A stretch of DNA of 64,000 bases from Candidatus Latescibacterota bacterium (GCA_965223905.1 CBDCXV010000011.1:1760001-1824000); one strand, 5' to 3'. Positions 1-64,000 are shown, counted from the first letter of the stretch. Notes: generated by a model from the sequence alone, not told the origin. A program made the numbers and translations.

Positions 1-72
1 CATCAACGCCCAGGCCGGAGGCGTGCATGGGGTGTCTATGGTCAGATCGGCGTGATTCAGATTCAGCGGCAT
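1..72 (-). CDS. 5' end of a conserved hypothetical protein (PPxWAL-motif family), runs off the window edge
   Basis: Reverse strand reads MPLNLNHADLTIDTPCTPPAWALM from an ATG at 72, preceded by GAGGAG, just downstream of the enolase-family stop. Not in the ORF track. Confidence 0.6.
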   Translation of the reverse strand, partial: MPLNLNHADLTIDTPCTPPAWALM

Positions 73-82
73 GTGCGACTCC

Positions 83-1375
83 TCACCGGCTTCGGTAGCG
101 GTCGCGGACCGGCCGGACGCGGGCGCGCTCGAACAGACTCGACCACTCCCCGGAGCCGTCGTCGGGCCGGAGCTCGAGCCGCACGCCTTCGACCTGTGCC
201 GGTCCGTTTCCGGATTTCATGAAGTAGGAATAGCCCTGGTTCGCGTGGGCCATGTGGACGCAGCTGCCATCCGGGTAGAGGATGGTGTTGATGATCCGGG
301 GCTCCGGATGGTCGTATGGCAGACCCTTCTTTCGAAAGGGTTCGAGTTCCGCCTCGGGCACGCGGTATTCCTCCAACGCGTCTTCATCGACCTCGACTCC
401 GAGCCCAGGACCAGAGGGCACCTCGTGGTACCCCCCGACCACCTCGATCCTCTCCTTGAGCAGCGGATGCGTGAACAGATTGATACAGGTGATCGCCGGC
501 CACGTGGCGTGGGTCAGAACCGCCCCGAGATGGGCCGCCCAGGCGGTGGTCAGGCCGTTGCCGACCAGCTGCAGCCAGAAGGGCATCCTCGCCTCGGCGC
601 TGAGCATGCCCTGCCGCATGACCGCGGACTCGCCGGCGCACAGTACATACCCGTCACAGACCTCCTCGCGCAGGACGGTGACGTAGGGAGGGGAGCCGAA
701 GTGCATGGCGAGGGGACGATTGATGGCCTGCCGAATCCGCCGGTTGCCCGCAATGTCGTCCCGGGGGATGGGCTCCTCGAACATGGCGACGATGTCGTAG
801 CGCTCGAGTTTCTCGAGAATGGGGATGGCCGCGGCGGCCGTTTGGAAGGTCCCGTTCGGGTCCAGGTCGAGCCTGAAGTAGCGGGGCACGACCCGGTCGA
901 TGGCCTCCACCTGCTCCAGGATGTCCCACCAGGGCCGCGGCTTGACCTTGAAGCTGGTGTAGCCGTTGGCGACGGCTTCCTGGGCCTCTTCCGCCCACTG
1001 GGACGGGGAGGCATCGATCGACCACCAGGAGATCGGCACCCAGTCCCTGACCTTGGTGCCCAGCAGCTGGTGGACGGGCACCTCGAGAATCCTGCCGACC
1101 ACGTCGAAGAGGGCCATCTGGAGACCACAGCCGAGAGAGTCGTCATGCATCAGACGGGCCGGGCTCTGCCCCAAGACCTTTTCCACGGCCCCGTCCGTTA
1201 CCCGGCCCCAGGTGTAATGGACGACCGTCTCCCCCCACCCGACGTGCCCGGTGTCGGTCGAGACCCTGCACAGCTCGAGTATGTTCCAGTTGTAGACCTC
1301 GCGCGCCGTTATCTGCTGCTGGCGGGGCGTGAACGGCACCACGACGGTGGTGCGTTGGACATCGACGACTTTCAA
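83..1375 (-). CDS. Mandelate racemase/muconate lactonizing enzyme family (enolase superfamily)
   Basis: GWGE N-terminal motif, FKVK, metal ligands DPN / EEP / MHF. Start moved to TTG at 1375 because GGAGG lies just upstream. Confidence 0.85.
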   Translation of the reverse strand: MKVVDVQRTTVVVPFTPRQQQITAREVYNWNILELCRVSTDTGHVGWGETVVHYTWGRVTDGAVEKVLGQSPARLMHDDSLGCGLQMALFDVVGRILEVPVHQLLGTKVRDWVPISWWSIDASPSQWAEEAQEAVANGYTSFKVKPRPWWDILEQVEAIDRVVPRYFRLDLDPNGTFQTAAAAIPILEKLERYDIVAMFEEPIPRDDIAGNRRIRQAINRPLAMHFGSPPYVTVLREEVCDGYVLCAGESAVMRQGMLSAEARMPFWLQLVGNGLTTAWAAHLGAVLTHATWPAITCINLFTHPLLKERIEVVGGYHEVPSGPGLGVEVDEDALEEYRVPEAELEPFRKKGLPYDHPEPRIINTILYPDGSCVHMAHANQGYSYFMKSGNGPAQVEGVRLELRPDDGSGEWSSLFERARVRPVRDRYRSR

Positions 1376-1766
1376 TTTCGGCCCGCCTCCAGTCTTTCCA
1401 TCAGCTTGGCCCCCTGCCCCGGCGCCAGCGGATGGAACCGGAAGTCGCCGACGAAGGCAACCCGCGCCCCCGCACTGACCCGAATGCATTGCGGATCGTT
1501 GTTGAATCCAGCCATACCACCGAAGCGCACCACGGATGCGCTCTTGCCGAGGTGGCCGACGGCCGAAGCCGGATCGCAGCCGTTGATGGACGCAGGCGAC
1601 GCCCCGCCGTCGCTTGAACTTTCCTTGTCCTTTGTCTGTTAGAGCAGGCGGGGAACAGCAAGGCCGTAACGATCGCGACGAACGGGATCAGTCTACCTCG
1701 ACGGTCGCACTTCTGTTGCGATGTCACTTGCAGCCCTCTCGACGACCGGCTCCTCACCCCGATCTC

Positions 1767-4313
1767 CTACAGCCCGAACCGGCGATTGAACTTCACCAGT
1801 GCGATGTTGTCGCCGCCGTCGGTGAAGGAGCGAACGACGGAGCTCAGCGGCTTGAAGTCGGGATCGCGAGCGTCGTCGAAGTCGCGGTCCCGGTTCTGCT
1901 GCCACACGAAGAACAGGGTACTGCCAGGCCTGTACTCCCAGCGCATGACCAGGTTGAAGCGCAGGGCCCTCCGCCTGAAATCGCGGTTGTCCTCCACGCC
2001 GTACGGCAGGAACTCGTAGGAACGGGGCCTGGCGAGCTCCTTGACGGCACCGTAGTCGCCGGTCGTCGCGAAGGGGCTGAGGTACAGCTGCAGGCTCAAC
2101 CTCGGCGTGAAGGCGTAGGTGCCGCGCACGACGATCTCGAAGACCCGGCTCTCGAGCTCAGCGAACACGAAGCGGTCGTCCTCGCCGTCCCCGTCGTCGT
2201 CGACGTTCCGGATCCACTGGGCATGGTTCTTCTGGTTATGGTAGTTGGGATTGAGCTGGATTTCGACGACAGACACAGGCCGGGCCTCGACGAGGACGCC
2301 GATCCACTTTCTGACGTTGTCGCCGCCTTGGCCGTAGACCACGTTGGTGCCCAACCAGCCGCTCACCGGCTTGCGGTCGTCGCTCCACACGCGGAGACTC
2401 GCCGAGACTCGGCCGGGACGAACCATGACCGGTCCGCCGCGGGTGTTCACGTCGTCGGCGGCGTCGAACTCGCGGCCGAGATAGGTCGAGAACCCCCAGT
2501 AGCTGTGCAGGTGGTGCCGCATGTAGTAGTCGATGCCGCGCGACAGCTCGTCGCCGTCGAAGTTCCAGTGGTGCCAGACGTCGAGTCTGAACACGGACCG
2601 GCGCGCAAACCGGTTCGGGTCGAGGATGTTGTAGAACAGCCTGGCGCCGGCCTGCAGGCGGTCGTTGCGGCTCATGTAACCGAGGTCGTTGGCGTCGAAG
2701 CGGGGCGAGCGAGCGTCGACGTAGGCCTGCCCGCCGAAGGAGCCGTAGGGCTTGGACAGGTGGAGGGTCCCCTCCCAGCCGGTGTCGCGCTCGTCGGCCT
2801 GCCCGGCACGGCTTACCGCCAGGCGGCTGTAGACGCGGTAGGCGTTGTCCCACCATTTCATGTGGACGTCGCCGGCGCCGACGTATGCGGGATCGAAGCC
2901 CTCGCCGTTCATCGCCGTGAGCTGGGCACCGAGGGTCGAGTTGGTCAGCACGTCCTGCTGCACGCGGCCGGCGAAGTAGTTCGTGAGGGGCTCGACTTCG
3001 TAGCGACTGCGTACCGTGTCCGCAAGACCCGTCCGGGCGTCGGCGAGGCGCTCCTCGATGAGCGCCTGCTCCCTGGCGGTGACCGCGTTCAGGACTCCGA
3101 AGGCCGTGCGGCCCGTCGTTTTGCCCGAAACCTTCACGGCCCCGAGAATCGTCGTGCTGCCCGGCCTGTCGATCTCCTCGGCACCCGCAGGCAGGCCGAA
3201 ACGCGACGGCTGCCGTCCGATGCGCCGGGAGTGGAACAACCGGGTCGGCCCCTCGATGCCGGCGATGTTCGGCCCGGGGGTCTGGAAGATCGAGATCCCC
3301 TCCTGGAAGAAGGGCCGGCGCTCCTGAAGGAAGGTCTCGAAGACGCTCAGGTTGAGAACGGCCGGGTCGGCCTCTACCTGACCGAAGTCGGGGGTCACGG
3401 TGGCGTTCACGGAGATGTTGGACGTCAGGCCGTAGCGCATGTCGACGCCGAGGGCCGAGTGCAGGTCGCGCCGGTCTCGTTCGCCGTCGATGCCGGGCGA
3501 CGAGATGCTGCGGCCGAGGGCGAAGGGAAAGAGTTCCAGACGGCGCGGCGGACGGATCCGCTCGATCCCCTCGAGATGGCCGAAGCGGGAAATCCAGCCG
3601 TTGACGCCGCGCGGGACGAGGGTCCAGTAGACCCTTTCCTGCCGGCGCGAGATCCTGCGGACCACGTTGAATCCCCACGTGTAGGATTCCTTTGCGCCGA
3701 ACCGCAGGTCGTGGTAGGGGATCTTCATCTCCACGGACCAGCCGTCGTCGCGAATCTTCGTGCGCGCTTCCCACACCCCGTCCCAGGTCCAATCCCCGCC
3801 GCCGTCGTTGTAAGAGATGCCGTCGCCCATCCAGCCCGAAGGGCCGACGAAAAAGAACGCACCCGTCAGGTGATCGTGATGGGGGTCCAGGCTCACCTCG
3901 AAGATGTCCCTTTCGCGCCACTCGTCGCGACGGGCCAGGCGGGCGGTGATGCGGTGGGGCTGGCTGTCGTAGCACATGCCGGCGATGTAGAGCGCCTCGT
4001 CGTCGTAGACGACCTTGAATTCCGTGCGCTCGGTGGCCGGCTTTCCCTCGTCCGGGTCGCGCTGGATGAAGCCGGCGTGCACGGGCGCGCCGAGCCAGGC
4101 TTCGTCGTCGAGGACGCCATCGATGACGGGGGGGACCTCAGCCCGTATAACCCGAGCGACCCGCTGCGGGTGCTGGAGCCAACGGGCCATGTGCTCGCCG
4201 GTCGTGTCGACGGCCGCGCTGCCGGGGCTGTCGGCAACCGCTGCCGCGGCGGCCAGCAGGCCGAGGCCGGCCAGCTGTGCAGCGAGCGATCGGATCGGCT
4301 GCAGACCTTTCAC
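1767..4313 (-). CDS. DUF5916 family protein with N-terminal CBM9-like domain (probable outer-membrane protein)
   Basis: Signal peptide; PVIDGVLDDEAW, YDDEALYI, WDGVW, GWSVEMKIP, PDFGQVEADPAVLNLS, ERRPFFQEG, LFHSRRIG, WEYRPGSTLFFVW motifs. Confidence 0.85.
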   Translation of the reverse strand: MKGLQPIRSLAAQLAGLGLLAAAAAVADSPGSAAVDTTGEHMARWLQHPQRVARVIRAEVPPVIDGVLDDEAWLGAPVHAGFIQRDPDEGKPATERTEFKVVYDDEALYIAGMCYDSQPHRITARLARRDEWRERDIFEVSLDPHHDHLTGAFFFVGPSGWMGDGISYNDGGGDWTWDGVWEARTKIRDDGWSVEMKIPYHDLRFGAKESYTWGFNVVRRISRRQERVYWTLVPRGVNGWISRFGHLEGIERIRPPRRLELFPFALGRSISSPGIDGERDRRDLHSALGVDMRYGLTSNISVNATVTPDFGQVEADPAVLNLSVFETFLQERRPFFQEGISIFQTPGPNIAGIEGPTRLFHSRRIGRQPSRFGLPAGAEEIDRPGSTTILGAVKVSGKTTGRTAFGVLNAVTAREQALIEERLADARTGLADTVRSRYEVEPLTNYFAGRVQQDVLTNSTLGAQLTAMNGEGFDPAYVGAGDVHMKWWDNAYRVYSRLAVSRAGQADERDTGWEGTLHLSKPYGSFGGQAYVDARSPRFDANDLGYMSRNDRLQAGARLFYNILDPNRFARRSVFRLDVWHHWNFDGDELSRGIDYYMRHHLHSYWGFSTYLGREFDAADDVNTRGGPVMVRPGRVSASLRVWSDDRKPVSGWLGTNVVYGQGGDNVRKWIGVLVEARPVSVVEIQLNPNYHNQKNHAQWIRNVDDDGDGEDDRFVFAELESRVFEIVVRGTYAFTPRLSLQLYLSPFATTGDYGAVKELARPRSYEFLPYGVEDNRDFRRRALRFNLVMRWEYRPGSTLFFVWQQNRDRDFDDARDPDFKPLSSVVRSFTDGGDNIALVKFNRRFGL

Positions 4314-4378
4314 CCAGGGTGATTCGAAGCCGAAAAAATCACGAAGTCCTCACCTCATTCGCCGTCAGGGAGGCCCGG

Positions 4379-4927
4379 TCACGCGTGCGGATCGAAGTTC
4401 TCCAGGTCCGGCTCGATCACCAGGCCCTGCTGCAGATCGAACTCGACTTCTACCGAGTGTTCGTGGTAGTCCTGATCCCCGCGTATGGTCGTGTACAGCT
4501 CCTCGCCGTCCACGGACATCGGCATCGTGTGCCAGACGCCCAGATGCAGGCAGACCCCCACCCTGCCCTCGCCGTAAAAGGCGCGCATCTCCTCCGCTCT
4601 GAGCGGCTCCCCGACGCCGCCGACGATGTACACCGTCGGTTTGCCGTTCTCGGGGAAGAAGGATTGTCCCGCATCGGTGTGGTAGGCGAAATGGCCCCGC
4701 TTCAGGCCCTCCGACAGGGGGGTTCGGTTCTTGTCCGCGGCATACCATTCCGGTCCGTCCTTCGGCTCTCCGGCGGATATTTCAGTATAGGCGTGCTTCT
4801 CGTACGAACTGTGGTTGCCCTTTACAATGTCGGGCCTGCGCTCCTCCAGGCTGGTGATGAGATGACCAAAAGGGGCGAAGTACTCCGGCCTGAGGCGTTC
4901 GATTTTTATCTTGACCGATTTCCACAT
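4379..4927 (-). CDS. Ureidoglycolate lyase-like cupin protein (paralog 2)
   Basis: IERLRPEYFAPFGHLI N-terminus, H..AGQSFFP, GVWHTMP. Start set at MWKSVK after AGGAGGAG. Confidence 0.7.
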   Translation of the reverse strand: MWKSVKIKIERLRPEYFAPFGHLITSLEERRPDIVKGNHSSYEKHAYTEISAGEPKDGPEWYAADKNRTPLSEGLKRGHFAYHTDAGQSFFPENGKPTVYIVGGVGEPLRAEEMRAFYGEGRVGVCLHLGVWHTMPMSVDGEELYTTIRGDQDYHEHSVEVEFDLQQGLVIEPDLENFDPHA

Positions 4928-4987
4928 GGATTCTCCTCCTTTCTGTGACAGCTCGCATTGGGGCGGCATCGAGCCGGCCGTGCGCAC

Positions 4988-5800
4988 TCACCCCGAAAGT
5001 TTCCGGAAGTAGTCGCGAAACGCGACCGTGTCCGTGACGTTGTTGCCGCCGTACTCCAGCTCGATCCAACCTCGATAACCGGTTTTGTCCATGACCCGGA
5101 AAACGCGCTTCCAGTCCAGCGTGTTCTCTTCCAGGCCACAGGTGCCGCGGCGGTTGCTGACTCCGCGGGCGTGAAAATGGCTGGAGTATTGAATCAGCCG
5201 CTCGATTTCTGCCTCCGAATAGCCCCGCGGATACATGTGGGCATAGTCGAGGGTCAGGGTCAGGCCCGGCACGCCGTGCACCAGCCTTTCGGCGCGTTTG
5301 GGCGTATCCGCAAAAGACCCGATGTGGGGCTCTATGGCAAACGTGATTCCGTGCTCCTTTGCCCGCTCCACCCTCCAGGCCAGCTCGTCAGCCGCCCGGG
5401 CCAGCGAGTCCCGCCGGCTCTCTTGTGCGAAGTGCGCCCCGGGCAGGGCGGTCAGATGCCTTCCTCGGCATTCGGCCGTGTAGTCCAGCGCCTTGAGGAA
5501 GGCGTCGCGGGCCTGGCGCCGGCGTCGCGGCTGCGGGTGGTTGACCGCATGCGATTCGTAGTCCAATGCCAGTTGCAGGAATATGTCGGCGGCAACCAGA
5601 CCGCGGTCGTCCAGTCTCTTCTTCAGTTTGCGCGCCGAGCTGCGCACGCTCTTGAATTCAGTGGATGGCCGCAGGTGGGACCGGTCCTCGAACAGCCCGA
5701 TGTCCACCCCCTTGATTCCCAGCATGGAGATCAACTGCAGAGCCTGGTCGTGGGGCAGGTCGGGATAGGTGAAATCAGAGCAGGCCAGCTTGAGCTTCAC
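4988..5800 (-). CDS. Sugar phosphate isomerase/epimerase (xylose isomerase-like TIM barrel)
   Basis: FAIEPH, TLDYAH, HFHAR, GYRGWIELE motifs; GTG start overlaps the upstream stop. Confidence 0.85.
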   Translation of the reverse strand: MKLKLACSDFTYPDLPHDQALQLISMLGIKGVDIGLFEDRSHLRPSTEFKSVRSSARKLKKRLDDRGLVAADIFLQLALDYESHAVNHPQPRRRRQARDAFLKALDYTAECRGRHLTALPGAHFAQESRRDSLARAADELAWRVERAKEHGITFAIEPHIGSFADTPKRAERLVHGVPGLTLTLDYAHMYPRGYSEAEIERLIQYSSHFHARGVSNRRGTCGLEENTLDWKRVFRVMDKTGYRGWIELEYGGNNVTDTVAFRDYFRKLSG

Positions 5801-7038
5801 GATTGCCCGATCCCCAGCGCCGCGTCGATATCAGCCTGGTACTCGTAGACCTGACCGCTCTCCACCTCGCTCATTTTCACGGCTCTTCCCGCCGCCGCGG
5901 ACTCGAACACGGCATAGAGCGCGGCCACGTCCTTCAGGCCGCAGGCCCCGTCCACCTCGACCCGGCGTCCGTTCAGGACCGCCTCCCCCATCTCGTGCAG
6001 CTCGTAGGCGAGCAGCTTGATGTCCACCTTCGGATCGGTGTCGGTGACGCCGGTCGGAAACAGGTACCGCGTCAGCGGATCCAGGACCAGATCCGGATGG
6101 GCGGCCAGCAGCTGCTCCTGTTTCATCTTCCCGCCGCGGCGTTCGAGGCTGACGCGGCTGCCTCGATTGCCGAACCCGTCAATGCATCCCCGGTCCCCGA
6201 GGATCAGGGTGCGGCTGCTGGAACCGTGACCGCTGACCGCCACGATGAAGTTGAGCATGACGCCGCTCTCCATCCTGAACAGGGCCTGAGCGGTGTCTTC
6301 GGTCGCGGCTTCGATCTCCTCGTCCATGGCCTCGAACCGCTTGCGGTAGAATTCGTACTCCATCGACATGGACTCCGACTTGCCGCGCACCGGTTCCACC
6401 ATTCTCGCATCCCCGTAGACCTCGGCGATGTCCCCCAACTGGTAGCGGATCATGTGGGTGAAGTGGACGGCGAGATCCAGGATGAAGCCGCCCCGCTCCT
6501 TGTGGTGGCGCCAGGGGGTGATGAATATGTGGTTTCCGGCTTGCAGACTGTGGAACAGAGCCATGTACACGGTGCCGATCTCACCCGTCTCCAGCAGGTG
6601 GCGAACCACTCGCGCCGACGGGTCCCTGCGGAAGTTCTCCGCCACCGAGATGATGCGATCGTTGCGCCTGGCCGCATCCACCATCATCCGGCAGGCGCGC
6701 ACGGTGATGGCCATCGGTTTTTCCACGAGAACGTCGAGCCCCAGATCCAGCGCCTGGCAGACCACCCGGTGATGCACCGAGGGGTCCGTCACCACGTCCA
6801 CGGCCGCCAGGTCGCCGGTGTCGCGGGCCATCTCCTCCAGATCGGTGAACACCCGGGGCCGGACACCCAACAGCTCCTCCGCTTCCCTGGCGGCCATTTC
6901 CGCGTTCTCGCGCCGGATGTCGCAGAGCGCGGCAAGCTCCACGTTGGCGAAAGGACTCTCCGTCAACTCCCTCAATCCGTACAGGTGCCGCGTGCCCATG
7001 CCGCCGCATCCCACCAGCCCCAGGCGAAGCTTCTCCAT
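5797..7038 (-). CDS. Gfo/Idh/MocA family oxidoreductase
   Basis: LVGCGGMG Rossmann motif, LVEKPMA, GGFILDLAVH. Confidence 0.9.
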   Translation of the reverse strand: MEKLRLGLVGCGGMGTRHLYGLRELTESPFANVELAALCDIRRENAEMAAREAEELLGVRPRVFTDLEEMARDTGDLAAVDVVTDPSVHHRVVCQALDLGLDVLVEKPMAITVRACRMMVDAARRNDRIISVAENFRRDPSARVVRHLLETGEIGTVYMALFHSLQAGNHIFITPWRHHKERGGFILDLAVHFTHMIRYQLGDIAEVYGDARMVEPVRGKSESMSMEYEFYRKRFEAMDEEIEAATEDTAQALFRMESGVMLNFIVAVSGHGSSSRTLILGDRGCIDGFGNRGSRVSLERRGGKMKQEQLLAAHPDLVLDPLTRYLFPTGVTDTDPKVDIKLLAYELHEMGEAVLNGRRVEVDGACGLKDVAALYAVFESAAAGRAVKMSEVESGQVYEYQADIDAALGIGQS

Positions 7039-7053
7039 GTCGTCCCCTTCCCC

Positions 7054-7572
7054 TCAGTCTTTCCAGCCGGGGAAGTTTTCCATATCAGGCTCGAGGGCCA
7101 GGCCTCTGTCTTCGTCGAAGTGCACGTCGATCGAGTGGGCGTGGTAGTCCTGATCGCCGCGGGCGGTCAGGAAGACCTCGTCCCCTCTCAGGCAGACCGG
7201 CATGGTATGCCAGACTCCCAGGTCCATGCACACGCCGAGACTGCCATCGGAGTAGAAGGCCCGCAGATCTTCCGGTTCGATCACCGGCTGCACCGGCGCC
7301 ACCCAGAACACGGACGGACAGTGCCGGCTCGGATAGAAGGACTGGCCGGCGTCGTCGTGGCAGGCGAAGTGGCCCCGCAGGCGTCCTTCGTGCAGCGACA
7401 GCTTCTCCGGCACCGGATCGGGGATGTTTCCGGTGACTTCGTAGGCGTTCTCCACGAGGGCGCCCACGCGCACTTCCGGCTTGGCTTCGTCGAAGGTGGC
7501 GATCGCTTTCCCGAAAGGCGCGAAGGATTCCCGGGTGAGTTCCTCGACTTTGACTTTGAGAATCTTCAGCAT
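7054..7572 (-). CDS. Ureidoglycolate lyase-like cupin protein (paralog 1)
   Basis: VEELTRESFAPFG, HDDAGQSFYP, GVWHTMP; GGAGG upstream of ATG 7572. Confidence 0.7.
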   Translation of the reverse strand: MLKILKVKVEELTRESFAPFGKAIATFDEAKPEVRVGALVENAYEVTGNIPDPVPEKLSLHEGRLRGHFACHDDAGQSFYPSRHCPSVFWVAPVQPVIEPEDLRAFYSDGSLGVCMDLGVWHTMPVCLRGDEVFLTARGDQDYHAHSIDVHFDEDRGLALEPDMENFPGWKD

Positions 7573-7602
7573 GTGCCTGGAACCTCCTTGAAGCATATCC
7601 AT

Positions 7603-8673
7603 TCAGACTCCGGGGTCGCTTCCCCGGCGGTTGGCCATCGTCTGCGCCGTCAGGTCGAAGAGCGTATCGTGGCCGTTGAAGAAACGCTCGAACTCATCGA
7701 CCATGAGCTTGAACATCCGCGTGTAGCTGGAGGCCACCACCCCGGCGATGTGGGGGCTCAGGAACACGTTATCCAGCTGCGTGATCTCGTGGCCGCCGAC
7801 GGGCTCGGGATCGAACACGTCCAGTCCGGCGATGAGCCCCCCGCGTTTGAGCCGGGCAACCAGCGCATCCGAGTCGACGACGACGCCCCGCGACACGTTG
7901 ACGAAAACCCGGCCGTCCGGGATCAGGTCGAGCTCCCGCCGGCCGATCATGCCCTCGGTAGCCGGGGTATGCGGAACCAGGCAGACGATCGCATCGCACT
8001 GGGTGAGCACGTTGTCCAGCGACGTCTTGAGAAAGCCGACCGCATCCGACATCTCCGCTGACAGGTAGGGATCGTGTACCCAGATTTCCGTATCGAAGGG
8101 TCGCAGCAGTTTGACGAGCCGCCGGCCGATGTGACCGCAGCCGATCAGACCCACCCGCTTGCCGGTCAATTCCCCGTTCAGATAGCCCGGGTCGGTCCGG
8201 ACCCGGTAGGAATCCATCCTGCCGGAGATGAGGCGGCGGAAGTGCAGTCCGGCGTTGCGCAGGGAGATGATGATGAGGGCCAGGGCCCATTCCGCCACCG
8301 GGTAGGAGGAGCCGTTGGTCGTATCGACGGTGCGAATGCCGCGCTTCCAGGCCGCCTCCACGTCGATGCGAGCGGCGAAACGGTCGCCTTCCAGCTCGCC
8401 GATGATCCTCAAACAGGGGGCCCTGTCCATGAGCTCCGCGCCGATGGGAGGAGCGCCCGATGAAACCACGAGGCCGTCTACGTCCCCCAAGCGCTCGGCG
8501 AGCTGCCGCGACACTTCCTCATTGTCGCGGACGTCGTAATTTTCCCCCACTTCGCATCGAAACAGATCCAGTCCGGCGAGGCGTTTCAGGCGCTCCATTT
8601 CCGCGGCGTCCAGGTATTGCTCACGCACCTCGGCGTTGGCGGCTATCAGCACTTTAGGGACCCGGCCACCCAT
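7603..8673 (-). CDS. D-isomer-specific 2-hydroxyacid dehydrogenase (SerA-like)
   Basis: GLIGCGHIG, VNVSRG, AGLDVFDPEP, SPHIAG. Start set at MGGRVP after GAGAGG. Confidence 0.9.
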   Translation of the reverse strand: MGGRVPKVLIAANAEVREQYLDAAEMERLKRLAGLDLFRCEVGENYDVRDNEEVSRQLAERLGDVDGLVVSSGAPPIGAELMDRAPCLRIIGELEGDRFAARIDVEAAWKRGIRTVDTTNGSSYPVAEWALALIIISLRNAGLHFRRLISGRMDSYRVRTDPGYLNGELTGKRVGLIGCGHIGRRLVKLLRPFDTEIWVHDPYLSAEMSDAVGFLKTSLDNVLTQCDAIVCLVPHTPATEGMIGRRELDLIPDGRVFVNVSRGVVVDSDALVARLKRGGLIAGLDVFDPEPVGGHEITQLDNVFLSPHIAGVVASSYTRMFKLMVDEFERFFNGHDTLFDLTAQTMANRRGSDPGV

Positions 8674-8887
8674 AGCAGTCCTCTCGTTCAGTCGATTCGT
8701 GGAGCGGGATTTCCGGGCCTGCAGAACTCCATTTGCCCGCATCGCATCCATGGGCCCGGTAGCCCGGAGTGCTCTCCGTCATCGACACGCCCAGCGGCCC
8801 GGCGGGTCGGTGCGAAACTTGAGAAGCGCGCGCGGAGATGGCTGACTATGTATCGCCTCGAGTTTCCGTCCCCGGGTTGCCCCGAGC

Positions 8888-10255
8888 TCAGGGGCGTTCC
8901 CGCAAACGCAGGAGCTTGCCGCCGCCGGCCACCAGATCGAGCTGCGAGCGCGAGCCGTCCGAGAGCGGACGCCATTGCCCTCGTTCGGCGTCGAACTCCT
9001 CCATGTCTCCCGGGCCGACAACCGTCGCCGCGATATCCTTGCCGTGGTCCAGGTTCACCACGAGGACGTGCGTGGTCTCGCCGTTGGACCCGAAGAAGCC
9101 CCAGAGCACTCCCATATCCCGCTCCGGATCAAAGGGAGGATCCACGGTAAACGCAGCGCCGGCCGGCAGCTCCTCCACCATCCCTCCCGCCGGGGCCTGC
9201 CCGGAATGATACACAGCGAGCGAAGTCAACGGCTGCAGCTCCTCGGCGACGGCGACGAACTCCGGGTGGATTCGCCGCACGGCCTCTCCCAACGGGGTCA
9301 GCGGCGCCGCGGCGTCGGCGTCGGCACGCTCCGCGTTCCACTCCGTGTCTTCGAATCCGGAAATGCCTCCATGGAAATCCCCGTAGGGCCAGTACACGAA
9401 ATGCGAGATCCCCTGGCCGCCGTACGCCAGCGTGGTGTACGCCAGGTACCTGCTCTCGTCCCCGTCGGGTATGCGGTGGGACTCGCCCAGGGAAACGGCC
9501 TGTATGACGTTGATGAAGGGAATGCCCCCGTACAGTGCCGCCTCGCGCACGAGTGCGAGGTTCATGAAATACTGATTGCCGTCGTGGTTCGTGTAGAGGT
9601 TGTAATGGTCGTAGCTGATCAGGCCGGGCTTGACGATGTCGACGTACTGGCGCAGGTGTTCCCGGTAGGCCTCGACGGTGCCGCCGGAGGTGCCTAGCGC
9701 GACGGCGCTGGCGTAGGTGGGAAACAGGTTGATGTGGGCCAGGTGGGCGGGATCGCGCTCGCGTATGTAGTCGACGAGCCTTGCGAACTCCGGAAACCTG
9801 ACGGCGCTGGGCTCGTCGGTGATTGCGTAGGAGTACAGGGCGGGGTGGTCTTTGACGCTGTCGATGACCGAGTCGAGCCTCGCCTTGGCTTCCGGGTCGT
9901 CGAGGTTGCCGGGCTCTCTCAGGTCCCAGGCGATCAGGTCTACCCGCAATCCGTGCGCATGGGCGACGTCGAGATCTTCGACGGAGCTCCCCCAGGCCAG
10001 GTTGAACCCCCCGTCGACGAGCTTTCTCGCCATCCCGTCGGTCAATGGACCCCACCTGCCCCCTCCGCCGCCGGGTCCGTGGTAGTAGGCGACGATGGGA
10101 GTTCCGATCTCCCAGCCGCCGACCTCCGACTGGTTCGCAGTTGTCATCGGGGAGCTGCCGGCACACCCCAGCAGCGAAAGACACAAGGCCAGCGACAAAA
10201 CACGCTTGTGCAATGGCGAAAGCAGCATCGGGATTCTCCTTGCCTTGATGGCCAT
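8888..10255 (-). CDS. Putative lipoprotein with glycoside-hydrolase-like TIM barrel
   Basis: Hydrophobic signal with LLGC lipobox; HPALYSYAITDEP, ISYDHY, LAYGGQGISHF resemble GH-A clan-like barrels. Confidence 0.6.
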   Translation of the reverse strand: MAIKARRIPMLLSPLHKRVLSLALCLSLLGCAGSSPMTTANQSEVGGWEIGTPIVAYYHGPGGGGGRWGPLTDGMARKLVDGGFNLAWGSSVEDLDVAHAHGLRVDLIAWDLREPGNLDDPEAKARLDSVIDSVKDHPALYSYAITDEPSAVRFPEFARLVDYIRERDPAHLAHINLFPTYASAVALGTSGGTVEAYREHLRQYVDIVKPGLISYDHYNLYTNHDGNQYFMNLALVREAALYGGIPFINVIQAVSLGESHRIPDGDESRYLAYTTLAYGGQGISHFVYWPYGDFHGGISGFEDTEWNAERADADAAAPLTPLGEAVRRIHPEFVAVAEELQPLTSLAVYHSGQAPAGGMVEELPAGAAFTVDPPFDPERDMGVLWGFFGSNGETTHVLVVNLDHGKDIAATVVGPGDMEEFDAERGQWRPLSDGSRSQLDLVAGGGKLLRLRERP

Positions 10256-11407
10256 TCAACGCTCGGCAACGACGGCCCCCTCGATGCCTCTGTGGTTGTC
10301 CGGGTAGTGATGCCAGTAGACTACGAGAACCCGTCCGTCCTCGAGCTCCACTGACCAGGGGTAGCCGCAGTCATGGCTGAACGAGTCGCTCTGGACGATC
10401 AGATCCGGGGTGGTCTCGAGGTCCGGCGCGGTTTCGTAGATCGGTGCAGTCTCCAGCTCGCTGCCCTCGGGGTCGAGCACCCTGGCGAGACAGCCAGACT
10501 GTCCCTCCCAGCGGGTGCCGACGGTCAGAAAGATGCGCCCGTCCCTGAGCCCGAGCATATGGGCGGGGTAGCCGTGAACCGAGCGCCGCCACGGTGTCCA
10601 GGTCTCGCCGTCGTCATCGGAGGTGACCAGGGCCTGGAAGCGGCCGTTGTACTGGCGATCCCTCAGGGGCAGGCTCTCGTCCATCGGTTGGTTGGCATGA
10701 CAGCGGAAGATCACCAGGATGCGGCCGCTCGGAGTGCGGTGTATGGCCGGCTCGCTGAAGTGGGCGACCGGGTCGACGGCGATCCTTCCTCCGTACTCCC
10801 ACGTCTCGCCCATGTCCCGGGAGACTCGCATCATGCCGAAGCAGGGCATGGAGCCGTCGGGGCGGTCGGTCGCCTTGCTCGGCACGAGCAGACGCCCGTC
10901 CGGCAGCTCGATCAGGCCGCTCCTGCAGACCCCCGAGTGCTCGGCCGGGTGACCCCAGACAGCGTCGGGCACGGGTGGGAAACGCCTGGGGGCAGTCCAG
11001 GTGTGGCCGTCGTCGCGGGACCGGACCCAGAAGGGCTTTCCCGGCCGCGAGATCCATTCGGTCCCATGCCCCCCCGGCTCCTCCGACCCTTCGGCCGGAA
11101 CCAGCTCCGTGCACGAACAGTGCATGAAGATGCTCCCGTCGGAAAGGGTGTGAACGCCGCGGTCGATGATTCCTCCCAGCGGATCGGACGTCACCAGGGT
11201 TGCCTCGCTCCACGTCCGTCCTTCGTCCCGGGAGCGGCATGCCTGCACGTTGAACAGCGGATGGCCGTGGTGCGGATAACCCAGATGCGGGGCCCTCTGA
11301 AAGAATACCATCAGGTCCCCGGACGGCGTGCGAACCACGTTGGGGCACAGGGCGTACATCCCGGCCTCGTGGTATATCGTTACGCGATCGACCACTTCCC
11401 AACTCAT
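10256..11407 (-). CDS. BNR/Asp-box sialidase-family protein
   Basis: Asp boxes SRDEGRTW, SRDDGHTW, SRDMGETW, SDDDGETW; C-terminal DCGYP motif. Confidence 0.85.
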   Translation of the reverse strand: MSWEVVDRVTIYHEAGMYALCPNVVRTPSGDLMVFFQRAPHLGYPHHGHPLFNVQACRSRDEGRTWSEATLVTSDPLGGIIDRGVHTLSDGSIFMHCSCTELVPAEGSEEPGGHGTEWISRPGKPFWVRSRDDGHTWTAPRRFPPVPDAVWGHPAEHSGVCRSGLIELPDGRLLVPSKATDRPDGSMPCFGMMRVSRDMGETWEYGGRIAVDPVAHFSEPAIHRTPSGRILVIFRCHANQPMDESLPLRDRQYNGRFQALVTSDDDGETWTPWRRSVHGYPAHMLGLRDGRIFLTVGTRWEGQSGCLARVLDPEGSELETAPIYETAPDLETTPDLIVQSDSFSHDCGYPWSVELEDGRVLVVYWHHYPDNHRGIEGAVVAER

Positions 11408-11827
11408 GACGCTTTCTCCATTTGGATATCACTTATAGTTCGAGGTCGATGGGGCCGCGGCGGCGAAGCGGAGCCTGGATGCTTTCGAGCTTCGGGCGGC
11501 CAAAGTACCCAACAAGGGGTGGGCGCACAATCTCCTTTTCCAGGCACTCGCAAGCCGGACCAGGACTCCTTTCCCCAGGTTGTCTCCGTAATCTTCGACC
11601 CATCTTCGCGGCCTCACGACGTTCGACGCGACGGAGTCATCTGGAATTTCGTCATCATTGGCGCCGGTCGAAGAAGGAATGTCAGGCCGGAGGTGCTGAG
11701 CTATATTCCCGACCTTGAACCAACAGCCCGCGGCAAGGTCGCGATACCCGGGGCCCCCGGACTGCCGGGTTTCCGCAAACCGCATCGAACCGCCATGGCC
11801 AGGACCCGAAAAAAAAGGCACTGAAGC

Positions 11828-12910
11828 ATGTACCGGTCCGCCATTCTCGGGTGCGGCTCCCAGTCCCACCAGCACGCGCTCGTCTACCCCGAAATCGATT
11901 CCATGACCCTCGTCGCCTGCTGCGACCTCGACGAGAACAAGTGCCGGGCGTACGCCGACGAGCACGGGGTACCGGCGCGCTACGGAGACCTGGAGAAAAT
12001 GCTCGAGGCGGAGCGCCCCGACGTGCTCCACATGGTAACCCAGCCCGACTACCGCCTCGCCGGCATCAGCACCGCCGCCGAAGCCGGGGTGAAGGCGGTC
12101 ATCGTCGAAAAGCCGCTCTCCCTGTGGCCGATGGAAGCACTGGAGATCGCCGAGGTGAGCGTGCGGACAGGCTGCCGGGTCGTCGTCAACACGCAGCTGA
12201 GGTTCTTCCCCCAGTATCCGGCGGTCCGCGACCTGGTACGTTCGGGCCGGCTCGGCGAGGTCGACTTCGTGCGCGCCAGCACCTGGGGCGGCGCCTTGGC
12301 CATGGGGCCGCACCTGATGAGCCTGGTGATGATGGTCCTCGACGATCCCTTCCCGGAGGCGGTGTGGGCCTGCGCCGAAGGGCTGGAGGGGTACGAGTGG
12401 AGCCACCCGGCGCCGAGCCACGTGCAGGCGACGTACTGGTTTCCCGGCAACCGGCGGGTGTTCTGGGAGTGCACCCCCAGGGGCCTCGGCAACCGCGGCG
12501 GCGGCGCCTACTGGATGCACCTCGACCTCGACATCTTCTGCTCCAACGGGGTCATCTGGACCCAGCAGGCCGGAACCTGGGGCTACCAGGTCCGCGGCGG
12601 GGCCGAGGTCTTCGAGGAGTCCACGGATTTGTACGCGCAGATGCAGGCAGGCCAGCGCGACTTCACCGCGGCCGTGGCGGCCTGGCTCGACGACGACGAC
12701 AAGCCCCACGAGTGCCGCCTCGAGAAGGCCCTGCCGGTGATGTGGGCGATCTTCGCGGCTCTCAAGTCGGCCAAGGTCGGCCACCAGATCACCCTGGGCC
12801 GGGACACCGGGTTCTTCCTGCACCCCTCCGGCGAGGGCCGGGCCATCGAGGTGCCGGCCGGCGTCACCGACAACGATCTCAAGGCGCTGCGCCACCACCT
12901 GCCCAGATGA
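11828..12910 (+). CDS. Gfo/Idh/MocA family oxidoreductase
   Basis: AILGCG, IVEKPLS, VNTQLRF motifs. Confidence 0.85.
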   Translation: MYRSAILGCGSQSHQHALVYPEIDSMTLVACCDLDENKCRAYADEHGVPARYGDLEKMLEAERPDVLHMVTQPDYRLAGISTAAEAGVKAVIVEKPLSLWPMEALEIAEVSVRTGCRVVVNTQLRFFPQYPAVRDLVRSGRLGEVDFVRASTWGGALAMGPHLMSLVMMVLDDPFPEAVWACAEGLEGYEWSHPAPSHVQATYWFPGNRRVFWECTPRGLGNRGGGAYWMHLDLDIFCSNGVIWTQQAGTWGYQVRGGAEVFEESTDLYAQMQAGQRDFTAAVAAWLDDDDKPHECRLEKALPVMWAIFAALKSAKVGHQITLGRDTGFFLHPSGEGRAIEVPAGVTDNDLKALRHHLPR

Positions 12911-14856
12911 CCGCCGAACCCGGGCGCGGCGTCACCCTGCGCGCCGTGCTCGCGGGCGCGGCCCTGGTGGCCGCCATAAGCGTCGTAAGCCCCTGGGCGA
13001 TCCTCGCCGTCAAGGGCTCGCAGCTGACCAGCAACGCCATCCCCGTCATCGCCGTGTTCCTGCTGTTCGCGGTCGTCGCCCTGGCGCAGCCGCTGCTGCG
13101 GCTGCTGTCTCGCCGGCTCGCCTTTGCCCGCGCCGAGCTGATAACCGTGTACGTCATGATGCTCGCCGGCTCGGTCGTCGTCACCACCGGACTGACCGGC
13201 TCCTTCCTCTCGGTGATCAGCGGGGCCGTGTACTACGCCACTCCCGAGAACAACTGGGAAACCCTGTTCGGGCCATATCTCAACCCCTGGCTCTCCCCCC
13301 AGGATACCGAGACGGTGCGCCTGTTCTACGAGGGGCTTCCCCGGGGCATGGGGATTCCCTGGGACGCCTGGGTCAGGCCCCTGGCTGCGTGGATCAGCTT
13401 CCTCCTTGTATTCTACGCCGTCCTCTTCTGCCTTGCCGTGCTCCTTCGGGGTCAGTGGGTGGAGAACGAGCGCCTCGTGTTCCCGCTCACCCAGGTGCCG
13501 CTGGCCATGGTCGGGGACGAGGACGAGGACCGGACCGTCGTCGGCAGGCTGTTCAGGAGCCGGGTCATGTGGCTCGGATTCGCCCTGCCGCTGCTTCTGC
13601 ACTCGTGGAACTCCCTGGGCAATTACAGCGACCTCTTCCAACAGGTCTCTTTGGGGGACAGCTACACCGTGTCGCGAGAGGTCGGAGCGATCCCGGTCCG
13701 CCTGAATCTTCCGGCCCTGGGTCTGGCGTACCTGATGCCCCTGAACGTCGCCTTCAGCGTGTGGTTCTTCTTCGTCATGGGTCAGGTACAACAGATCCTG
13801 TTGGCCTTCACCGGCTTTCGGATCGCCACCGGCGATGTTTGGACCTCCGGAGCAGGGGGGCCGATGATCCTGGCGTACCAACTGTCCGGAGCGATGATGG
13901 CCTTCGTCCTGTTTCTGATCTGGACGGCGGCGCCTCACATCCGCGGACTGTGGCGCCAGGCCCTCATCGGGGAGCCGGGGGATGGGCGGCGCGAGGTGCT
14001 GCCTCCGCGCCTCGCCTTCGCCTGCCTGGTATTCGGGGTGGCGTTCATGATTTCCTGGCTGACTCTGACCGGCCTGTCGCTTTTCGTTTCGGTGATCCTC
14101 GTGTTCGGCGCCCTCGGCGCCTTCATCGGACTGTCCCGGGTCGTGGCCGAGGCCGGCCTTCCCGGAGTGCAGACCCCGATGGTGCCGCAGGCTTTCATCA
14201 CCCGCGGGTTCGGCCCCGAAGTGCTGGGACTGAAGAACATGACCGGCCTCGGGTTGAGCACGGTGTGGATGGGGGAGACCGCGGCGAACATGATGAACGC
14301 CGCGGTTCACGCCCTCAAGCTGACGAGCGAGGAGGGGCAGGACCGGCGCTACCGCGGCATGCCGCTGGTGATCGCCCTTGCCGTATGCATCGGCCTCGCC
14401 GGGTCGATCTGGTTCACGATGCGGATGGCCTACACATTCGGCGGCATCAACCTGCACGGCTGGTACTACTGGGGCGCACCGCACTGGCCCTTCAACTACA
14501 TGGCCGCGGTCTACAGCGCTCCCGAGCCCTTCCTGCCGCGCCTGGGCTTCACCACCCTCGGGGGCGGCCTCATGGCGGTGCTTCTTTACCTGCGTTACCG
14601 CTTCACCTGGTGGAACCTGCACCCGATCGGCTTCCCGATAGCCAGCACCTTCCAGATCACCTACTACCTGTGGTTCAACATCTTCCTCGCCTGGCTCATC
14701 AAGGGCGCGGTGCTGCGCTACGGCGGCGTCGGCCTTTACCGTTCGCTGCGGCCCTTCTTCCTCGGTCTCGTCCTCGGGGAGTTCACCACGGCCTGCGCCT
14801 GGGTATTCATCGACGGACACTTCGGGTTCGAGGGAAACATGATCTACAATTTCTGA
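12907..14856 (+). CDS. DUF6785/DUF6784-type polytopic membrane protein (putative transporter)
   Basis: ATGA overlap with the upstream gene; ELITVYVMM, QWVENERLVFPL, RVVAEAG, WWNLHPIGFP, PFFLGLVLGE; many TM segments. The longer ORF-track start is spurious. Confidence 0.75.
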   Translation: MTAEPGRGVTLRAVLAGAALVAAISVVSPWAILAVKGSQLTSNAIPVIAVFLLFAVVALAQPLLRLLSRRLAFARAELITVYVMMLAGSVVVTTGLTGSFLSVISGAVYYATPENNWETLFGPYLNPWLSPQDTETVRLFYEGLPRGMGIPWDAWVRPLAAWISFLLVFYAVLFCLAVLLRGQWVENERLVFPLTQVPLAMVGDEDEDRTVVGRLFRSRVMWLGFALPLLLHSWNSLGNYSDLFQQVSLGDSYTVSREVGAIPVRLNLPALGLAYLMPLNVAFSVWFFFVMGQVQQILLAFTGFRIATGDVWTSGAGGPMILAYQLSGAMMAFVLFLIWTAAPHIRGLWRQALIGEPGDGRREVLPPRLAFACLVFGVAFMISWLTLTGLSLFVSVILVFGALGAFIGLSRVVAEAGLPGVQTPMVPQAFITRGFGPEVLGLKNMTGLGLSTVWMGETAANMMNAAVHALKLTSEEGQDRRYRGMPLVIALAVCIGLAGSIWFTMRMAYTFGGINLHGWYYWGAPHWPFNYMAAVYSAPEPFLPRLGFTTLGGGLMAVLLYLRYRFTWWNLHPIGFPIASTFQITYYLWFNIFLAWLIKGAVLRYGGVGLYRSLRPFFLGLVLGEFTTACAWVFIDGHFGFEGNMIYNF

Positions 14857-15112
14857 ACCCATGGGAAAAGCATCCGGCCTGATCCACGCTCTCGCGCTCC
14901 TGGCGGCGTGCACGCCCCCTTCGTATCCCGCCGGAGGAGGGACATGGCGCCTGTTCAGCTGTGACTGCGATCGCGGCCCTCCTGCAGGCACCCTGACCAC
15001 CCTGTCCGGCAGCACCGCGGCAAGGCAGATCCAGCAGGGGAGTCCGGGGTTGCAGGCCGCGGCCGGGATCGGCTATTTCAACACAGGCAGCAAATAGCAA
15101 AGGGCGAATCTG

Positions 15113-16165
15113 ATGAGCAGCGTGGCCGTTCCCTTCAGGAACGCTTACATAATCGACCGCAGGTCGGACTTCATCTGGTTTCTGACGCTCCCCTTCCTGG
15201 CCGTTGCCGCGGGACTGCTGTCCAACCGGTACCTGCCCGGGGCGGCGCTCGCGGCGATCGCCGTATGGGTGACGGTGCCGCACCACTTCGCCACCTGGCT
15301 GCGCGTTTACGGCTCGCCCGCGGAGTTCAGCCGCTGGCGCGACCGCTTCATCGTCGGCCCGGTGATGCTGGTGCTGCTGGCCTATCTCGCCATGCGCTAC
15401 GCGCCGCTGAGCCTCATCCTCGTCGTCACCCTGTGGGATCACCAGCACAGCCTCATGCAGCAGTACGGGTTCTCCCGCATCTACGACTTCAAGGCGAAGG
15501 CGGGAGCGGCGATCACCGGCAGGTTCGATCTCGCCTTCAACTGGATCTTCTTCGTCAACATGCTCGTGGTCTCCCCCCTGTGGTCGGTCATCTGGGTGCG
15601 CATGCTCCACGAGTGGAGCATCCCGGTCGAGGCGGAAACAGTGCGCCTCGTCCACCTGGTTTCGTGGACGATCTCCCTCGCCTATCTCGCCGTCTACGCC
15701 GGGCACGCGATCTGGTGCCTGCGCCGGGGCCACACCCTCAACCCGCTCAAGTACCTGTTCCTGTTCTCCAGCTATTTCCTGTGGTATTACACGAGCTTCA
15801 ACACGACCTACCTGCTCGTCTTCGCCGTCGCCCACCGCATCATGCACGGCGTGCAGTACATCGTGATGGTCTACTTCTACCTGAGGAACAAGTACGACCG
15901 CATGGGCGGGGAGTCCTCCTTTCTCGGCCACCTCGGCAGACCGGGAAACCTCAAGGCGTTCCTCCTGCTCTGCGCGGCCTACGCCCTCGTCTACCACGCC
16001 CTCGTGCAGGGCTACACGCGGGATTTCGGCTTCGGCGCCATCGGATTCAACACCAATTTCGATCTCTTCAGCTACTCCCTCGTCTCCTCCTTCGCCCTGC
16101 TGCACTACTACTACGACGCCTTCATCTGGAAGGTGCGCAAGAAGGAGGTTCAGGAAGGCCTGTAG
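15113..16165 (+). CDS. Uncharacterised polytopic membrane protein with conserved-looking His motifs
   Basis: Several TM helices; PHHFATW, WDHQHSLMQQYGF, HRIMHGVQY, HYYYDAFIWK. Confidence 0.75.
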   Translation: MSSVAVPFRNAYIIDRRSDFIWFLTLPFLAVAAGLLSNRYLPGAALAAIAVWVTVPHHFATWLRVYGSPAEFSRWRDRFIVGPVMLVLLAYLAMRYAPLSLILVVTLWDHQHSLMQQYGFSRIYDFKAKAGAAITGRFDLAFNWIFFVNMLVVSPLWSVIWVRMLHEWSIPVEAETVRLVHLVSWTISLAYLAVYAGHAIWCLRRGHTLNPLKYLFLFSSYFLWYYTSFNTTYLLVFAVAHRIMHGVQYIVMVYFYLRNKYDRMGGESSFLGHLGRPGNLKAFLLLCAAYALVYHALVQGYTRDFGFGAIGFNTNFDLFSYSLVSSFALLHYYYDAFIWKVRKKEVQEGL

Positions 16166-16210
16166 TGCCGTCCGCTACCGGCGCCGTCCGGCTCTGCCTA
16201 CGCTGCCGCC

Positions 16211-16705
16211 ATGCGATATCTCAAATCACTGCGTTTTCTCGTATACCTGACGGTTGTCGGGGGGGCCCTCGCCGTGGTAGAGCGCTACCAGGCGAACACC
16301 TACGGACACTTGGCTCCGGCGACCGATCCGAAGGGGAAACCGATACTGAAGGGAGAGTCGCTGAGCGAGCTGGCGGGAGTCCTGTTCGAGCTCTACCCGG
16401 AGGAGGCGGAGCCCAACATGCTCATGGGAATGGCCCTGGCGGAAAAGGGCCAGTTGCGGGAAGCCCGGGTCTACCTCGAGAAGTCGCTGGAGATCGACCG
16501 CAACAAGCAGTCCCTGCTCTTCCTCTACGCCCGCCTGCTGCTCGACCTCGAGGAAGACCCCGAAGAGATCCGTGCCGTCGTCGACGAAATCCGCCGCACC
16601 TTTCCGAGGTCCAGGAAAAAGATGGAGGACTACTTCAGGAGGGCCTCGAAGGGCAGGATCCGCTTCGACACGCCGGTGAACGGTTCGGATCGTTCAGAGT
16701 ACTGA
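16211..16705 (+). CDS. Membrane-anchored TPR-like protein
   Basis: N-terminal TM segment; helical repeat LMGMALAEKGQLREARVYLEKSLEID. Confidence 0.65.
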   Translation: MRYLKSLRFLVYLTVVGGALAVVERYQANTYGHLAPATDPKGKPILKGESLSELAGVLFELYPEEAEPNMLMGMALAEKGQLREARVYLEKSLEIDRNKQSLLFLYARLLLDLEEDPEEIRAVVDEIRRTFPRSRKKMEDYFRRASKGRIRFDTPVNGSDRSEY

Positions 16706-17129
16706 CAATCCACGAACCTGCGCCGGATCGCCGGGCGAGCCCTTTCCACCTCTCGGCATTGGTGCTTTCCATCCCCGGTCCGCAGATTTTCATTGTCCGG
16801 GCTGGCCGCGTCGTACCGCCACCTCGAAGGCCGACCGGCGCCCTGGCCGCACAGCTCCGTTGCTCCCCGACCGTATTGCCGACCCGCAAACAGGATTGGA
16901 ATCACATTCCCCGAGCCATCCCTCCCGGCCCTTCGATTCAGCGAGTTTTCATGGGATCGGCGCGCCGGTACTGCCCCCGGAAACCAACCGACACGCGTTC
17001 GCGGCCGAAGCCTCCGGCTCCCGAGGGGCCCGGAAACGCGGTTACGGGCAGCGGAATCCCCGACAGTGCCCGGTCCCCGGTCAGGAAGCGGCTTGATTTG
17101 GAAGGATTCATGAGACAGGACGATAGCCG

Positions 17130-18641
17130 ATGAGACCTGCTCTCTTGGCCGGCCTGGTTCTCGGGGGGCTCTGTCCGCCGCTCTTCGGGGAAAGCCCCCG
17201 GGCCGCGACCCCACCCGGGGGCCCGGCAACAGTGCAATTCACCGACGTCGCTGCCGAGGTGGGCCTGGTGGCGCCGAACGTCTCCGGCAGGGACCAGAAG
17301 TACATCGTCGAGACCTCGATCGGCGGCACCGCCTTTCTCGACTACGACAACGACGGCGACGTCGACCTGTACGTCGCCAACGGCTCGAGCTTTCACGGGT
17401 TTCCCGAAGGAGAGCATCCCCGCAACCGGCTGTACCGAAATGACGGCGGTAACTTCACCGAGGTAACCGCGGCCGCGGCCGTCGGCGATTCCAGCTGGTC
17501 GCTCGGCTGCGCCGCGGCCGACTACGACAACGACGGGCACCTCGATCTGTACGTCGGCAACTTCGGCCGCAACACCCTCTACCGGAACCTGGGAAACCGG
17601 CGCTTCGCCGACGTCACTTCGGAGGCCGGGGTCGGAGACGAGGGATACGGCACCGCCAGCACTTTCGGCGACTACGACCGCGACGGCGACCTCGATCTGT
17701 ACGTGTCGAACTACATCGACTTCTCCCTCGACTACGAGTCGACGGTCCCCTGCGTCTGGAAGACCTACGACATCATGTGCGGCCCCAGGGGGATGATACC
17801 GCAGGCGGACGTCTTCTACCGCAACGACGGCAACGGCAGCTTCACCGATGTCACCGACGAGGTGGGCATGGCCGGCCGCAAGTACTACGGGTACGGCGCC
17901 GTGTTCGCCGACTTCACCGACGACGGCTGGCCCGACCTGTTCGTCGCCGACGACATGACTCCGAACATGATGTTCGTCAACAAGGGAGACGGCACCTTCT
18001 CGGACGAGGCGCTCGGCTCGGGGGTGGGATTCGACGCCGAGGGCACCGAGCAGGGCTGCATGGGAGTCGGGGTCGGCGACTACGACAACGACGGGGACAA
18101 GGACATCTTCGTCGCCAACGGCCACACCTATCCGGAGGCGAACCTGCCGCACACCAACGCCAGCTATGCCCAGCTCAACCTGCTGTTCGAGAATCTCGGA
18201 AACGGCACATTCCGGGACGTTTCGCGGGAATCGGGACCGGGGCTGGCGATCCGCGAGGTGAGCAGGGGGGCGGGATTCGCCGACTACGACGCCGACGGGG
18301 ACATCGACATCTTCGTCCTCAACCTGAACGGCAAACCCAACCTGTTACGGAACGACGGCGGCAACGCCAACAACTGCCTGCTCGTCAAGACGGTCGGCAG
18401 CGTGAGCAACCGCGACGGAGTGGGAACCCGGATCGAGTTGGAGGCCGCCGGGCACCGCCAGGTGAACGAGGTGCGCAGCGGCGGCAGCTACCTCGGGCAC
18501 GATGACATGCGCGTCCACTTCGGCCTAGGCAAGACGGGCCGCGTCGACAGGGTGACGCTGCGCTGGCCGAGCGGGATAGTGCAGACGCTGGAGGACGTCG
18601 AGGTGAACCAGGTACTCACGGTGACGGAGCCGGAGGGATAG
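17130..18641 (+). CDS. CRTAC1-family FG-GAP repeat protein with ASPIC/UnbV domain (one repeat apparently missing)
   Basis: Signal peptide; six DYDNDG-type repeats; C-terminal NRDGVG...GGSYLG...HFGLG...RWPSG. Confidence 0.9.
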   Translation: MRPALLAGLVLGGLCPPLFGESPRAATPPGGPATVQFTDVAAEVGLVAPNVSGRDQKYIVETSIGGTAFLDYDNDGDVDLYVANGSSFHGFPEGEHPRNRLYRNDGGNFTEVTAAAAVGDSSWSLGCAAADYDNDGHLDLYVGNFGRNTLYRNLGNRRFADVTSEAGVGDEGYGTASTFGDYDRDGDLDLYVSNYIDFSLDYESTVPCVWKTYDIMCGPRGMIPQADVFYRNDGNGSFTDVTDEVGMAGRKYYGYGAVFADFTDDGWPDLFVADDMTPNMMFVNKGDGTFSDEALGSGVGFDAEGTEQGCMGVGVGDYDNDGDKDIFVANGHTYPEANLPHTNASYAQLNLLFENLGNGTFRDVSRESGPGLAIREVSRGAGFADYDADGDIDIFVLNLNGKPNLLRNDGGNANNCLLVKTVGSVSNRDGVGTRIELEAAGHRQVNEVRSGGSYLGHDDMRVHFGLGKTGRVDRVTLRWPSGIVQTLEDVEVNQVLTVTEPEG

Positions 18642-18869
18642 AATCGGGGTGGCTGCCGGCTCGGATAAGCATGTTCACCGGGAGTCGGCGGCCTTGACTG
18701 ACGGCTTGAAATCGGTGCCCCGCTGCCCGCCTGGGCCAGGGCTCCCCGGACGCCAGTTGCCACCCCGCCCAGCCAGCCTGCGGCCCCGCCGATTCCTGGT
18801 GGGCTATCAGCCAGACGTCGAATAGTTGAACGCAGCAGTGAGGCGGTCCACCCCGACTGCTTCTGCCGG

Positions 18870-18906
18870 CGTAACCTGCCCGGCAGGTCGTAACCTGCTC
18901 GGCAGG
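18870..18906. repeat. Tandem pair of 18-bp near-palindromic repeats
   Basis: CGTAACCTGCCCGGCAGG (18870-18887), T, CGTAACCTGCTCGGCAGG (18889-18906). Confidence 0.7.
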
Positions 18907-19193
18907 AACTTCCGGCTTGCCCGGAACCCCGGCAATGCAGTCATGGGCACGGAAAGTCCTCCAGATAGGAACGGCGACTCGACACGGCCCCTGTACCGGT
19001 CCGGTTTCGACCCGGACATTCCGCCTGTCCTTACCCGGCCCGGGTGAACGAAATCATGGAATTTCCCGGCGGCGATCTACCCGGGCGTCGCGGTGGAGCC
19101 CAGGTGCCGGGAGCCGTACCTTGTCCCCGGCCTGGAAATCCACAGTTACCGCGGCAAAACTCACCTGCATCCCGGAGAGGACGGACACAGGAA

Positions 19194-21083
19194 ATGAACC
19201 CACCTGCAAAGCGAGCCATCGTGATCGGCATGGACGGCGCCAGCATGGAGCTGGTGTCGCGGATGATGGACCGGGGTCACATGCCGAACCTCGCGGCCCT
19301 GGCCGGCAGGGGGGTGCGGCGGCCGATGGTCGGCGTATTTCCGACCCTCACCCCGCCGGGATGGACGGCCACCTCGACCGGTTCCTGGCCGGGCAACCAC
19401 GAGGTCATGGACTTCAACATCCGCAAGCCCGGCGGCCGCCTCGACGAGACGGTATGGGGCATCGACACAGGCCTGTCGAAATCGGAGTACCTGTGGAACT
19501 CGATGGAGCGCGCCGGCCGCAAGCCGATCCTCGTCAAGTGGGAGATGTCCTGGCCGCCGACGGTGCGCGAGGGCGTGCAGGTCGAGGGGACGGGCCCGGG
19601 GGTGTCGAACGTGCACCAGATCGCCGGCTACCACCTGTTCGTCGCCGGCGACTGGAAGCCGCGACCTGTCGGCGGCGAGCGCGACCCCGAGACCCTCGAC
19701 CCGAGCGCCCTGCAGGCCATCGAGGTCGCCGACCCTGTGCGCATGAAGTCAGCCGGCAGACACTGGAAAAATCTGCCCGAGTCGCAGATGCCGCCGCGCG
19801 CAGTGGAGCTGACCGTCAGGCCCCTCACCCGCGGCCGCAAGCCGAGGGGAAGCACCGCCAAACCGAAGTCCTACCACGGCCTCGCTTACGCCAGCGGCGG
19901 CGAGGGCTACGACCGCCTTCTGGTCTGCCGCGGCAGGGACTGCGGCACCGCGGTCGCCGAGCTGTCCGAGGGCCAGTGGAGCGAGTGGTGGCGAGATACC
20001 TTCCTCATCGACGGCGAGGAGATCGAGGGGTACGTACAGGCCAAGCTGGTGGCGATGGCCCCCGGCCTCCAGCGCTTCGAGCTCTTCATGCCGCAGATCT
20101 GGCCCGCCCACGGGTACACGGCGCCTGTGCCGCTGTCGCGGGAGCTCGACGAAGAGGTCGGCAACTTCCTGCAGAACCCGGCCCGCGACGCCCTCGGGGT
20201 CGTGGACGACGACACCTATTTCGAGCTCCTCGACTTCCATCACCAGAGGCTCGCCGACGTCGCCGGGTACCTGACCCGGTCGCGGGAGTGGGACATCCTC
20301 TTCATCGAGTCGCACGCCCCGGACTACGCCAGCCATTTCTTCCTGGCGCAGGCCGACGAGGTCAGCGGCGCCGACCCGGACACCATTGCGCGCTGCCGCG
20401 AGGGGCTCGAGCGCACCTTCGCCTCGGTCGACGCGATGATCGGCCGGGTGACCGCCCTCGCCGGCGACGACACCGTCTGTCTCGTGGTCTCCGACCACGG
20501 CGGCACGCCGACGCAGTACGGGGCGGTCAACGTCTCCAAGGTTCTCGAAGAGACCGGATTCCTGACCAGCAGGGAGGGGGGGATCGACTGGGAGCGCACC
20601 ATCGCCGCCGACGTCGGGCTAGTCCACATCTTCATCAACCTCGAGGGGCGGGAGCCGACCGGAATCGTCGCCCCGGAGGAGTACCGGCAGACCCAGCTCG
20701 ACATCATCGCGGCGCTGAACGGGTACGTCGACGAGAAGACCGGCCTGTGCCCGTTCGCGCTGGCGCTGACGCGGGAGGACGCCGAGATGGTCAACCTCTG
20801 GGGCGACCTGGTCGGCGACGTGGTCTACGCCCTGCGCCCGGAGTTCGACGGCGCCCACGGCAAGCAGCTGCCGTCGGCCCGGCTCGGAATCGGGGGACAG
20901 CACTGCACCTTCATCATGGCCGGCGCCGGGGTGCGCCGCGGCCTCGACCTCAGGCGCCAGGTGCGAGCCGTCGACGTCGCCCCGACCATCTGCTACCTGA
21001 TGGGGGTGCCGATGCCGCGCGACGTCGAGGGCGGCGTCGTCTACGAAGCCCTCGAGGATCCAGACTGGCACCTGGCGCAGTAG
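19194..21083 (+). CDS. Alkaline phosphatase superfamily, type I phosphodiesterase/nucleotide pyrophosphatase-like (paralog 1)
   Basis: VIGMDGA, PTLTPPGWTATSTG (Thr nucleophile region), VVSDHG, VDVAPTICYLMG. Start set at ATG 19194. Confidence 0.85.
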   Translation: MNPPAKRAIVIGMDGASMELVSRMMDRGHMPNLAALAGRGVRRPMVGVFPTLTPPGWTATSTGSWPGNHEVMDFNIRKPGGRLDETVWGIDTGLSKSEYLWNSMERAGRKPILVKWEMSWPPTVREGVQVEGTGPGVSNVHQIAGYHLFVAGDWKPRPVGGERDPETLDPSALQAIEVADPVRMKSAGRHWKNLPESQMPPRAVELTVRPLTRGRKPRGSTAKPKSYHGLAYASGGEGYDRLLVCRGRDCGTAVAELSEGQWSEWWRDTFLIDGEEIEGYVQAKLVAMAPGLQRFELFMPQIWPAHGYTAPVPLSRELDEEVGNFLQNPARDALGVVDDDTYFELLDFHHQRLADVAGYLTRSREWDILFIESHAPDYASHFFLAQADEVSGADPDTIARCREGLERTFASVDAMIGRVTALAGDDTVCLVVSDHGGTPTQYGAVNVSKVLEETGFLTSREGGIDWERTIAADVGLVHIFINLEGREPTGIVAPEEYRQTQLDIIAALNGYVDEKTGLCPFALALTREDAEMVNLWGDLVGDVVYALRPEFDGAHGKQLPSARLGIGGQHCTFIMAGAGVRRGLDLRRQVRAVDVAPTICYLMGVPMPRDVEGGVVYEALEDPDWHLAQ

Positions 21084-21112
21084 CGCCCGGGCTGCCCCAA
21101 CCGGAGACAGGA

Positions 21113-23038
21113 ATGGACACCAGGATCTGCGCCTACGGCATGGACGGCCTCATAACCCCGATGGTGAAGAAGTTCGCCGCCGAGGGGATCCTGCCGAACT
21201 TCTCCCGCATGCTCGCCGAAGGGGCGGTAAACCAGACCGCCCCCTCCTTCCCGGTCTGGACGCCGACCAACTGGGCGACCCTGTCGACGGGAGCGCACAC
21301 CGGCACCCACGGGGCCACGCGCTGGCGCGTGCAGCTGCCCTCCGGGGAACGGATAAGCAGCTTCGACGGCCGCGCCCTCAGCGCCGAGCGCATCTGGAAC
21401 GCCCTGGAACGGGCCGGCCTAAAATCCGTTGCCGTGCACTATCCGGCCGCGGATCCATCCGGCGTGAAGATCGGTTGCGTCGTCGACGGGTACGGCCACC
21501 CCGGACACGCCAGCACCGACTACGAAATCGCCGCGGCGCAGGCGTACACCACCTCCGCTGTTGCGGAGAGCGGCATCGAGATGGACCACGACGGCACCGC
21601 GGTGAGGCGCTCCCAGCGGAGCGTACAGCAGGTTGCGCCGCTACGGCCCGCGGAGGGCTGGACCGACCTGCCTCCCGGCAAGTCGCCTCCCCTGGCCACC
21701 GCAATCGAGATCGAGGCGGTTCAGGGCGGCGACGTTACCGTCCTCCAGGTGCTGGTCACCGACTCCCAAGGGAACGGGTACGACCGCGTGACCGTCTGCC
21801 GGGACCGCGACGGCGGCGCCCCTCTCGCCGCGGCCGCGGCCGGCTGCTGGAGCGACTGGGCGATCGGCGACTTCGCTAGCGCCGGGCGCCGGCAGCGCGC
21901 CTCGGTGCGCTTCAAGCCGGTCGCCCTGAGCGCCGACGGGACCCACCTCCAGCTCTACCGCTCGCAGGTGACCTTCGCCGACGGCTTCACATACCCCGGC
22001 GATCTCGCCGCCGAGCTGGTCGACCGCTTCGGACCCTACCAGGAGCACGCCTCGACCCTGCCGTACACCCACGGCATGGCGGACTTCGACACCGCCATGG
22101 AGGAGTGCGAGTACCAGGGGATGTGGTTCGCCGACGTCGCCAACTACATGCTGCGGGAGAAGGACTGCTCCTTCTTCATCTGCCACTGGCACCTGTTCGA
22201 CTACCTCAATCACATCCACCTGAACGACGTCGATCCCGCCTGTCCCGGGTACGATCCGGCGAAAGCGGAGGAGGCGATGCAGATGTTCCGCAAAGCCTAC
22301 CGGGTCGGTGACCGCGTCCTCGGGCGCATCCGCGAGGCGGCCGGCCCCGGCACCTACGTCAGCGTCCTCGCCGACCACGGCGCCTACCCCGACGTCCGCG
22401 TCGCCAACATCCGCAAGTACCTCCACGACCGGGGATTCACCGTGCTGAAGCCTGGCGGCGGCAGCCGCGTCGAGGAGGACCTCGTGCTCGAGGAGGACAT
22501 CGACTGGCAGAGGACGCGCGCCTACCTCAAGGACGACAAGGGGTTCGACATCTACATCAACGCCGGCCCGGGGGAGGAGTTCGACCGCATCGAGCGGGAG
22601 CTGCTGCTGGCGCTGCGCACCTGGGTCGACGAGGAGGTCGGGGGAACCCCGGTCGCCATCGCCCTGCCGAAGCGGGACGCCTACCTGCTCGGGCAGTGGG
22701 GGCCGCAGTGCGGGGACGTGGTGTTCGCCTGGGACCACGGGTATGTCAGCGGCTATTTCGGCCAATGGCGCGGCATCGTCGGTGGGGGCGCCGCCGGCGC
22801 CCCGGAGGTGTACGGCGCCCATCACGGCGGCTTCTTGCCGACCCGCAACGACCTCTCCTCGAGCTTCGGAACCATGATGATCGCCGGCCCCGGCGTGAAG
22901 AAGGGGTACGAACGCCCGGTGGAAGAGCTCGGGTACATCCACGCCGTCGACGTGGTGGCGACCTACTGCCACCTCTTCGGGGTCGAGCCGCCGGCCCACT
23001 GCCAGGGAGCGGTCGCCCGCGACCTGTTCGAGGGCTAG
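21113..23038 (+). CDS. Alkaline phosphatase superfamily, phosphodiesterase-like (paralog 2)
   Basis: YGMDGL, PVWTPTNWATLSTG, LADHG, VDVVATYCHLFG. Start at ATG 21113; the 1373-aa ORF-track call is a read-through artefact. Confidence 0.85.
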   Translation: MDTRICAYGMDGLITPMVKKFAAEGILPNFSRMLAEGAVNQTAPSFPVWTPTNWATLSTGAHTGTHGATRWRVQLPSGERISSFDGRALSAERIWNALERAGLKSVAVHYPAADPSGVKIGCVVDGYGHPGHASTDYEIAAAQAYTTSAVAESGIEMDHDGTAVRRSQRSVQQVAPLRPAEGWTDLPPGKSPPLATAIEIEAVQGGDVTVLQVLVTDSQGNGYDRVTVCRDRDGGAPLAAAAAGCWSDWAIGDFASAGRRQRASVRFKPVALSADGTHLQLYRSQVTFADGFTYPGDLAAELVDRFGPYQEHASTLPYTHGMADFDTAMEECEYQGMWFADVANYMLREKDCSFFICHWHLFDYLNHIHLNDVDPACPGYDPAKAEEAMQMFRKAYRVGDRVLGRIREAAGPGTYVSVLADHGAYPDVRVANIRKYLHDRGFTVLKPGGGSRVEEDLVLEEDIDWQRTRAYLKDDKGFDIYINAGPGEEFDRIERELLLALRTWVDEEVGGTPVAIALPKRDAYLLGQWGPQCGDVVFAWDHGYVSGYFGQWRGIVGGGAAGAPEVYGAHHGGFLPTRNDLSSSFGTMMIAGPGVKKGYERPVEELGYIHAVDVVATYCHLFGVEPPAHCQGAVARDLFEG

Positions 23039-23086
23039 TGCCGTTCGGCGCCGGACGGCTCGCTGCCCCGGGACGACAGGAGCGAC

Positions 23087-23574
23087 ATGGCTGAACGACC
23101 CAACATCCTGCTCGTGGTTTCCGACCAGATGGTCGCCGCCCTCACCGGGGCGTACGGCCATCCGGTCGTGCGCACCCCCCACCTAGCGCCGAGGGGGACG
23201 GCAGCGGCCGCTGCGTCTTCGCCCAGGCGCACGAGGCGGTCGGCATGCCCTGCATCATGATGCGCGAGGGGCGCTACAAGTACAGCTACATACACGGGTA
23301 CGAGCCGCAGCTGTTCGACCTGCAGACCGACCCGGGAGAGTGGAACAACCTCGCCGCCGACCCGGGGCACGCCGGCGTCGCCCGGCGCATGGAGGGGGCC
23401 ATCCTCGGGCGCTTCGATCCGGCGGCGATGGAGCAGGAGAACCTCGAAAGCCTGTACCGCCGCCGCCTGATCCGCGACGTGATGCGGGAGCGCGGCCAGA
23501 CCTGGTGGCACTTTCCCCGCTACGACTACCGGCGGGGAGCGATGGACCAGTACCTCGGGGAGGAGACGCCGTGA
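23087..23574 (+). pseudogene. Sulfatase (choline-sulfatase-like) pseudogene with large internal deletion
   Basis: MAERPNILLVVSDQMVAALTGAYGHPVVRTPHL from 23087 (AGGAG RBS) joins out of frame to the C-terminal MMREGRYKYSYIHGYEPQLFDLQTDPGEWNNLA. No CxPxR motif is present. Confidence 0.85.
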
Positions 23575-24353
23575 GCAGGACGGAAGACCAGCAGCAGTTC
23601 GACACCTTCGGCTTCGTCGTCAAGCGGCAGCTGTTCACGCCTGAGGAAGTCGACCTTATCAGCGGCGAATTCGACGCGGCGATGCGGGAGGAACGCGAGG
23701 GGCAGGTGCCGGCGCTGACGGAACGGCAGACCATTCACGACTGGGTCAGGGGCCGCCCGGAAGTCGCCTGGCTCGAAACCGACCCACGCATCCGCGGCAA
23801 GGTCGACGAGCTGCTGGGGCCGGACAATCATCTCAAGGACAACAACGACGGCAACCTCTACGTCGGCGACACCGGGTGGCATCCCGATCTCGGCTGGGAC
23901 GCCGCCATCCCCGAAGGAGAGAACGATCCCTACCGGCTGGCCGGCAACCTGACCAACCACTACCGGCCGTCGATCAAGGCCGCCTTCTACCTCGATCCGG
24001 TGGGGCGGGATTCAGGCTGCCTGGGGGTTATCCCCGGGTCGCACAGGAACCCCTACCACGATTCCCTCTGGTCCCTGCACCTCGACATCCCGGCGCGGGC
24101 GCGGAATTTCGAGCACGTGGCGCCGAAGCTGCTGCAGATGTGGGAAAGGGATACCGGCAGCCCCGAGGGCGGGGAGGAGCTGCTGCGCGACCCCGAGGTC
24201 AACATCTTCGCCATCCCCCCTGCCGAGGTGCCCGCCCATGCCATCGAGTCGGAGCCCGGAGACGTCGTCTTCTTCAGCCACCAGCTCTGGCACGCCTCGT
24301 TCGGCGGCGGCAGCGGCCGCCGCATGTTCACGCTGAACTTCCTGACGAGTTGA
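23571..24353 (+). CDS. Phytanoyl-CoA dioxygenase (PhyH) family protein
   Basis: QFDTFGFVV, TGWHPD, GCLGVIPGSH, PGDVVFFSHQLWHAS. GTG start after GGAGGAG. Confidence 0.88.
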   Translation: MSRTEDQQQFDTFGFVVKRQLFTPEEVDLISGEFDAAMREEREGQVPALTERQTIHDWVRGRPEVAWLETDPRIRGKVDELLGPDNHLKDNNDGNLYVGDTGWHPDLGWDAAIPEGENDPYRLAGNLTNHYRPSIKAAFYLDPVGRDSGCLGVIPGSHRNPYHDSLWSLHLDIPARARNFEHVAPKLLQMWERDTGSPEGGEELLRDPEVNIFAIPPAEVPAHAIESEPGDVVFFSHQLWHASFGGGSGRRMFTLNFLTS

Positions 24354-24392
24354 ACGGTTCTTCAGGATCCGGGTGAAGCCGGAAAGTGCAAC

Positions 24393-24416
24393 AGGTGGAG
24401 GTATAGGTGGAGGTAT
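24393..24416 (+). repeat. Exact 12-bp tandem duplication containing the Shine-Dalgarno sequence
   Basis: AGGTGGAGGTAT repeated twice immediately before ATG 24419. Confidence 0.8.
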
Positions 24417-24418
24417 AT

Positions 24419-25132
24419 ATGAAGACGCTCTTTGTCTTTTCTCTATCGGTATTGCCGCACCTCGGCTGCTCCCAGACCCAATTCTTCCTGCAAAAGCCGG
24501 TGCCACGGGAGCTCGTCGAGGACTATCCTCCGATTGAAGTAACCGACAAAGATCGGCTATCCATCTTCTTCAGAGTAAATGGGAATGCGGATAGCACATG
24601 CGCCATCCGAGACAGGAAAAACAAGCTTATCGCTGTGAATGTCGTCGAGTCCAACGAAGAGCATCTGCTTCTTTCATCAAGCGAATGGAAGACCGTACAG
24701 CAGATACCTCGGCGGTATCTTTCCTTGAGAGAACTCCGCATCCGTTCGCCCAATGCCGTTCACGACAAGCTTACAGTTTTTCTTCCTCTTGGAGCCATTG
24801 AAGAGATCCAGATCGCTGACAGGGATCTGGAATGGCCTCCCCCCTGGTCGCGACTGGGAGAGGCCCTCCGATGGTCTTACCAGGGAGCAGCTGTCGGGTT
24901 TTACGCCGTTGTTCTGTTCTTCTCACCTGATGCCGATGATGGTGGTGGGGTCCGCAGAATCGACCGGTATGGCATAAGTTCCAACGATGTTTTCAAAGCA
25001 GCAGCGACAGCGGGCGTTGGAGGTGCGCTTCTATATCCCGCTGCCAGGCTGCTGTGGCCCGAATCCACCGATGTTACCCGGAGCTACCAGATAAACAGCG
25101 GCGGTGGATACAGGGTAGACTTCAAACGTTGA
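24419..25132 (+). CDS. Hypothetical lipoprotein/membrane protein, low GC
   Basis: MKTLFVFSLSVLPHLGC lipobox-like start; two hydrophobic segments near the C-terminus; visibly more AT-rich than the flanks. Confidence 0.6.
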   Translation: MKTLFVFSLSVLPHLGCSQTQFFLQKPVPRELVEDYPPIEVTDKDRLSIFFRVNGNADSTCAIRDRKNKLIAVNVVESNEEHLLLSSSEWKTVQQIPRRYLSLRELRIRSPNAVHDKLTVFLPLGAIEEIQIADRDLEWPPPWSRLGEALRWSYQGAAVGFYAVVLFFSPDADDGGGVRRIDRYGISSNDVFKAAATAGVGGALLYPAARLLWPESTDVTRSYQINSGGGYRVDFKR

Positions 25133-25306
25133 CCGGTAGAGAGCAGGGTTTCGTATCCCCGATCAGCCTCCTCCAACTCGCAGCACCCTACAACAGACTC
25201 GCGCCGCACCCCCCTTCGGGCGCCATGGCTTGGCCAATCCCGGTTAGGAACTCGCAAACTGCGGAATCAGTATGGTAATGCGTTTGATGGATAAGCGGAC
25301 CCGAAT

Positions 25307-26080
25307 ATGAACAGGTATCATCGGGGAAACAGGGATCGCTGGAACCTGGGGTCGCCAAGGTGGGCGGCCTCGCAGGACCGGCGCGGTACCTGGAGAATCG
25401 CCCACCGACAGCCGGGGAAGATCTTCCTTCGGCAGGAGCTGGAACTGATCGGAACGGTCGAAAACCAGGACATCTGCGTCCTGGGCAGCGGCAACAACCT
25501 CGCTGTATTCGCCTTCGCCGGGATGGGGGCCCGGGTCACCTCCGTCGACATCTCCGCGGAGCAGTTGCAGGTCGCGCGCAAGCGTGCGGATAAACTGGGG
25601 CTGGACATCCAATTCACGGAAGCGGACGTCATGGACCTGCGCTGCCTCGAAAGCTCGAGCCATGACCTGGTGTACACCGGCGGCCACGTCGGGGTCTGGG
25701 TCTCCGATCTGCGGACCTACTACCGCGAGGCGATTCGCATTTTGCGCGAGGGAGGTTTGTTCCTCGTCAACGAGTACCACCCGTTCCGCAGGATATGGAA
25801 GGATTCGGGCACTTCGCTGGAAGTCCAGTTCAGCTACTTCGACAGGGGGCCGCATGAGTACTTTATTTCAGAGGATCATGCAGAGGCACCCGACGACATG
25901 AAGCAGCTCGAATTCCACTGGACGGTTTCCCAGTACCTCAACGCGGTCATTGAGCAGGGAGTCGAGCTGATAAGGTTCGAGGAGATCGAAGACGCCTCGG
26001 AGGAATGGGAAGGCGCCCCGCTCGAGGGACTGCCCCGGATACTGTTGATCGCGGGCAGGAAAACCAGGGCAGGCGACTGA
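25307..26080 (+). CDS. Class I SAM-dependent methyltransferase
   Basis: ICVLGSGNN motif I variant, TSVDISAEQL, ILREGGLFLVNEYHPF. Confidence 0.85.
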   Translation: MNRYHRGNRDRWNLGSPRWAASQDRRGTWRIAHRQPGKIFLRQELELIGTVENQDICVLGSGNNLAVFAFAGMGARVTSVDISAEQLQVARKRADKLGLDIQFTEADVMDLRCLESSSHDLVYTGGHVGVWVSDLRTYYREAIRILREGGLFLVNEYHPFRRIWKDSGTSLEVQFSYFDRGPHEYFISEDHAEAPDDMKQLEFHWTVSQYLNAVIEQGVELIRFEEIEDASEEWEGAPLEGLPRILLIAGRKTRAGD

Positions 26081-26217
26081 TCAGGTTGCGATCCCGGTTA
26101 CAGCACCGTCCGCGCCAAGCCTGTCCCAGCCGGCTTTCCCCGGCAACCGCAATCGCCAGTTGCACTCTGGAAAAACCGCGGCGGAATTCAGACGCAGGTT
26201 GAAGTTACCTTTCCCAT

Positions 26218-27102
26218 CTACATCCGCAGGAAGCGCTCGGCCGTCCCCCCCATGACGGCGGCGCGCTCGGCGTCGCTCAGCTGCGGCAATAGCTCGTCGA
26301 CCACCCTCGTCATCCTGCCGTAGCCCGGGTTCTCGGCGATCCACGGAAAATCCGAGGCCCACATCAGACGGTCCGCCCCGAAGGTCTTGGTCAGCAGGCG
26401 CTCGTGCACGCCGGTGAGGTCGCGGTAGGGCCACTCCTCGCCGCTGACCGCGTACTGCCCGGAGAGGTGGACGCAGACGTTGTCGTACTCGCGCAGGCAG
26501 AGCAGCGAGTAGTGGCTGGCGGGAAAACCGGTCGAGGTCTCGATCCGGGGGCGTCCCTCGTCGTCCCAGGTGAAGGTCCCGGTGCCGGGGCAGACCATCA
26601 GGTGGTTGAAGACGACCCGGACCTGCGGGAAGGCTTCGACGAGGTAGGGGACGAGGTGGGTGTCCGCGGCCCTTATGTAGAGCCAGAGGACGCAATCCTT
26701 CTCCGCGGCGTGATTCCAGATCGGAAAGGTCGCCAGCTGCCTGACGTCGACCGGGGCGAACGGATCGGCCGGGCCGCCGACGTGGCGCATCCGGAAGCCG
26801 ATGACCCCGTCCCCGGCGAGCCGGTCCATGTGGTCTTCCGGGGAAGCGGCCGTTTCGGGAATGAGTCCGATCCCGGAAAAGCGGCCGGGCCAGGAGCGCA
26901 GGCAGTTCAGCAGGTAGCGGTGGTGCTCGAGCCCGGAGCCCCCGGTCTGCACCAGCACGGCGCGGTCGACGCCGTGCTCCTCCATCAGGCCGAGCAGCTT
27001 TTCGGCCGGCTCCTCGCGCTCGGCTGGACGCCCCTTCCCGATCTCGCGCGGAAACTCGGCGGAGGCGCGGGCGAATACGTGAACGTGCGAGTCTACGATC
27101 AT
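26218..27102 (-). CDS. Amidohydrolase_2 family protein (lactonase-like)
   Basis: IVDSHVH, VVFNH, FGADRLMWASDFPW, GGTAERF. Confidence 0.88.
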   Translation of the reverse strand: MIVDSHVHVFARASAEFPREIGKGRPAEREEPAEKLLGLMEEHGVDRAVLVQTGGSGLEHHRYLLNCLRSWPGRFSGIGLIPETAASPEDHMDRLAGDGVIGFRMRHVGGPADPFAPVDVRQLATFPIWNHAAEKDCVLWLYIRAADTHLVPYLVEAFPQVRVVFNHLMVCPGTGTFTWDDEGRPRIETSTGFPASHYSLLCLREYDNVCVHLSGQYAVSGEEWPYRDLTGVHERLLTKTFGADRLMWASDFPWIAENPGYGRMTRVVDELLPQLSDAERAAVMGGTAERFLRM

Positions 27103-27113
27103 GGCTTGCCTGC

Positions 27114-27431
27114 TCAGGTTTCCCACAGAAACAGCCGGCGGCGCTCCGGCGTGGCGAGCTTGTCCGCGAGCCCGGAGAAGGGGCTCTGCTTCGGCTCGCC
27201 CGGCTTCTCGTAGGTGAGGATCACCGACTTGCGCGGCCGGGTGCCGCGGTTGCTCCAGGCGGTATGCCAGCCGAAGGCGTCGAAGATGACCGCGGTGCCC
27301 GCCTTGCCGGCCCGGGCCCCCGCATCGAAGGCTTCCTGCAGGCGGGTCAGCTCGCTCCCCGCGATCGCCTCCTCGATGACGAGGTATCCCTCCGTTTCGA
27401 ACTGTTGCCGCCGATCAGTGGCTATGGTCAT
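27114..27431 (-). pseudogene. PhyH-family dioxygenase with in-frame central deletion (105 aa)
   Basis: N-terminal QQFETEGYLVIEEAI fused directly to C-terminal GKAGTAVIFDAFGWHTAWSNRGTRPRKSVILTY; the HxD motif and PGSH strand are absent. Confidence 0.75.
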
Positions 27432-27711
27432 CTCTGGCCCTTTCCTTCCAGTGCCTGCGCGCGCAATTCCGCGTGAATTCGGCCGCAACTGCATCGGCTC
27501 GCTGCGGCCCCCTCCTCCCTCCGCTTACTTGCGCCCCCCAGGCACCAGTCATCACATGGATGGCGAAGCAATACTGCCTCTTTCGCCGGTTCACCCCGCG
27601 CCGGGAATCCTTCTCCCGGTGGATACCCCAAGCCAGCCCGTCGCCTTCCTCGGGGCCGGGAACCCCGCAGCGGGACCTCCCTTGTCGCCACCCCCTGCAG
27701 GCGCTGCCGGA

Positions 27712-28911
27712 TCACCCCTTCGGCGGCGGCTTCCAGTGCACGGCCTGGATCGGGCCGCAGTGCCGGTAGGGGCCTGCCGTGATCAGGGTGCCGTCCGGCA
27801 TGGCGATGCAGCCGGGATAGTTCTCCCCCTCTCCGAGGATGTATTCCTCCGGCTCCCAGGTGCCGCCGGCGTCGTAGCTGACCCGGGCGCGCACCCCGGC
27901 ACGGGCGAAGCGGTCGTGGTAGCGGCTGTCGTAGGCGAGCACGAGGGTCGTGCCGTCCGCCAGCAGAGCCAGGTCGCCGGAGCACTGCTCGTACCCGGTG
28001 ACCCGCCGTTCGTTCACCCAGGTGCGGCCGCCGTCCCCGGACTCCGACACGAACACCGACTTGACGCGGGCGGCCTCCTCGTCGATCGGCTCCTCGAAGC
28101 CGGTGTACTCCGGGTCGTAGCCGTTGGCGCGCATCTCCGCCTCGATATCCTCCGGGTCGCCGGGGAGGCGGATGTTGCGCTGCTTGCGGATGGCCGAGAG
28201 CAGCTTCCCCGACGGCAGCTCGAGCAGGTGGACCTCGGCGCCGTGCATCACCAGCGGGCTCTTCTCCGGCCAGGTGACGCCGCCGTCGCCGGAGCGCAGG
28301 AGATGGGCGAACACCCCCCGCTGCTCGACCGGCACCTCCTTCTCCTCCGCCATCTCGAGGTAGAAGAAGAGGTCCATGGTCAGCAGCAGGGTGCCGTCGG
28401 CGAGCTGGATCATGTCGGAGTTGCCCGCGGCCACGGAGCGGTGAGCTCCGAGCGGCAGCTCCATGCGCTCGACCGACCAGGTGGCGCCGCGGTCTCCGGA
28501 ACGGGCGATGTAGGACTCGCTGTTGCGGCGGTGGTTCGAGGGCATGACGTTGAGCAGGAAGGTGCCGTCTTCGAGGATCTCGAAGGCCCCGACCCAGCCG
28601 GCCTCGCTGTCCCTCGGCATTTGCTTCAGGTCGAAGCGCTCCATGCCGAGGTCGTACTGGTGCCCGGACCAGGACCTGCCGCCGTCCGCGGACCGGAACA
28701 TGCGGCGCTCGAAGGTGGGGCCGGTGACGAACAGGTCGCCGTCCCCGGCCCGGCGGATGTAGCGGCAGCTTCCCGAGGCGCCCTGGTGGTCGATGCCGAG
28801 ATCGACGCGCTGCGCCGGCAGGTACGACACCTCTCCGTCCCGCACGACGGCGATGCGGTCCCCGCCGCCGGGGTCCGGGCTCAGGTCGACGAGCTGTTCT
28901 GTTGCGGTCAT
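27712..28911 (-). CDS. BNR/Asp-box sialidase-family protein
   Basis: SADGGRSW, SGDRGATW, SGDGGVTW, SGDGGRTW, SYDAGGTW. Start ATG 28911 after AGGAG, overlapping the hydantoinase B stop. Confidence 0.85.
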   Translation of the reverse strand: MTATEQLVDLSPDPGGGDRIAVVRDGEVSYLPAQRVDLGIDHQGASGSCRYIRRAGDGDLFVTGPTFERRMFRSADGGRSWSGHQYDLGMERFDLKQMPRDSEAGWVGAFEILEDGTFLLNVMPSNHRRNSESYIARSGDRGATWSVERMELPLGAHRSVAAGNSDMIQLADGTLLLTMDLFFYLEMAEEKEVPVEQRGVFAHLLRSGDGGVTWPEKSPLVMHGAEVHLLELPSGKLLSAIRKQRNIRLPGDPEDIEAEMRANGYDPEYTGFEEPIDEEAARVKSVFVSESGDGGRTWVNERRVTGYEQCSGDLALLADGTTLVLAYDSRYHDRFARAGVRARVSYDAGGTWEPEEYILGEGENYPGCIAMPDGTLITAGPYRHCGPIQAVHWKPPPKG

Positions 28912-30632
28912 TGATCTCCTCCTTCCGGTTCGGGTTCCGCCCTCCTTTGCAGGGCCTGGCGCGCCGCCGCGGTCGCCTCGGCGTTGACGGCCCAACGCTC
29001 CGTGTCGAGGACCACGCCGTACTCCCTCAGGGCTGCCTCCGGGGTGACGCGGCCCTGGCGTACGTCCTCGAGCACCCGGCCGGGATCGCGCTCGAGCGGC
29101 GAGCCGAAACCGCCGCCGCCGGGAAGCCGAAGGGTCACCGTCTCGTCCGGGGGCAGCAGGTACTTCCGTTTCGGGTGCAGGGACTCGCCGTTCCCCAGGA
29201 AGAGCTCCCCCGGGGCGCCGTCCCCGCCGCCGTCGAACCCCCTGGCCGCGGACCGGGTGCGGTCGTACATCGGCGAGTGCAGCGTCTCCTCCCCGCTGTC
29301 GACCTTGAGCACCATCTCCTGGCCGAGGCCGCCCCGGAATTTACCCGCCCCGCCCGAGTCCGGACGCAGGGCCCGCCGCAGCATCAGCACCGGAGACACC
29401 GACTCTATCGCCTCGGCCGGGACGCCGCGGATGCCGCTGGGAAAGGCGGTCGCCGACAGCCCGTCGCTGTCCGGGCGCGCCCCCATGCCGCCGGCGGAGA
29501 AGAAGATGTAGGCGAACAGCCGGCCGTTGCGGTCGCGCCCTTCGAGCTGCGTGTTCCAGAGCCCGGCCGACCCGTCGGCGAGGACGCGTTCGGGAATCAC
29601 CTGAGACAGGGCCCCGAACACCGCCTGCGACAGGAAGTGGCCGATCAGGTGGCGCGCCCCGACGGCGCACGGAAAGCGCGCGTTGAGGATCGAGCCCTCG
29701 GGAGCGCGCACCGTTACCGGCCGGAAGCTGCCCTCGTTGTTGGGAACCTCGGGGCTGACGGCGCACTTGATGGGGTAGGTGGTGTAGGCGTGGGTGTAGT
29801 TGTAGACGACGTTGATGCCGCGGTCGACCTGGGGCGAGCTGCCGGCGAAATCGACGGTGATGCGTCGTCCCGCCACGGTTATGGCGGCGCGTATCTTCAG
29901 GGACTCGTCGAAACCGTCGATCTCGACCTCGTCCTCCCAGGTGCCGTCGGCGATAGCGGCGATCGCGTCCCCCGTCGCCTTCTCGGAGCGCTCGAGGATC
30001 GCCCTCGACAAATCCTCGATCTCCTCCAGGCCCTCCTCCTCCATCATGCGGATCAGCTTGCGAGCGCCGGCGTCGTTGCCGGCCTGCTGGGCGTAGAGAT
30101 CCCCCTCCACCTCGTCGGGGACGCGCACGTTGGCGCGCACGATGTCGATCAGCTCGCGGTTCAGCTCCCCCTCGCGAAACAGCTTCATGATCGGGATGTT
30201 GAGCCCCTCCTCGAACACCTCGCGGGCGTCGGCTCCGAGGGTGCGGCCGCCGATGTCCATGGCGTGACAGGTGTTGGCGAACCAGCCGACTCCCCTGCCG
30301 CGGTGGAACACCGGGGTGAGGACGGTGATGTCGTGGAGGTGGCCGGAGACGATCCACGGGTCGTTGGTCACCAGGCTGTCCCCGGGCCTGAGGCTGTCGA
30401 TCGGGTACTTGCGCGCGAAGTGCCGGACCCCGGTCGCCATGGTGTTGATGTGCCCGGGGGTTCCGGTCACCGCCTGGGCGAGCATGTTGCCGCCGCGGTC
30501 GAATACCCCGGCCGAGAGATCGCCGGCCTCGCGCACGACCGTTGTGAACGAGGAGTGCATGAGGGCCGCGGCCTGCTCGTTGGTGATCGAGATCAGGCGG
30601 TTCCAGAGTACTTCGAGGGTGACGTCGTCCAT
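28908..30632 (-). CDS. Hydantoinase B/oxoprolinase family protein
   Basis: EVLWNRLISI, NDPWIVSGHLHD, EEGLNIP, GAGKFRGGLG, PGGGGFGSP. Confidence 0.92.
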   Translation of the reverse strand: MDDVTLEVLWNRLISITNEQAAALMHSSFTTVVREAGDLSAGVFDRGGNMLAQAVTGTPGHINTMATGVRHFARKYPIDSLRPGDSLVTNDPWIVSGHLHDITVLTPVFHRGRGVGWFANTCHAMDIGGRTLGADAREVFEEGLNIPIMKLFREGELNRELIDIVRANVRVPDEVEGDLYAQQAGNDAGARKLIRMMEEEGLEEIEDLSRAILERSEKATGDAIAAIADGTWEDEVEIDGFDESLKIRAAITVAGRRITVDFAGSSPQVDRGINVVYNYTHAYTTYPIKCAVSPEVPNNEGSFRPVTVRAPEGSILNARFPCAVGARHLIGHFLSQAVFGALSQVIPERVLADGSAGLWNTQLEGRDRNGRLFAYIFFSAGGMGARPDSDGLSATAFPSGIRGVPAEAIESVSPVLMLRRALRPDSGGAGKFRGGLGQEMVLKVDSGEETLHSPMYDRTRSAARGFDGGGDGAPGELFLGNGESLHPKRKYLLPPDETVTLRLPGGGGFGSPLERDPGRVLEDVRQGRVTPEAALREYGVVLDTERWAVNAEATAAARQALQRRAEPEPEGGDQ

Positions 30633-30636
30633 CGCT

Positions 30637-32742
30637 TCAGGCGCTCCGGGAGCGGCTCCTTCGGGCCAGCAGCTCCCCTGTCTCCGTCGAGCTCAGGCTC
30701 CAGCCCGGCGGCACCACCGTCGTCGATTCGACCTCTTCGACGATCAGGGGGCCCGTTTCGGTGAAAGCGGCAGGCAGGGCGTAGCGGTCGAAGACCGGCA
30801 CCGGCCGCGGGCAGCCGTCGAAGAAGACCTCGCGCTCCCCCTTCAGCGGGGTCCCGCACGACCCGGGGGCCCGCAGCTGCAGCCGCGGCCTGGGCCCGGA
30901 GACGGTGACGCGCCAGTGGATGGCCTCGACGGGAACCCCCTCGCAGATGCGCCCGTAGGACCTGCGGTACTCGGCGTCGAAGGCCTCCTGCAGCGCCGTT
31001 CCGGGCTGCTCCTCGAGGCGCCCGTCCGGCAGCGGCACGCGGATTTCGTGCCCCTGGCCGACGTAGCGCATGTCCGCGGTGCGCACCACCACGACCTGCT
31101 TCCCGGAGACGCCCCCGGCGGCGACAATGCCCCGCCCCCGGGTTTCGAGGCCGGCGAGCAGCTCGTCGACCCTGCCGGGGTCGACCTCCTCCAGCCGGAC
31201 CACGAGGGACTGGGAAAAGTCGAACGACAGCGGCGCCAGCAGCAGCCCGATCGCCGACGAGACCCCTGCCGCGCCCGGCACGATCACCGTCTCGATGCCG
31301 AGCAGCTCCGCGACCTTGCAGGCGTGCACCGGCCCGGCGCCGCCGGTGGCGACCATGGCGCAGGCGGCGACGTCGAGGCCGCGCTCGGCGGCGTGAACGC
31401 GCGCGGCGTTTGCCATGTTCTCGTTGACCAGCCGGTGGATCCCCCAGGCGGCCGCGGCGGTATCAGGTTCCGCCGGATGGCCGCCGGCCCGGTCCGGGTC
31501 GCTCAGGCCGCGGGCGAAGCGGCAGACCGCCCGCGCCGCGGCCTCCGGGTCGAGGGCCATCTCCCCTCCGAGAAAGAAGCCGGGGTTGAGGAACCCGAGC
31601 AGGAGGTCGGCGTCGGTGACCGTCGGGAGCTCCCCGCCGAGGCCGTAACAGGCCGGGCCGGGGGAGGAGCCGGCGCTGTCCGGGCCGACCGCGGGCAGGC
31701 CGAGCGGGTCGATGCGGGCGATGCTGCCGCCGCCGGCCCCGACCTCGATCATGTCGAGAACGGGAACCAGCAGGGGCAGCCCGCTGCCCCGTTTGAAGCG
31801 GTACACGCGGGCCACCTCGGACTCGGTCGTGATCGGGAACTCCCCGCCGGTGCTGAGGAAGGCCTTGGCCGTGGTGCCCCCCATGTCGAAGGCGAGCAGG
31901 TCCTCGAAGCCGCAGCGCCTCGCCGCCTCCGCGGCCGCCAGGGCGCCGCCGCAGGGCCCGGACTCGACCAGCCGCACCGGGAACTCGGCCGCGGTGGCCG
32001 CGGTCGCGGTGCCGCCGTTGGAGAGCGTGACGTGCAGCGGCGCCGGCACCCCGAGGCGGCGCATGCCGTCCTGGAGGTTGTTCAGGTAGCGCCCGGCCAG
32101 CTGCTTCACGTAGGCGTTGGCGACCGTCGTCGAGGCGCGCTCGTACTCGCGCATCTGCGGAGCGACTGCATGGGAGGCGGAGACCGCGGCTCCCGGCAGC
32201 AGCTCGGAGGCTATCGCCGCGGCGCGGCGCTCGTGGTCGGAGTTGGCGTAGGAGTGCAGAAAACAGACGGCCACCGCCTCGACCCCTTCCTTGGCCAGCA
32301 GCCGGCAGGCTTCGCGAACCGTGGTTTCGTCCAGCTCCTCCAGCACCTCGCCGCGCGCGTTCAGGCGCTCCCTCACCTCGAGCCGCAACCGCCGCTCGAC
32401 CAGGGGCTCGGGCAGCTCGAGGAAGAGGTCGTAGATGTCGTAGCGCCCCTCGCGGCCGATCTCCAGGGCGTCCCTGAAGCCGGCGGTCGTCAGCAGGCCG
32501 GTACGCGCGCCCTTGCGCTCGATCAGGGCGTTGGTGACCAGGGTGGTGCCGTGGATCAGGCGCTCGACCTGCGCCGGCGGCACCCCGGCGGACTCCAGGG
32601 CTTTCGCCGCCCCTTCCAGCACCCCCCGGGAGGGGTCGGGATAGGTGGTCAGCACCTTGGCGGCCGACAGGGACTCCCGGTCGGACCGGATCACCACCAC
32701 GTCCGTGAAGGTGCCGCCGATGTCGATCGCGAGACTCGCCAT
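30637..32742 (-). CDS. Hydantoinase A/oxoprolinase family protein
   Basis: IDIGGTFTD, HGTTLVTNALIERKG, ESGP, DMGGTT, GPDSAGSSPGPACYG. Start MASLAID at 32742. Confidence 0.92.
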   Translation of the reverse strand: MASLAIDIGGTFTDVVVIRSDRESLSAAKVLTTYPDPSRGVLEGAAKALESAGVPPAQVERLIHGTTLVTNALIERKGARTGLLTTAGFRDALEIGREGRYDIYDLFLELPEPLVERRLRLEVRERLNARGEVLEELDETTVREACRLLAKEGVEAVAVCFLHSYANSDHERRAAAIASELLPGAAVSASHAVAPQMREYERASTTVANAYVKQLAGRYLNNLQDGMRRLGVPAPLHVTLSNGGTATAATAAEFPVRLVESGPCGGALAAAEAARRCGFEDLLAFDMGGTTAKAFLSTGGEFPITTESEVARVYRFKRGSGLPLLVPVLDMIEVGAGGGSIARIDPLGLPAVGPDSAGSSPGPACYGLGGELPTVTDADLLLGFLNPGFFLGGEMALDPEAAARAVCRFARGLSDPDRAGGHPAEPDTAAAAWGIHRLVNENMANAARVHAAERGLDVAACAMVATGGAGPVHACKVAELLGIETVIVPGAAGVSSAIGLLLAPLSFDFSQSLVVRLEEVDPGRVDELLAGLETRGRGIVAAGGVSGKQVVVVRTADMRYVGQGHEIRVPLPDGRLEEQPGTALQEAFDAEYRRSYGRICEGVPVEAIHWRVTVSGPRPRLQLRAPGSCGTPLKGEREVFFDGCPRPVPVFDRYALPAAFTETGPLIVEEVESTTVVPPGWSLSSTETGELLARRSRSRSA

Positions 32743-32750
32743 GGCACCGT

Positions 32751-33671
32751 CTACCGCCACAGCTCCCGCAGCCGGGGCAGCAGGACCACTGTGTCCCGGT
32801 CCCCCTCCTCGCCCCGCCAGCGGTCGTTCGTCAACTCGTCGGAACGGCCGTAGGACTCCCGGATCAGCTCGGGCAGGTCGAGCTGGTGGAAGCGGCAGGT
32901 CATCCAGCCCCGTGCATCGAGCGCGATTTCCCGGAACCCGAGGGGGTAGCCGATCAGGCAGGCGGTGTCGAGGACGACGAGATCCCCCAGCATGCGGATG
33001 CGGTTGATGTGGCGGTGGCCGGTGAACGCCGCGACCACGGCAGGGCATTCGCGGAGGGTGGCGCGCAGCCGCGCCGCGCCCTCTATGCAACCGGCGTCTT
33101 CCCCGCCCCCTTCCGGTACGAAGTTGGGGTGGATCCAGGGGTGCTGAACGAGAATGAGCGCAGAGCCGGCGGCCAGGGCGTCGCGATTCGCCGCGCGCAG
33201 GGCGCCATCGAGCTCGTCGGTCCAGAGGCCCCCGCCTTCTCCATGGCCGGTGTGGTAGACGTTGGCGAGGGCGACCCGGAGGCGGGGGGCGACCTCGGCG
33301 ATCTCGAGGATGCCGGGAATCGGGAAGGTGCGGACCAGGGCATCGAAGGAGAAGTCGCTGGCTCTGCAGTCGTGGTTTCCCGGGACGTAGTGGACCGGAG
33401 CGTCGAACCCGGCGTAGGCCGCGGCGACGTCGCGCAGGGACTGCTCGTAGAGATCGTCCGGCAGCTCGAAGGCTGTTCCTCCGCACAACAGATCCCCCCC
33501 GTGCAGGATGAACTCCGGTTGCAGGGCGTTGACCGCGGGGACAGTGGCGGCCAGGACCTCCGGGGCGCGGGTGAGCATCTTCGGCGCCCCGAAATCCCAG
33601 GGGGCGTCCGGGTGGTAGTGGGTATCGGTGACGAAGGCGAACCGCGCTGCGATTCCGGCGTTTGTTTCCAT
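32751..33671 (-). CDS. Calcineurin-like metallophosphoesterase
   Basis: DTHYH, GGD, GNHD, QHP, GHRH motifs. Confidence 0.88.
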   Translation of the reverse strand: METNAGIAARFAFVTDTHYHPDAPWDFGAPKMLTRAPEVLAATVPAVNALQPEFILHGGDLLCGGTAFELPDDLYEQSLRDVAAAYAGFDAPVHYVPGNHDCRASDFSFDALVRTFPIPGILEIAEVAPRLRVALANVYHTGHGEGGGLWTDELDGALRAANRDALAAGSALILVQHPWIHPNFVPEGGGEDAGCIEGAARLRATLRECPAVVAAFTGHRHINRIRMLGDLVVLDTACLIGYPLGFREIALDARGWMTCRFHQLDLPELIRESYGRSDELTNDRWRGEEGDRDTVVLLPRLRELWR

Positions 33672-33732
33672 TGTCTGGTTGCTCCAGATTGAGTGGCTCC
33701 AAAGAAAGGGACACCCACCGGGAAGGACAAAG

Positions 33733-34509
33733 ATGGACCTTCACGTACCGATTCTCGTCTACCACCACGTGTACCCCGACGACTCCGCGGAGCTGGCCGA
33801 TGCCGTTGCCGCGCGGACCGCCGGCGTCATCGGTCTGTCGGAGTTCACCCGGCACCTCCAACACCTGCGCGCCGGCGGCTGGACGGTGGCCGGCACCTCC
33901 CGCGTCGTCGACTGGCTCCTCGGCGAAACCGGGCTGTCCGGAAAGGCCGCGGTCCTGCACTTCGACAACGGCTGGCTCGACACCGGCACGGTGGTCAAGC
34001 CGCTCCTCGACGACTTCGGGTACACCGCCACCTGCTTCCCGATCACCGACGGCATCGAGGCGGCCAGCAGCGGGCGCTCCGCGGCGGTTCGCACCCTCAC
34101 CGAGGGGGTGGTCGAGAAGCCGTTCATGACCTGGGAGCAGGTGGCGCGGCTCGTCGAAGACGGCTGGGAGATCGGCGCCCACACGGCGACCCACTGCAAG
34201 CTGGCCGACCGGCACGCCGAGGACGGGGACGAGGGTGTAGTGCGCGAAGCCGAGCTGGCGAACCGGATCTTCGAGCGGCGCCTCGGGTTCGCCCCGAGCC
34301 ACTTCGCCTACCCGAGCGGCTCGCGCCACGAGCGCACCGACGAGCTGCTGAGCCGCTACTACCGCTCCCTCCGGCTCTGGCACTTCGAGCAGCCGGTGCG
34401 CTGGAGCTACACGCGCCGCAACACCCCGGTCACGGCCATCGACTGCCAGAACATCGATCTGCGCGTGTCGTTCGCGGAGTTCCGCAGGATCTTCGCCGGC
34501 GAGGAATGA
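33733..34509 (+). CDS. Polysaccharide deacetylase family protein
   Basis: PILVYHHV, LHFDNG, EIGAHTATH, FAYPSG. Confidence 0.88.
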   Translation: MDLHVPILVYHHVYPDDSAELADAVAARTAGVIGLSEFTRHLQHLRAGGWTVAGTSRVVDWLLGETGLSGKAAVLHFDNGWLDTGTVVKPLLDDFGYTATCFPITDGIEAASSGRSAAVRTLTEGVVEKPFMTWEQVARLVEDGWEIGAHTATHCKLADRHAEDGDEGVVREAELANRIFERRLGFAPSHFAYPSGSRHERTDELLSRYYRSLRLWHFEQPVRWSYTRRNTPVTAIDCQNIDLRVSFAEFRRIFAGEE

Positions 34510-34570
34510 GGGCGGCCGCAAGCGCACGGCTCGTTTCCGACGTGCCGCCCAGGTCACCGACGACAGAGGG

Positions 34571-34770
34571 ATGGTTGCATTGAAAACCATCACGGGCAGC
34601 GAACGCACTGCCCCGCCGGGCTGGGCGGTTCTCGAGCGGCGGCTGTTTCCGGGTGCGCCTGTAACCGGCCTCCGGGATCGAGCTCGACATCGGCATGCAG
34701 CGCGACGCCGCGACGCCGAGCTTCCGCTTTCCCTGGCACCGGGACGGGATCCCCTTCCGTCAGGACGGTT
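34571..34770 (+). pseudogene. Remnant of a PPxWA-family hypothetical protein: both termini present, middle deleted
   Basis: MVALKTITGSERTAPPGWAVLERRLF (GAGGG RBS) joins out of frame to FRVRL*PASGIELDIGMQRDAATPSFRFPWHRDGIP. The N-terminus resembles the gene at 1-72. Confidence 0.55.
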
Positions 34771-34909
34771 GCAGGGCGCATTCCGCGCTTCCTCCGTCCT
34801 GGCTGGAGCCGTCCCTTGCGGCCTCGCCTGCGGAGCGATTTTCAGCAACCCGCTCGCAGCGGTATCCCGCAACTGACCGATCCCTTGAAACAGGTGAGGA
34901 TGGCAGGCC

Positions 34910-37072
34910 TCAGCCGTACCCCACATTGCCGGTGAAGTAGTCGGCGACGAGCCACACCCCCATGCTGGTGACCTCGCCGCTGAGAATCCCGAGGAAAAAC
35001 GGCACGCTGCGGTGGTAGACGGAGCCCCCTCCAAGGCGCAGCACGCACACCTTGACCGCCCAGGCGAGAAAGACCGAGAACCAGACCCCGTCGGTCATGG
35101 GGTTGGCGCCGATCGGAAAGCCGATCGGGTGGAGGGGCCACCAGGACAGGCGGGCGCGGGCGAACATCATCAGCGCCATGACCACCCCTCCCCCGGCGAA
35201 GAATCCCAGACCCGGCCAGTACACCCCCCGGGGTTGGAGGTTGCGCACCGCATTCTGGTAGGCGGTCGCCGGACCTGACTTGAAGAACCAGCCGTTCATG
35301 TTGATGCCGCCGTACTGGTAGGTCAGGTGGAAAATCATCCACAGGGAGCCGAGCGCCCCGATCAGCAGCGCCAGGATGATCCCCCAGAACACCAGCCGCC
35401 GGCTGCGGCGGTCCATCTCCTCGATCATCTTGAGGGCGTTGGCGCAGGTGCCCATGACGAACACTTGGACGTCCGCAGCCCACAGGTAGGCCAGGGACAG
35501 GTTCATCACCCCGGTGGGACCGATCAGACTGGAGCCGACGCCTTGAATCACCAAGTCGGGCGCGCATATCGGGGCCCGCAGCAGGACCAGACCGGCCTCG
35601 ACTACGATGCGGGTAATGCCGATGAAAATCAGCAGCGCCGCGATGACGAAGAGCAACGAGATCCAGGCCGGGGTACCCATGATCCAGAGCCAGGTCGCCA
35701 TCACCAGCACGCCCCCCACGACCCCGAAAACGGCGCTGCGATAGGACATGATCTCGTCGCCGTCGTCGACGTGCGGCGCCAGACCGGCCGCTTTCAGCAC
35801 CACCGTTTTGAGATGACCGCGACCTATCCACAGGCCTACGAGGACCATCCCTATCAGCGCGCCGGTTCCCTGGTACCCGAGCAAAGGAAATCCGGCGACC
35901 CCGAAAGCGATCGTTTGCGACGACTTGATTCCGGCGATTTGGAAGAAGGCCTTCTGGAATTTGGCCACCATGTGAAAAACGCAGATTCCCAGCGCCAGGT
36001 GGGTGTGGATCAGGTACGAGAATCCCAGGGCGACGAAGTTGATGGACATGACGAGCGGCTGCACCCCGAGCAGGGAGGCGTTCCAGCTCAGGGACGGCTT
36101 GGGAACGTTGATTCCGTACGACTGGAGAGCACCCAGAAGGCCGACGAACATCGGAATCGACCACCCTATCCACATGGAAGGGCGCTTGAAGAAGCGGTTG
36201 ACCAGACGGTCGGATTCCTCGCCTCGGATCATCGCCAGCCCCACCTGCACGACGGGATAAGCGAGGCGTTCCCGCTCCATCCATTGACGCCGCAGAATCA
36301 CCGCGATCGACACCATCGTCACGTACAGGGCGAACAGGAAGACCGCCCACCACAGCAGCGGTTCAATCCAGGCGTCGTAGGGGATTTTCCCGCCTCCCAC
36401 GCCCTCGAAAAACAGTGCGTTGCCGGCCCCGTCGTCGACGACGACGCGCTTGTCCAGGTGTGGGAACAGCCTCTCCGCCCACCGGTTTTCCGGCGAGGCG
36501 TAGTAGAAGATGGCGCAGATGATTCCCGGCAGCTGCTCGCTCATCCCCATGGTGCAGAGGGCGGACACGATCAGCATCATGGCGTAGACGAGGATGAGCT
36601 CGGAGCGGTTGAGTGCGATGCTGCGCCCCCGCGTCACCGCGAAGAGGTTCGCCAGCGAGGCCAGCACCAGGAGGCTGGAGAAGATGAGGCCGGGAGAGTA
36701 CAGGTCGACGGCGTCGAACGGTTGGTACGCGTAGACCCAGGTTCCGGTCACAACCGCGGAAACGGCAGAGGCAGGGCCGACACCCTGGCCGGCCAGCTTG
36801 AAGAGCAGGTTCAACACCCCGGTCAGGAGGAGGAACAGGAAAATCCCCCCCCGGGTGTCGAAACCGGCGGACACGTAATCTGTCAGCACCATGTTGGCGT
36901 ACGGGGCGCTCGTGGCGAGGAAGAAGCTGAGCAGGCTGCCGACGCAGAATCCCCGCCAGGTGAGATCGCGCGATCGCAGTCCCAGCAGGGTGGCGCGGTC
37001 GCGCCGCGCCAGGTGTTCCTGGTGCTCGGCGGAGATGCCGCGGCTCGCGCTGCGGCGGAAGGCTTTGCTCAT
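34910..37072 (-). CDS. DUF6785/DUF6784-type polytopic membrane protein (putative transporter)
   Basis: ELILVYAMM, RQWMERERLAYP, RIVVEAG, WWPLHPIGFP, PFFLGILSGE; paralog of 12907-14856. Confidence 0.75.
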   Translation of the reverse strand: MSKAFRRSASRGISAEHQEHLARRDRATLLGLRSRDLTWRGFCVGSLLSFFLATSAPYANMVLTDYVSAGFDTRGGIFLFLLLTGVLNLLFKLAGQGVGPASAVSAVVTGTWVYAYQPFDAVDLYSPGLIFSSLLVLASLANLFAVTRGRSIALNRSELILVYAMMLIVSALCTMGMSEQLPGIICAIFYYASPENRWAERLFPHLDKRVVVDDGAGNALFFEGVGGGKIPYDAWIEPLLWWAVFLFALYVTMVSIAVILRRQWMERERLAYPVVQVGLAMIRGEESDRLVNRFFKRPSMWIGWSIPMFVGLLGALQSYGINVPKPSLSWNASLLGVQPLVMSINFVALGFSYLIHTHLALGICVFHMVAKFQKAFFQIAGIKSSQTIAFGVAGFPLLGYQGTGALIGMVLVGLWIGRGHLKTVVLKAAGLAPHVDDGDEIMSYRSAVFGVVGGVLVMATWLWIMGTPAWISLLFVIAALLIFIGITRIVVEAGLVLLRAPICAPDLVIQGVGSSLIGPTGVMNLSLAYLWAADVQVFVMGTCANALKMIEEMDRRSRRLVFWGIILALLIGALGSLWMIFHLTYQYGGINMNGWFFKSGPATAYQNAVRNLQPRGVYWPGLGFFAGGGVVMALMMFARARLSWWPLHPIGFPIGANPMTDGVWFSVFLAWAVKVCVLRLGGGSVYHRSVPFFLGILSGEVTSMGVWLVADYFTGNVGYG

Positions 37073-37217
37073 GGCACCGCTGCCCGGGAAGGGGAAACCG
37101 CTCAGGCCGCTCCGTCCCGGGTGGTTGGCAGGGGGGTGATCTCGAAGCCGCCCTCCCGAGTCGGGCCGGCGCCGCAGAGGGAAGCGCCTGCAAGTATCAG
37201 CAGTGGCACGGAGACCC

Positions 37218-37982
37218 TCAGATACAGCCCGGGATGCTCTCTCCCCGCATCAGCATGGCATCGTTCACCTTCCCGGGCGGGCCGGTAAAGCGGCAGCGGG
37301 CGCTTACGTAGTGGTTGGCGTACCCCCAGCGCCTTTTCCCGGTGAGGTTGGGTCGGCTGCTGTGCAGGATATGGCCGTGGTGAAAGCTGCAGTCGCCGGT
37401 CTTCAGCTCGATCGCCCGCTCCTCGGAAAGGTTGCCGTCGAGGGCGCGCCGTTCGTACTCCGCCCACTTCTCCCTGTCGAGAACCCCGAACCGGTGCGTG
37501 CCGGGCAGCATCCACAGGCAGCCATTGTCGATAGCGGCGTCATCGAGGGCGGCCCAGCAAGTGACCATGTCGGCAGGGTCGATATGGAAGCCGCACGGCT
37601 GATCCTGATGGTAGGGCTGGCACGAGCCGACTTTCGGCGGCTTCATGAACAGCTGATCCTGGATCAGTTTGATGTCGGGACCGAGAAGCGCCTCTATGCA
37701 GTCGAGGATCCTGGGATTGCGAGCGTGCGCTTCGAACACTGCGTCCTGAAATGCGACGTGGCCCATCTTGCGCAGCGACGCGGCGTAGCTGTTTGCCCGC
37801 AACTCACCCGATTCGACGAGCGGTTCAACCTGAAGCCGCTCAGCCGAAACCGGCGAGCCCCCTCCCGCCACCCACTCGATACGCTCCCTCAGCACCTCTA
37901 CCTCCCTGGAAGAGAGCAGATTCTCGACGATCAGAACGCCGTCCCGCTCGAACTGTTCGACCTGAGCAGCGGAAAGTCCCAT
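37218..37982 (-). CDS. Phytanoyl-CoA dioxygenase (PhyH) family protein
   Basis: QFERDG, FMKPP, YHQD, NGCLWMLPGTH, HSSRPN. Confidence 0.92.
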   Translation of the reverse strand: MGLSAAQVEQFERDGVLIVENLLSSREVEVLRERIEWVAGGGSPVSAERLQVEPLVESGELRANSYAASLRKMGHVAFQDAVFEAHARNPRILDCIEALLGPDIKLIQDQLFMKPPKVGSCQPYHQDQPCGFHIDPADMVTCWAALDDAAIDNGCLWMLPGTHRFGVLDREKWAEYERRALDGNLSEERAIELKTGDCSFHHGHILHSSRPNLTGKRRWGYANHYVSARCRFTGPPGKVNDAMLMRGESIPGCI

Positions 37983-37986
37983 CGCC

Positions 37987-38739
37987 CTACCTGCCGCGCG
38001 CGTACCCCCCGCCGGTCAGGAAGCCATGGCTCTTCGCCACCGCCTCGGTCATGTCGGTGGCGCAGCGGTCCAGCTCGACGATCCACCATTCGACGCGGTT
38101 TCGCCCGGCGGCGGCAATGCGGTCGAAGTCGGTGATCCCCTCGCCGAGCGCCTGCATGTCATCCTCGCGCGTGCACGGCCCGTCCTTCAAGTGGACCAGA
38201 GGGGCGCGGCTGCCGAGCTCGGCGATGACCCCGGCCGGGTCGGCGCCGGCGGTCTGCACCCAGTAGGCGTCGATCTCGAAGATGACGTCCGGGCTGAGGC
38301 GCGGCAGCGCATGTTTGTAGGCCAGCTCTCCGTCGACCTCGAGGAACTCCCACCAGTGATTGTGAATGCCGAAGGTACAGCCGCGCCCGGCGCAGTTCGC
38401 GGCTGCCTCGTTGAACAGGTCGCACGACTCCGCGATCCGCTCGATCGATTCGAACTGGTCGGGTCCGCGACCGGAGATGACGCGCCTGACGCCAAGAGCT
38501 TCCGCGGTTTCCAGCGACTCGGACAAGCTGTCGCCGGCAGGGAGCGGAAGGTGGGCGCTGCAGACCTCGAGCCCGAGGTCGTCGAACAGCTTTTTCGCCG
38601 CTTTGGCGGTGGTGCCGGGAAAGCCGGCCGGCTCGACGCCGAGGTAGCCGATCTCGGCGACCTTGCGGACCGCGGCTTCGTAATCCCGGGCCGCGGCTTC
38701 GCGGAGGGTGTAGAGCTGCAGGGCGATCGGTGCCGGCAT
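37987..38739 (-). CDS. Sugar phosphate isomerase/epimerase (IolE-like)
   Basis: ALQLYTLRE, HNHWWEF, EIDAYW, HLKDG, WIVELD. Confidence 0.88.
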   Translation of the reverse strand: MPAPIALQLYTLREAAARDYEAAVRKVAEIGYLGVEPAGFPGTTAKAAKKLFDDLGLEVCSAHLPLPAGDSLSESLETAEALGVRRVISGRGPDQFESIERIAESCDLFNEAAANCAGRGCTFGIHNHWWEFLEVDGELAYKHALPRLSPDVIFEIDAYWVQTAGADPAGVIAELGSRAPLVHLKDGPCTREDDMQALGEGITDFDRIAAAGRNRVEWWIVELDRCATDMTEAVAKSHGFLTGGGYARGR

Positions 38740-39069
38740 GGGTCCTTCTTTCGGTCGGGTCATGGAAACAACGCCTCAAAGAAGCGTTGATCTTAACTAC
38801 ACTCCGGATCTTGTGAAACTCCAAACTTGCTCGCTGTATGTACTTCGTTTGCGGTCCCCTCCCGAGAAGGCGCCGGTGGCGGCTCGACCGACATCATCGA
38901 TACCGAATTTTCACAGGCGCTGCAAGTGACGTGGCAAACCGCGGCCATTGCGGCCGTTGCAGGAGATACGCGACATCCTGGCGCTGGAGCGGGAGCGAGA
39001 AGTTGCGTGCCTCGCCTGTCAGCCCGTATGCTGTGAAGCAGGGCAGAAAACTGAGGGAGGCTGTGGTCC

Positions 39070-40699
39070 ATGAAGAACATTACCGTATCTGCCGGCGACG
39101 AGACCTGCCGGCTCTCCCGCTTTTTCAACACCGCCGGCCCCATTCAGGCGGAAATTCACTACTACGTTCCACCCCTGGCGCGGCTCGCCGCCGCCGACCT
39201 CCTGCTGCTTATCCGGCAGCGGAAGTACTTCGTCCTGCATGCGCCGCGTCAGACCGGCAAGACCTCCGCACTGCTCGCGCTGAGGGACGAGCTCAACGTC
39301 GGCGGCGAGTTCCGCTGCGCCTACGTCAACGTCGAGATCGGCCAGTCCGCCCGGGAGGACGTGGCCGCGGCCATGCGAGCCATGCTCGGTCAGATGGCCT
39401 CGGAGGCAGAGTGCGTTTTGAGCGACCCGACCCTGGGGAAGATGGGTCTCGACACCCTCAAGGCATTCGGCCCGCACGAAGCTCTCCGAGGGACGCTGGC
39501 CCGTTGGTCGCAAGCCGACGCCAAGCCGCTGGTGCTGCTGATCGACGAGATCGACACGCTAATCGGCGACACCTTGCTGGCGGTGCTGCGGCAACTGCGC
39601 GCCGGCTACCCGGAGCGGCCGCGGCGCTTTCCCCAGAGCGTGATCCTGTGCGGGGTGCGCGACGTGCGCGACTACCGGATTCAGTCGTCCGCTGAAAACG
39701 CGATTATCGCCGGCGGCAGCGCCTTCAACATCCGCGCCGAGTCCCTGCGGCTCGGGGATTTCTCGTGCGACGACGTCGAGTCCCTGCTGGGGCAGCACAC
39801 CGCAGAGACCGGCCAAGCGTTCACGAACGATGCGCGCACCGCGATCTGGGAGCTGACCCAGGGCCAAGCCCTGGCTGGTCAACGCGCTGGCCTACGAAAC
39901 CTGCTTCAAGAACAAGGCCGGCCGCGACCGCGGCCGGGAGGTGACCGCCGAGGCCATCCAGGACGCCCGCGAGCAATTGATCCTGCGCCGCGAGACCCAC
40001 CTCGACCAGCTTACCGACAAGCTCCAGGAGGAGCGCGTGCGCCGGGTGGTCGAGCCGCTCCTGCAGGGCGCCGACGCCGTGGGATCGTTCGCCGACGACG
40101 ACCTGCAGTACGTCCGCGACCTCGGCCTCGTGTGCGCTGACGGCCCCATCGCCATCGCCAACCCGATCTACCGCGAGGTGATCCCGCGCGCCCTCACCTG
40201 GACCACCCAGGCAGGTTTGCTCCACGACCCGGCCTGGTACGTCGACGACCGCGGCGCCCTGGAGGCGGGCAAGCTGCTGGCCGCCTTCCAGGAGTTCTTC
40301 CGCGAGCACTCCGAGCACTGGGTGGAGCGCTTCCAGTACAAGGAGGCCGGACCGCAATTGCTGCTGCAGGCGTTTCTCCAGCGCATCCTCAACAGCGGCG
40401 GCCGCATCGAACGCGAATACGGCCTGGGGCGCATGCGCACCGACCTGCTGCTCATCTGGCCGCTTCCCGCTGCCGGGGGGACGCAGAAAGCCGTCATCGA
40501 GTGCAAGGTGCTGCACCGGGGCTTCGAGCGGACCCTGCGCGAGGGCCTCGAGCAGACGCGCGCCTACATGGAGCGCTGCGCCGCGGCCGAAGGGCACCTC
40601 GTGCTCTTCGACCGCACCGAGGGCAAGTCCTGGGAGGACAAGCTGTACCGCCGCGACCAAACCGAAGGCGGCACCCCGGTCACGGTGTGGGGGATGTGA
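39070..40699 (+). pseudogene. AAA-like ATPase with C-terminal PD-(D/E)XK-like domain, copy 1, +1 frameshift near 39866
   Basis: FFNTAGP, Walker A APRQTGKTS, Walker B LLIDEID, REYGLGRMRTDL...VIECK. Reads GGCCAAGCCCTGG where copy 2 has GGCCAGCCCTGG. Confidence 0.8.
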
Positions 40700-40740
40700 G
40701 CGGTGCCGGGCCTGACCTTGTCGATCAGGAGTTGCAGCAT

Positions 40741-42351
40741 ATGACTACAGAAGCCATGCGTTTCTTCAACACCGCCGGCCCGATCATCGCCGAGGATCAC
40801 TACCACGTCCCGCCGTTGCAGCGGCTGGACCGTGACGAGGTGCTGATGCTCATCCGGCAGCGGAAGTACTTCGTGCTGCACGCGCCCCGCCAGACCGGCA
40901 AGACCTCGGTGTTGCTGGCCCTATGCGATTTGCTCAACAGCGGCGCGGTGGGCGAGTACCGCTGCGTCTACGTGAACATCGAGGCCGCCCAAGCGGCACG
41001 CGAAGATTTGGAAACGGCGATGCGCGCCATCCTTAGCGAACTGGAACTTGGGGCGCTCGAAACGCTGGGCGACGAATCGCTGGCCGGCCTGTGGCGCGGC
41101 GTGCTGGAAAGCGCCGGTCCGGGCGGCGCGCTGCGTCAAGTGCTCGCGCGCTGGGCGGTCGCAGACCCGAAGCCGCTGGTGCTGCTGATCGACGAGATCG
41201 ACGCGCTCATCGGCGACACCCTGCTGGCGGTGCTGAGGCAGCTGCGCGCCGGCTATGTGCATCGCCCGCGCCGCTTTCCCCAAAACGTGATTCTGTGCGG
41301 CGTGCGCGACGTGCGCGACTACCGAATCCAATCGACCGCCGAGAACGCGATCATCGCCGGCGGCAGCGCCTTCAACATCCGCGCCGAGTCCCTGCGGCTG
41401 GGGGACTTCTCGCGCGACGACGTCGAGACGCTGCTGGGGCAGCACACCGCAGAGACCGGTCAGGCGTTCACGAACGATGCGCGCGCCGCCATCTGGGAGC
41501 TGACCCGGGGCCAGCCCTGGCTGGTCAACGCCCTGGCCTACGAAGCCTGCTTCCGGAACAAGGCCGGCCGCGACCGCAGCTGCGAAGTGACCGCTGGATC
41601 CATCCAGGACGCCCGCGAGCAATTGATCCTCCGCCGCGAGACGCACCTCGACCAGCTCACCGACAAGCTCCAGGAGGAGCGCGTGCGCCGGGTGGTCGAG
41701 CCGCTGCTGAGCGGCGCCGGCAGCGCCGGCTCGATGGTCGCCGACGACCTGCAGTACGTGCGCGACCTCGGCCTCGTGGCGCAGGACGGCCCCGTCCGCA
41801 TCGCCAACCCGATCTACCGCGAGGTGATCCCGCGCGACCTCACCTGGACCACGCAGGAGATGTCGATCCACCACGACCCGGCCTGGTACCTGGACGAGCG
41901 CGGAGCCCTGGAGGCGGGCAAGCTGCTGGCCGCCTTCCAGGAGTTCTTCCGCGAGCACTCCGAGCACTGGGTGGAGCGCTTTCAGTACAAGGAGGCCGGA
42001 CCGCAGTTGCTGCTGCAGGCTTTCCTGCAGCGCATCCTCAACAGCGGCGGCCGCATCGAGCGCGAGTACGGCCTGGGGCGCATGCGCACCGACCTGCTGC
42101 TCATCTGGCCGGTTCCCGGAGGTGCGGGCGAAACGCAGAAGGTCGTCATCGAGTGCAAGGTGCTGCACCGGGGCCTCGACCGGACCCGGCGCGAAGGGCT
42201 CGAGCAGACGCGCGCCTACATGGAGCGCTGCGCCGCGGCGGAAGGGCACCTCGTGCTCTTCGACCGCACCGAGGGCAAGTCGTGGGACGACAAGCTGTAT
42301 CGCCGCGACGAAACCGAAGGCGGCGCGCCGGTCACGGTGTGGGGAATGTGA
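40741..42351 (+). CDS. AAA-like ATPase with C-terminal PD-(D/E)XK-like domain, copy 2 (intact)
   Basis: Same motifs as copy 1 in one frame; ends PVTVWGM. Confidence 0.85.
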   Translation: MTTEAMRFFNTAGPIIAEDHYHVPPLQRLDRDEVLMLIRQRKYFVLHAPRQTGKTSVLLALCDLLNSGAVGEYRCVYVNIEAAQAAREDLETAMRAILSELELGALETLGDESLAGLWRGVLESAGPGGALRQVLARWAVADPKPLVLLIDEIDALIGDTLLAVLRQLRAGYVHRPRRFPQNVILCGVRDVRDYRIQSTAENAIIAGGSAFNIRAESLRLGDFSRDDVETLLGQHTAETGQAFTNDARAAIWELTRGQPWLVNALAYEACFRNKAGRDRSCEVTAGSIQDAREQLILRRETHLDQLTDKLQEERVRRVVEPLLSGAGSAGSMVADDLQYVRDLGLVAQDGPVRIANPIYREVIPRDLTWTTQEMSIHHDPAWYLDERGALEAGKLLAAFQEFFREHSEHWVERFQYKEAGPQLLLQAFLQRILNSGGRIEREYGLGRMRTDLLLIWPVPGGAGETQKVVIECKVLHRGLDRTRREGLEQTRAYMERCAAAEGHLVLFDRTEGKSWDDKLYRRDETEGGAPVTVWGM

Positions 42352-42403
42352 GCGGTGCCGGGCGGGCCGAGGCGAAAGGCCCGATGAAGGCGATAATCCA
42401 TCC

Positions 42404-43419
42404 ATGAGCGCGATTCTCCCCATCAATTTCGAAGCCGACTTCGGAAAGCGCGGGGGCGGACTCGAGGCGGCTTGAGCTATGCGACGTTCTCCCCCCGCTT
42501 CTCGGCGAACGACCTCGGGTTCATACGCCGCTCGGACTTCCACCGGCTCGGCCCCTGGGTCGAGCTGCAGGGGTACAGGCGGAAAGGCATTCTGCGGCGC
42601 AGGTTCCTCGACCTGGGAGGGGGCTATCGCTGGAACTACGAGGGCCTGGCACTGGAAAAAGAGATCGAGGTGAATGCCTACCTGGAGACCACTTTCTACT
42701 GGTGGCTCGGTTTCGGCTATACGCACGCCTTCCCGGTTTTCGACGATCTCGGGACCCGCGGCGGACCGCCGATCCGGCGGCCGCGGGGCAACAGCATCTG
42801 GATCGACGTCGAAACCGATGACCAGCGCATCCTGATTGCCGAGGCGGGTTTTTTTTGGGACGGCAACAGCGCCGGCAGCCGCTGGCGCAGTATCGAGGCG
42901 GACCTGCGCTGGCGTGCCGGCGACCGCCTCAGCATCCGCATGGGGCCGGAATTCCGCTGGAACGAGGACAACGGCCAGTGGCTGGCCAACCTCGACGAGG
43001 ACGGAGACGGGGCGCCGGACCGGTTCATCTACGGGGAGCTGGAAAGCAGGGTGCTCGAATGGGCCACCCGCTTCGACCTGCTGTTCTCCCCCGACGCCAG
43101 TCTGCAGCTGTACATGCAGCCGTTCGTCGCCACCGGGGATTACGGCGCCATCAAGGAGCTGACCGCCCCGAAATCCTACCGCTTCTCTCCGTACGAGGAG
43201 TACCGGTCCAACCCCGACTTCAGGCGTCGCTCCCTGCGCAGCAACCTCGTATTCCGCTGGGAGTACGCGCCCGGGAGCACGCTGTTTCTCGTCTGGGCGC
43301 AATCGCGCAGCGCCTTCGACGACGACCCCCGCCTCGGAGCCGGCGACCTTGCCGCCAGTTTCTCCGACGACGGCGACAACATCTGGCTCGCCAAGGTCAA
43401 CTACTGGCTGCGTCTTTGA
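42404..43419 (+). pseudogene. 5'-truncated DUF5916 gene (C-terminal third only)
   Basis: SPRFSANDLGF, TRGGPP, LQLYMQPF, NLVFRWEYAPGSTLFLVW align with the 1767-4313 protein. No signal peptide or CBM9 part; frameshift near 42470. Confidence 0.8.
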
Positions 43420-43468
43420 ACGGGGTGGGCAACCCGGAAGACCTGACGCCAATAGGGGCCGCACCCTT
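42884..43468 (+). repeat. ~585-bp direct repeat, copy A
   Basis: Matches 44663-45247 at a constant offset of 1779 bp; mismatches cluster in the 5' part and ~43021-43444 appears identical. Confidence 0.92.
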
Positions 43469-43631
43469 CTCCCGAATCCTTTGCCCGGTCCGGAGTCATG
43501 GTGTCCCGCCGACGGAGCCGGCTTTTTCAACGCCGGGCTGCCGATTCTGTCAGCCAAACAGCGCCGCCGCCGGTTCACGGCGCGAACCGGGTCCCTGTTC
43601 GAGTGCTCGCGGCCTGGGCATCGCAAATGGT

Positions 43632-43660
43632 TTGACAACCGCACCCATATGTGCTGGAAT
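43632..43660 (+). promoter_or_regulatory. Sigma70-type promoter of hicAB with palindromic spacer (putative operator)
   Basis: TTGACA (43632-43637), 17 bp, TGGAAT (43655-43660). The spacer holds GCAC-CCATAT-GTGC. Confidence 0.65.
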
Positions 43661-43666
43661 GGATTC

Positions 43667-43873
43667 ATGAACGACAGGGAGTTTCTCAGACGAGCCCGGC
43701 GATATGCCCGCAGGCACAGGCTGGACTTCGACTTCGCTTCCAGCCGTGGCAAGGGCAGTCACGGAGAGGTCCGGGTCGGCGCCTGCAGGACTACCGTTCC
43801 GCATGGAGAAATTCCTACAGGCACACTGGTCTCGATGCTGAAGGACCTGCACATTGATAGGAGGGAGTTATAA
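43667..43873 (+). CDS. hicA: HicA-family toxin (type II TA)
   Basis: 68 aa, basic; RGKGSH catalytic-His motif, TTVPHGEIPTGTL; directly upstream of a HicB-like gene. Confidence 0.85.
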   Translation: MNDREFLRRARRYARRHRLDFDFASSRGKGSHGEVRVGACRTTVPHGEIPTGTLVSMLKDLHIDRREL

Positions 43874-43876
43874 ATC

Positions 43877-44365
43877 ATGCGCTACGCCTATCCTTGCAGT
43901 ATCGTCCGCGATGAGGAAGAAGAACGAGCGACTGGGAGGGAAGCCTACAACGTGACCTTCCCGGATGTATACGGGGCCAACACAGGCGGATGGTCACGGG
44001 AAGATGCCCTGGAGTTGGCCGAGGATTGCCTGGGGATTGCCTTGGGCATGTACGTCAAGGCCCGTGAAGACATCCCTGCTCCCAGCCCCCCGGCAGATGG
44101 TCAGGTGCTGATCTCCGTGGCGCCCATCGTCGCAGCGAAGCTGGCCCTTTATGCGGCGATGCGGGAACAAGGCATTACCGACGCCGCCCTTGCCGTCCGG
44201 CTGGGCCTGCAAGACAACGCAGTTCGCCGGCTTCTCGATCCGGGGCATCGATCTCACATTACTTCGGTCGAGAAGGCCCTCCGAGCAGTTGGGCGCTCCC
44301 TGGTGGTGGAGGATAGGGCCGCGGTCCAGTATCCTGAATCCGCTGTCGCCGTGACGTCGACCTGA
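43877..44365 (+). CDS. hicB: HicB-family antitoxin with C-terminal HTH
   Basis: YNVTFPDVYGANTGG...EDALELAEDCL, IPAPS, AKLALYAAMREQGITDAALAVRLG...RLLDP. Confidence 0.88.
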   Translation: MRYAYPCSIVRDEEEERATGREAYNVTFPDVYGANTGGWSREDALELAEDCLGIALGMYVKAREDIPAPSPPADGQVLISVAPIVAAKLALYAAMREQGITDAALAVRLGLQDNAVRRLLDPGHRSHITSVEKALRAVGRSLVVEDRAAVQYPESAVAVTST

Positions 44366-44387
44366 CAAACTTCCCCGGAACCCCCAG

Positions 44388-45198
44388 GTGTTCGATACCC
44401 CCCTTCGACCTCTTCTACTCACGCCGCATAGGCCGCTCCCCTCCCGCTTCCCGATCCCGCCCGGCGCCGAAGAGATCGAGCGCCCCCACTTCACGACCAT
44501 CCTCGAGGCGTCCAAGGTCATCGGCCGCACCTCCGGGGGAAGACCTTCGGACTGCTGCAGCCCTGACCGCCGATCCGGGTGCCCCGCAACAGCAGCATCT
44601 GGTTCGGTTTCGAAACGGATGACCAGCGCACCCTGATTGCCGAGGCCGAGCTCCGTTGGGCCGGCGCAGTCTCGAGGTGGACGTCCGCTGGCGGGCCGGC
44701 GACCGCCTGAGCGTCCGCATGGGGCCGGAGTTCCGCTGGAACGAGGACAACGGCCAGTGGCTGGCCAACCTCGACGAAGACGGAGACTGGGCGCCCGACC
44801 GGTTCATCTACGGGGAGCTGGAAAGCAGGGTGCTCGAATGGGCCACCCGCTTCGACCTGCTGTTCTCCCCCGACGCCAGTCTGCAGCTGTACATGCAGCC
44901 GTTCGTCGCCACCGGGGATTACGGCGCCATCAAGGAGCTGACCGCCCCGAAATCCTACCGCTTCTCTCCGTACGAGGAGTACCGGTCCAACCCCGACTTC
45001 AGGCGTCGCTCCCTGCGCAGCAACCTCGTATTCCGCTGGGAGTACGCGCCCGGGAGCACGCTGTTTCTCGTCTGGGCGCAATCGCGCAGCGCCTTCGACG
45101 ACGACCCCCGCCTCGGAGCCGGCGACCTTGCCGCCAGTTTCTCCGACGACGGCGACAACATCTGGCTCGCCAAGGTCAACTACTGGCTGCGTCTTTGA
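44388..45198 (+). pseudogene. Second DUF5916 remnant with frameshifts and internal deletion
   Basis: Across frames reads DLFYSRRIGR.PSRFPIPPGAEEIERPHFTTILEASKVIGRT, then jumps at ~44565 to PPIRVPRNSSIWFGFETDDQR and the repeated 3' end. Confidence 0.8.
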
Positions 45199-45247
45199 AC
45201 GGGGTGGGCAACCCGGAAGACCTAACGCCAATAGGGGCCGCACCCTT
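44663..45247 (+). repeat. ~585-bp direct repeat, copy B
   Basis: Matches copy A (42884-43468). Confidence 0.92.
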
Positions 45248-45367
45248 GGTGTGGGACTTTCCGGCTTTGGGAAACGCGGACCGAGGGCGCCAGCGGCCGC
45301 ACTCTTTGGTTCGGGGGACTGTGCCGGCCCTTGCGGATGACGAGGACGGACGGCAGCGGCGGGCTGC

Positions 45368-46747
45368 TCAGGACGGCCCCTGATCCTGGCGGCGCTGCCG
45401 CTTCTCCTGCATCTCGCGGGCGAGCCGCTCGAGGTTGGCGGCCGTGCTCGGCCTCGGGGCCTCCTCCCGCTCCCCCGACGGCTCCGTTTCCTCGACCTCC
45501 TCGCGCTGGTGGAACCCGAAACGGGCAGGGATGTCGCGGCGCTGGATGCGCCCGAGGACGGAGGCCAGCTCCTTGAGGCTGGCGGCGTTGTGGGCCGGGG
45601 CGAACAGATCGATGTGCGGCAGGGCGGCGCGCATGCCGCGGGTGTCGGGGCGGTACTCCTCGGAGCCGAGCAGCGGGTTGAGCCAGATCACCGCCAGGGA
45701 GCGGCGGTGGATGTCGCGCATGGCATCGCGCAACAGGTCGATGTCGCCGGTGTCCCAGCCGTCGCTCAGCAGGATGACCGCGGTCTGGTGGTCGAGCAAG
45801 CTGTCGCCGAATCCGTCGAGGAACGTCTGCAGGGAGGCGCCGATGCGCGTGCCCCCCGACCACTGCGGCACCTCCCGGGAGAGCGCGGCCAGCACCTCGT
45901 CGAGGTCCTCGTTGGCCAGGGTGTCGGTGACCCGCCGCAGGGAGGTGCTGAAGACGAAGGTCTCGACGCGCCGGCAGGCGAGCTGGAAGGCGTAGACGAA
46001 CTGGATGAGGAAGCTGCTGTAGAGGTCCATCGAGCGGCTGACGTCGCACAGCAGCACCAGCTTCAGGCGCCGGCGGCGGCGCTGCCTGAAGCTGAGATCG
46101 ACGAGCTCGCCGCCGCGGCGGAGATTGCGCCTGAGGGTGCGCCGCAGGTCGAGGCGGCCGCGGCGGGAGCTGTCGCGGTAGCGGCGGTTGAAGCGCCTGG
46201 CGAGGATCCGGGAGATCAGGGTGACCAGATGGCCGATCTCGTCGAGCTCGTCGGCGCGGAAGCCGGCAAAGTCCCGCCGGGCCATCACTTCGAAGGGGCT
46301 GTACCCGGCGGCCGGCTCCTCGTCGCCGGTCTTCTTCTCCCCCTTGAGCCAGGCGGTGACCGCCCTCAGCGCCGGCTGCTGTTCCGGTGCGCACGGATGG
46401 CGGATCTCCCTGTCCTCCTCCTCCTCTTCCCGCGCCCCCTGCCCCCGCAGAAGCTCGCCGGCGCGGTCCCAGACCTTCCAGTAGGAATCGAAAACCGAGT
46501 CGAAGATCTCCTGCTCCGGGCGGCTCTTGGCCAGGCAGGTCCTGAGCGCTTCGTAGAAATGCTGCCCGGTTCCGAGGTCGATTCGCTCCAGGGCGAGCAG
46601 GGCGTCGGCCGCCTCCGCCGCCCCCGGGCCGGCTCCCTCGCGGCGCAGCAGCCGGCAGAAGCCGACGACGTTGGCGCTCAGCTCCCCGCGCAGGGCGAGG
46701 TCCTCCGGTCCGGAAAATCCGCGGCCGTTCGAAGGTTCAGCGGCCAC
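45368..46747 (-). CDS. CoxE-like VWA domain protein
   Basis: LCDVSRSM MIDAS motif, FVFSTSL, WSGGTRIG, LSDGWDTG, IWLNPLLG. Confidence 0.88.
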   Translation of the reverse strand: MAAEPSNGRGFSGPEDLALRGELSANVVGFCRLLRREGAGPGAAEAADALLALERIDLGTGQHFYEALRTCLAKSRPEQEIFDSVFDSYWKVWDRAGELLRGQGAREEEEEDREIRHPCAPEQQPALRAVTAWLKGEKKTGDEEPAAGYSPFEVMARRDFAGFRADELDEIGHLVTLISRILARRFNRRYRDSSRRGRLDLRRTLRRNLRRGGELVDLSFRQRRRRRLKLVLLCDVSRSMDLYSSFLIQFVYAFQLACRRVETFVFSTSLRRVTDTLANEDLDEVLAALSREVPQWSGGTRIGASLQTFLDGFGDSLLDHQTAVILLSDGWDTGDIDLLRDAMRDIHRRSLAVIWLNPLLGSEEYRPDTRGMRAALPHIDLFAPAHNAASLKELASVLGRIQRRDIPARFGFHQREEVEETEPSGEREEAPRPSTAANLERLAREMQEKRQRRQDQGPS

Positions 46748-47687
46748 CGGCGGTCCTCGCCGCGGCCGGCCCCTCCTGAGCCTGCTCCGTTCCGGGAGGG
46801 GCCTTGGCGCGGATGCCGAGCTCTTCGAGGAACTCGGGAAGGGACTGCTGCATCTGGCGCACGTCCGTCCAGTCCTTGAACACCACCCCGAGGGTCTCCT
46901 CGACGATCCCGGGGTCGAGGTGGTTGCGGTGCAGGGCGACCAGGGCCTTGGCCCAGTCCAGGGTCTCGGCGACGCCGGGCACCTTCTCCAGCTTCTGCCG
47001 GCGCACCAGCGCCATGAAGCGGCAGATCTGGTCGGCGAGCTGCGCGTCGAGACCGTCGACCTTGCCGCGCACGATCGCCAGCTCCTTGTCGAACCCGGGG
47101 TAGTCGATCCACAGGTAGAGGCAGCGCCGGCGGATGGCGTCGGACAGCTCTCGGGTGCGGTTGGAGGTGATGACCACGTGCGGGATGTGGGTCGCGGCGA
47201 TGGTGCCGACCTCGGGGATCGAGATCTGCCAGTCGGAGAGCACCTCGAGCAGGAACGACTCGAACTCCTCGTCGGCGCGGTCGAGCTCGTCTATCAGCAG
47301 CACCGGCGGCCGGTGGTGGGTGATCGCCTCGAGCAGGGGCCGCTTGAGCAGGAAGGCCTCGCTGAAGATGTGGGACTGGCGCTCGTCGAGGCTGCGCTCC
47401 CCCCCTTCTTCGAGACGGATCTGGAGCAGCTGGCGCTGGTAGTTCCACTCGTACAGGGCGGTGCTGGTGTCGAGTCCCTCGTAGCACTGCAGACGGATCA
47501 GGTCGGTGTCGAGGGCCCGCGCCATCACCTTGGCGATCTCCGTCTTGCCTACGCCTGCCGGCCCCTCGACGAGGAGCGGCTTGTTCAGGGTTCGCGCCAG
47601 GTGAAGGGACATGGCGATGGCGGGATCGGCGACGTACTGCTGCTCGCGCAGCATCTTCTCGAGGCGCTCGGTTTCGGGATTCGCCAT
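46737..47687 (-). CDS. MoxR-family AAA+ ATPase (CoxD-like)
   Basis: EGPAGVGKT, RLQCYEGLD, LLIDELDRADEEFE, TSNRTRELSDAIRRRC. Confidence 0.9.
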   Translation of the reverse strand: MANPETERLEKMLREQQYVADPAIAMSLHLARTLNKPLLVEGPAGVGKTEIAKVMARALDTDLIRLQCYEGLDTSTALYEWNYQRQLLQIRLEEGGERSLDERQSHIFSEAFLLKRPLLEAITHHRPPVLLIDELDRADEEFESFLLEVLSDWQISIPEVGTIAATHIPHVVITSNRTRELSDAIRRRCLYLWIDYPGFDKELAIVRGKVDGLDAQLADQICRFMALVRRQKLEKVPGVAETLDWAKALVALHRNHLDPGIVEETLGVVFKDWTDVRQMQQSLPEFLEELGIRAKAPPGTEQAQEGPAAARTAGGR

Positions 47688-48017
47688 CGGCTTTCGTCGG
47701 CAGGTGGGGGAACCGGGATGGATGGGGATCCGTCTAGGCGGAACGGCCACTGCCCGGGTTGGACGGACGCCGCGGGTGCGCCTCGACGGGCCTAATATGC
47801 CTCCCCCAGGATGGGGTCGCAAACGGATTGCCGCCCCGGGGGCAGTCCGTATATTCCTGTCCTTTCTCAACTTAGCAGCCCGGATGGTTTATTCGACGGG
47901 CACCCGGGAGGTCGCGAAACCGATGAACCACCAGGGGGAGAATCACCGATTCCACGCCGCGGCCAGCAGGTTCGCGGCGAGCCGACCTCGACATACTGTT
48001 CATCCCTTTACCTCGGC

Positions 48018-49061
48018 ATGAGCTCGCACCCCCATCGCGGCCCTGTGCACGATCTCTTCGGCCGTCCGCTCGAAAGTCTGCGCCTCTCCGTCATCGACCG
48101 CTGCGACCTGCGCTGCGCCTACTGCATGCCGGAGGAGGACTACGCCTGGCTGCCCAAGGAGGACATCCTCTCCTTCGAGGAGATTGAGCGCACCGTCGAC
48201 GCCTTCGGCGAGCTGGGGGTGCGCAAGGTCCGCCTCACCGGCGGGGAACCACTCCTGCGCGGCGGCCTCGTCGATCTCGTCGCCCGCCTGGCCCGGCGTC
48301 CCGCGGTCGAGGACCTGGCAATGACGACGAACGCCACGCAGCTTGCCAAATGGGCCGAGCCGCTGCACCAGGCAGGGCTGAGCCGGGTAACGGTCAGTCT
48401 CGACACCCTCAACCCCGCCCGTTTCGAAACCCTGACCCGGCGCGTGGTCCTCGACCGCGTGCTCACCGGCATCCGCGAGGCTGTCCGCGTCGCCTTCTCC
48501 GACGTCAAGATCAACACCGTCATCATGCGGGGGTTCAACGACGACGAGCTCGTCGACCTGATCGAGTTCGGCAAGGAGGTCGGGGCCGAGGTCCGCTTCA
48601 TCGAGTACATGGACGTCGGCGGGGCCACCCTCTGGTCGATGGAGCGGGTCTTCTCCAAGGCGGACATTCTCGCGCGGCTCGAGGGGCACTACGGCGCCGT
48701 CGAGGCGGCCCCGGGCCGGGGGGCCGCGCCTGCCGAGCGCTTCCTCCTGCCCGACGGCACCTGTTTCGGCATCATCGCCTCCACCACGGAGCCGTTCTGC
48801 GCCACCTGCGACCGCAGCCGCGTCACCGCCGACGGCATGTGGTACCTCTGCCTGTACGCCAACGAAGGGTACAACCTGCGCGAGTGGCTGCGGGACGGGC
48901 TGACGCACCAGGATCTGATCGCACAGATCCGCCGTGTCTGGGAAGGCCGCAGGGACCGCGGCGCCGAGGAGCGTCTGAATGAACCGACGCGGGGGGCGCT
49001 CTACCACGTCGAAGAGCTGAAGGTCGACCCGCATCGCGAGATGCACACCCGGGGCGGATGA
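48018..49061 (+). CDS. moaA: GTP 3',8-cyclase (molybdenum cofactor biosynthesis)
   Basis: CDLRCAYC radical-SAM motif, RLTGGEP, RFIEYM, FCATCDRSRVTADG..LCL, C-terminal GG. Confidence 0.93.
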   Translation: MSSHPHRGPVHDLFGRPLESLRLSVIDRCDLRCAYCMPEEDYAWLPKEDILSFEEIERTVDAFGELGVRKVRLTGGEPLLRGGLVDLVARLARRPAVEDLAMTTNATQLAKWAEPLHQAGLSRVTVSLDTLNPARFETLTRRVVLDRVLTGIREAVRVAFSDVKINTVIMRGFNDDELVDLIEFGKEVGAEVRFIEYMDVGGATLWSMERVFSKADILARLEGHYGAVEAAPGRGAAPAERFLLPDGTCFGIIASTTEPFCATCDRSRVTADGMWYLCLYANEGYNLREWLRDGLTHQDLIAQIRRVWEGRRDRGAEERLNEPTRGALYHVEELKVDPHREMHTRGG

Positions 49062-49186
49062 CGGCGCTCTGTGGGACGTTGGACTTTCAATGTGTGACGC
49101 GCCTCGGATTGCCGTTCGCCTGAGGGCGAACGGCCACGGATTCCGACCGATGACGGCGCTCTGTGAGGCGTTGGGAATTCCAGTGG
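49057..49186 (+). repeat. Short imperfect direct repeat with 17-bp exact core
   Basis: GATGACGGCGCTCTGTG at 49057 and 49149, followed by similar tails (GGACGTTGGACTTTC and AGGCGTTGGGAATTC). Confidence 0.7.
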
Positions 49187-49351
49187 GATGGAGGGCTCAC
49201 CTCCCACCTCCACCCGCCGAACTGCTACGGAACCGGGGCCCGCTCCCGCGTTCCGGGACGTGATTTCCAGTGCAGGCGGGGTTTCGGTATTGCCCGGCGC
49301 CATGAAGCCCGCTCCCCTGGCGACGGCCATCCGCCGCTGACCTGTAACAAG

Positions 49352-51481
49352 ATGGAATACCCAGAAGCCAAGAAATTCCTCGACACCCTGCCCGACTGGG
49401 AGCGGGGACGCCCGCCTTCCGGTCCCCTGCACTACTACCTGCCGCGCACCCGGGCGCTGCTGCGGCGGCTGGGGAATCCGCAGAACGACTTCCGCTCGAT
49501 CATCGTCGGCGGGACCAACGGCAAGGGCACGGTTGCCAGCCTCCTCGACGCCCTGCTGCGCGCCGACGGCAGGACCGGGCTCTACACCTCCCCCCACCTG
49601 CACAGCCAGCGGGAGCGCATCCAGGTCGACGGGCGGCTGCTCAGCGCCGACGACTGGGCCGACGCGGTTACCTTCCTGTACGACGCGACCCGCCGCTTCG
49701 ACGCGGAGGGATTCGGCGGCTTCTCGAAATTCGAGGCGCTCACCGCGCTCGCCGCCCACCTGTTCTCGGCGGCCGGGGTGGACTACGCGCTGTTCGAGGT
49801 CGGTCTCGGGGGGCGCTACGACGCCACCAACGCCTGGGATCACGAGCTCTCGATGCTGACCAGCATCGCCGTCGACCACGCCGACGTCCTGGGGGAGGAC
49901 GTCCTGGAGATCGCCGCGGACAAGCTCTGCATCGTGCGGCCCGGGCGGCCGCTGTTCACCACCGATGCCCACGAGGCCGGGGTCGCCGGGCGAATCCGAC
50001 GCCACTGCGAGTCCGCGGGTGTGCCCCTTTACCTGGCTGGCGCAGGAGGTGTCCGCAGCACCGGGTCCCCCCAATGCGGCCCCGGGATGCCGTACCCGGC
50101 CTGCCCGCGGCCTGATGGTCCGCGTCCCGGCTCGTACCCGGCCAACGCCCGCCTGGCCCTGGCCGCGGCAGCCTTCCTGCTGGGGGACCGCCTCGTCCCC
50201 GCGGATGCGGAAGCGACGATCGCCCGGCACCAGTGGCCGGGCCGCTTCGAGGCGGTCGAGCGCGACTGCCGGCCGCTGGTCCTGCTCGACGGCGCTCACA
50301 ACCGGGCCGCGGCCGCCAGCCTCGCCGCGGACCTGCGGGCCCTGCATCCGAAGTGGAGCTTCGTCGTCGGGGTCGGGAGCGGGCACGACGCCGGCGCCGT
50401 CCTCGACTGCCTGGCGCCGCTGGCGGGGCAGGTGATCGCCACCTCCTCCGGCCACCCCAAGGCCCTGCCGCCCGAGGATCTGCTGAACCACCTCCCTGCA
50501 GAGGCTCCAGCAACCGTCGAGCCCTTGGCCCGGGCCTTCGAGGTCGCCGCCTCGGGCAAGCTGCCTGTCTGCGTCACCGGATCGCTGGCCCTGGTCGCGC
50601 GCGCCCGCGAGCACTTCCGTCTCCCGTGCGAAACCGAGGGGATCAGCGAAGAGGTCGCCCTCGAAAGCCTCGAGTGCCTCGAAATCGCCTGTCGGGCGCG
50701 CCGGCTCGAGTGCGAGAGGGTAACGGGCAACGCCAACGTCCTGCGGGTGGACGAGGCGGGAGGGCCGTTCTACTTCCTGCGCAACCGCCACCCGTTCAAC
50801 GACTACGCCGCGGCCAGGCTGGCCGAGGACAAGGGCTACCAGTACGAGCTGTTTGCCGCGGCCGGCCTGCCGGTCCCCTGCTCGATGCAGGTGTTCAACC
50901 CGTACGCCGACGACCGCTTTCACCGCTACAAGACCCACGGCAGCGTCGAAGAGATGCTCGACGACGTCGAAACGCGCATGCAGTATCCCCTGCTCATCAA
51001 GAAGCCGCGCGCCTCGGTCTCCCAGGGAGTCTACCTCGAGCGCGACCGCGAGGGGGCCGCGAGGCGCCTGGAAAGCCTGTTCACCGGCGGAGGTTTTCTC
51101 GACAACAGCCTGCTGATCCAGGCCTTCGTCGAGGGAGTGGAGTACCGCATCGTCGCCAGCGAAGCGGAGCTGCTGCTCGCCTACGAGAAGACCAGCGACG
51201 AGGTAGGCGGCGGTCTCAACCCCCTTCATCACGCCAGCGGGCGCGCCGTCAAGGTCGGGGACGAGCCGCTGCTGGCAGCGATGGCTGAGCTCACCCGGCG
51301 CGTCGCCGCGGTGATCCGGCTAGGGTTCTACGCCATCGACGTCATCGACGGCCCCGGGGGCCTGCGCATCATCGAGCTCAACCCCAACCCGTTCTGCTTC
51401 TTCTACAACCGCAGCAACGGGCGCGGCGACTTCGTCGCCATCTACGAACACCTCCTCGACAAGTACTTTCTCCGGACATGA
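49352..51481 (+). CDS. FolC-like (Mur ligase superfamily) protein fused to a C-terminal RimK-like ATP-grasp domain
   Basis: FolC motifs GGTNGKGT, YTSPHL, EVGLGGRYDATN, WPGRFE, LDGAHN, VTGSL; then DKGYQY, YPLLIKKP..S.SQGV, IQAFVEGVEYRI, AIDVI, IIELNPNP. Confidence 0.82.
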   Translation: MEYPEAKKFLDTLPDWERGRPPSGPLHYYLPRTRALLRRLGNPQNDFRSIIVGGTNGKGTVASLLDALLRADGRTGLYTSPHLHSQRERIQVDGRLLSADDWADAVTFLYDATRRFDAEGFGGFSKFEALTALAAHLFSAAGVDYALFEVGLGGRYDATNAWDHELSMLTSIAVDHADVLGEDVLEIAADKLCIVRPGRPLFTTDAHEAGVAGRIRRHCESAGVPLYLAGAGGVRSTGSPQCGPGMPYPACPRPDGPRPGSYPANARLALAAAAFLLGDRLVPADAEATIARHQWPGRFEAVERDCRPLVLLDGAHNRAAAASLAADLRALHPKWSFVVGVGSGHDAGAVLDCLAPLAGQVIATSSGHPKALPPEDLLNHLPAEAPATVEPLARAFEVAASGKLPVCVTGSLALVARAREHFRLPCETEGISEEVALESLECLEIACRARRLECERVTGNANVLRVDEAGGPFYFLRNRHPFNDYAAARLAEDKGYQYELFAAAGLPVPCSMQVFNPYADDRFHRYKTHGSVEEMLDDVETRMQYPLLIKKPRASVSQGVYLERDREGAARRLESLFTGGGFLDNSLLIQAFVEGVEYRIVASEAELLLAYEKTSDEVGGGLNPLHHASGRAVKVGDEPLLAAMAELTRRVAAVIRLGFYAIDVIDGPGGLRIIELNPNPFCFFYNRSNGRGDFVAIYEHLLDKYFLRT

Positions 51482-52632
51482 GCAAAAAGCGCGATATCGA
51501 GACCGACCTCATCCATTCGGGAGAGGGGGACAAGATCGAGGGCTCGGTGGTGCTGCCGGTGTTTCAGAGCGCCACCTACCTGTCGGGCGGGGAAACGGCG
51601 TACGAGGAGATCCGCTATCTGCGCCTCAACAACAGCCCCAATCACCGCGTCCTGCACGCCAAGCTCGCCGCGGTCTGCGGCGGCGAGGCCGCAATCGTCA
51701 CCTCTTCGGGGATGGCGGCGATCGCCGCGACCCTGATGGGGCTGCTGAAGGCGGGAGACCGCCTGCTGGCGCAGAGCTGCCTGTACGGGGGCACCCACAG
51801 CCTGTTCACCTGCGACCTTCCCGACTTCGGGCTGCAGGTGGATTTCATCGACGGCAACCGCCCCGACACCTGGGGCGAGGCGGCGACCCGGCGAACGCGC
51901 GCCATCTACGTCGAGACCATGGCCAACCCGCTGCTGGAAGTGGCCGATCTCGAAGCGGTGGTGGCTTTCGCGCGCGAGCGCGGCCTGATGTCCATCATCG
52001 ACAACACCTTCGGCACCCCGGTCAATTTCCGGTCGCTGCAACTGGGGTTCGACGTCGAGATTCACAGCGCCACCAAGTACCTCAACGGCCACTCCGACAT
52101 CGTCGCCGGCTGCGTCGTCGCCAACGGGGAGCTGATCTCCCGGATCGGGCGCCGGCTCAACCATCTCGGCGCAACCCTCGATCCGCACGCCTGTTTCCTG
52201 CTGCACCGGGGGATGAAGACGATGGCGCTGAGGGTGCGGCACCAGAACGCCTCGGCGTTGGCCCTAGCCGGGGCGCTCGAGCGCTGCGAGGCCGTGACGC
52301 AGGTGAACTACCCCGGGCTGGCCTCGCATCCCCAGCACGAGCGCGCGGCGCGGCTCTTCTCCGGCTGCGGCGGGGTCCTGAGCTTCGAGCTTTGCGGGGG
52401 AAGGCCGGCTGCGGAGAAGCTGCTGGAGCGGCTGCGGATACCGGCTTCGGCCCCCAGCCTCGGGGGCGTCGAGACCCTGATCACGCGGCCGGCAGCGACC
52501 TCGCACGCCGGCCTGTCGGAAGCGGAGCGGCAGACCCTGGGAATCGGCAGCGGCCTCGTCCGGGTGGCGGTCGGCATCGAGTCCGCGGCCGACCTGATCG
52601 CCGATTTCGAGCAGGGGCTGGCGGGGCTGTAG
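51478..52632 (+). CDS. Cys/Met metabolism PLP-dependent enzyme (cystathionine/methionine gamma-lyase family)
   Basis: SSGMAAI, ETMANP, DNTF, HSATKYLNGHSD (PLP lysine), SLGGVETL. ATGA overlap with the upstream gene. Confidence 0.9.
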   Translation: MSKKRDIETDLIHSGEGDKIEGSVVLPVFQSATYLSGGETAYEEIRYLRLNNSPNHRVLHAKLAAVCGGEAAIVTSSGMAAIAATLMGLLKAGDRLLAQSCLYGGTHSLFTCDLPDFGLQVDFIDGNRPDTWGEAATRRTRAIYVETMANPLLEVADLEAVVAFARERGLMSIIDNTFGTPVNFRSLQLGFDVEIHSATKYLNGHSDIVAGCVVANGELISRIGRRLNHLGATLDPHACFLLHRGMKTMALRVRHQNASALALAGALERCEAVTQVNYPGLASHPQHERAARLFSGCGGVLSFELCGGRPAAEKLLERLRIPASAPSLGGVETLITRPAATSHAGLSEAERQTLGIGSGLVRVAVGIESAADLIADFEQGLAGL

Positions 52633-52647
52633 GGGCTCCGGGGCTCC

Positions 52648-53832
52648 TCAGGCTCGTTCCTCTTCACGGGAGGGACCTGCCTCCTCCCCCCGGGCCTGAA
52701 GGCCGCGGCCGGACGGCAGAAAGAGGGCGAGAACCGCGGTCGCGACCGGCAGGACGGCGAGCAGGGTCAGGGCCGACTCGACGCCGATCCGTTCGGCGAG
52801 GTAGCCGATCGGCGCCAGCGTCAGTCCCGCGATCCCCCAGCTGAACCCAAGAGGCAGACTCGAGGCCAGTCCGGAGCTTTTCGGCACCAGTTCCTGGGCC
52901 ATGGCGACCAGCAGCGAGTTGGAGGCCATCACCATGGCGCCGCCGATTGCCAGCATTCCGTAGGCGACGAGGCCGTCGCTGTGGAGATAGCCGTAGAGGG
53001 AGGGAGCCGCGGCCAGGATCGATCCCCAGATCAGCGGCTTTCTGTCGAGGCGGTCCCCGAGATAGCCGAACAGCAACGCCCCGGCGACCCCTGCGAGGTT
53101 GTACAGCGAGAGCGGTATTCCTCCTGCGACGAGGTCGAGCCCGCGCGCCTCGGACAGCACCGGCAGGTAGAACCCGAAGCCCAGCCCGGTAACCGAGCGC
53201 AGGATGACGACGACCGTCATCAACAGCAGGATCCGCTTCCTGCCCTGCAGGCTGGCGCGCAGCGAGGTCCGTTGCCCATGGACCACGTGAGGGTTGTCGA
53301 GAGGCACGAAACGCCAGATCAGCAGAACGAGCAGAAGCCCGGGAAGGCCGGCCGCGGGCAGCCACTCCAGGCCGATCTCGGTGGCGTACCAGGGGACCCA
53401 GAGCGGCGAGAAGCCGAGTCCGAGGGTGCCGCCGAACACGAACAGGGCGATGCCGAAGGAGCGCCTGTGGCCGCTGAGCTCGCCGGCGAGCGAGAACGCC
53501 TGGGGGTGGAACGCTGCGACCCCGAGGCCCCCGAGGCAGAGCACGACCAGCAGCGTCCCGTAGTTGGAGACGATCCCGAGCATCGGGGTGAACAGGCCGG
53601 CCATGAGCAGACCGGCCAGCACGAGGTAGCGCCGGCGCATGCCGTCGGCCCACACCCCCAGCAGCGGCTGCGACAGGCTGCACAGCGAGGTGATGGTGCC
53701 GAGAAAGCCTGCCGAGGTCAGGGAAATCCCGAGCCGGCTGATGACGAGCGGCAGCACCGGGGCCAGCATCTGGGCGTACGAGTCGACGCAGAAATGCCCG
53801 ACGGCGATGAGGAAGAGCATGCCCTTGCGCAC
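52648..53832 (-). CDS. MFS transporter (Fsr-like)
   Basis: HFCVDSY, QPLLGVWAD, AAFHPQ, GYLGDRLDRK; about 12 TM segments. Confidence 0.87.
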   Translation of the reverse strand: MRKGMLFLIAVGHFCVDSYAQMLAPVLPLVISRLGISLTSAGFLGTITSLCSLSQPLLGVWADGMRRRYLVLAGLLMAGLFTPMLGIVSNYGTLLVVLCLGGLGVAAFHPQAFSLAGELSGHRRSFGIALFVFGGTLGLGFSPLWVPWYATEIGLEWLPAAGLPGLLLVLLIWRFVPLDNPHVVHGQRTSLRASLQGRKRILLLMTVVVILRSVTGLGFGFYLPVLSEARGLDLVAGGIPLSLYNLAGVAGALLFGYLGDRLDRKPLIWGSILAAAPSLYGYLHSDGLVAYGMLAIGGAMVMASNSLLVAMAQELVPKSSGLASSLPLGFSWGIAGLTLAPIGYLAERIGVESALTLLAVLPVATAVLALFLPSGRGLQARGEEAGPSREEERA

Positions 53833-53846
53833 GAGCGTTCCCCGAG

Positions 53847-55076
53847 TCAGGCCGCGGCGGGGTGCAGCTTCCGGTCAAGCCGCCGGCAGAGCCTGTACAG
53901 GCATGCGGTCCCGGCCAGGGAGAGCGCCGCCCCGGTGAAAAACGGAAGCCCGGTATCGATCTCCACCAGCAGGCCTCCCGCCAGGCCGCCGAGCGCCATC
54001 GCCGCGCTCCAGGCGAGGTGGCCGAGTCCGACGAGCCGGTTCTTCTGCGCGGCCGGGGCCACTTCGTCGATCAACCCCGGGACCAGCACCGAGACCGCCC
54101 AGGCGGTCGCCGCCAACCCCGTACCGAACAGGAACAGCCCGGTCAGGGAATCGGCCCGGAACCCCAGGCAGAGCGCGCAGGCGGGGATTCCGGCAGCCGA
54201 GACCAGCAGCGGCCGGGTACGTCCACAGCGGTCCCGCAACCAACCGGCGGCGACTTGGCAGACCGCGGCCGCAGCCAGGGACACCGCCCCGTACCAGGCC
54301 GCCACCGCGGCGCTGCCACTGACGCGAAACACCAGGAGGGGCAGCACCAGGATCGCCATGCCCCAGAAAGAGGTGATGCCCAGACGCATGCCGACGAGAA
54401 GGTGGACCTCGCGCTGCCGCAGCAAGGGGCGGTAGGCTCGCCACAGCGACAACTTCTCCGGCCTCCGGGAAGCCGGCCCGGAGATATCGGGGAGCAGCAG
54501 CACGGCGGCGAGGACCACTCCGGTCGCTCCGGCCGTCATGGCCGCGCCGATCTGCTGAAAGCTCCACAGCGGTTTCAACAGGCCGGTGCAGAGGCTGCCC
54601 GCAGAGCTGCCGAGGGTGTAGGTGAGGAAGAACAGGGCCCCTCCGAGACCGAGACGTTCCGGTCCGGCGGAGGCGATGAGGTAGCTCTGGCCGGCGGCGC
54701 TCATAGGTCCGGCGGCGATTCCGGCGAGAAGCACGAAGAAGGTCAGGATGCGGAAGTCGGTGCTCTGGAAAGCCAGGCCCGCGGCGATCGATCCGGCCAG
54801 TCCGACAAGCAGCATCGGCTTCAGTCCCAAAAGGTCGCACAGGCGGCCTCCGACCAGGGCGAAGATGCCGCCCAGCGCGAACATCAGGGTGCGCAGGTAT
54901 CCGGTGAACAGGGGTCTCGCGCCGACGTCGGCATCGACGTAGACCGGCAGCAGGGTGGCGAAGGGAGCGGCGGTGAAGTGGCTGAAAAAGGAGACGGCGC
55001 AGAGGACGGCGAAGGCACGGCTCGCGAGTCCGGGTGCGGTCGGCGGAGCCGTGCCTCGCACGTCCTGATCCGTCAC
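53847..55076 (-). CDS. MFS transporter
   Basis: GGRLCDLLGLK and GWLRDRCGR motif-A loops; about 12 TM segments. Confidence 0.85.
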   Translation of the reverse strand: MTDQDVRGTAPPTAPGLASRAFAVLCAVSFFSHFTAAPFATLLPVYVDADVGARPLFTGYLRTLMFALGGIFALVGGRLCDLLGLKPMLLVGLAGSIAAGLAFQSTDFRILTFFVLLAGIAAGPMSAAGQSYLIASAGPERLGLGGALFFLTYTLGSSAGSLCTGLLKPLWSFQQIGAAMTAGATGVVLAAVLLLPDISGPASRRPEKLSLWRAYRPLLRQREVHLLVGMRLGITSFWGMAILVLPLLVFRVSGSAAVAAWYGAVSLAAAAVCQVAAGWLRDRCGRTRPLLVSAAGIPACALCLGFRADSLTGLFLFGTGLAATAWAVSVLVPGLIDEVAPAAQKNRLVGLGHLAWSAAMALGGLAGGLLVEIDTGLPFFTGAALSLAGTACLYRLCRRLDRKLHPAAA

Positions 55077-55125
55077 TGTCTCATCGGCAGGTCTTCGGGC
55101 GCCCCGGATGCGAAGGCGTGGGGCT

Positions 55126-56100
55126 CTACTTCTTGCTGTCGCCGACGTTGTTGCGCAGCACGCCGATACGCGAGATCTCGATCTCGACCCGGTCTCCGTC
55201 GCTCAGGAAGGAGCCGGTGGTGGCGCCGACGCCGGAGATCGTGCCGGTGCTGATGATGTCGCCCGGCTCGAGCGTGATGATCGCCGAGATGTACTCGACG
55301 ATGCTCGCCACCGGGTACAGCATCTGGCCGGTGTTGTTGAACTGCTTGCGCAGGCCGTTGACGTAGGTGCTGATGTTGAGATCCTGCGGGTTCCTGATCT
55401 CGTCGGAGGTCACCATCCAGGGCCCCTGGGGGGCGAAGGTGTCCAGCCACTTGCCGTTGAGCCAGTCGAACCATTCGTCTTTGGGACGGCTTTTGGTGCG
55501 CTTCTTGATCAGGAGACTGCGTTCGGACACGTCGTTCATGACTGTGTAGCCGGCGACGTGCTTGAGAGCGTCGGCGGCTTTCACGCCCTTGGCGCGGCGG
55601 CCGATCACCACGGCGAGCTCCCCCTCCCAGTCGATGGACTGGGCGACCGGCGGGATGCGGATGGTGTCGCCCGGACCGATGACGGTGGTCGTGGGGGGCT
55701 TCATGAAGACGCGGGGGGTCTCCTTGTCCTGCAGGGCCATCTTGCCGCCGCCCTCTTCGATGTGGTCCTGGTAGTTGCCGGCGAGGCAGAACAGCTTGCG
55801 CGGGTTGGGAACCGGGGCCTTGAGGCGCACCCGCGTCAGGGGCAGGGTGGTTTTTCCGTCCGCCTTGGGCGGGTCGCCGAGGTTTTCTTCCACCGCTTTC
55901 ACCGCCTTGCGCGCCGCGGACATGCCTCTCACGCCTGCTCCGAGCAGCGACAGCATGCTGTCGAAACACCCTGCGGGCTGGCGCTTCTCCTTCCGCGCCA
56001 GGGCGCGGTCGGCAGCATCGAGGGGGACGACGATCTTGTCCTGGGCCACGACGGCCCCGACGTATTCTTCCTTCTTGGAGGTGTAGGTGATCAGCTTCAT
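55126..56100 (-). CDS. Fumarylacetoacetate hydrolase family protein
   Basis: CLAGNY..H, FMKP, DWEGELAVVIG, NDVSER, TLEPGDIISTGT. Confidence 0.92.
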   Translation of the reverse strand: MKLITYTSKKEEYVGAVVAQDKIVVPLDAADRALARKEKRQPAGCFDSMLSLLGAGVRGMSAARKAVKAVEENLGDPPKADGKTTLPLTRVRLKAPVPNPRKLFCLAGNYQDHIEEGGGKMALQDKETPRVFMKPPTTTVIGPGDTIRIPPVAQSIDWEGELAVVIGRRAKGVKAADALKHVAGYTVMNDVSERSLLIKKRTKSRPKDEWFDWLNGKWLDTFAPQGPWMVTSDEIRNPQDLNISTYVNGLRKQFNNTGQMLYPVASIVEYISAIITLEPGDIISTGTISGVGATTGSFLSDGDRVEIEISRIGVLRNNVGDSKK

Positions 56101-56189
56101 GCGAACCTTCCCCTTACTATTTTTGACGGTGAACGGACTGTTGTTCTTCTCATCGGCCCGCGGCCTGCGGGCCATTCCCGAGAGCGCCC

Positions 56190-56765
56190 ATGACGACCGA
56201 AGCGGGATTCTACGTCCACCCCACCGCGGTGATCGACCAGCCTTGCGAGATCGGAAGCGGAACCAGAGTCTGGCATTTCAGCCACGTAATGGCCGGAGCG
56301 CGCATCGGCGAAAACTGCATTCTCGGACAGAACGTCTACGTCGACCGCGAGGTGCGGATCGGCAGTGGCTGCAAGATCCAGAACAACGTTTCGGTCTACA
56401 AAGGGGTGCTGCTGGAAGACCGCGTGTTCTGCGGTCCCTCCGTGACGTTCACCAATGTAATTAATCCCCGCGCCTTCATCGAGCGCAAGGAGGAATTCAG
56501 GCCGACCACCGTCGGTGAGGGAGCCACTCTCGGGGCCAACGCCACGATCGTGTGCGGCCTGGCGATCGGCCGCTATGCCCTCGTAGGGGCCGGGTCCGTC
56601 GTCATTCGGGACGTTCCCGCCCACGCCCTGGTCGTCGGGGTACCGTCGCGCCAGGTGGGCTGGGTCTGCCACTGTGGGACGACCCTGCCCGAAGGCGGGG
56701 AACCTGCCTGTCGATCGTGCGGGAACCGCTACCGGCTGGACGGGAACCTGCTCGAACCGGCATAA
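56190..56765 (+). CDS. Hexapeptide-repeat N-acetyltransferase (WbpD-like)
   Basis: VWHFSHV, KIQNNVSVY, FTNVINPRA, C-terminal CHCG...CRSC. Confidence 0.88.
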   Translation: MTTEAGFYVHPTAVIDQPCEIGSGTRVWHFSHVMAGARIGENCILGQNVYVDREVRIGSGCKIQNNVSVYKGVLLEDRVFCGPSVTFTNVINPRAFIERKEEFRPTTVGEGATLGANATIVCGLAIGRYALVGAGSVVIRDVPAHALVVGVPSRQVGWVCHCGTTLPEGGEPACRSCGNRYRLDGNLLEPA

Positions 56766-56905
56766 GAGTCCGCGACAAGACGGATTCGGCGCTCCGTCCC
56801 TCGACCCTTGCCCGGAATTCCGGCACCCGGGGAGGCCGTCCCGATTCTCAGAGGCAGACCCCTTGGTGCAGATCCAACCGCCCCGCCATTTCACCGCGGC
56901 TTGCG

Positions 56906-57769
56906 TCAGTCCGTCGGGTACGATAGCGGCATCGTCGGTTCCCGCTCCTGGTGGCGGGTGCGCCCGCGGATCTCCATGGCGTGATATTCATCTATGAAGG
57001 CCGCCAGGTTCCGGCTCGCCTCCTCGAACACGATCCTGCCTTTTTCCGCGGTCGCTTTCTCCGCCTCCCCCATCACGCCGCTGTCCGAGTACTGGCTCGT
57101 CCACTGGATCAGTCCCATCGGCCCGGCGCTGAACAGGTCGGTCCAGACGAACTTCGAGCCGAGCTGGTTGGTCCTGGCGATCTCGCTCCTGATCTTCTCC
57201 TTGCGAACGCTCTCCGGGGACAGGTACAGCAGCATCGAGGTCTCGAGCTCGCAGGCGTGCGAGCAGCCCCCGGGGAAGACGCTCTCCCGCCATTCCTTGT
57301 CGAAGTCGGGGTTCACCCTCAACAGCTGCCACCAGCTGCAGAAGACGCAGCTCGCGTCGGTCTCGACGTGCACGCGCCGCGACACCATGTCGACGAGGTT
57401 GTGGTTAGAGCCGTGCCCGTTGACGAGGATCATCTTCTTGAAGCCGTGGTAGGCGAGCGACTTGCAAATATCGAGGACGTACTGGATGAAGTGCTCGAAG
57501 TGGATGTTGAGGGAGCCGGGAAAATCCATGACGTGGTGGACGTACCCGTAGGTGACCGGCGGCAGCACCAGGCTCAGCTCCGGTTTCAGTCGCGCCGCTT
57601 CCGCGGCGACGGAGTGGGCGCAGAGGTGGTCGACCTTCAGCGGCAGGTGGTGTCCGTGCTGTTCCACGGATCCGGTGGCGAGAATGGGGATCTTGCCCAT
57701 CTCCACGGCCTCGTTCACTTCGGGCCAGGTCAGCTCGTCGAACTGGTAGATCTCCTTCACCGATGGCAT
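56906..57769 (-). CDS. Creatininase family protein
   Basis: GSVEQHGHHLPLKVD, NGHGSN, HACELETS, ATAEKG. Confidence 0.9.
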   Translation of the reverse strand: MPSVKEIYQFDELTWPEVNEAVEMGKIPILATGSVEQHGHHLPLKVDHLCAHSVAAEAARLKPELSLVLPPVTYGYVHHVMDFPGSLNIHFEHFIQYVLDICKSLAYHGFKKMILVNGHGSNHNLVDMVSRRVHVETDASCVFCSWWQLLRVNPDFDKEWRESVFPGGCSHACELETSMLLYLSPESVRKEKIRSEIARTNQLGSKFVWTDLFSAGPMGLIQWTSQYSDSGVMGEAEKATAEKGRIVFEEASRNLAAFIDEYHAMEIRGRTRHQEREPTMPLSYPTD

Positions 57770-57928
57770 GCGGGGTTCTCCTGTGTTCGGGTGGAGGGGG
57801 AGGATGCCGGGCAGACCGCTTGGTCCCCCCGAAAGGAGCCGCGGTAGCGCTTCGGCCCCGGTCGAGTTCAGCCCGTTGAACAAGCCCATCCGGCCTGCAG
57901 CTTGCAGAGCAATTCTATCAACGGACAG

Positions 57929-58618
57929 TCAGGCCGATGCCGCCCAGTCGACATCGATTTCGTAAGAGAGGGGATCGCGGACCCCGTTGGCGCGGAACGC
58001 CGCTATGCGCTCGCTGCAGGCATCGCAGCGTCCGCACGCCGGCCGCCGCCCGGTGTAGCAGGTGTGGGTAAGCTCGTACGGGACCTGCAGGCGCCGCCCC
58101 TCGGCGATCACCCAGGCCTTCCACCTGTCGATCAACGGCGTGTGGATACGGTAGCGCCCTTCCTCGGCGGCGCCCAGCCCCAGAGTCTCCTCGACGCTGT
58201 CGTAAAACTCGCGGCGGCAATCGCGGTAGGCCTCGTAGTCTTCGCGCACCGCCGCAATGAACAGGTCGCGAATTCCGCGGGCCCCGGCGTACGCGGCACA
58301 GGCGGCGATGAACAGCAAGTTGCGGAACGGCACGACGGTGGCGCGCTGGCGCAACTCGTCGGCGTCTGGCACCTCGAGGGCGCCGTCGGTCAGCGGGTTT
58401 CCCCCGAGAGCGGACAGCAGCTCGAGGCCGAGCTCCTCGTGTCTTTCGACTCCGGCCCGGGCAGCGAGCTTGCGGGCGTACTCGAGCTCGACGCGATGGC
58501 GCTGGCCGTAGTCGATGGCGACCGTGTGGACCGGCCCCGGCCAACTGCCGCACACCTGCCAGAGACAGGTCGCCGAATCCATCCCGCCGCTGAGCAGGAC
58601 GGCGCAGGGAGCGGTCAC
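57929..58618 (-). CDS. queC: 7-cyano-7-deazaguanine synthase
   Basis: LLSGGMDS, YGQRH, VPFRN, YRDCR, CY...CGRCDAC. Start uncertain (GTG 58618 chosen). Confidence 0.88.
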   Translation of the reverse strand: MTAPCAVLLSGGMDSATCLWQVCGSWPGPVHTVAIDYGQRHRVELEYARKLAARAGVERHEELGLELLSALGGNPLTDGALEVPDADELRQRATVVPFRNLLFIAACAAYAGARGIRDLFIAAVREDYEAYRDCRREFYDSVEETLGLGAAEEGRYRIHTPLIDRWKAWVIAEGRRLQVPYELTHTCYTGRRPACGRCDACSERIAAFRANGVRDPLSYEIDVDWAASA

Positions 58619-58778
58619 GGCGCCTGCCGGGAGCGGTGCCGCGGGGAGCGCTGAAACGAGCCCGGGATTCTCAGGGGGAAGCGATAGCGGGCCGCCATGA
58701 GCCACCTGTTCATTCGTTGACGGCGCCGTACGGCGGTGATACGTTGGCATATCGATCGCGTATTGGCGGATTGCGACT

Positions 58779-59546
58779 GTGAACAGGGAAAAGAAAGAGA
58801 TCAATCCGATCGACTCCACTCTCGGAACGGAGAGCCATTCCTCCGGCAGGCTGCACGCTCTGCGCACCACGCTGATGGCCGGGGTCACGGTGATCGCCCC
58901 GTTGTGGATCACCGGCGCCGTGCTGCTGTGGCTGTTCAATGCCGCCGACCGCTTCTCGCGTCCGCTGGTCCGGCCGGTGGCGGCCCTGTTCGGAGACGCC
59001 GACTGGTATCACCGCGGCGTCGGCTTCGTCCTCACCTTCGCCATCGTCTGGGTCGTCGGTCTGATAGCCCGCAACGTGCTGGGACGCCGGCTGGTGCAGG
59101 ACGCGCGCGAAGCCCTCGAGCGCCTTCCGGTGGTGCGCACCATCTACTCGCCGGTGCAGAAGCTGATGGAGACGATGACCTCTCCCGACAGGGGCGGTTT
59201 CAAGCAGGTCATCCTGTTCGAGTATCCCCGCAGGGGGTTGTGGACCCTCGGGTTCGTCGCCGGGGACGTCCCCGGAGAGGGAGGCCTGCAGGCGGCGCAC
59301 AGCGTGTTCATTCCCACGGCCCCCAACCCCACCACCGGTTTCATGCTGATCATCCCCCTCCGCGAGCTGCGGCTCACCAACCTCACCATCGAAGAGGCCT
59401 TCCAGATGATCGTCTCCGCGGGTGCCGCGGTGCCGCTCAAGCTCAGTCTGCCCGCCGACATCGTGTCGCCCGGCGCACCTGCGGTGGAGGCGGATGTCGT
59501 TCGCGACGCCGCGGCCGCAGAGCTGAAACCGGACCCCTCCCCGTAG
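58779..59546 (+). CDS. DUF502 family membrane protein
   Basis: APLWIT, RLPVVRTIY, EYPRRG, VFIPTAPNPTTGF, IVSAG. Confidence 0.88.
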   Translation: MNREKKEINPIDSTLGTESHSSGRLHALRTTLMAGVTVIAPLWITGAVLLWLFNAADRFSRPLVRPVAALFGDADWYHRGVGFVLTFAIVWVVGLIARNVLGRRLVQDAREALERLPVVRTIYSPVQKLMETMTSPDRGGFKQVILFEYPRRGLWTLGFVAGDVPGEGGLQAAHSVFIPTAPNPTTGFMLIIPLRELRLTNLTIEEAFQMIVSAGAAVPLKLSLPADIVSPGAPAVEADVVRDAAAAELKPDPSP

Positions 59547-59700
59547 GAGACTCCTCTCGGCCAATCGTCACGGAGGCTCGCCGGCACGGAGCCCGTCGCT
59601 GGCTCAGGTCTTCCTGTCGCGAATCGCCCGGAGTCGTTCCCTGGCCGGCTGATCCAGCTGAAAACCGAAATCTGAACCTGTGGAGTGCTGCGGGCCGGCG

Positions 59701-61272
59701 CTACGCAGGCTGGGGAGCGACTTTGCGCAACTCGGGAGCCAGTGCCCCGTACTCGGCGAAGTGTTCCCCGAAGCGGCCGGCGAGCTCGCGCGCCTTGTCG
59801 TCGTATGCGTTGGGGTTGCGCCACGTCGACCTGGGGTCCAGCACCCCGCCCGGCACGTTCGGGCACTCTTTCGGCACCTGCAGCCCGAAGACCGGATCGA
59901 CCCGGCGTGGAACCGCTTCCAGGCGGCCGTCGAGGATCGCCGAGACGATGGCGCGCGTATAGGCGATGCTGATGCGCTCTCCCTCTCCGTAGGTCCCCCC
60001 GCTCCAGCCGGTGTTGACGAGCCAGCAGCTCGACCCGTGCCGGCTGAGGCGCTCGCCGAGCTGGCGCGCGTACCAGGTCGGGTGGAGCACCAGGAAGGGC
60101 CCTCCGAAACAGGGGGAGAAGGTCGCCGACGGCTCGCTGACGCCGCGCTCGGTCCCGGCCACCTTGGCGGTGTACCCCGAGAGGAAGTGATACATCGCCT
60201 GCTCGCCGTTCAGTTTCGACACCGGGGGCAGCACCCCGAAGGCATCGCAGGTGAGCATGACGACGTTGCTCGGATGGCCCCCGGTTCCGTCGAGGCTCGC
60301 GTTGGGAATGAAGTCGAGGGGGTAGCAGGAGCGGGTGTTCTCGGTCTTCGAGTCGTCGTCGAGGTCGACCCGGTGCGACTCCGGGTCGAGGACGACGTTC
60401 TCCAGCACCGCGCCGAAGCGATGCGACGCGGCGAAGATCTCCGGCTCCTGGTCCATTCGCAGGCGGATCGCCTTTGCGTAGCAACCCCCTTCGAAATTGA
60501 ACACTCCCCGGTCACTCCAGCCGTGCTCGTCGTCCCCGATGAGCTCGTACCGGGAGTCCGCCGACAGGGTGGTCTTGCCGGTGCCCGAAAGGCCGAAGAA
60601 GAGGGTCGAGTCCCCCTGCGGATTCTTGTTGGCGGAGCAGTGCATGCTCAGGACGCCCCGCTTCGGGAGGATGTAGTTCAACAGGGTGAACACCGATTTC
60701 TTGAGCTCGCCGGCGTAGTGTGTGCCGCCGATCAGGATGGTGCGGGCGGCGAAGTTGAGGACGACGAAGACCTCCGAACGCGTCTTGTCCCGCTCCGGCT
60801 CGGCGCGAAGGCCGGGGGCGTAGATCAGGTGCCAGTCCGGCTGAAAGGACGGAAGCTGTTGGCGAGGAGGCCGGATGAACATGTTGCGGGCGAACAGGCT
60901 GTGCCACGCCAGCTCGGTGACGACGCGCACCGACAGCCTGTAGACGGGGTCGGCGCCCGCGTACAGGTCCTGCACGAAGACATCCCGGCCCTCGAGATGG
61001 CCGGCGATCTTGCCGAGCAGCGAATCGAAGTCCCCGGCGAACTCGCGGTTGACGTCCCCCCACCAGATGTCCGCTTCCGAACCGGGGTCGCGGACGATGA
61101 ACTTGTCCTTGGGCGAGCGCCCGGTGTAGGCGCCGGTCTCGGCGACGATTGCCCCGTCGCGGGAGACCACGGCCTCCCCCCGCTGGAGGATTTCCTGGTA
61201 GAGGCGCGGTGGGCTCAGGTTGCGATGAACCTCACCCAGATTCCCCAAACCTGAATTTGCGAGCTCCGCCAT
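59701..61272 (-). CDS. pckA: Phosphoenolpyruvate carboxykinase (ATP)
   Basis: TGRSPKDK, YAGELKK, MHCSAN, GLSGTGKTTLS, LIGDDEHGW, FEGGCYAK. Confidence 0.96.
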   Translation of the reverse strand: MAELANSGLGNLGEVHRNLSPPRLYQEILQRGEAVVSRDGAIVAETGAYTGRSPKDKFIVRDPGSEADIWWGDVNREFAGDFDSLLGKIAGHLEGRDVFVQDLYAGADPVYRLSVRVVTELAWHSLFARNMFIRPPRQQLPSFQPDWHLIYAPGLRAEPERDKTRSEVFVVLNFAARTILIGGTHYAGELKKSVFTLLNYILPKRGVLSMHCSANKNPQGDSTLFFGLSGTGKTTLSADSRYELIGDDEHGWSDRGVFNFEGGCYAKAIRLRMDQEPEIFAASHRFGAVLENVVLDPESHRVDLDDDSKTENTRSCYPLDFIPNASLDGTGGHPSNVVMLTCDAFGVLPPVSKLNGEQAMYHFLSGYTAKVAGTERGVSEPSATFSPCFGGPFLVLHPTWYARQLGERLSRHGSSCWLVNTGWSGGTYGEGERISIAYTRAIVSAILDGRLEAVPRRVDPVFGLQVPKECPNVPGGVLDPRSTWRNPNAYDDKARELAGRFGEHFAEYGALAPELRKVAPQPA

Positions 61273-61379
61273 TGGTCCGACCGTTAATAACCATATGTAT
61301 TTTAAGCAGTTGGCCCACGTCGAGAATACGTAATTGCGGTTGTTGTGTCAAACCGTGGTGCCGAAAAAATCACACTATG

Positions 61380-61438
61380 TGCCAGATTGACAGGGGAGTC
61401 CATCGACAATACTGCCAGATCTATGCCATTCTGGCATA
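61380..61438 (+). promoter_or_regulatory. Putative activator (bEBP) binding sites upstream of the sigma54 promoter
   Basis: Inverted repeat TATGCCA-TTC-TGGCATA (61422-61438) plus related TGCCA-GAT-TGACA (61380-61392), about 85-145 bp upstream of the -24 box. Confidence 0.5.
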
Positions 61439-61522
61439 TCCACAAGGATTGACTTGCGACAATCATTCTCTGCAACCAGCAAGCGCAATGAAAACAAGGG
61501 GATACGGTGCCTATCCCGGCTC

Positions 61523-61538
61523 TGGCACGGCGATTGCA
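61523..61538 (+). promoter_or_regulatory. Sigma54 (-24/-12) promoter of hsp20
   Basis: TGGCAC-GGCGA-TTGCA matches the TGGCAC-N5-TTGC consensus exactly, 60 bp before the ATG. Confidence 0.8.
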
Positions 61539-61597
61539 GAACCTTGGTCGCGCAACAACGGCTGCAGAAGCCGAACTCAAACCAAAGGAGGTTCATC

Positions 61598-62050
61598 ATG
61601 TTGCCGACCATCTTTCGCCACTCCGTCCCCGGCCAAGCCGGCTTGCGGAGCCCGTTCCCCGGGCTCGCATCGCTCCACGATGAGTTCGACCGCCTCTTCC
61701 ATGGCGGCGGTTCGGACTTCGCCCATCTCCCGGCAGTCGACATCAGCTCGAACGAAGAGGGCGCCACCGTAAAGGCGGAGCTTCCGGGTTTCAAGCCCGA
61801 AGAGATCGACGTCGCTGTCGATGACGGGGTTCTGACTCTGACCGCCTCGCGCGGGGACGAGGATGAGAAGGAAGGGGAAACCTGGTACCGTCGCGAACGC
61901 CGCAACGGCAGGTTCGTCCGCCGCATCAGGCTTCCGTTCGGGGTCGAGGCGGACAAGGTCGAGGCCGGGTACCGGGACGGTCTGCTCACCGTCAACCTGC
62001 CGCGCGCCGTTGAGGAGCGGGGCCGGAAGATCGAGGTGAAGGCGGCCTGA
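61598..62050 (+). CDS. Hsp20/alpha-crystallin small heat-shock protein
   Basis: AAGGAGG RBS; PAVDI, AELPG, RERRNGRFVRRIRLP, YRDGLLTVNLPR. Confidence 0.93.
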   Translation: MLPTIFRHSVPGQAGLRSPFPGLASLHDEFDRLFHGGGSDFAHLPAVDISSNEEGATVKAELPGFKPEEIDVAVDDGVLTLTASRGDEDEKEGETWYRRERRNGRFVRRIRLPFGVEADKVEAGYRDGLLTVNLPRAVEERGRKIEVKAA

Positions 62051-62076
62051 CGGCGTCGCCGCGCCGCCCGTTTCAG

Positions 62077-62115
62077 CCGCGGGGAACCGCAACAGGTTCC
62101 CCGCGGTTCCTGTTT
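62077..62115 (+). terminator. Intrinsic terminator-like hairpin after hsp20
   Basis: Perfect 12-bp stem CCGCGGGGAACC-GCAACA-GGTTCCCCGCGG followed by TTCCTGTTT. Confidence 0.7.
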
Positions 62116-62179
62116 GATGGAGTCCTGTCTTTGGTCCACATTTTAACGACGGAACCGCTTTACGGAGGAGGTCGTTCGC

Positions 62180-62872
62180 ATGCCATTTTTCTTTTTCGAC
62201 TCCACCATGGTGCTGCTCATTCCCTGCATCCTGCTGGCTCTGTACGCTCAGTGGAAGGTCAGGCGTACGTACGGCGAGTTCAGCCAGGTCGCCTCCGCGG
62301 CCGGGATCTCGGGCGCGGAGACAGCGCGCCGCCTGCTGCGTGAGAACGGCATCTACGACGTCGCCGTCGAGGAGGTCGACGGGGTGCTGAGCGACCACTA
62401 CGATCCGCGCGACAGGGTGGTGAGGCTGTCGACCGGCATCTTCCGGGGCCATCACCTCGCCGGACTCGCCGTTGCCGCCCACGAGGTGGGACACGCCATT
62501 CAGCACGCCGGAGGCTACCTGCCGCTCAATCTCCGGCACTCGTTCCTGCCGATTGCCAACATCGGATCGACCGCAGCCTTCCCCCTCTTCATGATCGGCT
62601 TCTTCTTCAACCAGAGCGTCCCCTTTCTGATGGACGTGGGCATCGCCCTGTTCGCCGCGGTCCTCGCCTTTCAGGTGATCACCCTGCCGGTCGAATTCAA
62701 CGCCAGCTCGCGCGCCATGGCGCAGCTCGTCGATGGCCGCTACCTGGCGCCGCAGGAAGGGGTCCTCGCCAGGCGCGTCCTCAACGCCGCGGCCCTGACT
62801 TACGTCGCCGCCGCCGCCACCTCCCTGATGCACCTCGTGCGACTGCTGATACTGCGCGGCGACCGCGATTGA
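62180..62872 (+). CDS. Membrane zinc metallopeptidase (YugP-like)
   Basis: LSDHYDP, AAHEVGHAIQH (HExxH), TLPVEFNAS, LNAAALTYVAA. Confidence 0.92.
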   Translation: MPFFFFDSTMVLLIPCILLALYAQWKVRRTYGEFSQVASAAGISGAETARRLLRENGIYDVAVEEVDGVLSDHYDPRDRVVRLSTGIFRGHHLAGLAVAAHEVGHAIQHAGGYLPLNLRHSFLPIANIGSTAAFPLFMIGFFFNQSVPFLMDVGIALFAAVLAFQVITLPVEFNASSRAMAQLVDGRYLAPQEGVLARRVLNAAALTYVAAAATSLMHLVRLLILRGDRD

Positions 62873-63058
62873 CCGACAGGCAACCGACCTGAACCCGAAA
62901 ACCCGCGTACGACCGGTGCTGCCCAACGCCCGGAAGCCCATCGACGAGCCGCCTGAAGCTCCCGCTCCCGGGCGGAAAAGCCGGTTTCTCCCCGGCTGCT
63001 TCCCCCATCCCCGGATGCTTTTCGCTGCAACCGGATCTTTCGCGCAGGAGGGCACTGT

Positions 63059-63919
63059 ATGAAACCGGTGTGGATCGTTTTTGCCGCGGTCGGCTGGGCC
63101 GCCCTGGCCGCTGCCGACGTCTCCTACGTCGAGGAGATCGTCAACAAGGGTGTCGGCCCGAAGAAGACGGGGGCCCGCAAGACGACCAACCACGTGTACA
63201 TCCAGGGAGAGCGGCAGCGGGTGCACTCGCTGATCGAGACCTCGAAAAGCGGAGCGGAAGCGCTGCGCCGGCAGGGCGGGACCACCGACGGCAGCACCAT
63301 CCTTCAGCTCGACCGGGCAAACCTGTTGCAGATCGACCACACCCGGGCAACCTACTCCCGGGAATCGCTTCCCCCGGCCGGCACTTCCGGTGAAGCCGGG
63401 CCGGGCACCCCTCCGGCAGCCAAGGCGGCTGCTGGCGACCCCGACCGCGAAGTGGAATTCCGCACCCGCACCCTCGACGATACGAAACGCGTCGCCGGCA
63501 TCCTTTGCCGCCGGGTCGCCGCGGAGATGAAGGTCCAGCACTTCGATCCGGGAACCAGGAAAGTGCGGCGCCAAAATCGCTACCTGTACCAGGCCTGGGT
63601 GGCCGACGATTTCCCCGGATACCGGGATCTCCAGCGGTTTCAGGAGTTGCAGGCTCGCAAGACCTCTTATCCATCCCTGATTCGCTCCGGCATCGGGGGA
63701 GCCCCGGAAGCGATCACCGACTCCCAAAGCCTGCAGGAGGAACTCGACGCCCTCGAGGGCTTCCATATGCAGTCGGTCCTCAAAGTCTTCACCAGGCAGG
63801 GCGCGAAGAAGGAGAACCAGGTGTTCGAGCTCTTGCGAACGGTGAAGTCCCTTTCCAGCTCGGCCCTTCCCGATTCGCTGTTCGACGTCTCCGGCGGACT
63901 GACCCGCACGACCCGGTGA
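63059..63919 (+). CDS. Secreted hypothetical protein (DUF4412-like)
   Basis: GGAGG RBS, signal peptide, TKRVAGILC, C-terminal LPDSLFDV. Confidence 0.6.
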   Translation: MKPVWIVFAAVGWAALAAADVSYVEEIVNKGVGPKKTGARKTTNHVYIQGERQRVHSLIETSKSGAEALRRQGGTTDGSTILQLDRANLLQIDHTRATYSRESLPPAGTSGEAGPGTPPAAKAAAGDPDREVEFRTRTLDDTKRVAGILCRRVAAEMKVQHFDPGTRKVRRQNRYLYQAWVADDFPGYRDLQRFQELQARKTSYPSLIRSGIGGAPEAITDSQSLQEELDALEGFHMQSVLKVFTRQGAKKENQVFELLRTVKSLSSSALPDSLFDVSGGLTRTTR

Positions 63920-64000
63920 TGGCCTCCGGGGGAGCGTTTTCCGGAAGCAGGCGGCGAGTCCGCTGGCCCCGGGGCGCCTGATCGATGCGGCGTACAGCCA

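Follow-up and report, generated by a model that had tools for sequence, protein, structure and literature searches.

A class-wide fusion of FolC to a RimK-like ATP-grasp ligase module in Latescibacterota

In the usual view, folates carry simple gamma-polyglutamate tails built by no ligase other than FolC, an enzyme recognised by its P-loop GTNGKG[ST], the lysine of the EKAGI segment, the DH..LG motif and the DGAHN motif of the C-terminal domain. CofF extends the tail of F420, and MptN that of methanopterin, with an alpha-linked glutamate. In cyanophycin synthetase CphA1 each ligase forms a different amide bond, and in GshAB the ATP-grasp domain adds the next residue to the gamma-glutamyl product. 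Alpha-linked glutamylation of folate in E. coli was reportedly described in 1986, and we know of no gene for it so far. Distal alpha linkages are possible in the folate tails of E. coli, for which no enzyme is named in the source (PMC1971073), and the glutamate tail of methylofuran is built by the ATP-grasp enzymes MyfA and MyfB (PMC8141765). Here we describe a protein in which FolC is joined to an ATP-grasp module. We found no description of this architecture in the literature, in agreement with the first-pass annotation of this DNA, which did not know it as characterised; the ATP-grasp amidoligase survey of Iyer et al. 2009 lies outside the coverage of our search.

The window, that is the whole stretch of DNA analysed, comprises 64,000 nucleotides from a Candidatus Latescibacterota bacterium. 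A single open reading frame on the plus strand (49352-51481) encodes 709 amino acids, with the FolC module at the N-terminus and a RimK-like ATP-grasp module at the C-terminus. This arrangement had been read from the DNA by the first-pass annotation, and it is borne out by TIGR01499 and Pfam RimK matches above cut-off and by the hhalign alignment to RimK (see below). The start of the fusion is likely at 49352, since M1 and Y3 are invariant across 34 aligned relatives; the frame is also open from an alternative upstream GTG at 49163, which would give a longer product. The annotation had itself raised the possibility that two separate genes were merged, through loss of a stop codon or during assembly; this explanation, or a frameshift with the same effect, is almost certainly wrong on the evidence from contigs and relatives. 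It could be invoked for the few short database proteins that match the C-terminal part alone, and for a MAG contig (L069) in which the match ends after residue ~464. However, the short forms found on long contigs start within the FolC C-terminal domain, and are cut gene calls and not free genes, while L069 is a duplicate of L068, from the same MAG, followed by frame-less sequence. In addition, the long frame is present in 123 genomes, many of which are single-contig assemblies, and both the domain boundary and the junction with the downstream gene are spanned by Logan contigs from three independent studies (X1, 50272-51576, 0 differences; X3, 50272-52092, 3 differences; X7, 50505-51576, 6 differences). 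A split gene was therefore rejected on the grounds of the bridging contigs, the cut gene calls and the duplication of L068. The sole indel listed among the Logan contigs is intergenic, behind position 49080, and none falls within the reading frame. One RNA run (X22) gave three small contigs only (49254-49432, a piece near 49700, and 52392-52551), insufficient for a claim about transcription, and an Rfam search of the window found no riboswitch or other RNA family.

The FolC (dihydrofolate synthase / folylpolyglutamate synthase) module covers residues 1-420 (49352..50611, plus strand). The TIGR01499 folC model gave 256.1 bits over residues 30-420, and 257.5 bits in the search of the genome, as compared to a cut-off of 162.65, which places the module within the family; the top solved relatives are FolC/FPGS structures, namely 2vor (2.6e-42), 1fgs, 1o5z and 1w78. 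Residues G54, G57 and K58 of the P-loop, E149-G154, D157-N160, D175, H176, K191 and D313-N317 (DGAHN) are invariant in 34 fusions. Taken as motifs, the P-loop, the EKAGI lysine, DH..LG and DGAHN are invariant or at least 90% conserved in 34-66 fusions and align with plain FolC; the P-loop itself reads GGTNGKGT (residues 53-60, 49508..49531), as in plain FolC, in at least 90% of the fusions. The first-pass annotation had pointed out that the usual EKAGII segment is replaced by DKLCIV (residues 190-195, 49919..49936), and this is indeed the case, at a site with EKAGI[IV] in the plain FolCs of the phylum. K191, which we take to be the position of the lysine carbamylated in solved FPGS structures, is kept in 34/34 fusions, and D190 and I194 in at least 90% of them, whereas the glycine is not retained, so that the pattern becomes DKxxI. 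The fused module is diverged overall. In fact, it scores about 257 bits against TIGR01499 as compared to 333-378 for the plain FolCs of the phylum, with which it shares 30-39% identity; ahead of the 'NA' motif, the sequence varies or has become shorter, and other residues stand in place of the usual G.HQ. PF27239 (FOL3_C) is found on 96% of the Atlas cluster to which the fusion belongs.

The fusion is the only FolC above cut-off in the TIGR01499 search of the genome, which settles whether a separate folC is also present, and no CofE-type FolC2 was found in this genome. FolP, FolK, DHFR and PabB are encoded, so the de novo folate pathway is present. No RimK-family match above cut-off was found in the genome.

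A linker of partial conservation (LP.E...E; residues 421-436, 50612..50659) leads into the RimK-like ATP-grasp ligase module, of ~275-290 amino acids (residues 437-709, 50660..51478, plus strand). The Pfam RimK model (PF08443) gave 21.6 bits with the whole protein and 23.7 with the domain alone, a small margin over the cut-off of 21; the same model matches 47/48 aligned relatives at E <= 0.01 (best 1.3e-12). Comparison with E. coli RimK by hhalign gave 94.8% probability over 189 columns (RimK residues 84-275), with the catalytic residues retained. The nearest curated family is TIGR00768 (RimK-family alpha-L-glutamate ligase), matched by 48/48 relatives (best E 6.8e-19); nevertheless, its score is 36.2 bits with the whole protein and 39.5 with the domain, as compared to a cut-off of 143.4. 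Because the score lies so far below the RimK-family cut-off, the donor and the acceptor of the module are not readable from homology. CofF (TIGR04443, cut-off 300) and MptN (NF040720, cut-off 350) matched 5/48 and 10/48 relatives, respectively, at E <= 0.01 (best 1.6e-5 and 6.4e-5), below their cut-offs, and neither model is among the NCBIfam matches of the window protein. Six residues, K550, E597, R599, D663, E675 and N677 (K126, E173, R175, D239, E251 and N253 in domain numbering), are invariant in 48/48 relatives (alignment A1). Of these, K550, D663, E675 and N677 align to RimK, and the stretch from D663 to E675-x-N677 (51338..51382) was matched to the C-terminal 'D ... E-x-N' of RimK by both hmmsearch and hhalign; in ATP-grasp enzymes, these are presumably the metal ligands, and the conserved lysine presumably binds ATP.

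Judged from their conserved residues, both modules are predicted to be catalytically competent, and both are under purifying selection. The FolC module has a dN/dS ratio of 0.11-0.27 and the ATP-grasp module one of 0.05-0.35; in 8/8 close pairs the lower dN is that of the ATP-grasp module, and mean column identity is 63% in each of the two. Complex prediction between the two modules, each supplied with its alignment, gave an ipSAE of 0.00 in both runs, a value that speaks neither for nor against contact.

We surveyed 168 genomes of the phylum Latescibacterota. The fusion is present in about 124 of the 129 genomes belonging to three families of one class (71/75, 21/22 and 31/31 in f1, f3 and f4, respectively), with open frames of 674-1108 amino acids and a single one of 529 (G096); the remaining 39 surveyed genomes, outside these families, gave one weak match. 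Five low or absent cases were checked and correspond to three genomes without any assembled folC and two genes that are truncated where the contig stops. That the domain was secondarily lost in some members of the three families was rejected, since the misses checked are due to missing assembly or contig ends. The 120 protein clusters listed are all 667-768 amino acids long, with 90-100% query coverage and 52-91% identity. Sister lineages in the phylum have a plain FolC of 438-460 amino acids without the ATP-grasp domain. The fusion is thus fixed in one class of Latescibacterota.

In the tree, the fused ATP-grasp domains group together with a support of 100; the sister group of this clade consists of 13 free-standing proteins, and we conclude that the module was acquired once from a free-standing gene of ~280 amino acids. 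The sister proteins (P0127-P0138 and related) are either unnamed in the sources examined or called 'glutathione synthase/RimK-type ligase-like' by JGI. The free-standing relatives belong to other organisms, for the most part with a low G+C content and represented by metagenomes only; they share 36-54% identity with the fused domain, their alignment starts at about position 13 of it, and 128 of the best 150 clusters at 50% identity are 255-330 amino acids long. Some carry N-terminal extensions, in which no Pfam domain was found. Almost every invariant residue, two cysteines among them, is also present in the free-standing relatives, which indicates that the reaction does not require an attached FolC. 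A metagenome locus scan with an 11-row alignment returned 28 loci, 24 of which were again fusions and only one of which (L083) was free-standing. This closest free-standing relative with a visible context is surrounded by SOD, YebC, LexA, MutS and MutL genes, and no folate gene was found near it in this one context. A scan of viral contigs for free-standing relatives gave no loci.

The stop codon of the fusion (TGA) overlaps the ATG of the next gene (ATGA, 51478..51481, plus strand). The overlap, already noticed by the first-pass annotation, is present in the contigs of the three studies mentioned above. The downstream gene (51478..52632, plus strand) encodes a 384-residue PLP enzyme of Cys/Met metabolism (cystathionine gamma-synthase / gamma-lyase / methionine gamma-lyase family), with 401.4 bits against PF01053 over residues 8-381 (cut-off 27). 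The assignment stays at the level of this family, since no NCBIfam equivalog reaches cut-off: the best, met_gam_lyase, gave 340.6 bits as compared to 549.7, and all the others listed are likewise below. The annotation had proposed this enzyme as a coupled partner, which does not hold as a defining trait. The PLP gene lies downstream of the fusion in 37 of the 79 genome loci found, the tree confines it to one of two deep clades (29/36 rows vs 0/30), and L003 and L014, the two closest relatives, are the only ones in which the tblastn alignments of fusion and PLP gene adjoin as in the window. It is also one of only two PF01053 genes in the genome, and so has the appearance of an enzyme of ordinary Cys/Met metabolism. 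The clade-limited occurrence and the two PF01053 genes rule it out as a dedicated partner, and we see no indication that a sulfur amino acid is ligated, a further suggestion of the same annotation.

Upstream of the fusion, in the same direction, lies moaA, encoding GTP 3',8-cyclase (48018..49061, plus strand), identified by TIGR02666 (351.6 bits vs a cut-off of 284.05) and by the Pfam Radical_SAM and Mob_synth_C domains. Its start was set by the extent of homology, the frame being open from 47811. This gene precedes the fusion in 46/79 loci, all within one deep clade. A sigma-70-like promoter match (47828..47855, plus strand) agrees with 9/12 consensus positions and is a consensus match only; one such site was found as compared to 0.2 expected in shuffles. 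From this match, moaA, the fusion and the PLP gene may form one transcription unit. A terminator-like hairpin directly 3' of the PLP gene (52641..52655, plus strand) was discarded as no better than chance, with 1 found vs 2.1 expected in shuffles. No neighbour gene conserved in both deep clades was found, and we consider moaA and the PLP gene as synteny of one sub-lineage and no part of the enzyme machine.

Long-lived class-wide fusions usually join steps of one pathway, and we infer that this may hold here too. A mixed-linkage folate tail, one of the readings of the first-pass annotation, appears to be the best hypothesis for the fusion: it is quite possible, although we hold this view tentatively and by analogy with CofF, MptN and the unassigned E. 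coli activity on folate, that this is a genuine two-enzyme protein in which the FolC product is the substrate of the ATP-grasp module, giving a capped or mixed-linkage tail. The FolC module is the housekeeping FolC of the cell, predicted to join glutamate to dihydropteroate first and to lengthen the gamma-linked tail afterwards. At the tip of the folyl-gamma-glutamyl tail, the ATP-grasp module would phosphorylate a free carboxylate and couple it to L-glutamate in alpha linkage, or to a different amino acid, so that the product would be a tail that is capped or of mixed linkage. The narrower assignment of the module as a folylpolyglutamate:alpha-L-glutamate (or other amino acid) ligase, with the free-standing ~280-residue relatives being the same folate-tail ligase elsewhere, is a more doubtful proposal. 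Several observations weigh against a folate tail as the acceptor: the distance from the RimK-family cut-off (36-40 vs 143.4 bits), the context of L083, the near-complete set of invariant residues in proteins that are not joined to FolC, the sister lineages that do with a plain FolC, and the lack of a neighbour common to the two deep clades. In a rather unlikely alternative, the substrate of the module would be unrelated to folate: it might act on the C-terminus of a protein, in the manner of RimK with ribosomal protein S6, or produce poly-alpha-glutamate or some other small amide, and the two modules would be joined just for coupled expression or for a common use of glutamate and ATP. The best-matching characterised enzyme is RimK, whose role the module could fill in a genome with no RimK-family match above cut-off, free-standing relatives are many, the one context seen (L083) has no folate gene, and the Atlas look-alikes of the module, which are YheC/YheD-like and RimK-like, have no known role. 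Nevertheless, class-wide fusions with a short and partly conserved linker would rarely join unrelated enzymes, and the equal mean column identity of the two modules also speaks against this alternative.

It is also conceivable, but improbable, that the module serves another step of the same pathway, either feeding FolC with a ready peptide (e.g. Glu-Glu), as Ddl does for MurF, or taking over one of the classical FolC reactions (e.g. the addition of glutamate to dihydropteroate or pABA). The divergence of the fused FolC, with its altered stretch ahead of the 'NA' motif and the replaced G.HQ, would be accounted for, and the order of a Mur-type ligase followed by an ATP-grasp domain has a precedent in the NCBIfam bifunctional MurC/Ddl model NF011171, the name MurC-Ddl being in use in the literature. 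On the other hand, all the catalytic motifs of FolC are invariant, with no sign of an activity handed over, and to our knowledge FolC enzymes do not add peptides. The low scores of the module against every curated ATP-grasp family could suggest a non-catalytic domain, sensing nucleotide or glutamate or promoting oligomerisation on behalf of FolC. We regard this as very unlikely, considering that the Lys, the Glu/Arg and the D...E-x-N residues are aligned with RimK and invariant in 48/48 relatives, and that purifying selection is as strong on this module as on FolC. Hardly any weight can be given to a circularly permuted enzyme of the cyanophycin synthetase type making a non-ribosomal amino-acid polymer; a cyanophycin-like polymer had also been envisaged by the first-pass annotation. 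Both folds of that synthetase are present, some homologues bear its name at NCBI, its families are the Atlas neighbours at 0.86-0.87, and TIGR02068 and PRK14016 match weakly; however, the latter scores are 20.2 and 18.8 bits as compared to cut-offs of 850 and 877, and the Mur-type module is specifically FolC (TIGR01499; PF27239 FOL3_C), the sole one in a genome that also encodes FolK, FolP, PabB and DHFR.

A housekeeping FolC joined, throughout a class, to a second intact amide ligase suggests that an extra step on the tail may exist, which might cap it, switch the linkage or bring in a different amino acid. Retention of the cofactor, enzyme affinity and the response to hydrolases could all be affected by it. 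The fusion offers a testable handle on a large family of free-standing ATP-grasp proteins and on alpha-linked folate glutamylation; if the folate-tail ligase reading were true, this would be the first gene for glutamylation of the E. coli type. Should the module act on another substrate, it would still be a clean, lineage-defining fusion in an uncultured phylum. In either case, it corrects database labels such as 'cyanophycin synthetase'.

Compared to the FolC enzymes of E. coli and M. tuberculosis and to the FPGS of L. casei, the fusion shares the P-loop, the EKAGI lysine, DH..LG and DGAHN, but its FolC part is diverged and a C-terminal ATP-grasp ligase is added. The latter has the same fold and the same size (~275 amino acids) as RimK, CofF, MptN and LysX, keeps the catalytic residues of RimK, and differs from the RimK family in that it scores below the curated cut-off, leaves its N-terminal ~55 residues unaligned and is joined to FolC. 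Its sister group, the free-standing ~280-residue proteins, is unfused. CphA1 likewise has an ATP-grasp and a Mur-type ligase in one chain; here, however, the Mur-type part is FolC instead of the CphA M domain, and the order is reversed, with the Mur-type module first and the ATP-grasp module second, as the first-pass annotation had recognised, so that both scores and domain order exclude the fusion from TIGR02068 and PRK14016. We found no sign of polymer synthesis either. A ligase followed by a C-terminal Ddl- or RimK-like ATP-grasp domain is also found in Chlamydia MurC-Ddl and in GshAB/GshF, where the two enzymes belong to the same pathway. These pathways are those of peptidoglycan and glutathione, and the relationship with the fusion is limited to shared folds; the GshAB structures 3ln6 and 3ln7 are weak matches of the ATP-grasp module.

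The window contains, within DNA of ~65-70% G+C, a single open frame of 709 codons on the forward strand (49352-51481), whose product consists of a FolC module (residues 1-420), a short and partly conserved linker (LP.E...E, residues 421-436) and a RimK-like ATP-grasp domain (residues 437-709). An alternative GTG start at 49163 would add 63 residues to the protein; since the 34 aligned relatives all begin where M1 aligns, and neither M1 nor Y3 varies among them, 49352 is likely to be the start codon. The NCBIfam folC model TIGR01499 scored 256.1 bits on residues 30-420 (cut-off 162.65), and the solved structures closest to the N-terminal part are those of FolC/FPGS (2vor, 2.6e-42; 1fgs; 1o5z; 1w78). 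The RimK-family model of NCBIfam gave a weak match on residues 482-680 (36.2 bits, cut-off 143.4), and Pfam reported Mur_ligase_C together with RimK at 21.6, barely above the gathering score of 21. According to these curated tests, the protein classifies as a FolC family member with a part that is RimK-like, outside the RimK family, and cyanophycin synthetase is excluded. The first-pass annotation had described the locus correctly in every checkable point, including the segment DKLCIV, which corresponds to residues 190-195, where plain (unfused) FolCs of the same phylum have EKAGI[IV]. It knew of no characterised example of the architecture, and in the full-text literature, whose coverage leaves out most subscription journals, we likewise found no description of a FolC + RimK-like ATP-grasp fusion.

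We considered whether the fusion might be an artefact, namely two genes joined in the assembly. The stretch was found in nine sequencing runs from three studies, with 0.68-0.97 of its sampled words present. In each study, Logan contigs of one run span the domain boundary (about 50612-50660) as well as the junction with the next gene (51478), with 0 (run X1, 50272-51576), 3 (run X3, 50272-52092) and 6 (run X7, 50505-51576) differences; the sole indel listed among the Logan contigs falls in the intergenic spacer, behind 49080. The best 120 protein clusters, mostly from Candidatus Latescibacteria MAGs, are 667-768 aa long, with 90-100% query coverage and 52-91% identity, and where named are called 'dihydrofolate synthase/folylpolyglutamate synthase', 'cyanophycin synthetase' or 'hypothetical'. 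A species-representative genome collection yielded 79 fusion loci, in 77 of which residues 41-706 or more are matched. With contigs of three studies bridging the boundary and this span at nearly all loci, the fusion stands as one gene, and the probability of an artefact is negligible. At locus L066 the gene is cut by the contig end. Locus L069 lies on a second contig of the MAG that also yields L068. It repeats the L068 fusion gene as far as about residue 464, beyond which the sequence has no recognisable frame; L069:6995-9871 reads on as a 958-aa frame without a recognisable domain. Chimeric assembly within that MAG is the most likely reading, rather than a variant architecture. Short database proteins matching the C-terminal part alone are fragments; those on long contigs start within the FolC C-terminal domain.

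The distribution of the fusion was surveyed in the 168 genomes of the window's GTDB phylum with a C-terminal domain profile (from alignment A1, 48 sequences, residues 425-709). At E <= 1e-10, 125 genomes matched, 123 of them strongly (E <= 1e-118) and in open frames of 674-1108 aa; one frame is 529 aa long (G096), and one match (G148) contains an internal TGA. The domain was present in 71/75, 21/22 and 31/31 genomes of three families (f1, f3 and f4) of the window's class, and the A1 profile found it in none of the three genomes of the fourth family, f2. The 36 genomes of other classes gave one weak match (42.8 bits, 317-aa frame). Among low or absent cases in f1 and f3, leaving out one genome that is 58% complete (G127), we checked five: three (G117, G154 and G044) had no folC assembled at all, and in two (G115 and G147) the fusion gene was cut by a contig end, so no secondary loss was seen in these five genomes. 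In lineages without the fusion, four of five genomes tested have an unfused FolC, in a frame of 438-460 aa (333-378 bits), and identity between these plain FolCs and the fused module is only 30-39%.

A separate folC was sought in the genome that the window comes from (7.9 Mb, 93.6% complete). The fusion is the sole match above cut-off, no CofE-type alternative was found in this genome, and matches were obtained for FolP (294 bits), FolK (128), DHFR (154) and PabB (335). The FolC module is thus predicted to be the working FolC of the genome. The P-loop GTNGKGT, Y.SPHLH, FEVGLGG..DATN, LDH...LG, K191 and LDGAHNP are invariant or at least 90% conserved across fusions. Even so, the module has diverged. 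Its score is 257 bits, the region preceding the NA motif (residues ~225-262 of the window's protein) varies and is frequently shortened, and RP.T[YF] stands in place of the usual G.HQ.

The ATP-grasp module is as conserved as the FolC module, with a mean column identity of 63% in A1. The 55 invariant columns include K550, E597, R599, D663, E675 and N677 (K126, E173, R175, D239, E251 and N253 in domain numbering). A profile search of solved structures retrieved DdlB (8evy, 4.6e-6) and RimK (5zct and 4iwx, about 2e-5), and an hhalign comparison aligned the domain to E. coli RimK over 189 columns (94.8% probability, 22% identity); in these alignments the six residues line up with their counterparts in RimK and Ddl. 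Among 48 relatives, Pfam matches comprised RimK (47), ATPgrasp_ST (38), ATP-grasp_3 (36) and Dala_Dala_lig_C (33), and NCBIfam matches rimK_fam (48), LysX (47), cyanophycin synthetase (39), Ddl (38), MptN (10) and CofF (5), the NCBIfam scores of the window's own protein, and the best rimK_fam E-value among the relatives (6.8e-19), lying far under the cut-offs. As the first-pass annotation proposed, the ATP-grasp domain is complete, and judged by sequence it is a ligase with its catalytic residues intact. In eight close pairs, dN/dS (Nei-Gojobori) was 0.11-0.27 for FolC and 0.05-0.35 for linker plus ATP-grasp; dN was lower in ATP-grasp than in FolC in all eight pairs, and dN/dS in six.

When the C-terminal domain profile was searched against 1.84 billion representatives, 1797 proteins matched at E <= 1e-3; tightening the threshold to 1e-10 left 417, and to 1e-30 left 127. 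The best 150 are mostly free-standing proteins of 255-330 aa spanning the whole domain; they are of metagenomic origin, unnamed or with a generic JGI label, and keep nearly all the invariant residues of the fused domain. In a FastTree phylogeny of 12 fused domains and 128 free-standing proteins, the fused domains form a single clade (support 100), sister to 13 free-standing proteins, which fits one capture event. The free-standing family P0127-P0271 (~255-330 aa) shares invariant residues including two Cys, and its closest group also has an NPLH segment. The one readable free-standing locus (L083:3062-4030, 44% G+C) lies among genes for SOD, a cupredoxin-like protein, YebC, LexA, MutS and MutL. 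In the ESM Atlas, the clusters closest to the domain are short RimK/YheCD-like proteins, and the fusion family itself is a 113-member cluster named by domains alone (Mur_ligase_C, FOL3_C, RimK). A Bacillota cluster there (53 members, about 742 aa, Mur_ligase_M + ATPgrasp_YheCD + Mur_ligase_C, 0.87 to the query) may be a second, independent fusion of a Mur-type ligase with an ATP-grasp domain.

The fusion is followed by a Cys/Met-metabolism PLP gene (51478-52632, forward strand, 384 codons; PF01053, 401 bits, below cut-off for every NCBIfam equivalog model) and preceded by moaA (48018-49061, forward strand; TIGR02666, 351.6 bits). The first-pass annotation saw the PLP gene as translationally coupled to the fusion; the overlap of its start with the TGA stop in the tetranucleotide ATGA at 51478 is real, but the gene was found downstream in only 37/79 loci, with moaA upstream in 46/79. 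When 66 full-length fusions were placed on a tree, the two neighbours proved to be restricted to one of its two deep clades, the PLP gene (29/36 in one clade, 0/30 in the other) with four changes and moaA with two. No gene common to the flanks of both clades emerged when the flanking ORFs were clustered de novo; in the clade lacking both, neighbours include a GH106 rhamnosidase. Since the PLP gene is a one-clade neighbour, abuts the fusion in the alignments as it does in the window only at loci L003 and L014, and is one of just two PF01053 genes in the genome, it is ordinary lineage synteny and no part of the device. Methionine synthesis uses methyl-folate polyglutamate, and through it the proximity may make metabolic sense.

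The moaA-fusion spacer (49062-49351) measures 290 nt, compared with a median of 19 nt for this gap among 46 relatives. It contains a direct repeat of 26 nt (copies at 49057-49082, overlapping the moaA stop, and 49149-49174; 92% identical, 92 nt apart), and in one X1 contig 49054 is joined to 49378 via 40 other letters. On these grounds the spacer would seem to be an insertion or duplication peculiar to the strain. A sponge-metagenome metatranscriptome (X22) has small contigs at 49254-49432 (3 differences), beginning about 98 nt 5' of the proposed fusion start codon, and at 52392-52551 (0 differences), too little for a claim on transcription or habitat. Upstream of moaA, on the opposite strand, lies a MoxR-like AAA ATPase and CoxE-type VWA protein pair (45368-47681); the VWA gene is syntenic in 27/79 loci. 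The reverse strand at 56909-58639 encodes a creatininase-family protein (PF02633, 217 bits, under all NCBIfam cut-offs) and QueC (TIGR00364, 166.5 bits, cut-off 150.3). With moaA and the fusion, several genes serving pathways to cofactors or bases made from GTP thus lie close together, a clustering that may be due to chance. Elsewhere, at locus L082 (G000:C2:319013-319789), a DHPS (folP) match sits in a 549-aa open frame, twice the usual length, and the ORF list shows 1033-2331 (432 aa) across it; either a second folate enzyme may be fused to it, or the frame is merely open because the DNA is high in G+C.

As regards function, the fusion is one polypeptide with two ligase modules whose catalytic residues are intact. 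It is the sole FolC of a genome that also encodes FolK, FolP, PabB and DHFR, has a single origin, and is retained class-wide under purifying selection. We tentatively propose, by analogy, that the FolC module would form dihydrofolate and gamma-polyglutamates, and that the ATP-grasp module would then convert a carboxylate at the tail's end into an acyl phosphate and attach glutamate to it in alpha linkage, or else a different amino acid; we hold this proposal as a whole to be possible, a little short of even. A precedent for it is offered by CofF and MptN, both named alpha-L-glutamate ligases in NCBIfam, their chemistry being that of alpha-linked glutamate addition. Distal alpha linkages are possible in E. 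coli folate tails, according to a statement in PMC1971073 that cites Ferone et al. 1986, and a further precedent is MyfA with MyfB, in what PMC8141765 says of methylofuran. The ATP-grasp module might instead act on something unrelated, for instance the C-terminus of a protein; its likeness to RimK is compatible with this, and we consider it doubtful for a fusion kept throughout a class. It is less probable still that the module performs another step of the same pathway.

A non-catalytic domain would agree with the low family scores; set against the invariant catalytic residues, it is very unlikely. Even less credence goes to a cyanophycin-like polymerase, which the first-pass annotation had entertained: many relatives match the cyanophycin synthetase model and some clusters bear that name, but the fusion fails the curated test for the family.
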